IMG/VR virus record: IMGVR_UViG_3300021598_001639
DNA: 20,000 bases
DNA from: an uncultured virus (IMG/VR IMGVR_UViG_3300021598_001639)
Lineage: Duplodnaviria > Heunggongvirae > Uroviricota > Caudoviricetes
Strand: one strand, 5' to 3'
Part shown: positions 1 to 20,000 of the stretch, in pieces
Numbering within the stretch: position 1 is the first letter of the stretch
Layout of the letters: each line of letters starts with the position of its first letter
The notes under the pieces: generated by a model
What the model was told of the DNA's origin: nothing
The model's database searches: none
Seen by the model: the letters and a program-made list of their open reading frames with translations, nothing else
Made by a program: the position numbers and the translations under genes

Positions 1-445
1 AGTAAGCATCCCAACCTTTAGGAACGCCTAAAAGAGCAATATCCTGAAATTCAGTAGGAACATTTACATCAACAAGAATACGAATACCTGCTTCAGCCCA
101 ATAACGAGAAAGCCAACGTTTTTTAAAAATTAGTTCAATAGCGATAGCTTTAGGAGTTTGAAGAGTAATGGTGTAGTTAACTTCACCAACAAGAGTGATT
201 GAAGTATCGATTAATTTAGAAGGATTTTTCCAATGACCATTAAAGCGATAATCGTCGGTATAGTGAAAGACAGTACCGGTAAGTGATTTGTTGCGAGCCT
301 TAGCCCCCCAAATATTAATAGGAGTTTCTGGCCATTTACCCGCCATATTCAAAGGAAGGACAGGGATGCCCCATTCATTGTCAGTGGGAAACATCCAAGT
401 TACAATATTATTACCTATGGGATTTAACAATTCTTTGATAGCCAT
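1..445 (-). CDS. DUF4417-like phage protein, 3'-truncated by the window edge (not in the ORF track)
   Basis: My translation from ATG at 445 is open to the edge: MAIKELLNPIG...NEWGIP...FHYTDDYRFNGHWKNP...KKRWLSRYWAEAGIRILVDV. The TDDYRF..W.NP and RW..YW...GI.I pattern resembles DUF4417. Confidence 0.65.
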   Translation of the reverse strand, partial: MAIKELLNPIGNNIVTWMFPTDNEWGIPVLPLNMAGKWPETPINIWGAKARNKSLTGTVFHYTDDYRFNGHWKNPSKLIDTSITLVGEVNYTITLQTPKAIAIELIFKKRWLSRYWAEAGIRILVDVNVPTEFQDIALLGVPKGWDAY

Positions 446-498
446 GAAAAAAGATTTCACTCAAAGTAAAGATATATCTTAGCATAAGGAAAAAAGAA

Positions 499-963
499 AT
501 GTCAAATAACGAACAACAAATTCCCACATTTGCGGAATATCTATTCAAGCCCCAGAGAAGTGCAAAGTTACTATATGGTACATTTGTACTAAGAGATAAA
601 GACCAAAAACAATTATGTGCGGTAGTGGCTACATCTGGGGCGGCAGGGTATCAAAATTGGACAGATTTTCAAAGGATAGGAAAGGGATTGATTCCGCCCT
701 ATGACAAATTTCAAATCAGAACCGATGGGTATCGATTAGCAACAAAAGGAATCGAAGGTATGTTTTATCCGATAGAACCTAGTCCTGTCCCTATCTATGG
801 AAGGTCTGAATTAGGGTTGCATTTTGACGCAAACGTACCTGGTTCAGCCGGATGTATTGTGATAGAAAACAAAAACAGTTTTTTAAAAACAATAGTCCCT
901 TTAATGTTAAAAGCGAAAAATGCAAAAATACTTAGAATCCCGTTAAAAGTCAATTTTAGCTAA
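499..963 (+). CDS. L,D-transpeptidase-fold (YkuD/Tlde1-like) protein, putative peptidoglycan-active enzyme
   Basis: ATSG...GLIPP...GRSELGLHFDANVPGSAGCI, with the His...GSxGC catalytic signature of the YkuD/Tlde1 fold. Confidence 0.7.
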   Translation: MSNNEQQIPTFAEYLFKPQRSAKLLYGTFVLRDKDQKQLCAVVATSGAAGYQNWTDFQRIGKGLIPPYDKFQIRTDGYRLATKGIEGMFYPIEPSPVPIYGRSELGLHFDANVPGSAGCIVIENKNSFLKTIVPLMLKAKNAKILRIPLKVNFS

Positions 964-1410
964 TGAGAAACTAAAAAGGTTTTGTAATTCATTATCAGAA
1001 AAACACCGACCTTTAAGCCAAGTCTCAAAAGTTAAGGGGGAATACTGAGGATTACGCTCGCTTAATAGATGAGGAAGTTTTGATTTAAAATCTAGAAATA
1101 AATCAAATTCTTCATCATTTAAACAAGATTTATTACAGGTTAGAGGGTGCAAAAAAAGGAAACCACTGGGTAAAACAAAACGAAACTGAGGCTTAATAAG
1201 CAAGGTCATAACTGCTGAAGAACTAATAGCCTTAATTACAATTAAAGGGGTGTGACAAATTTCAGCGATATGGATAGCTGAAAGAATGTCTCCCCCTTTA
1301 GAATTTACAAAAATCCTATTTACATTTAATTTTTGTAATGCGATAAAATAGGGAATTGTGTCGTGGTTAATAACGGAAATAGATGGCTTAAAATCAGGTA
1401 ATAATTCCAT
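943..1410 (-). CDS. ClpP/crotonase-like serine protease, divergent
   Basis: IFVNSKGGDILSAIHI (compare INSPGGxV), ISSSA (candidate catalytic Ser), and RF...FLFLHP (candidate catalytic His). Confidence 0.6.
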   Translation of the reverse strand: MELLPDFKPSISVINHDTIPYFIALQKLNVNRIFVNSKGGDILSAIHIAEICHTPLIVIKAISSSAVMTLLIKPQFRFVLPSGFLFLHPLTCNKSCLNDEEFDLFLDFKSKLPHLLSERNPQYSPLTFETWLKGRCFSDNELQNLFSFSLAKIDF

Positions 1411-1420
1411 AGATTATAAA

Positions 1421-2053
1421 ATGTTTAACTTCTTAAAACGGGTAGTAACAAAAAGATTATTAATTTATGCGGTAAATATAAGCGTGAATATTTTAGTGAT
1501 TTATTTTCAAATTTGGGGACAAGAGAAAATAGATACAAAAGAAAAAGTAATTCTTCAAAAATACGTAAAAACAAAAGATAACATTACAGTTACAAAGGAT
1601 ACAGAAAATTTAGTTTATTTATTAGATGGGTACATAACCAAAAGTACAACTTTAAAAATGCCGAAAGGAATAGGATTAAATAAAGAGAACAAAGAAATAC
1701 TGTTAGAAAATATTATAACATACGTTTCTACAAAGTATCCAGAGTCAACAATTTTAAAATCAAATAATTACGAAATATTAGTGGATTTAGGTTATACTAA
1801 AAGGCAAATAAATTTTTTAGGGTGGGAAAAAGTGAGAATGGTTTTATTTGTAGCGGGAAGTAAAGATGATTATAAACTTTATTTAATAGCAACCGTTAAA
1901 ATAGCTTCAGGAAACCCTTTTTTACCCCCTCCAAGCAAAGAATTTACCCAATTAGAAGGTGAATCCGCCCACAATGTTAAGGAGTATTTAGAAAGGTTTT
2001 TAGCAGATTTAGGAAAAGCAATAAGTGAACCCAAAACAGACACTAGAGATTAA
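1421..2053 (+). CDS. hypothetical protein with N-terminal hydrophobic anchor
   Basis: Long ORF. ATG at 1421 avoids overlap with the ClpP-like gene. Hydrophobic segment LLIYAVNISVNILVIYFQIW. Confidence 0.6.
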   Translation: MFNFLKRVVTKRLLIYAVNISVNILVIYFQIWGQEKIDTKEKVILQKYVKTKDNITVTKDTENLVYLLDGYITKSTTLKMPKGIGLNKENKEILLENIITYVSTKYPESTILKSNNYEILVDLGYTKRQINFLGWEKVRMVLFVAGSKDDYKLYLIATVKIASGNPFLPPPSKEFTQLEGESAHNVKEYLERFLADLGKAISEPKTDTRD

Positions 2054-2447
2054 GCAAAAATTAGGAAAAGAATACTTTATAGCCATAGGTTTTATATTTT
2101 GGACTACAACTTTGGTGAGAGTAATAGGGGGTTTAACAGACGAGCAATTTCAATATACATTGTTGCTATTATTATCATCTGTGACAAATTTTAGCATACC
2201 TATTTTGAAATATTTTATAAGAGGAGAAGCCAAAAAACCAACAATTAAGTTTACATTAGAGGGAAGCAGTATAGTGTTAGGAGTGGCGAGAGTTTACGGA
2301 ATAGCAATAAGTTTAACCAATCTGTTAAGAGTATTACCTATTCCCACGTTAAGCGTATTTTCCACATATTTTACTATAATGAGTAGCATACAAGCAATAT
2401 TTAGTGTTTGGCTGTCATGGATTTTAACTGAAGTTTTTGAAGATTAG
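2025..2447 (+). CDS. hypothetical integral membrane protein (about 4 TM segments)
   Basis: 140 aa with four hydrophobic stretches, overlapping the upstream gene in operon fashion. Confidence 0.6.
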   Translation: MNPKQTLEIKQKLGKEYFIAIGFIFWTTTLVRVIGGLTDEQFQYTLLLLLSSVTNFSIPILKYFIRGEAKKPTIKFTLEGSSIVLGVARVYGIAISLTNLLRVLPIPTLSVFSTYFTIMSSIQAIFSVWLSWILTEVFED

Positions 2448-2659
2448 AAATTCTTGACAAAAAACTCACCAGCAAGTGTTATCATAAAAAGTTCAAGGTC
2501 ACGACCAACAGCAACTTTTTTGATTAAGCCTAAATTTAAAAGAGGTTGGAAATCAGGGTCATAAGGTTTTGTCCAAATTGTTTTATGATTTGCGATATAT
2601 TTTAAAAGGTTTATATTGATAGTAGTGCTAGTTTTTTTCAAGACATTCTTTTTATTCAT
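2444..2659 (-). CDS. small hypothetical protein, possibly winged-helix-like
   Basis: 71 aa ORF. The LLNLGLI...FMITLAG pattern is reminiscent of wHTH C-termini. Confidence 0.45.
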   Translation of the reverse strand: MNKKNVLKKTSTTININLLKYIANHKTIWTKPYDPDFQPLLNLGLIKKVAVGRDLELFMITLAGEFFVKNF

Positions 2660-2790
2660 AAAAAGGAAATGATTTTTTGTAAAGGTGGGTCAAAGATACC
2701 AATAGTTAGAGTATCAATGACACCACGAAAAAGAGCTAAGACAATTTTGATTTTGAGCGAGAACCTTCAGAATTAAGGAAATCTGGCGTA

Positions 2791-3645
2791 CTAATATTTC
2801 AAAAGGGAACCTTTAGTCACCTCAAGAATCTCTTGAATGGTAGTGACTCGCCCTAAAGAAAGACCTAAAGGTTGAGAAGGAGTGATAGCGTGCTGGTCGG
2901 GGGACTTACGAATAGTGAAGTCAATATCGACACCTGAGAACCAAGCAACAGAAGCTGGTAAATCATAAAGTCCAACAGAATAAGAGATATAAGCCCTAGT
3001 CCAAAGGTGAGCTATTTGCAAAGCTAAACAAAAACGAGCAGAATCTTTAGCAAGAACAATGTACCGGTATTCATCATGAATAGTGATACAAAGTCGAGCA
3101 TCAATGTCGTATTTGGAACAAAGATAATCAACAGCAGTAAGACAGATGTGTAAAAAATCAACACCGGAGCTTTGAACACAAAAATTAATTTTGCTAGTTA
3201 GATAATCTTTGTGACCAGTAAAACGGGGATGAATGGCATCACTCATAGTACGTTTTAAGGTAGGAGTGCGAGGGTCACTAGAAGTAGCAATACGTTCAAG
3301 TTCGTTAAACATAACGGACTCAGTACCTAAACGCCAACGTCCTTCAATTTTTTTACCTTTTGTTTTGGCAAACATATCAGAAGCAAGCTGTTTAGCCTCA
3401 GCAGAAGTCAAAGTTTTACGGAACTCCCGCATATAATTAATCATCGATTTAAGACCAGCAGAATATCGACGGCTATAGACGACAGTTTTAGCATTATCAC
3501 GACTGATACCTAATAAAGAAGCAGTCATAGAATGAGGGTCAGTGCCATCTTCTTTACAGCCAACAAGTGTTTGAAAAGAGGAAGGCGTACCACCAATAAT
3601 GCCAACATGAGCATCAGCTATAAGGTCAGAAATCCATAACTCTTG
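2791..3645 (-). CDS. polA: DNA polymerase gamma-like family A polymerase, exon 2 (rest of motif A, motifs B and C)
   Basis: Begins QELWISDLIADAH (Pol gamma QELWIAAVLGDAH). Contains GTDPHSMTA, SRDNAKTVVYSRRYSAG (motif B), NFCVQSSGVDFLH and CITIHDEYRY (motif C). The listed start at 3684 lies inside the intron. Confidence 0.93.
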   Translation of the reverse strand, partial: QELWISDLIADAHVGIIGGTPSSFQTLVGCKEDGTDPHSMTASLLGISRDNAKTVVYSRRYSAGLKSMINYMREFRKTLTSAEAKQLASDMFAKTKGKKIEGRWRLGTESVMFNELERIATSSDPRTPTLKRTMSDAIHPRFTGHKDYLTSKINFCVQSSGVDFLHICLTAVDYLCSKYDIDARLCITIHDEYRYIVLAKDSARFCLALQIAHLWTRAYISYSVGLYDLPASVAWFSGVDIDFTIRKSPDQHAITPSQPLGLSLGRVTTIQEILEVTKGSLLKY

Positions 3646-4539
3646 CAAGTTTCTTACGAATAGCCCGCTTCCGACTATTCTCACTGAGTCTCCCCAGTGT
3701 TGAGACTATATCATATACGGTTTCCCGTATCTCCCCGTTTCGAGCTTGCTTAAGCCCTACGATAATAAGCCTAGTTCTTTCAAGATACCCTTATATGCTT
3801 TACCCTTCTTGATGTTAGCCACATGGGACTTCTGTACTCCATGCTCTTTAGCTAATTGTTCATCTGGTAAGTCAGAATTGAAGATTTTTACAATATCTTC
3901 TGTGGTTAACTTGAATCTAGACGTTTCTCTAGTCGTTGAAGAGTCCTGTACAATCCTTCCCACTGTGGTTCTGTTCATGCCCACCATCTCCGCTATTTTT
4001 CGGGTGGTGTAACCCTGTACCCATAGTTCCATTACTTCTTCCCGGTGAATATCTCTGAAGTCCGAGTGTTGGTTTTTTCTACCTTGGGGGCGTTTGTCGC
4101 CCTTTAGCCGATAGTCTTCAGAGATATTGTGGGAAATTGTACACCATTCAAGATTTTCAAGATTGTTATTGGTCTTGCAATCGTCTTTGTGGTGGACTAC
4201 GGGGAGATTGTCTGGGTTGGGTAGATGGGCTAGGGCTACCATACGGTGAACCATGATGTTTTTAGTTTCCCCTGAGTCATTTGTTAGGACAGTTGCCATA
4301 TATCCACTTTTATTGACTGCTGGTGACATAAAACGCTTGACTCGGTGGGAGTAGATACGACCCGTTTTAGTAACGCTGTACTTACTAAATCCGGGGATTG
4401 TAACTAGGCTTTCCCGCTGATTGTCCATAACCTTTATCTTTTTAAACGCTATCCCAATTGTATCCTAAAGGGATTGTGGTGTAAAGGCTTAACTGGAGTT
4501 TCCAGCAATTAGAGGAGTTTAACGACAGCCATTGTGTTA
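3646..4539 (-). ncRNA. group I self-splicing intron (IA-type), 894 nt, in polymerase motif A
   Basis: Exon 1 ends in U and the intron ends in G; removal joins GADVDS and QELWI in frame. P1 GACAGU/GCUGUC with U-G at the splice site. P element AAUUGCUGGAAA, Q element AAUCAGCGG, R element UUCAACGACUA (3930-3940), P3 CUCCUC/GGGGAG, P8 AUACGG-GAAA-CCGUAU, S element AUGAUAUAGUCU, P9 CACUGGG-GAGA-CUCAGUG. Confidence 0.93.
3757..4428 (-). CDS. intron-encoded NUMOD4-HNH homing endonuclease (I-HmuI-like) with C-terminal HTH modules
   Basis: IPGFSKYSVTKTGRIYS (NUMOD4), VHRMVA...VVHHKDDCKTNNNLENLEWCTISHN (HNH), YTTRKIAEMVGMNRTTVGRIV (HTH). Confidence 0.92.
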   Translation of the reverse strand: MDNQRESLVTIPGFSKYSVTKTGRIYSHRVKRFMSPAVNKSGYMATVLTNDSGETKNIMVHRMVALAHLPNPDNLPVVHHKDDCKTNNNLENLEWCTISHNISEDYRLKGDKRPQGRKNQHSDFRDIHREEVMELWVQGYTTRKIAEMVGMNRTTVGRIVQDSSTTRETSRFKLTTEDIVKIFNSDLPDEQLAKEHGVQKSHVANIKKGKAYKGILKELGLLS

Positions 4540-6363
4540 ACTGTCCACGTCAGCACCAATTTGAACATAGCCTTGTGGCATACGAACAGTGGTTTTAATT
4601 TCACTTCCAATGCGATTAGCCCGGGGGTTAGCCGCAGTAAGCCAAGTGTTTTCAACAGCACGACCAGTGACAGTACCGGCAGTAATTAATTGAGGACAAA
4701 TAAAACCAGTTCGATTGTCAGAAGACAGAACAACAAATTGATTTTTTACTCGGTCTTGAACAGAAACCCAATAAGCGCAAGAAATAGCAGATTGGAGGGC
4801 TAATTTAGCTTCAGGGAAGTCAGAATCAAGAATACCTCCTTCCATTTCAGACAGATAATCTTTAGACAAAGGCGAACCAACATTGGAATTTTCACCGGCT
4901 TTGTGAGGTAGGGGATAATACAGAGTATCGACATAAGAAAGACCACCATCGTGAGAGATAAAGTTTTCAAGAAGCAAAGGTGTGGTATTGGAAGAAACAT
5001 CAGCACCCTGAGTGGCAAGAAAACCCCACTTACGATCCTTATGATGATAAAGAGGGAAACCCATCCAAGAGAGACGTAAAAGATAGGGGGTACATTGGGA
5101 ACGAACAGTAAGGTTCAGTTTATCACCCTTGAATAGCTTACGATACCATTCTGGTTTGTCTTTATGTTTTTTAGCCCGTGAAGAAGGCATAGACCAATCT
5201 AAATGACGAAGCCAAGCATCAGAGTTAGGGTCTAATTCACCGCTAATAAACTTAGAAACTGCATCATCAGCCAACATTTGCAAGTGGGAATTAATTTTTA
5301 AGCGTTCGGACTGAAACAACTCTTCACACCGATTGATATAGCCATACCAACTTTCACGGGTAACAGGAAGGATAGCAGTACCCATTTGCAACATTCCGCA
5401 AAAAGTCACAGCAGAAGGGCATTTTTCCTTAAAGCGGAACCATAAAACTTGATAAAGTTGAAAAGTGACTTTAACATCATTAGCACAGTATTGAGCTAAT
5501 TGCTGAAAACGATTTTTTATTTCCAAAAGAGTACCGGTAACAAAATAATCACGGTCGGATTTGGAAATAGAATAACCTAAATGCAATCTTGAAGTTTCGG
5601 CTAAAGAATTACCGCTAGAAACCTCAAGCCAATCAAAATAAAAAGGAGACTCACCTTGCTCATCAAGAGCTTTATTATGTTTGATGCTAAGAGGACGTTG
5701 TTTTGAACTTAGACCAGCGACGCATTGGTGCATAGACAAAGTATCCCAAAAACGAACGCCTGAGAGTTTGAGGTCATAAGTTTCTAAGGTTCTTGCACGG
5801 TCATAACTGGCATAATGAGCAACAACAAATTTGTCGGATTTACCCAAAGGACAAAGAGTATCAGAACCGTTTGAAACCAGTTTAGGGGAAACCCAAAAAT
5901 ACCAAGCGACAGAAGAAACAGCACAAGCCATGACAGGGTAATTAGAGCTAGTAACAGCAACCTCACAGTCATAAACAATGGACATCTCAAGAGGGTAAGG
6001 GACAGAATAGGGTTCCGACCCATCCATAGGGTAACAAGTCCAACCGCACTTGAAAATAAATTCAGAAGGAATAGGTGGAATACTGGTACGAGCTAAAGCC
6101 TCCGCTAAATCTAAATAAGGTTTAGAACGCTGAATAGCAATGTTGTGAAAATGTTTTTCAAGGTCTTCACCTTCAAGAGGGGGTAAATCAAATTCAATAG
6201 TAGGAGGAGTAGGAATGTTCGAGCCACTCAGATTGAAGCTCTGTAACTGTCTTTTGGCTTCGTCACGAGCAGTTTTGCTTGGGTGGTTTTCTAAATCCCC
6301 AAATAATTGCTCCCTTAAGGATTCAGAAATCAAAGGAATCCCTACAGCATTTTTTCTAGACAT
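4540..6363 (-). CDS. polA: DNA polymerase gamma-like family A polymerase, exon 1 (3'-5' exonuclease, spacer, start of motif A)
   Basis: Exo I VYDCEV, Exo II VAHYASYDRAR, FWDTLSMH, Exo III QYCANDV, LPHKAGENSNVGSP, TAGTVTGRAVENTWLTA, GADVDS. All are collinear with mitochondrial Pol gamma motifs. Confidence 0.93.
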
Positions 6364-6395
6364 ACACGGTTTTATTTTAAGTGGTTTACATTTTA

Positions 6396-6424
6396 AGTAT
6401 CGTACAAAGTTAATCTTTTGTCAA
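6396..6424 (-). promoter_or_regulatory. putative sigma70-type promoter of the polymerase gene
   Basis: TTGACA-N17-GATACT about 30 nt upstream of the ATG at 6363. The -10 element is imperfect. Confidence 0.4.
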
Positions 6425-6535
6425 GGTTGAAATATTGACAGGGGATGGAATAATCACACAGCAAGGATTGAGCGGGGAGGGGAAAAACAAAAAAACATTG
6501 ACAATGGTTGTAGTCCTTAATAAATTAATAATCAT

Positions 6536-7289
6536 ACTTGGTGCTAACTTAGAATTTCTCTGGTTAGAGAATCGCTTTTGTCGATGCGCTCGCAGGGGAA
6601 AAGGAAACTTACGGTTAATTCGTCTCCCTCGTCTTCCTCGTCGCATTAAACGACTACTATCCATCCGTTTTTCAACTCGTTTAAAGGGAAGCTCTAGGTG
6701 AGCCGTCTACAGAGTAAAACCAGAAGATGGGACATTAATTCCAGAAAACAATTTGCTGGGGTCAATTCCTACAGAAATAGGTTGAGTTTTATTTTCTTGA
6801 TCATCTTGCTTTGTAGAATCAGGTGTAAGAGGAAATTGAGGATTAAATCGATGAACAAATCACTGTTATCCTAAAACAAAATCCCCTTGACACCGTGTTT
6901 GTAACTCATTGTTAATGAGATCAATCTGTTTGCTTCCCACTGCGATTTTGACCACTCCTCAATGTTTTAGCAGGTCTAGAACGTCCAACATCACTATGAA
7001 TAGAATCTTGTAAAGCATCAATTAATATCTCCGGTGGTAAAGGCCTACGAAGCTCACTTTCCTCCTCAGACAAGGGTGTTAATTGCGGTCTTTGGGGTGG
7101 ATTACCACGCCCAAGATTCTCTATTACTTTATCATTGTCAGAAGGTTCTGCTATCAGTTGGACATAGAATTGTCCTAAGTCGTTGAATTTACCGATGGCT
7201 TTTCCTTCTTTAATCCACCGTCTAGCCCGACTAGGTTTAGTCGGCATTAGAGGTCGATTGTCTGAAGAGATTACAGGTATTCTTTGCAT
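6536..7289 (-). pseudogene. isrB: IsrB/IscB (RRXRR/PLMP, IS200/IS605 OMEGA nuclease) remnant: interrupted, nonsense-mutated and truncated
   Basis: MQRIPV...RPLMPTKPSRARR...LGQFYVQL (PLMP domain), then a ~340-bp insert. Resumes KTQPISVGIDP (RuvC-I), has an in-frame TAG at 6707-6709, then the bridge helix MRRGRRGRR...RFSN...KLAPS. Homology stops there, with no RuvC-II/III. The N-terminal style resembles IsrB more than IscB. Confidence 0.82.
6921..7289 (-). CDS. PLMP/RRXRR domain fused in frame to a 70-aa Pro-rich tail
   Basis: Intact 122-aa ORF. The first ~52 aa are the IsrB/IscB N-terminus and the rest comes from the insert. Confidence 0.45.
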   Translation of the reverse strand: MQRIPVISSDNRPLMPTKPSRARRWIKEGKAIGKFNDLGQFYVQLIAEPSDNDKVIENLGRGNPPQRPQLTPLSEEESELRRPLPPEILIDALQDSIHSDVGRSRPAKTLRSGQNRSGKQTD

Positions 7290-7294
7290 GGAGA

Positions 7295-7533
7295 TAATCC
7301 TTAAGAGTGAAGTTAATGTCCTTTACCGCAACACAATCAAGATGTCTTGTCTAACAACGCTTTACCAATAAAGCTTAGAGATAGTCCGAACGAGGGAAGG
7401 ATTCGTAAGTCTGGGACAGATTGTGTCTCAATGCGGTAGTCGCTACTTGCGTTGCTTAAATTGGTCTAGGCAAGCCCCGCACCTTTAGGACGGGGTTAGT
7501 AACATAATGAGCAACAACAAATTTGTTGGATTT
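7295..7533 (-). ncRNA. omegaRNA (HEARO-like) scaffold at about 7295-7503 with 5' guide segment 7504-7533
   Basis: About 210 non-coding nt directly upstream of the PLMP ORF, starting GTTACTAACCCCGTCCTAAAGGTGCGGGGCTTG, the typical 5' hairpin of IscB/IsrB elements. A further hairpin CGAA...TTCG follows. The 3' boundary is approximate. Confidence 0.8.
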
Positions 7534-7609
7534 TATTGAGGAAAAAGGTTAAGAAGCAACGACAGCACTACAATTAATAGTAATGGTTTGAGCGACAGGG
7601 TGAAGTCGT

Positions 7610-8107
7610 TTAGACACTGCCAGTGAAGTGTTTTCTAGTTCGAGCGTGTAAATAATTTTCTGGACGGTTAGTGACTTTAGCCATTTCTACATTAGCTTTA
7701 AAATCTTTAACTTTCTTAATATAGGAATCAATAGTTTGTCGTTGATGCACGTCACCCAGACCTTTAAATTTTGGTCTATTAAGATACCAAGTTTGATATT
7801 CGATTAGGACATCAATTAAGGGTGAAAAGACAATGCAATAAGGTTGAATAGAGGTCAAAATGTCGATAGCTAATTGACCTTTGATAATCCATTTTTTGTT
7901 ACGATTGGGAGGTTTTGCGATATAAACAGTTCCCCCTAACATTTGACTAACTAGATGCAAATAATTAATATTTTTGTGATGAAATTCGATGGCAGGGGTA
8001 ACAAAGTTTTTATGACGCATTAAGCTAATAGAGGCTTTGGCTTCAATCATACCAGCGACATAAGCAGTTTCGAGGGGAGATAGCGTGTGAATCAGACTGT
8101 TGGACAT
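7610..8107 (-). CDS. free-standing single-motif LAGLIDADG-family protein, degenerate
   Basis: AYVAGMIEAKASISL aligns to AYLAGLIDGDGSI. The downstream LGGTV...W...A..IL..IQPY pattern is typical of LAGLIDADG endonucleases. Confidence 0.7.
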   Translation of the reverse strand: MSNSLIHTLSPLETAYVAGMIEAKASISLMRHKNFVTPAIEFHHKNINYLHLVSQMLGGTVYIAKPPNRNKKWIIKGQLAIDILTSIQPYCIVFSPLIDVLIEYQTWYLNRPKFKGLGDVHQRQTIDSYIKKVKDFKANVEMAKVTNRPENYLHARTRKHFTGSV

Positions 8108-8165
8108 AATAAATTTTGGTACAAATTGGTAGAGGGACTATGTGAAAGAATTAGAAATACCGAAA

Positions 8166-8795
8166 TCATTCAGCTAAAGCATTAATTATGGAGCCATAAT
8201 TATCCTCAATGAAAGACAGCAAATTTAAATCATTATCTAGGGTATCGTCATCCACGTCATTTGGTGAATTTTTATCCCATTCCCAAGCGTAAAGGATAGC
8301 ATTGTGAAGAATAAATTTGGAAAGCAGAGGTAAACGAGAAAGACGAAAAGCTTGAATATAATCAAAGTATTGCTGTTCACGAATAAGCATAAAACTTAAA
8401 AACCAAGCATGATAATTATGGCTTAGGTATTCGAGACAAGATTCAGGAGAATCGAAAAGATGTTCAAAAGGGTATTTTTTTCCTTGTTCTTCAGGGGGCA
8501 AAAATTCATACCAATCTTGAATGGACTCTAGAGGGTAACATTTGTTACGCCAAACAAAATACTCGTCTATTAAAGAAGGAAAAAGGTCTTTAACAGCTTC
8601 AAGAGTGTAAAGGTTTAGAGTCATTTTGTACTTTAAAGGAACTTTAGAAACCTGTAAGGTTTTCAAATAGGTAGAAAATTGTCTATTAGAGATAAGCGTA
8701 ACTAAAGAACTAACGGTTTCAGCTTCTGTATGGTTCATAGGGGAGGACTCCAAATTGATTAGTTTAATCATAGCACGGTTGACGGAAATGGTCAA
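8166..8795 (-). CDS. hypothetical protein
   Basis: 209-aa ORF with an acidic C-terminus. The true start may be the internal ATG (MIKLINL). Confidence 0.6.
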   Translation of the reverse strand: MTISVNRAMIKLINLESSPMNHTEAETVSSLVTLISNRQFSTYLKTLQVSKVPLKYKMTLNLYTLEAVKDLFPSLIDEYFVWRNKCYPLESIQDWYEFLPPEEQGKKYPFEHLFDSPESCLEYLSHNYHAWFLSFMLIREQQYFDYIQAFRLSRLPLLSKFILHNAILYAWEWDKNSPNDVDDDTLDNDLNLLSFIEDNYGSIINALAE

Positions 8796-8826
8796 GAAAA
8801 ACCCACCTATATTACGGGTGGGTTTT
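8793..8826 (-). terminator. rho-independent terminator after the helicase gene
   Basis: AAAACCCACC-N9-GGTGGGTTTT stem running into TTTTTCTT on the minus strand, just after the helicase stop at 8832. Confidence 0.7.
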
Positions 8827-8831
8827 AAAAA

Positions 8832-10291
8832 TTATTCTTTGATGAAAACTTTTTGTTTAGCTCGTGTGAGAGCTACATAAAGCAATTTTTTCCAATTAGG
8901 GGCGTTATATACATCAAGACCATCGATAAAGACAACATCAAAACCAGACCCTTGACTTTTATAGACAGTCAAAGCATAATTATATGCCCAATGATACGTC
9001 AAAAAGCTTAAGTTTTGCCATTCTTTATAGGCAGAATATAGAGCTTTACAATTGGATTGTAGCTTAGAACTGACAGAATAAAGAGCGTCAGGGTAGGCTC
9101 GTTCAAGATAAGTTAAAGCTTCTTGAGCAATTGCCAAAATAGAGGGGTCTGGAACTATAGGAATTACGCCAGAGATTAAACCATCGATACAATAAAGAAT
9201 GGCTGTTAAATCCTTCAATTCTTCTTGCAAAGTTATAGAACGATTCATGACCTGAATCATTTTATCGTTATTGCGAGGGTCAATAAAAGAAACCGTCCAT
9301 TGTAAATCTCTGTCTAAAGATTTAACAGTAGTATCCCAAACATCAACAGTAAAGTTGGACATTTTGTGAAAATTAAGAGTAAATTCCACTAACTCTTCAG
9401 CGTCAAAAATGTCGATTTCTTTCTCTTTAAAGGGGTCACAAAGTTTGCAAGTTGAAAAATGGGAACTAAGGATGGACACGATTTCACCATTAACAAAATT
9501 GGCAACTTTATTAGCACGGTTAACATATTTAAAGTAGTTATTACGGCGTAAACTGATAAGTTGTTCGCCTTCAGCAAAGGGTTTATTAGCGATACCTTTT
9601 ATTGAACGAATAAGTTCGTTATATTGACAAACTTTATCGTTTTTATGAGCTAATATTTTGAACTCAATATTTTCTGAAGCTACAGTATTTTTTAGCTTTT
9701 CATACCATTCATTAGCAGAAATAAGTTCAACATTGTGCAAATCAGGGTCTAAACATTACTAGCTTTTTGACCGGGTGGGGGTAGTTGACAAGAATCACCA
9801 ACCCAAAGAATTTTAGCTTTGATTTGGGACGCTTTTTCCCTTAAACGACACTCCATATCCTTAGAAAGAATAGAAACTTCATCAACGATAATCAACTGGT
9901 ATTGGCTAGTGACAAATTTAGAGTTACCGGTATCTAAAGTAGATTTTTCAGAGTCTCTGGTAACTCGGACACCTTTCATTTTGTACTGCCCACCTTTTTC
10001 TTGAATTACAAGTCCTAAAATGGCATGAATAGTATAAACATCTGCGTTAAATGTCAACTTTTCTTTAAGGACAGAAGCCGCTTTATTGGTAGGACATAAA
10101 ATAGCAATTTTTAGGTTAGGGTGTGACTGTATCCAATGAGCAATTAAAGTGGTTTTACCAGTACCAGCCCCCCCAGAAATTAAATGTTCCCCCTTTTTTG
10201 AACCCCACCAACGTTCTAAATCTTCGAGAGCTAACCTTTGGTCTTCTGTTAATTGAAGGGGTGTGGTTTCGATAGCTACAGACGATGACAT
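8832..10291 (-). pseudogene. Dda/RecD2-like SF1B DNA helicase split into two ORFs (9749-10291 and 8832-9740) by a frameshift
   Basis: ORF1 has Walker A GGAGTGKTT, Walker B IIVDEVS and motif III GDSCQLPP. ORF2 has YALTVYKSQGS and LYVALTRAK. The frames differ by 1 nt at AATGTTTAGAC. Confidence 0.82.
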
Positions 10292-10341
10292 AGCGACAAA
10301 CTCCTTGTTGAATGTTAAAAAGCGAATTTTGATTGAAACTC

Positions 10342-10489
10342 GGTTGTGGTTTCGATATTGACATACTCACCGTCCTTAAAGAGTGGTGATTCTTGACGCT
10401 TCACCGACTGACGCTACCGAGGTAGTCTTACTCTGTCTCTGCGCCCGTTTAGAGTCTCCCAATGCCCTATGGCGACTTTCTTGTTTGGA
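10342..10489 (-). ncRNA. orphan IS200/IS605 right end / TnpB omegaRNA (reRNA) scaffold at about 10358-10489, with 3' guide segment 10357-10342
   Basis: Minus strand reads ...GAAGCGTCAAGAATCACC-ACTCTTTAAGGAC-GGTGAGTATGTCAA, a subterminal hairpin ending in TCAA as in IS605-family right ends. The 5' part encodes a TnpB-like tail (KKVAIGHWETLNGRR). No tnpB or tnpA gene is present. Confidence 0.72.
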
Positions 10490-10975
10490 TTATACCCAAT
10501 CTTTTTCGTTCCATATTTGTTTGTCAATAAAATCTGAGATAGACTTTACTATTTCGTCTGTTTTGTCAAGAATAAAATCAATCTCATCTTGCTTGTCGGA
10601 AATTTCAGATTCATCCCAAACAAGTGCCTCATCATAGCTTAATCCTATATATCTATATATTTCTTTTATTTCTCCGGTTCTTAGATCAAATATTCTACTA
10701 CTTACTTTAACTACTGGTAAATCATCAAAATCTCGGTAATAGCACATAACCTTAATATGCGCTATGGTCTGACTATCTAAAAGAACCTTAGCATTACCCA
10801 TTAGGTAAATTGTAGTCGCTGATGTTATTTTCCATTCTGACCAAAGAAGATATTTGAATAACCAATTATCCCAAAAAGACCATGTATTATACTCTTTGTA
10901 GCAAAAAGCCGCAATCTTTTTGAGTATATCTATTCTTCGTGGCTTATTAAAAAACTTTTCTGTTGTTGTGTTCAT
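10490..10975 (-). CDS. hypothetical protein, paralog family member 3 (more divergent)
   Basis: Shares KI..FC...Y..W and I..FI...I with the two upstream ORFs. ATGA start/stop overlap. Confidence 0.7.
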   Translation of the reverse strand: MNTTTEKFFNKPRRIDILKKIAAFCYKEYNTWSFWDNWLFKYLLWSEWKITSATTIYLMGNAKVLLDSQTIAHIKVMCYYRDFDDLPVVKVSSRIFDLRTGEIKEIYRYIGLSYDEALVWDESEISDKQDEIDFILDKTDEIVKSISDFIDKQIWNEKDWV

Positions 10976-11397
10976 AGCGTCACCTCGGTTTGTATTTCAG
11001 TTTCGATAAATGAAAGGATATTAATCAAGATTTGTGTTCCTTTTTCACACCATAAGTTTAGTTCTTTATGTTTAGCAGTCCCACTTTTCTTGAACAAGAT
11101 TTTACTGTTTTTTCTATCATTTATCCATATAAGAAAACTTCCTTCCCAATCTAGATTAGAGATAGTAGACCGACCTTCTATATAATTTCTAAAATCACTA
11201 GGTGAACCGTTACTACTATAAGAGTTGTTGCTATTGACCCTTATATCTATTTGTATTCCATTTATAGAATTAAGAATAGAGCGATACCCGTAAATGATGT
11301 TTTCAGTTCTACTTAAAGACGTAAATGACCACTTTAGCTCTGGGTAAGTTTTTTGGCAGAAATTAAATATTTTTTGGGTTGTTTCTGTAGTGTTCAT
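10972..11397 (-). CDS. hypothetical protein, paralog family member 2
   Basis: MNTTETTQKIFNFCQKTYPELKW...WEGSFLIW...FIETEIQTEVTL. Confidence 0.75.
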   Translation of the reverse strand: MNTTETTQKIFNFCQKTYPELKWSFTSLSRTENIIYGYRSILNSINGIQIDIRVNSNNSYSSNGSPSDFRNYIEGRSTISNLDWEGSFLIWINDRKNSKILFKKSGTAKHKELNLWCEKGTQILINILSFIETEIQTEVTL

Positions 11398-11774
11398 AAT
11401 GTCATCTCGGTTTGTATTTGAGTTTCGATAAACTCAAAAATACTTGACAGCATATCTTTGGGTTTTATAAATAAATCTGTTGACGTATCAAAATCTTTTT
11501 TTGATTTAAAAGAGAATTGAGATTCTTTTCTATCTAGCCAAATTTTGAAAGAACCAGACCATCGCTCTGAACTAGAGATAAACGTGCTTACTTCTCCTAA
11601 CACAACAGAACTTCTTAATAAAGTACCAATAGTCTCTATACTGACATCAATCTCTGTTATTTTACCCCAAATATGAAAAGTTGAATTTGTGTAATTTGTT
11701 TGTTCCCAATTTATTTCTGGGTAACGGTCTTTACAGAAATCTAATATTTTTTGGGATGTTTGCCATGTGTCCAT
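11394..11774 (-). CDS. hypothetical protein, paralog family member 1
   Basis: MDTWQTSQKILDFCKDRYPEINW...WSGSFKIW...FIETQIQTEMTL. AGGAG Shine-Dalgarno upstream. Confidence 0.75.
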   Translation of the reverse strand: MDTWQTSQKILDFCKDRYPEINWEQTNYTNSTFHIWGKITEIDVSIETIGTLLRSSVVLGEVSTFISSSERWSGSFKIWLDRKESQFSFKSKKDFDTSTDLFIKPKDMLSSIFEFIETQIQTEMTL

Positions 11775-11828
11775 TTGTTACTCCTATTTACTCTTGGATT
11801 TCACCAGACCAGATTGGTTCGTAAATTA

Positions 11829-11857
11829 ATTATATATTGGTTTGAGTAAAATGTCAA
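11829..11857 (-). promoter_or_regulatory. consensus sigma70 promoter
   Basis: Perfect TTGACA-N17-TATAAT, about 55 nt upstream of ATG 11774. Confidence 0.85.
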
Positions 11858-11922
11858 GAGGCATAATATCTTGGTACATAGTTTTAGGGCTGAGGGGGAT
11901 AGTTAAAGGCGAAATATTAGTG
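11833..11922. repeat. 90-bp direct repeat, copy A
   Basis: 80/90 identical and ungapped against 16796-16885 by manual alignment. Confidence 0.9.
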
Positions 11923-12096
11923 AAACTCAGTTTAGGAAACGAATGAACGCAGATAGAATTACACTAAGACAGACTACAGACACAGCAATTCCAGAATCAA
12001 AATTTTCAGGGGTTGAGAAAAATCTTTTAGACTTTAACCCTAGTATAAAACTACCGTAAATGTTAATGAATGTTAACAAATGCGGGTCTAAGTCAA

Positions 12097-12394
12097 TTAG
12101 GTAGTGTCATTCCAGTCAAAAGCATTTTCCACTACATTTAAATCCTTATCGTACTCACGATTAAAGGCGTAATCGTCGTAGGGATGCCACTGAGCCAGTT
12201 CTTTAAGGCTTTCGTCTAAAACTATCGATTGTATCTAGAAAAGAGCATGAGTATTTTTTCCAAAATCCAAAGTTTTGATCTCTCATAAAACTTAATGCTT
12301 GTTTAAAATCTTTTTCTTTAGTTTCATGCTTCGAGATAAATTCATTGTTCCAAAAAAACTGAATTGTCATGATTTCTCCTGTTGTTTTGTCCAT
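12097..12394 (-). pseudogene. small hypothetical gene, apparently frameshifted
   Basis: ORF 12203-12394 overlaps a start-less open frame (IVLDESLKELAQWHPYDDYAFNREYDKDLNVVENAFDWNDTT*) ending at 12097. Confidence 0.4.
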
Positions 12395-12969
12395 ACTTTA
12401 ATCTAATCACCTCGCCCTATATCGTGGTTAATTAAATGTGACATTATCTCAACTGTCACACCTCCTGAAAATAGATACGATAACCCTCAGTCTGTTTGCT
12501 TACCCCGTAATCCATCCACCGCCCCAGCAATCGGCTGAAACTGAAGCACCCCGAACCGTGTCACCGGCGCATTAGGGACGTGCCTATCAACGCACTCCAC
12601 CAACTTATACTTAAATAGAGCCAGTCTTTACAAAAGAAAAAACGGGCAAATAATAATGGCTTTTCGGATGACACCAATCTAACCCAAAAAGGCGATCGAT
12701 ATGCTGACCTCTATCGGCTACAAGGGAATAAGTTCATCAGAGAAGGCGAGAAAAAAGGAGCCTACTATCCAGTGATTAACCCAAACAGTAGCGACAATGC
12801 TCCCATCTGCTTTATCGGCTATTACGATTAATCCCCCAACCCTGAATAGTTTTGTCTTTCTAACCTGGTTATCTCTTTAAGTAGCTCGTTTCTTTCCTCA
12901 ATAAGTTTTTGGTTTTCGCTTAAAGCCTATCTATTTCAGCTTTTAACTTTTCCTTTTCTTTAAAATTAT

Positions 12970-13167
12970 TCATTGTATGTAACCTCCATTAATTTTTACA
13001 CTTGGATTTGATTCTTGGTAACTGCCATTACTTTTGATAAAAGGTAAAGCAAGTTTATAAACATTATCAATTTTAATATAGCTTTCAATAATTTGAAGCG
13101 TTATGTCCACAATAGGAATTTGCCCAATTTCTATTGTTGCCTTATCAAATAAGCGCCGTGAAGCCAT
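12970..13167 (-). CDS. small tail-cassette protein
   Basis: Likely start MASRRLFD at 13167, 5 nt after the upstream stop. 65 aa. Confidence 0.55.
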   Translation of the reverse strand: MASRRLFDKATIEIGQIPIVDITLQIIESYIKIDNVYKLALPFIKSNGSYQESNPSVKINGGYIQ

Positions 13168-13171
13168 ACGA

Positions 13172-13975
13172 TTACTGCCCGAAAAAAAGAGAACCTGAAA
13201 GAGTTTGAGTAGATGTCGATGGAAATAAAAAACCAGACAAACAAGCGACTGGGAAGATTTTGCAAAGGCTTCCAATAAATCCCCCCGTACTTACAGAATC
13301 AACTGGCTGGTTAGACACAGACATCATAGCCAAAGGCTTGAATAGGATCACCCCAAAATTACCAGCCGTGCCAGTGCTGGCTGATAAAGTTACTGACTTT
13401 ACAGCACGCACACCAGTATCCCCAGCGGCAAGAGGTATCAAATGTGTTCTACCTGAGTTTCGTTCACTGGTGGAACTAGAAGGAGGAAAAGAATACAAAG
13501 AGCTAATTTTCTCCGATACCCCATCTTGATTGGTATAATTAATTGAGGCAGTAACAATTGTGCCTCCTATAGCTGTCCAAATAATTAAGCCAGCAAATAC
13601 CCCTTGACCATTTGTATATCTTGTTAAAGGTGCTGTTGGCAAGTTGATAGTTTGTTCTGTGGTGACAATCCCACTTAGCCCGCCAGAGATATTAAGCAAA
13701 TCTGCCACGATCAAAGTGCCTGCTCCATTATAATCAAATTGGCCTCCCAGCAGGAGGGTATCACTTGTGCTCAATGAATTTAATTGATTATTTATTGCAT
13801 ACGGACTGGTATTGTCCAAGTTAATACTTAAAGATGGAATAGAAGGCACAGTAGGAAAAAATCTGGAGATCAACGACGCTTTAGCAATAGATGCCGACGA
13901 TACATAACTTTGAAAATTTTCTGCATTTTGCAAAGATATTTGGCTAAGATAATCTTGATAATTATTAATAGGCAT
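13172..13975 (-). CDS. putative virion/tail-associated beta-rich protein, paralog of 13978-14817
   Basis: Start MPINNYQD at 13975, 3 nt after the upstream stop. Shares LTR.T.G.G, YTNQ.GV, IPLA.GDTG.R and LSASTGTAGNFG with its neighbour. Confidence 0.7.
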   Translation of the reverse strand: MPINNYQDYLSQISLQNAENFQSYVSSASIAKASLISRFFPTVPSIPSLSINLDNTSPYAINNQLNSLSTSDTLLLGGQFDYNGAGTLIVADLLNISGGLSGIVTTEQTINLPTAPLTRYTNGQGVFAGLIIWTAIGGTIVTASINYTNQDGVSEKISSLYSFPPSSSTSERNSGRTHLIPLAAGDTGVRAVKSVTLSASTGTAGNFGVILFKPLAMMSVSNQPVDSVSTGGFIGSLCKIFPVACLSGFLFPSTSTQTLSGSLFFGQ

Positions 13976-13977
13976 TT

Positions 13978-14817
13978 TTACTTCTCCACAAAAGCTAAAC
14001 ATCCAAAAATATCGGGAGCAGTTGTCCCTCCTGCCCGGAAAATATACGAGAGACAGGCATTCGGGTGGATCGAAGGAATACCAGGTAATCCTGTTGTGTA
14101 ATCTCGCCAACCCATTAGGGATGGCGAAGGTATAGACTGCCAAGATATCGGCTGAACAAGAGTAATTCCAAAATTACCAGCCGTGCCAGTGCTGGCTGAT
14201 AAAGCAACTTTTTCAATTACTCTGATTCCCGTATCTCCGAGAGCCAAAGGTATTCTTTGCATTCTCGTCGCTTCTCTAAATCCAGTTCCTCCTATGTTTA
14301 TAGTCGAAACTCTTCCTGGTACACCCTCTTGATTTGTGTAAGTCATTGTCAAAGTGGTACTGGTTGTTCCGATCTGACTGTATATTTCGTAAAAAGCAAT
14401 ATTTCCAATGCCCTCCGTATTTCGGGTAAGAGCGGTAGAACCTTGTATCGGCTGATCCGTAGTTATTGCAGCATTTAATCCTCCAATCTGAAATAAGCGA
14501 TCATAAACTACGTAGGTTCCAGCGACAGTAGAAGTGATCCCAGCACTAATTAACAATTTTTCCTGCGAGGCTACAGGAGCAGTAAAAGGCATTGCTCCTA
14601 TCGTCGAACGGCTTGGAATTTCGGCAATTGTAGGAACAGCCCCACCACTCGGAATTCCCTCGTATTGCCATAAAGACTGATCCCTCCCAGTGATTGGTGA
14701 TGTGGCACTGGCTACCCCGATTCGAGGAACTTTATGGAAAAAGAGGTTATCTGGATTTCCGTTGTTACCTCCAGATTGCCTGTTAATTAAATCAGATAAT
14801 CCACTTAAAGCGGCCAT
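13978..14817 (-). CDS. putative virion/tail-associated beta-rich protein
   Basis: 279 aa, Gly/Thr/Ser-rich, in the tail-fibre-like cassette, with a tandem paralog downstream. Confidence 0.7.
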   Translation of the reverse strand: MAALSGLSDLINRQSGGNNGNPDNLFFHKVPRIGVASATSPITGRDQSLWQYEGIPSGGAVPTIAEIPSRSTIGAMPFTAPVASQEKLLISAGITSTVAGTYVVYDRLFQIGGLNAAITTDQPIQGSTALTRNTEGIGNIAFYEIYSQIGTTSTTLTMTYTNQEGVPGRVSTINIGGTGFREATRMQRIPLALGDTGIRVIEKVALSASTGTAGNFGITLVQPISWQSIPSPSLMGWRDYTTGLPGIPSIHPNACLSYIFRAGGTTAPDIFGCLAFVEK

Positions 14818-15020
14818 AAGTTTCTTTCGGTTATGAATTGGTTAACTTCAACTAAAAAAGTTGATAAATTCAAAAAATTAACTGGACTAGCTACGATTAG
14901 CCTCGAATCTGGTAAAAATTGAGGCAAAATTTCAACACCTTCATTTATATACCATTTGCAATGCCAGTCGCCTGCTTCAGATTCAAAAGTGTAAGATTCA
15001 ACAGTTTCTATGACTCTCAT
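14805..15020 (-). CDS. small hypothetical protein
   Basis: 71-aa ORF tightly packed in the cassette. Confidence 0.55.
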   Translation of the reverse strand: MRVIETVESYTFESEAGDWHCKWYINEGVEILPQFLPDSRLIVASPVNFLNLSTFLVEVNQFITERNLWPL

Positions 15021-15037
15021 GATTTTTCGGGATTAAG

Positions 15038-15226
15038 TTAACTAGAAATGCGAAAATAAATACTACCTTCTGGGTTTCCGTCGCTATTATTAGGAGCCTC
15101 AGTTCCGTAGGTAATAATTGTAATGGTTGGTTTCTCCGAAATATTAGCCCAAGTTAAATAACTTGATACCCATCGGGTTGTGACAACGCTATCTAAAGTG
15201 TTAATTGGGCCAAGATACTCTTTCAT
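15038..15226 (-). CDS. small tail-fibre-associated protein
   Basis: W..I..KP and GTEAP...G..GSIYF motifs typical of tail-fibre linker segments. Confidence 0.55.
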   Translation of the reverse strand: MKEYLGPINTLDSVVTTRWVSSYLTWANISEKPTITIITYGTEAPNNSDGNPEGSIYFRISS

Positions 15227-15234
15227 TATACTTA

Positions 15235-16044
15235 CTAAGCTAACAATTTGGCTACAAAACCATTGACAGGGGGAACTGCTGTAGAGGCAAAAGTTAGGCG
15301 AATCGAAGTGTTACTTAATCTTTCTGTGAATACGCCCACAGTATCTCTATTGCCGCTATTGCGGATCACTTCTACACTAGGATTAATATCAGTCAGTGTG
15401 TGGGTAATTACAAAAATCGTATTAGTGCCGTCTCCAAAAGGATTGGTAGTTACAGATCGCCGTCTGCCTGACCAACTGGCAAGGATAGAAGGAGTGACAT
15501 ATTTAGCCGTATCTGTCCCAGATTCTAATTCGGCTAAAGTAGCACGCTGTACCTTGCCTGCTGTGGTTTCACTTGCATCCGGTACTCCCGACCCGTGAAC
15601 TTGCCAGATAATCGCAGAAGTACCAATAGTCACAGATTGCGTGATTTGTCGATAAGTTACCCCGTCATCGTTATTCCCACTACCAGACGCAACAGTGACG
15701 ATTGCATTTCTTAGCTCGGACCCCGTACTAGCGTCAGCAGTGCGAGTAGCCGGAACAGAAGCTCCGTTCCAATTGTAAAGTCCATTTTCTGTGTTATCGC
15801 TTTGATTTGCGGCAATAAAGCGAGAATTAGCCAGGGTCATAGTTACCCCACCAATGATCGACCCGGGAGCATTTAAATTGATATTTGATGGGGCAGATGC
15901 AAAGACAGCATCTTTATAATCAAATCCTTCTAAGAGGGCATTTACAGTGCCAAAATTAACTAGATCATTAGGGTTTTCCGGAGCAACAGAAGCCTGGATT
16001 TTTCCCTTAAACTCAACATCAGACCAATATTCAATAATCTGCAT
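15235..16044 (-). CDS. phage tail/head fibre-like structural protein
   Basis: YKDAV...NINL...NQSDNTENGLY domain, DASETTAGKVQRAT tail-fibre repeat, and a C-terminal GDGTNT..VITHTL domain. Confidence 0.75.
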   Translation of the reverse strand: MQIIEYWSDVEFKGKIQASVAPENPNDLVNFGTVNALLEGFDYKDAVFASAPSNINLNAPGSIIGGVTMTLANSRFIAANQSDNTENGLYNWNGASVPATRTADASTGSELRNAIVTVASGSGNNDDGVTYRQITQSVTIGTSAIIWQVHGSGVPDASETTAGKVQRATLAELESGTDTAKYVTPSILASWSGRRRSVTTNPFGDGTNTIFVITHTLTDINPSVEVIRNSGNRDTVGVFTERLSNTSIRLTFASTAVPPVNGFVAKLLA

Positions 16045-16046
16045 AA

Positions 16047-16364
16047 TTACCTCGATAAGATTGCGTAGCCACTAAAAGGACTACTAAAAACAATTTGAGT
16101 AGTGGTTAAAGAAAGATTTTGTGTAAAAGCCTCTATTTTTACTCCTCCCGAACTAAAAACTTGAGTTTGTGGCTCAAAGTTTAAATTATGCACAATTATC
16201 CACGTTGCAGACGGAGTGTTTTGAGTGTGCTTATAAAAAACGCTACCATCTCCGGGTGGTCCGGGTGGGCCAGGTGGGCCTTGTATATAATTGTCCGGGT
16301 CTCTAGCCAGAACAAAAATCGCTGATTCTTCCTCTTGCAGGACTACTATCGTCGGCTGATTCAC
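16047..16364 (-). CDS. collagen-repeat virion protein
   Basis: QGPPGPPGPPG followed by HTQNTPSATWIIVHNLNFEP, a common phage fibre module. Confidence 0.7.
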   Translation of the reverse strand: MNQPTIVVLQEEESAIFVLARDPDNYIQGPPGPPGPPGDGSVFYKHTQNTPSATWIIVHNLNFEPQTQVFSSGGVKIEAFTQNLSLTTTQIVFSSPFSGYAILSR

Positions 16365-16780
16365 ATTAAAACCTCCGTTACTCGATCGCTCACCTCCACC
16401 AATCCCTCAAAAAGCGTAAAAATTCGCTCAAAATTTGTAGGATGCCGTATCTTAATATCGTACTCCCACAGATGTCGTCCGACCACAATCGCTTGACCAG
16501 CACTCGGTGACTTAGTTGGTGGCAAAGCTAAAGCAACCGAAGCTCGAAGGAATGGTACAATTCTCGTGCATTCCGTCTCCACCTCGTTAATCGGAATGAT
16601 GATCGGAATCATCGGCTCAAAATCAAAAGCTCCGTAAAGATCACCCCCTGCCTTTTTGCGAACCTCCCCAAAAATTAGCCAGCTAGTAAAATCGCCCTCG
16701 ATCGCAAAAGTGCGCCGCCGCCATTCACTGCCACGCTCTATCTTCAAATCACCAATTAAATCAAATCTAACCGGTCTCAT
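16361..16780 (-). CDS. putative baseplate/tail adaptor-like structural protein
   Basis: L.IERG...W...YDI.I.......LFEG.V.V...VT pattern seen in phage proteins upstream of fibre genes. GGAGG Shine-Dalgarno. Confidence 0.6.
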   Translation of the reverse strand: MRPVRFDLIGDLKIERGSEWRRRTFAIEGDFTSWLIFGEVRKKAGGDLYGAFDFEPMIPIIIPINEVETECTRIVPFLRASVALALPPTKSPSAGQAIVVGRHLWEYDIKIRHPTNFERIFTLFEGLVEVSDRVTEVLM

Positions 16781-16795
16781 GTCTTCCCTCCTTTC

Positions 16796-16885
16796 TATAT
16801 TGGTTTGAGCGAAATGTCAAGAGGCTTAATATCTTGGTACATATATTTAGGTCTGAAAGGAATAGTTAAGGGCGAAATATTAGTG
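16796..16885. repeat. 90-bp direct repeat, copy B
   Basis: 80/90 identical to 11833-11922. It retains TTGACA but the -10 position reads TAGAAA, and it includes the methyltransferase stop codon. Confidence 0.9.
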
Positions 16886-17884
16886 GACATGAAGGAAAGG
16901 CTCTCCGTATAGTTTTAACAATACTTTACGGGCAACAGCTTTGACAACTGGAACTGCAACAGAATTACCAAATTGTTTATAGGCTTGTGTGTTAGACACT
17001 ACAATTTGGAAAGAATCAGGAAATCCTTGCAATCTTGCCCATTCACGAGGGGTCAAAAAGCGAATGAAACGACTATTTTTTTCAGAGGGATAATTAGAAG
17101 GAGGATTAATATCTTGAATAAGATTGCGCTCTCTCCCCTGACCTCCAACCATTATAGCATTAGAGCAACCCTCCTTGTCAAGTATTTCGTACCCAAAGTT
17201 GTTACCTAATTCTAAATGGCGTGCTTTGTGAGCCTGTAAACTTTGCCAATAACCTTCGTTTAGGTAGTATTTTAAATCAACGGGTTCCGTCTCTAAAATG
17301 AAACGAAGGTGAGGGTTTCTGGTTTCGGGAGTAGGATAGTCAAACCAGTGATATTTCCAAGAAGCTTGGACGTTAGGTTCAAAACCTACAATAAAAACAC
17401 GAGGGCGATTTTGAGGTACTGAAAAATTGCGGGCATTCAAGATTTCTGGTTCAGGGACATAATAGCCCAACTCCCCTCTTAAGATGGACAAAATAGTTTT
17501 TAAAGTTTTTCCCCGTTCAATAGAGGCTAAACCTTTAACATTTTCCAAAATAAAGGCTTTAGGTCTTTTAGCCTTTAAAACTTTGACAATATCAAAAAAC
17601 AGATTACCCCGTTTATCTTGAAATCCTAACTTTTTACCAGCCATTGAAAAAGGTTGACATGGAAACCCCGCAGTCAGTATATCAAAATCGGGAATAGTTT
17701 CAGGGTTTAAATCCCGAATGTCTAAATTATCAAAGGTCTTGTCAAAATTTGCAAAATACGTTTTTTGACAAAACTTGTCTATTTCCGAACTAAATACACA
17801 CTCACCACCCAAACTACTTAAAGCAAGACGAAAACCGCCAATTCCCGCAAATAAGTCGATAAACTTGAAACTATTTGAAATCAT
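16880..17884 (-). CDS. dcm: orphan DNA (cytosine-5) methyltransferase, M.HpaII-like
   Basis: FIDLFAGIGG, GFPCQPFS, ENVKGL, QNRPRVF, TPREWARLQGFP, KQFGNSV. The variable region GNNFGYEI...NAIMVGGQGRERNLI resembles M.HpaII as I recall it. Confidence 0.95.
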   Translation of the reverse strand: MISNSFKFIDLFAGIGGFRLALSSLGGECVFSSEIDKFCQKTYFANFDKTFDNLDIRDLNPETIPDFDILTAGFPCQPFSMAGKKLGFQDKRGNLFFDIVKVLKAKRPKAFILENVKGLASIERGKTLKTILSILRGELGYYVPEPEILNARNFSVPQNRPRVFIVGFEPNVQASWKYHWFDYPTPETRNPHLRFILETEPVDLKYYLNEGYWQSLQAHKARHLELGNNFGYEILDKEGCSNAIMVGGQGRERNLIQDINPPSNYPSEKNSRFIRFLTPREWARLQGFPDSFQIVVSNTQAYKQFGNSVAVPVVKAVARKVLLKLYGEPFLHVH

Positions 17885-17913
17885 AAAGCCTCCTATTAGC
17901 TATTTTAGAAAAT

Positions 17914-18765
17914 TTACTTAACTTGTAAATGCTTACCTAAATATTCTTCAATTTGTTTTTTGCATCTGCCGTAATTTTGTTGACGGGGAGAAGGTAGCTT
18001 AAACCAATTGAGGTAGTCTTGCTCACTGTAAGGCAAAACTCTAAATCTGGAGTAATAAGGACTCAATTTCGCCCAAATATAAGGCGTTTTTAAAGGCTTA
18101 TTACATTCTCGCAAAACTTCGGTTTCGGAGTTAGGTAAACGTTCCCACTGGGTTAAAACAACAGGTTTAGAGGGGATTTTAGCAAAGTGATTGACTAAAC
18201 CGTTTACCCCTTTGAACCCAGTGCTTCCAACTTTCTCTTTTAATAAGATACGGGCTATGTCTTCCCATTTTTTAATCTTATAACCGTAGGGAAGCTGAAA
18301 CGCATATAAATCCCAAGTTAAAGTGACAAAAAGTGGGTTACTAACACTATCACTATTTCTTCTTTTGGATTCAATATTTATTAATCTATGCTTCATGTCA
18401 AGATTGAAACAAATCAAATCCCCAAATTTAAGTTCCTTAGAGATTTTATTCTCTAATTGCAAAATGTGTCCATTTGACTCTAAGACCCACAAAAGAGTAT
18501 GCCCTACCCAGTCTCTGTGCCAGTCTACCTCTTTGCAAGATAGCATTGGTAAATCCTTAAATTCAAAAGAATAGATTTCTTCTGATTCTATATTTGATGC
18601 TTCACTAAAAACAGACTTATCAAGGGATAATTCTTCGTGCAATTCAAGCAAGCTTGGAGTAACTAAATTGCCTAAATCTACAAAAGCTTTTTTTGTTGGC
18701 ATGACGATTTTTGATTTTTCTAACTTTTCTCTATTTAAACAGATTTTTTTGAGTTTGTCAAGCAT
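17914..18765 (-). CDS. hypothetical protein with possible 2OG-Fe(II) oxygenase/cupin domain
   Basis: WHRD (HxD)...LKFGDLICFNLDMKHRL (distal His), with spacing compatible with a double-stranded beta-helix metal site. Confidence 0.5.
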   Translation of the reverse strand: MLDKLKKICLNREKLEKSKIVMPTKKAFVDLGNLVTPSLLELHEELSLDKSVFSEASNIESEEIYSFEFKDLPMLSCKEVDWHRDWVGHTLLWVLESNGHILQLENKISKELKFGDLICFNLDMKHRLINIESKRRNSDSVSNPLFVTLTWDLYAFQLPYGYKIKKWEDIARILLKEKVGSTGFKGVNGLVNHFAKIPSKPVVLTQWERLPNSETEVLRECNKPLKTPYIWAKLSPYYSRFRVLPYSEQDYLNWFKLPSPRQQNYGRCKKQIEEYLGKHLQVK

Positions 18766-18866
18766 TTTATTTATAGTATATCTGTACTAGGTCACTTAAA
18801 GTAAATTGGAAAAAATCAAATGTTGGTAAAACAGGAATTGATTTCCTGAAAAAAAAACAACGGTTC

Positions 18867-19046
18867 ATGTGTCCAAATTGTTTCAATAATTTGAACAATG
18901 GGTATCATGTTCATCATTTAATACCCATATCTAAATTAGAAGAGCAAACTAAATCTTTAGCCATTGACTTAAGGAATTTAGTTTTGCTTTGTCCTAGTTG
19001 CAATTTAGCACAAGGCAATAAGATTGATACTCGATTTGACGACTAA
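18867..19046 (+). CDS. small zinc-binding HNH endonuclease (not in the ORF track)
   Basis: MCPNC...YHVHHLIPISK...DLRNLVLLCPSCNLAQG. The frame is open from 18777 but the first ATG is at 18867. Confidence 0.75.
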   Translation: MCPNCFNNLNNGYHVHHLIPISKLEEQTKSLAIDLRNLVLLCPSCNLAQGNKIDTRFDD

Positions 19047-19309
19047 GACTTACTAGCTTCCCAAAATGTGGGCGTTACAGTGTCTAAAAAAACCATAGAA
19101 CGTTCGCCGTATTCTTTTTTCAAATCTGTTGTTATCTTTTCAATCATCTCAGTAATTAAAGAAGAATATTCGTCCATAGCCTCTTTTAGTCTAATATAAG
19201 GTTTCGTGGTAATAACAACATTAGCAAACACGGCAAACTGCTCAGTATCACCTAAGATTTTGGTTTTAACTATAAATTTGAGGATTAGCATGGCATTGAT
19301 TGTATTCAT
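19043..19309 (-). CDS. hypothetical protein
   Basis: 88-aa ORF converging on the HNH ORF. Confidence 0.55.
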   Translation of the reverse strand: MNTINAMLILKFIVKTKILGDTEQFAVFANVVITTKPYIRLKEAMDEYSSLITEMIEKITTDLKKEYGERSMVFLDTVTPTFWEASKS

Positions 19310-19620
19310 CGTAAAATTAGGAGTTGTATTACGTTTTGCATCTAGAATTTATTTTAGCATGGTTGACGAAAAATTAACCTAGTGAGCTATCTAAAAAATG
19401 TACTACTTGGTCTGAAATAAATAAGATTTAATTATATCAGGGGTTTTAACGTTTTAGACTTAAAAAAAGTGCTATTTTAAAATCAATAAAACCCAATCAT
19501 AGTATGGCTTTGACCTGTTTGTACTATGTAGTAGGGGGGATAACTTTATTTTTTTTTTTTATCCCTTACCCCTTTAATCATCGCATTGGAGGGTTCCAAA
19601 TTTTAAACAATTCCTTTCTT

Positions 19621-19712
19621 TTCAGAGCGGGTTCATAACACAGCCTTTTCCTTTCCTTTCAGAAGGGGTTCATAATCCAGCCTTCCTTGCACTTCAGAGC
19701 GGGTCATGATAC
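19621..19712. repeat. three degenerate tandem direct repeats (35-37 bp period)
   Basis: TTCAGAGCGGGTTCATAACACAGCCTT (19621), TTCAGAAGGGGTTCATAATCCAGCCTT (19658), TTCAGAGCGGGTCATGAT (19693). Confidence 0.75.
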
Positions 19713-19885
19713 TTTTACCATTAAACTAATTTGTATTGGTCTAAGGGTTAAAAAATGGGTAAATGGGTCAATGTGGGCTAAATATTTAAATATATATTTA
19801 ATTTTTGGTAGGTTTATTTGTGAATACCCTAGAATTAAAGTATCCTAGTATCCTATCCCCCACTCTATTTTTTTGCTATGTATCT

Positions 19886-19915
19886 ATCATAGCATAGGAA
19901 TAAACAAAATGTCAA
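19886..19915 (-). promoter_or_regulatory. putative sigma70 promoter
   Basis: TTGACA-N18-TATGAT with an extended -10 (TGC). The CCTCTTGACATTT context is shared with the 90-bp repeats. Confidence 0.6.
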
Positions 19916-20000
19916 GAGGTAGTGGAAAAAAATTTTTTGGGTAAAGGGGGTAAAGGGAAAATTTGTTTTAAAGGTAAACTGCGATGAATAATGAGGTGAG

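Follow-up and report, generated by a model that had tools for sequence, protein, structure and literature searches.

Two decayed transposable elements in one phage genome carry, at the positions from which their guide RNAs would be read, copies of the phage's own replication genes, and the question is whether these copies are programmed guides or relics of insertion. OMEGA nucleases keep their own transposon in place. Full-text literature searches, including the accessible part of the review PMC13565253, returned no description of an OMEGA guide aimed at a neighbouring gene. The window analyzed here, a stretch of 20,000 nucleotides, derives from a Mic1-like Microcystis siphophage and contains two remnant guide-RNA templates whose guide sequences recur in the DNA polymerase and helicase genes of the same phage; both decayed elements and both genes lie on the minus strand. 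A first-pass annotation had proposed a phage system of RNA-guided targeting of replication genes, on the premise that the guides are not merely the flanks of insertion sites.

An IsrB-type omegaRNA beside polymerase sequence

The first element and its polymerase match comprise the following features.

7290..7503, minus strand: IsrB-type omegaRNA scaffold, largely intact, with the element start at G7503 (GTTACTAACCCC)
6536..7289, minus strand: decayed isrB, with a PLMP/RRXRR N-terminus, a 344-nt foreign insertion (7135-6792) and frameshifted RuvC-I/RRXRR pieces
6532..6535, minus strand: ATGA, the family TAM, on the right side of the IsrB element; native to the intergenic site
7504..7527, minus strand: polymerase-derived 24-nt stub at the omegaRNA guide position (AACAAATTTGTTGTTGCTCATTAT), with one mismatch to 5812-5835
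7528..7533, minus strand: AAATCC, native intergenic bases also present in the polymerase gene; outer-junction microhomology
5812..5835, minus strand: matching site in the pol-gamma exonuclease domain, codons 177-184 (shuffles and Pfam)
5808..5811, minus strand: GCCA at the would-be TAM position (codon 185 = GCC; allele comparison)

The annotated IsrB-type omegaRNA was borne out: an alignment over 214 nt with eight copies from hosts or phages has a mean column identity of 95%, and RRXRR/PLMP ORF pieces follow the scaffold. Among its predicted consensus pairs, 54/56 are kept and 2/56 broken in the window, and about 12 of the 214 positions are unique differences from the host consensus; its first 49 nt are further from that consensus than those of the dead remnant in the related phage L012. 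With the Rfam model HEARO the scaffold scores no more than 23.1 bits (E 0.37; gathering score 83), but the intact Ma-LMM01 copy does not reach E 1 with this model and is below the gathering score as well. Host genomes contain 16 loci of this IsrB family, and the element start GTCACTAACC (GTCAC) follows unrelated flanks in 16/16 of them and in Ma-LMM01 (17 other IsrB copies).

An intact IsrB ORF with PLMP domain, split RuvC and TAM-interacting domain was not found at this element; Pfam detects RRXRR in two ORFs, in two frames, after the omegaRNA. BLAST coverage against host elements is limited to IS positions 1-369 and 368-621 of about 1380, the latter part at 75-77% identity, the omegaRNA being better kept than the ORF, and the final ~760 nt of the element are absent from the window. 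One DNA contig lacks the 344-nt insertion (joint 6791-7136). L012 carries the same degenerate element, with this insertion, at another locus; recombination therefore moves these remnants around. Across the 29 window ORFs, RRXRR fragments are the only nuclease-related Pfam matches, in agreement with the annotated lack of an intact nuclease; none occurs in the window or in the 33 kb of this phage examined, and the window holds no effector gene of any kind, nuclease-dead included.

The TAM of this IsrB family is ATGA, as four copies end TTTTTTCG/ATGA (here and below, a slash marks the joint). A host IsrB element jumped into gp49 of Mic1 at ATGA in culture, according to the accessible text of PMC11237433, and the TAM of DtIsrB is given as NTGA in that of PMC9581776. 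The right junction of the remnant in the window lies within ~3 nt of the element terminus, and the ATGA beyond it is native, as in the empty site of L017 (tttttgATGAttattaa).

The left side differs. Element-free L017 reads ...caataaaatcc/ataatttttgatga, and the polymerase gene reads ggtaaatcc/gacaaattt; the native flank in L017 is ataatttttg, where the window instead has 24 nt of polymerase sequence, a stub missing from the empty sites of L017, Mic1 and L012. The guide of this IsrB element is hence something other than the native 5' flank of its insertion site. The annotated match itself, 30/31 identical between 7503-7533 and 5811-5841, is beyond chance (0 matches to the 24-mer adjoining the scaffold are expected from 200 shuffles), but its first G is an element base rather than guide and its last six nucleotides, AAATCC, are native, so that 24 nt were imported, not 31. 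The matched gene, identified by Pfam DNApol_Exo (4.8e-80), lies 1.7 kb downstream of the guide, with the matching site 528 nt into the ORF. A nearby second guide match better than 12/16 was found for 0/17 of the other IsrB copies.

In the sister lineage L012/L016, ATGA stands directly 3' of a 23/24 guide match; the window, G001, Mic1 and L017 have GCCA at the same place, Mic1 and L017 even though they have no cassette. Codon 185 is one of 3 codons in 609 that differ at all three positions, and an outgroup has Cys there. Judged by these alleles, the polymerase guide reads as sequence from beside a canonical ATGA insertion site that a sister allele has; in its present form it would steer IsrB towards that allele, not to self. 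Because the match stops exactly at the ATGA insertion site of the sister allele, the guide is a carried-along flank, and the premise that the guides are not insertion-site flanks is not supported here. The IsrB/omegaRNA (HEARO) elements of Microcystis and Ma-LMM01 share the scaffold family, the start GTCAC/GTTAC, the right-side ATGA and a 5'-flank guide; in contrast to them, including the host element in Mic1 gp49 as far as PMC11237433 describes it, the window has isrB destroyed, the right end missing, and a 5' flank taken from the downstream polymerase gene instead of the native one.

A TnpB right end beside helicase sequence

The second element lies upstream of the helicase gene.

10358..10482, minus strand: TnpB right-end (reRNA scaffold) remnant, the last 125 nt by homology; no tnpB ORF
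10345..10357, minus strand: helicase-like 13-nt stub (TATCGAAACCACA) directly after the right end (shuffles)
10262..10274, minus strand: matching site in the helicase, codons 6-10, preceded by GTAGC (10279-10275)
10346..11920, minus strand: 1.58-kb insert relative to L017-L022, with promoter cassette, ORF126/141/161, right end and stub
8832..10291, minus strand: SF1 helicase (Pfam), two ORFs in the window

The TnpB-type right end, too, is what it was taken for. Annotated tnpB genes of cyanobacterial plasmids have 3' ends that agree with it at 82-85% identity, copies up to 90% identical occur in 46/401 cyanobacterial genomes, and it shares the family terminus ...GTATGTCAA (GTCAA), which is followed by unrelated flanks at 34/34 loci. 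A tnpB ORF and a left end were not found, and the window ORFs contain no OrfB/TNB domain; the unrelated ORF161 ends in a stop codon 8 nt upstream of the right-end homology. The left-end flanks of the family (n=12) are NTGAC in 8 cases, TTATC in 2, TTTTC in 1 and TTGAT in 1.

Positions 11920-10346 are missing from L017-L022, and the foreign guide DNA at the helicase side amounts to 13 nt; here as at the polymerase guide, the extent of foreign DNA (13 nt and 24 nt) follows from the empty sites in relatives, which define it. The insert is bordered by a 12-nt direct repeat (aactgagtttca at 11932-11921, aaccgagtttca at 10345-10334), which marks the helicase-side outer junction together with an aca/aac microhomology. 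It contains a promoter with 12/12 consensus positions at 11857-11829, with no terminator ahead of the helicase. By sequence prediction, both RNAs lie on the sense strand inside transcribed operons with no upstream terminator, the omegaRNA cassette being inside the replication operon.

The 13-mer TATCGAAACCACA occurs 13/13 identical at 10357-10345 and 10274-10262, where 0.02 matches would be expected by chance and 0/200 shuffles contain two. The annotated seed of 13/13 stands, but the overall 15/16 is reached only when the comparison begins one base earlier; the 16 nt after 'gtcaat', ATCGAAACCACAACCG, agree with the helicase copy at 14/16. Within the helicase ORF the match lies 17 nt in, close to the start. 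Immediately 5' of it, the TnpB-family TAM is absent in 11/11 sampled helicase alleles, which have GTAGC (6 records) or GTAAC (5 records). The phage's own allele gives the best fit to the guide, rival alleles having a mismatch at position 4 or 10. The stub opens with 8 nt (TATCGAAA) that also open the left end of the related element L040, the only one of the 12 family left ends to start TATCG (a separate IS in L012 does so too), and the right end agrees in its last 10 nt with helicase codons 3-6 at 6/10.

The helicase of the window is short by ~146 nt at 9751/9753. This stretch is present in every relative compared and in DNA contigs of two runs, X1 and X8, and the gene looks split because it is absent; in L015 the helicase is one uninterrupted reading frame.

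A possible origin by insertion and rescue

We give about an even chance to the explanation that both guides are flank scars of insertions into replication genes that were rescued by recombination. From the anatomy, junctions, TAMs and alleles observed, we infer the following order of events. Both features are decayed elements of the IS200/IS605 family, and each guide would be, as guides of such elements always are, sequence that adjoined the element at its place of insertion. The IsrB element, inserting 5' of ATGA, may once have sat inside an L012/L016-like polymerase allele. As this insertion would be lethal, it would have been rescued by recombination with a second copy at the native upstream intergenic ATGA; through homologous exchange between the two IsrB copies, everything between the intergenic and polymerase sites would come to be present twice, and a later deletion between two AAATCC hexamers would leave the 24-nt stub before the omegaRNA. 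The TnpB right end with its 13 nt would likewise record an insertion near the helicase 5' end, at codons 6-10, after which an illegitimate crossover at accaca/aac would have restored an intact helicase. The nucleases would then have been lost, isrB through the 344-nt insertion, frameshifts and a 3' deletion, and tnpB entirely. The remaining cassettes, we infer, are most likely inert. Leftovers of rearrangements around inserted IS elements, the scenario that the first-pass annotation had itself set against its proposal, are the better-supported reading. On such an origin, host insertion elements would hit essential cyanophage replication genes, and phages would survive via recombination that leaves guide-bearing scars, with TAM positions varying between lineages.

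Several observations speak for scars: the element termini are exact, both outer junctions show microhomology, ordinary IsrB copies do not repeat nearby DNA, and the nucleases are gone. Others speak against them. Family TAMs are lacking in the sampled helicase alleles, several rare events would be needed, twice, within 3 kb, and the closeness of the right IsrB junction to the terminus would be a coincidence; moreover, the omegaRNA is better kept than its ORF, both RNAs lie in sense-strand operons, and a TAM-less self with a TAM-bearing sister allele is the pattern of an active homing cassette. Searches for polymerase::IsrB or helicase::TnpB junctions in IMG/VR, with only three related records there, gave 0 matches, and a relative with a diverged copy of either cassette was not found.

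Active cassettes and other explanations

That the loci are active, nuclease-less guide cassettes, performing RNA-guided 'intronless' homing or exclusion with a nuclease loaded in trans, is an idea we weigh seriously but consider unlikely. The phage may transcribe the omegaRNA, and perhaps the TnpB reRNA, with IsrB supplied by the Microcystis host or TnpB by a co-infecting phage. The loaded IsrB may nick the ATGA-type polymerase allele of sister phages, self being immune through GCCA, and the rival, once damaged, may fall behind in replication or be repaired with DNA of this phage; the TnpB/helicase pair would be an older, second case. The alleles agree with this (23/24 plus ATGA in L012/L016, GCCA in the own allele), as do the conservation of the scaffold (54/56 pairs, ~12/214 unique differences), the many copies of the family in host genomes (16 loci), and a cassette that lies on the sense strand of the replication operon and is preceded by no terminator. 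The layout is also that of free-standing homing endonucleases, for which the accessible text of PMC13565253 describes self and rival as told apart by substitutions in the neighbouring gene. Against an active role, the phage's own isrB is destroyed and tnpB missing, IsrB nicks only, and the cassettes are present in one lineage only; the omegaRNA is more diverged in its first 49 nt than the dead L012 remnant, and codon 185 is variable anyway (1 of 3 triple-different codons; outgroup Cys). The helicase guide is best on its own allele, finds no TAM in the sampled alleles and mismatches rivals at position 4 or 10. The annotated candidate role in targeting related phages finds an unforeseen fit in the IsrB guide, given the sister ATGA allele, but none in the helicase guide (0/11 alleles with a TAM); of the targeting system as a whole, the two scaffolds and the copying of the downstream gene at either guide position are confirmed, but a cognate nuclease was not found.

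Related systems offer partial parallels. TnpB/omegaRNA transposon homing, restorative and non-restorative, was reportedly described by Karvelis 2021 and Meers 2023. In that homing, guide and TAM likewise define a vacant site, and a TAM-bearing vacant site exists here in a sister phage; the known target, however, is the orthologous empty site, told by the presence or absence of the element (PMC13565253, accessible text), whereas here it would lie inside a neighbouring gene and self and rival would be told apart by TAM substitution. The T-even free-standing endonucleases SegF, SegB and Mob (intronless homing, marker exclusion) likewise sit beside a conserved essential gene; they target the rivals' copy of it, the own allele being resistant by substitutions, a pattern that the polymerase alleles here may share. 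They are a candidate parallel drawn from sequence alone, with the differences that recognition here would be by RNA and that the nuclease gene is dead or absent. Altae-Tran 2021 is said to have described stand-alone omegaRNAs and PATE/MITE derivatives of IS200/IS605. These, too, have a scaffold without a nuclease gene, possibly served in trans, but they keep both ends and a native-flank guide, whereas the elements here have lost one end, and their flank is copied from a neighbouring gene. Were the cassettes active, the phage would have kept the guide RNA of an OMEGA system and nothing else of it, and would borrow abundant host IsrB to nick the sister-phage polymerase gene while a codon change that destroys the TAM protects its own, an RNA-guided, nuclease-less form of free-standing ('intronless') homing or marker exclusion. 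The locus provides a concrete testable set of one guide, a TAM-bearing sister allele and a TAM-less own allele, and a growable system exists in Mic1 and its host, the culture in which the accessible text of PMC11237433 reports the host IsrB jump into Mic1.

It is slightly less likely still, in our view, that the elements were never in the genes and that a break at the exact terminus (the TnpA cleavage point) was patched with a short copy of DNA lying close by downstream. AAATCC would have served as the priming site for the 24 nt, and the template of the 13 nt would lie at a distance of 83 nt; in another version, a junction of right end and left end would have recombined with the helicase via TATCGAAA, the 8 nt with which the left end of L040 also opens. 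Such patches would be short, direct and local, would need no lethal intermediate, and would account for a helicase site without the family TAM; the outer-junction microhomologies, the identity of the stub's first 8 nt with the L040 left-end start and the 6/10 agreement of the right end with codons 3-6 point the same way. Patching nevertheless leaves unexplained why the polymerase patch stops exactly at the sister-allele ATGA (chance ~1 in 256 per site), and TATCG left ends are found in only 1/12 family flanks (L040) and in the separate L012 IS.

Very improbable is regulation of polymerase or helicase expression by an RNA-guided, nuclease-dead effector. TldR, in the sources as accessible, provides the precedent of phage-encoded, TnpB-derived RNA-guided repressors, with a phage-borne OMEGA-derived guide that likewise matches a gene other than its own flank, and the helicase match 17 nt into the ORF would suit this role. 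TldR loci, however, still encode their effector and act on promoters that adjoin a TAM, whereas the window has no effector gene, its own sites lack TAMs, and the polymerase site lies 528 nt inside the ORF, away from a promoter. Chance similarity, with nothing beyond regional AT-richness in its favour, has a negligible probability and was rejected, since 0/200 shuffles reached the observed counts for either match and both matches start at the exact element terminus.

Gene neighbourhood and the two guide RNA scaffolds

Microcystis siphophage Mic1 matches the window at 92% identity across 57% of the window's length, and the genes under discussion all lie on the minus strand. In gene-sense order, the features are:

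17884-16880, minus strand: m5C methyltransferase
6.5 kb, after the methyltransferase, minus strand: island without counterpart in Mic1
10291-8832, minus strand: SF1 helicase, after the 6.5-kb island
after the helicase, minus strand: two ORFs of no known family
1 kb, before the polymerase, minus strand: insert without counterpart in Mic1
6363-4537, minus strand: N-part of a polymerase gamma-like gene, followed by a group I intron that contains an HNH gene and then the polymerase C-part

We compared nine metagenome and three IMG/VR loci from related phages; the 33-kb IMG/VR record G001 represents the same phage across window positions 1-8945. The methyltransferase-helicase island differs in each relative. 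Two of its gene modules are each headed by a copy, the two being 88% alike, of a ~93-nt cassette (16885-16793 and 11922-11830) with a perfect TTGACA-17-TATAAT promoter, and its paralogues ORF126, ORF141 and ORF161 (10490-11774), which match no Pfam family, have about a dozen tandem relatives in the 67-kb IMG/VR phage L059. The polymerase intron (3684-4537) carries an HNH/NUMOD4 homing endonuclease ORF at 4428-3757 that is missing from the introns of Mic1 and the related phage locus L012 (138 nt versus 735 at that place); the L012 intron scores 71 bits against Rfam Intron_gpI.

The first-pass annotation had described an IsrB-type omegaRNA and a TnpB-type right end, and both proved to be real, ordinary members of the known IsrB/HEARO and TnpB right-end families. 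The IsrB element starts at G7503 with GTTACTAACCCC; the start GTCACTAACC is shared by 16 of 16 host loci from Microcystis and Crocosphaera and by the phage Ma-LMM01, with unrelated flanks before it. The 214-nt scaffold aligns with family copies at 95% mean column identity, and 54 of 56 predicted pairs are kept (two broken). Its Rfam match reaches only 23 bits, and no match in that search, the intact Ma-LMM01 copy included, attained the gathering threshold; since the intact copy scores no better, the low score is not a sign of decay. Downstream, Pfam detects PLMP/RRXRR fragments in two frames of an isrB remnant that is interrupted by a 344-nt foreign insertion (7135-6792), and the element is cut off after IS position ~621 of ~1380. 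The first 218 nt of the insertion recur at 88.5% identity in the IsrB remnant that L012 carries upstream of its helicase. DNA runs show both ends of the insertion attached to other sequence, at a depth above that of the phage, so it could represent a small mobile element in its own right. Pfam found no nuclease domain in the 29 window ORFs, in agreement with the earlier statement that no intact nuclease is present.

The TnpB-type right end (10482-10358) belongs to a family present in 46 of 401 cyanobacterial genomes (best identity 90%) that also occurs at the 3' ends of annotated tnpB genes; its terminus, ...GTATGTCAA, is common to 34 of 34 loci, with unrelated DNA after it. Mapping of left ends by plasmid BLAST yielded no additional copies. 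The right end and its 13-nt stub lie, together with a promoter cassette and the three paralogous small ORFs, within a segment (11920-10346) that is absent from the related loci L017 to L022, where the empty site reads ...cctaaactgagtttcaatcaaaattcgc...; in the window, the direct repeat aac(t/c)gagtttca stands on both sides of this insert. The window helicase itself appears as two ORFs (180 and 302 aa) solely because about 146 nt are absent at 9751-9753. These nucleotides are present in every relative, including the 99.8% identical L015, and in contigs of the DNA runs X1 and X8, which match the window in all other respects; with them restored, the ORF reads through, and the gap probably reflects either a rare deletion variant or a fault of assembly.

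Both guide positions match the downstream replication genes, as first reported, at 30 of 31 positions for the polymerase and 13 of 13 for the helicase, each far beyond chance. The omegaRNA/flank junction is bridged with zero differences by contigs from two DNA runs, of which X1 perhaps represents the source sample. A second match to the element's own 16-nt guide is complete in the window (16/16), compared with at best 12/16 among 17 other IsrB copies, searched within 2.5-6.3 kb of each. The polymerase stub, sought with a tolerance of two mismatches, was absent from 17 Microcystis genomes. Guide-containing DNA is duplicated elsewhere: two Crocosphaera omegaRNA copies (L024 and L029), 32 kb apart on one scaffold, have 5' flanks that are identical over at least 64 nt, a duplication that takes in the guide. 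In Ma-LMM01, three further partial copies of the omegaRNA 5' end (GTCRCTAACCC...) form a small head-to-tail array with 8-10 nt spacing upstream of the intact omegaRNA (locus 3340-3450).

Native sites and target-adjacent motifs

L017, which is 95-96% identical to the window, lacks the IsrB insert. Its empty intergenic site reads ...caataaaatcc/ataatttttg/ATGA/ttattaaattattaagg, whereas the window reads ...caataaaatcc/aacaaatttgttgttgctcattat/(element)/ATGA/ttattaatttattaagg; AAATCC is therefore native and the imported part comprises only 24 nt. The right side of the element abuts the native ATGA, and four family copies with differing right flanks all end TTTTTTCG/ATGA. A culture study found that a host IsrB element had inserted at ATGA in Mic1 gp49, together with 207 bp on its upstream and 59 bp on its downstream side (PMC11237433). 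DtIsrB works with a 20-nt guide and the TAM NTGA, and it nicks the non-target strand (PMC9581776).

Directly after the match, the polymerase genes of the window, G001, Mic1 and L017 read CATTAT-GCCA-GTTATGAC, whereas the related loci L012 and L016, probably one lineage because their BLAST rows are near-identical, read CATTAT-ATGA-GTTATGAT, with 46 identical bases upstream. Because ATGA stands directly there, the stub ends exactly at what is, from the aligned alleles, the predicted canonical insertion and target site of this sister allele, which overturns a view of the polymerase site as TAM-less and never an insertion site. Codon 185 (GCC versus ATG) is among 3 of 609 codons that differ at all three positions, at an overall divergence of 4.4%; the sole outgroup, P0002 (63% identity), has Cys at this codon and hence gives no polarity.

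For the TnpB family, twelve left-end flanks (NTGAC in 8, TTATC in 2, TTTTC and TTGAT in one each) displaced an initial TAM assignment of TTKAT from two left ends. The helicase match is preceded by GTAGC in six records, the window included, and by GTAAC in five, the latter with an additional mismatch at guide position 4 or 10. None of the sampled helicase alleles offers a proper target; we speculate that a synonymous GTA-to-GTG change would create one. The suggestion of RNA-guided targeting of replication genes finds a fit in the polymerase guide, with ATGA in L012/L016, but not in the helicase guide.

Origin of the guide-position sequences

As the best reading, to which we give about an even chance, both features are flank scars of insertions into replication genes that were rescued by recombination. 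On the IsrB side, canonical insertions at the intergenic ATGA and, in an ATGA-type allele, at the ATGA within the polymerase gene would have been followed by homologous exchange between the two copies, giving a viable genome with the intergenic-to-polymerase stretch duplicated, and by deletion between two AAATCC hexamers. This four-step history would account for all IsrB junctions. On the TnpB side, an insertion after helicase codon 5 would have been followed by an illegitimate crossover (accaca/aac) restoring an intact helicase downstream; tnpB and the left end would have disappeared afterwards. The claim that the guides are not mere insertion flanks is not supported: the native L017 flank differs and a second copy lies nearby, but the polymerase stub ends at a canonical ATGA insertion site of the sister allele.

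An element inside the polymerase gene would read CATTAT/GTCAC... and ...TTTTTTCG/ATGAGTTATGA; neither junction pattern had a match in IMG/VR. A native-guide intermediate would read ...CCATAATTTTTG/GTCAC, and its search matched only the same phage; a helicase allele serving as insertion site would read NTGAC/TATCGAAACCACA. The idea that TnpA took TGGC within the polymerase gene for a pseudo-end was dropped, there being no hairpin beside it.

That the sequences are instead active guide RNAs loaded in trans seems unlikely. In its favour, the omegaRNA scaffold is largely intact; it is sense-oriented within the replication operon, and no terminator precedes it. A perfect consensus promoter stands upstream of the right end, and the host has many IsrB-family copies. 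As built, the omegaRNA would steer any compatible IsrB to the polymerase allele of the L012 type rather than to that of its own phage, a logic shared with free-standing homing endonucleases (review PMC13565253). A full-text literature search found no published account in which a guide repeats an adjacent essential gene and only a sister allele bears the TAM. Against it, the window no longer contains the nucleases; no intact isrB occurs in G001, Mic1 or the related record G019, and G001 has no tnpB either. The scaffold's first 49 nt have diverged further than those of the dead L012 remnant, GCCA is likewise found in phages that lack the cassette, no valid target is available to the helicase guide, and the cassettes are confined to a single clone-like lineage. 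Very deep RNA contigs over 7175-7399 carry 3-5 other letters per 57 nt; they belong to host copies and so are uninformative on phage omegaRNA/reRNA expression either way.

Templated patches, i.e., short stretches copied at breaks at element termini, would fit the microhomologies and the helicase case; this origin also seems unlikely, slightly more so than active guides, and it leaves a polymerase patch ending at the sister allele's TAM without explanation. Regulation of neighbouring genes by a guided effector is very improbable, and chance similarity is hardly credible.

Element traffic in Mic1-like phages

The loci considered here are visibly hot for element traffic by recombination, as judged from an IsrB remnant and a tnpB element in L012 and an omegaRNA fragment in Mic1. 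Upstream of its helicase, L012 carries the same degenerate IsrB remnant, adjoined by what is left of a Mic1 gp49-type left end (88% identity, native flank); the latter piece had first been taken for another TnpB right end whose guide was swapped. At 18803/18804, every relative is longer by about 80 nt; L012/L016 have a 2-kb insert with a tnpB element (left end ...TTTAT/TATCGCAAAA, right end ...GGTGAGGATGTCAA) and then tandem ~75-nt repeats. Second matches to this element's guide (14/16 and 13/16) are near chance. In Mic1, the opening 15 nt of the IsrB omegaRNA (GTCACTAACCCCGCC) stand alone immediately behind the Mic1_87 stop codon (12480-12494 of locus L001). The intergenic sites end cattttcGATGG (Mic1) and ttgttaGATGG (L012), resembling the element's right end, and the whole Mic1/L012 spacer may be an ancient miniature remnant.

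The gp49 tnpB element (Mic1 52577-53907) is absent from the orthologous site of the window's phage (G001 30337-30391) and from G019; its loss in Mic1 lowered burst size from ~450 to ~2 (PMC11237433). A dispersed ~160-200-nt repeat (window 19390-19590), with at least 10 copies per Mic1-like genome (many places in Mic1, G019 and G001), directly follows the right end of this element, so this TnpB, which is functionally important, may have its guide inside a multi-copy phage repeat or adjoining one.

Follow-up and report, generated by a model that had tools for sequence, protein, structure and literature searches.

In a 20,000-nt stretch of uncultured viral DNA (the window), a broken IsrB element lies in a spacer upstream of the phage's DNA polymerase gene, polA, and the 23 nt directly adjoining its omega-RNA scaffold, at the place of the guide, are an exact copy of the interior of polA itself. 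Comparison with three relatives marks the block as an insertion, its isrB gene is a pseudogene, and a sister allele of polA carries, immediately after the same 23 bases, the ATGA motif beside which elements of this family insert, at a position where the window's own polA reads GCCA. We infer that the element is, on balance probably and with ample room for doubt, a relic that once sat in a Met allele of polA, was later moved upstream by a route that can likewise only be reconstructed, taking 23 nt of its flank along, and is now a fossil.

Results

A composite repeat joins a polymerase segment to the element

Over bases 2500-9800 the window is 93.5% identical, across 76% of that length, to Microcystis phage Mic1 (MN013189), and by this likeness we regard its source as a relative of that phage; the genes in this part of the window lie on the minus strand and are collected, with the parts of the element, in Table 1. 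The 31-mer CATAATGAGCAACAACAAATTTGTTGGATTT at 7503-7533 is a copy of 5811-5841 at 30 of 31 bases, with a single mismatch. Allowing up to three mismatches, these two places are its only matches in the window, and none of 200 dinucleotide shuffles gave a second one, in keeping with the sequence-only reading, which had described just such a copy of a polymerase region 1.7 kb away. That reading was also right about sense and context: on the coding strand the 31-mer is AAATCC(A/G)ACAAATTTGTTGTTGCTCATTATG, translated KS(N/D)KFVVAHY, its target KSDKFVVAHY occupies codons 166-175 of the 608-aa polymerase ORF, the guide has coding-strand sense, and the 3' flank of the self copy is GCCAGT.

The 31-mer is a composite of 7 native spacer bases, 23 polA-identical bases and the first base of the scaffold (G 7503), and its polA-specific part is confined to the 23 nt at 7526-7504. 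The spacer bases, AAATCCA, are also present in the element-free allele L052. Because the mismatch lies within these shared native bases, it sits, as we read the alignment, at a recombination junction, a seam of AAATCC microhomology, and is not the sister-allele SNP (N for D) that had been proposed. The 23-mer itself occurs in none of the empty sites of Mic1, L052 and L088. Neither polA similarity beyond the 31-mer nor a long polA fragment upstream was present in six related loci, which agrees with the earlier statement that polymerase homology ends with the repeat.

Table 1. Coordinates of the element, its junctions and its polymerase target in the window
Feature	Position	Strand	Evidence or remark
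Native spacer AAATCCA, left junction	7527..7533	-	6 of 7 bases match polA AAATCCG; microhomology, not transferred sequence
23-nt guide segment ACAAATTTGTTGTTGCTCATTAT	7504..7526	-	identical to polA 5812-5834; polA codons 168-174
Omega-RNA scaffold, the RE end of the element, starting GTTACTAACCCC	7304..7503	-	200 nt; HEARO alignment and homology
5' part of isrB, some 51 codons from the start codon at 7289	7135..7289	-	Pfam RRXRR 1-48; 85% nt identity to gp171
341 nt of foreign DNA within isrB, the 3' portion of a different gene	6794..7134	-	extends some 590 nt further in L054
Middle part of isrB, in another frame than the 5' part	6540..6793	-	Pfam RRXRR 90-138; 75% nt identity to gp171
Right junction: filler AAGT, then native spacer ATGA; homology to empty sites resumes	6532..6539	-
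Pol-gamma-like DNA polymerase, N-terminal exon ORF, 608 aa	4537..6363	-	PF18136 exonuclease domain, E 4.8e-80; 97% identical to Mic1 ORF86
Self target copy in polA, codons DKFVVAHY	5812..5834	-	23-nt identity to guide
Self TAM position GCCA (Ala codon GCC)	5808..5811	-	ATGA (Met) in sister L088

The scaffold belongs to a family of IsrB elements

At gathering thresholds no Rfam family was found in the whole window. At relaxed thresholds the HEARO model (RF02033) aligned at 7503..7312 over its full length (model 1-211), starting with position 1 at 7503 and agreeing well in the 5' stem and the first hairpin, yet with 23.1 bits (E 0.026) against a cut-off of 83; the model search thus bore out the expected start and extent and fell short of the gathering score. 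We identify 7304..7503 as a scaffold by its homology with copies that have a complete isrB gene next to them: identity is 88-92% with scaffolds adjoining intact 382-aa isrB genes in Microcystis and its phages, and 7504..7135 is 85-87% identical to the upstream region and gene start of Ma-LMM01 gp171, an RRXRR protein, with the likeness stopping exactly at 7504. A conserved 26-nt scaffold pattern occurs at 12 loci in viral contigs and at 17 in Microcystis and Crocosphaera genomes; all 22 distinct copies start GTCACTAACC (GTTAC in the window), and the DNA to their left is unrelated, so that the repeat does begin at the 5' boundary of the scaffold, as had been claimed.

Aligning 18 sequences yields a consensus fold in which 10 of 51 pairs show compensatory changes; the window keeps 48 (three are broken), against 50-51 in copies beside intact isrB (none or one broken). 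An intact 382-aa ORF follows the scaffold in L077 and L082 (Microcystis), in L017 and in Ma-LMM01. The best PDB match of the L082 protein is IsrB, 8DMB (E 3.7e-43, nearly full length), and Pfam finds RRXRR and no HNH domain in the intact 382-aa homologues. Given these matches and the conserved scaffold, the family is IsrB with its omega RNA, and the assignment of 7295-7503 to an IsrB scaffold and of the adjoining ORF pieces to isrB remnants stands, supported by Pfam RRXRR matches and by homology to intact copies.

In a survey of the 22 distinct guides of the family, that of the window alone matches an unrelated gene. Guide capture as a recurrent process was considered and rejected: a second match reaching 20 or more of 24 bases exists for five of the 22, and four of these five are paralogues or tandem partial repeats. 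The family shows other arrangements besides. In the Ma-LMM01-like viral contigs L007, L008 and L011 a full IsrB element lies 354 nt downstream of a truncated one, so that its guide is isrB coding sequence, and several scaffolds of these contigs are preceded by two to four incomplete tandem copies of their own first 11-30 bases (GTCACTAACCC...). Between two paralogous genes of Mic1, ORF18 and ORF19, lies an orphan omega-RNA scaffold with an LE but without isrB (23333-23630; L004 3001-3300). The 3' end of ORF18 forms its guide, and the paralogy of the two genes accounts for a further match of 22 of 24 bases in ORF19. ORF18 is itself preceded by an LE-like end.

At each of the eight distinct LE ends (GGGTTTCAGACCCATTTTTTCG and its variants) ATGA comes next and often opens the following gene, and comparison of the occupied site of Ma-LMM01 with the empty site of L008 assigns ATGA to the target. 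Published work on DtIsrB describes an NTGA motif, a 20-nt guide and a nick 8-11 nt upstream of the motif (Hirano et al. 2022, PMC9581776), and gives NTG for the cyanobacterial CwIsrB and DsIsrB (PMC9581776). In IscB-type elements the guide is described as encoded outside the transposon boundary and as relying on outside transcription (bioRxiv 2023.03.14.532601). Likewise, the guide in the IsrB family is the DNA that flanks the RE boundary. The earlier notion of a guide captured against polA accordingly holds in one part, a polA copy absent from three element-free relatives, and fails in the other, active acquisition, the guide being flank DNA.

The insertion and its junctions

The element-free relatives display the site before the event. 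L052 reads ...CCTCAATAAAATCCA/TAATTTTTG/ATGATTATTAAATT..., with ATGATT directly after TAATTTTTG, Mic1 reads ...GTTTAAAAATACATTTTCG ATGGTTATTAAATT... and L088 ...GCTTAAAAATCTTTGTTAG ATGGTTATAAAATT..., and the three spacers are homologous to one another across the insertion point. The occupied site of the window reads ...CCTCAATAAAATCCA ACAAATTTGTTGTTGCTCATTAT GTTACTAACC...(element)...AGCACC AAGT ATGATTATTAATTT, with ...CCTCAATAAAATCCA/ACAAATTTG... at its left junction, and here 991 nt (7526..6536), a block absent from Mic1, L052 and L088, stand in place of 9 native bases. On the left, the junction is 9 nt upstream of the spacer ATGA; the right seam falls at the same ATGA and joins it, through the filler AAGT, to the middle of isrB. 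The guide thus adjoins the RE boundary and the right junction is at ATGA, while the LE is absent and the guide matches polA and not the local empty site. The right-junction motif itself (window 6532-6535) is polymorphic, with ATGG in Mic1 and L088 where the window, L052 and L054 have ATGA, and starts an ORF of 42-46 codons in which a 12-nt indel between relatives is in frame.

The native bases just before the motif deserve a closer look. Those of L052, TAATTTTTG, are at edit distance 3 from the LE termini of the family, and those of Mic1 and L088 at distance 4; ranked against 641 background ATG sites, L052 is in the best 1.7% and Mic1 and L088 are in the best 9%. By this resemblance the 'empty' sites may be scars that former deletions left behind. 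Near-perfect LE termini (e.g. CAGACCCAATTTTTCG) stand at L052 7179, L001 1660 and L088 6100, directly before the ATGA start of a gene like Mic1_84, which suggests solo LE scars and a repeated gain and loss of elements at gene starts.

The same bases bear on the possibility that the element inserted beside a short polA-like fragment already in the spacer, the element-free alleles being later deletions that kept about 9 nt of LE. Their likeness to LE termini and the solo LE-like ends before other ATGA starts in these phages are what this account would lead one to expect. Against it, none of the six related loci has polA similarity beyond the 31-mer, and the three empty alleles are mutually homologous across the junction; it names no source for an isolated 23-nt piece of polA and gives no reason for the coincidence with the TAM described below. 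We consider it very improbable.

isrB is a pseudogene in all three distinct occupied sequences

Pfam matches RRXRR positions 1-48 within 7289..6921 and positions 90-138 within 6664..6410. Window bases 7504-7135 and 6793-6540 are collinear with gp171, with 341 foreign bases between them, and the last 690 nt or so of isrB are missing together with the LE end; instead of a full isrB gene (RRXRR/PLMP, split RuvC, no HNH, about 350-380 aa) the window holds two fragments, with RRXRR positions 1-48 in 7289..7135 and 90-138 in 6664..6497. The nearest record, G001, and L059 are 99-100% identical to the window here and share the state of the element; L054, with genes 97-98% identical to those of the window, has both element junctions in common with it. 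In all three distinct occupied sequences, namely the window, L054 and the near-identical G001/L059, isrB is interrupted, frameshifted and truncated, and nuclease activity in cis at present is contradicted by a gene that is dead in every occupied genome seen. The guide of L054 has acquired a second mismatch to polA, a C>T at a distance of 7 nt from the scaffold. Identity between the window and L054 is 92% in the scaffold, 90% in the isrB pseudogene piece and 84-85% in the spacers, and the guide agrees at 29 of 30 bases. The broken pairs, a scaffold diverging about as much as the pseudogene, and the L054 mismatch are signs of decay that argue against selection. Because isrB is destroyed, what is left is the guide-RNA gene of a decayed element without function in cis.

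A Y1 transposase, TnpA (PF01797), was found in none of three phage records (Mic1, G001, G002), with a control positive in 6 of 14 genomes, and the complete Mic1 and G002 genomes contain neither an RRXRR gene nor a Y1 transposase gene. Most iscB elements are described as lacking tnpA (Meers et al., bioRxiv 2023.03.14.532601).

The gene that supplied the 341-nt foreign piece has left traces elsewhere. The stretch 6791-7135 is found at about 95% identity on contigs of 2.8-3.1 kb from the RNA libraries X17 and X20, which at both ends continue unlike the window; a full-length relative of the gene is present in bloom communities, and is perhaps expressed there. About 6.5 kb of the window (10340-16880), between a methyltransferase and a helicase gene, are absent from Mic1 and G002, and at their place G002 has a 48-nt scaffold stump that is followed by, and fused to, the 3' part of the gene piece seen at 6794-7134. 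The helicase is a single 1608-nt ORF in Mic1 and two ORFs in the window (8832..9740 and 9749..10291), where 146 nt present in Mic1, L052 and L088 are wanting (9740-9753); the gap is either a deletion with a frameshift or an assembly fault.

A sister allele of polA carries the motif at the end of the guide

A scan for the 21 TAM-proximal bases followed by NTGA returned one viral contig, and the hit is the polA of L088/G002. This allele reads ...GCTCATTAT/ATGA/GTTATGAT and encodes HYMSYD; the window, Mic1, L052 and L054 read ...GCTCATTAT/GCCA/GTTATGAC, and the window encodes HYASYD. The three adjacent bases changed between L088 and the window are exactly the NTG of the motif and turn Ala into Met; two other differences occur in 160 nt, and divergence over the whole gene is 4.4%. 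The asymmetry between self and non-self that had been surmised is therefore real, with GCCA and no motif in self and ATGA exactly at the TAM position in the sister. The target is present with ATGA in the element-free L088/G002 and spoiled in the carriers, the window and L054; the element-free Mic1 and L052 also have GCCA. G002 is a complete genome with no element at the spacer and no IsrB.

Met occurs in 3 of the 16 Mic1-like alleles seen (L088, P0014 and P0015), Ala in the other 13. The outgroups have Cys (at 64% identity) and Ala (P0003, at 51%), and because of the latter the Met/ATGA allele may be derived, a point that, together with its three adjacent changes, counts against the reading preferred below. 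In a neighbour-joining tree of the alleles, which carries no support values, Met is found in the basal P0014 as well as in the nested pair L088/P0015. Diversity among four Ala alleles has a trough at nt 406-675 around the target, with similar troughs elsewhere and the motif conserved. A search for N-terminal polA fragments of 95-305 aa gave none, a weak test, as such fragments can hide inside the 90% cluster, of whose 116 members 15 are covered. The polymerase gene has features of its own beyond the target: the Mic1 enzyme is described in the Mic1 paper as ORF86 and ORF85 with a 298-bp intron between them, P0007 is an uninterrupted 894-aa polymerase, and in the window a 223-aa ORF with HNH_3, NUMOD4 and HTH (3757-4428, minus strand) sits in the gap between the polymerase exons, is absent there from Mic1 and L054, and resembles a homing endonuclease carried by an intron, which would make it a second selfish element of the polymerase gene.

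The allele difference invites a reading in which the guide works in trans, or did so until recently. An orphan omega RNA, transcribed by read-through from the gene upstream and loaded by a host IsrB, would nick the Met-allele polA of co-infecting sister phages, as a kind of intronless homing or allele exclusion; repair from the window genome would convert the rival allele to GCC and could carry the element along, with self protected by the changed TAM. The sequence match fits this, as all 23 guide bases agree and the canonical motif is present in L088/G002 and absent from self, and a guide length of 20 nt, and an NTG motif in cyanobacterial orthologues, are what is published (PMC9581776). Suitable partners are at hand, with intact 382-aa IsrB genes in Microcystis genomes beside scaffolds 89-91% identical to the window's, and with G002 as a Met-allele genome that is free of the element. 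The gene upstream has the same orientation, no terminator is predicted between them on that strand, and the family scaffold is heavily represented in four of four metatranscriptome runs. In comparison with L054, both scaffold (92%) and guide (29/30) are better kept than the spacers (84-85%).

Other observations weigh against such a function. No occupied genome seen has a working nuclease in cis, the scaffold has diverged about as fast as the isrB pseudogene piece (92% vs 90%) and has 3 broken pairs, and the L054 guide has its mismatch 7 nt from the scaffold. The RNA evidence consists of contigs of the four metatranscriptome runs, in which the contigs covering the scaffold are 44-66 nt long, of high depth and indistinguishable from host copies; the joint of guide and scaffold at 7503/7504 is bridged by no RNA contig among those listed, and the single loose contig end at 7503 is a polA contig. 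Mic1 and L052, without the element, are already GCC, the Met allele is a minority (3/16), and the pattern is found in 1 of 22 family guides. Function in trans is conceivable, with a small chance that the guide still works with a host IsrB, and we regard this reading as unlikely; that the phage keeps the guide-RNA half, borrows the IsrB of its host and nicks the polymerase of sister phages at a site disarmed in self seems to us quite unlikely.

Discussion

Using comparisons of occupied and empty sites, scaffold homology and polymerase alleles, our work here suggests how a piece of an essential phage gene could have come to stand in the place of a guide. The 23 guide bases are directly followed by ATGA in the sister allele, which makes a former place inside the Met-allele polA the most likely one for the element. 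Insertion turns the flank beside the TAM into the guide, and a guide that ends just where the TAM begins is therefore most simply explained by a former insertion in polA. The window element belongs to a transposase-less IsrB family, of the IS200/IS605-type OMEGA kind, that circulates in Microcystis and its phages; elements of this sort insert immediately 5' of ATGA/NTG, and the DNA outside the RE boundary is transcribed as guide. We posit that it would have sat in the Met-allele polA at CATTAT/ATGA, with CATTAT/GTCACTAACC as the junction on the RE side and LE/ATGAGTTATGA on the LE side; the ATG is in frame, and translation of the rest of polA could have started there. Illegitimate recombination would then have moved the RE-proximal 1 kb or so, together with 23 nt of polA flank, 1.7 kb upstream, placing the left junction in the AAATCC microhomology and the right junction at the spacer ATGA, and replacing 9 native bases. 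The move may have come about by crossing-over between two copies and a subsequent deletion, by ectopic repair synthesis or by a template switch. The presumed end state is a fossil, with isrB broken, the LE lost and GCC at the motif position of the phage's own polA.

This reconstruction has its costs. The relocation needs at least two non-canonical joints, of which the right one lies inside isrB and not at the LE. A search by the exact-codon pattern for an element inside polA found no such contig among 2 viral and 47 metagenome loci, in which the relatives represented are L052, L054 and L059 only.

An alternative route would be a templated patch. Here the element inserted canonically at the spacer ATGA, its RE boundary broke at some later time, and a double template switch, primed on AAATCC, copied 23 nt of polA in the course of repair. 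No polA-resident stage would be needed, the ATGA beside the 23 nt in the sister allele would be coincidence, and the original canonical guide would have read ...AAATCCATAATTTTTG beside the same scaffold. One extra event after a canonical insertion would suffice, the source is available in cis and identical at 23 of 23 bases, the junction has a 6-nt microhomology, AAATCC, and its place 9 nt upstream of the spacer ATGA is within the published 8-11-nt window of the IsrB nick. Such a patch leaves unexplained, however, why it ends exactly where the TAM of the Met allele starts, and why the only cluster of three adjacent differences in the region is that TAM; the right junction would still require a separate deletion of the 3' half of isrB and the LE. 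We hold the patch to be improbable and prefer the former insertion in polA.

By descent the window element is, as its sequence indicates, of the IsrB/omega-RNA kind, in the IS200/IS605 (ISC) group. As in the described members of that group (DtIsrB, 8DMB; CwIsrB and DsIsrB; PMC9581776), the scaffold lies on the strand of the RRXRR/IsrB gene and directly upstream of it, the DNA 5' of the RE boundary would serve as guide, and ATGA or NTG would adjoin the target. Contrasting with them, its isrB is a pseudogene, the LE is missing, and the guide matches the interior of a gene 1.7 kb off and not its own site, so that an intact nuclease, an LE and an own-site guide are all wanting.

In the restorative homing described for TnpB and IscB (Meers et al., bioRxiv 2023.03.14.532601; PMC13565253), guide and TAM specify the element-free form of a site, and the Met allele of polA is such a form. 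Here, by contrast, the site specified is not the one where the element now sits, so that cutting would not restore the element by simple homology, and no TnpA is found in Mic1, G001 or G002. The free-standing homing endonucleases of phages (intronless homing of the SegF/SegG type, as described in PMC13565253) offer a further likeness in a nuclease-specifying locus beside a conserved essential gene, a target in the sister allele that is spoiled in self, and a polymerase gene as battleground. The likeness is one of arrangement, and unlike in these systems specificity would come from an RNA and a host protein acting in trans, the cis nuclease being dead. I-HmuI is a nicking intron endonuclease of the SPO1 polymerase gene. 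The TldR proteins, TnpB-derived RNA-guided regulators in phages, likewise show an OMEGA-type guide aimed away from its own flank; as described, they are intact nuclease-dead proteins under selection that address host promoters, whereas in the window the protein gene is destroyed, the site is coding and the guide has the sense strand.

OMEGA guides are thought of as passive copies of the flank, and here a flank-derived guide has probably been parted from its site. It is a perfect 23-nt match to an essential phage gene whose alleles differ exactly at the three bases that the nuclease family reads, and full-text literature searches turned up no published IsrB or IscB guide directed against an allele of a phage polymerase. 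Were the guide to act in trans, it would amount to RNA-programmed intronless homing or allele exclusion, by a natural OMEGA guide aimed off its own insertion site. Even as a fossil, the element would record the invasion of a phage polymerase gene by an IS element and the survival of a guide through relocation, and it is with such a relocation step that guide retargeting would have to start.
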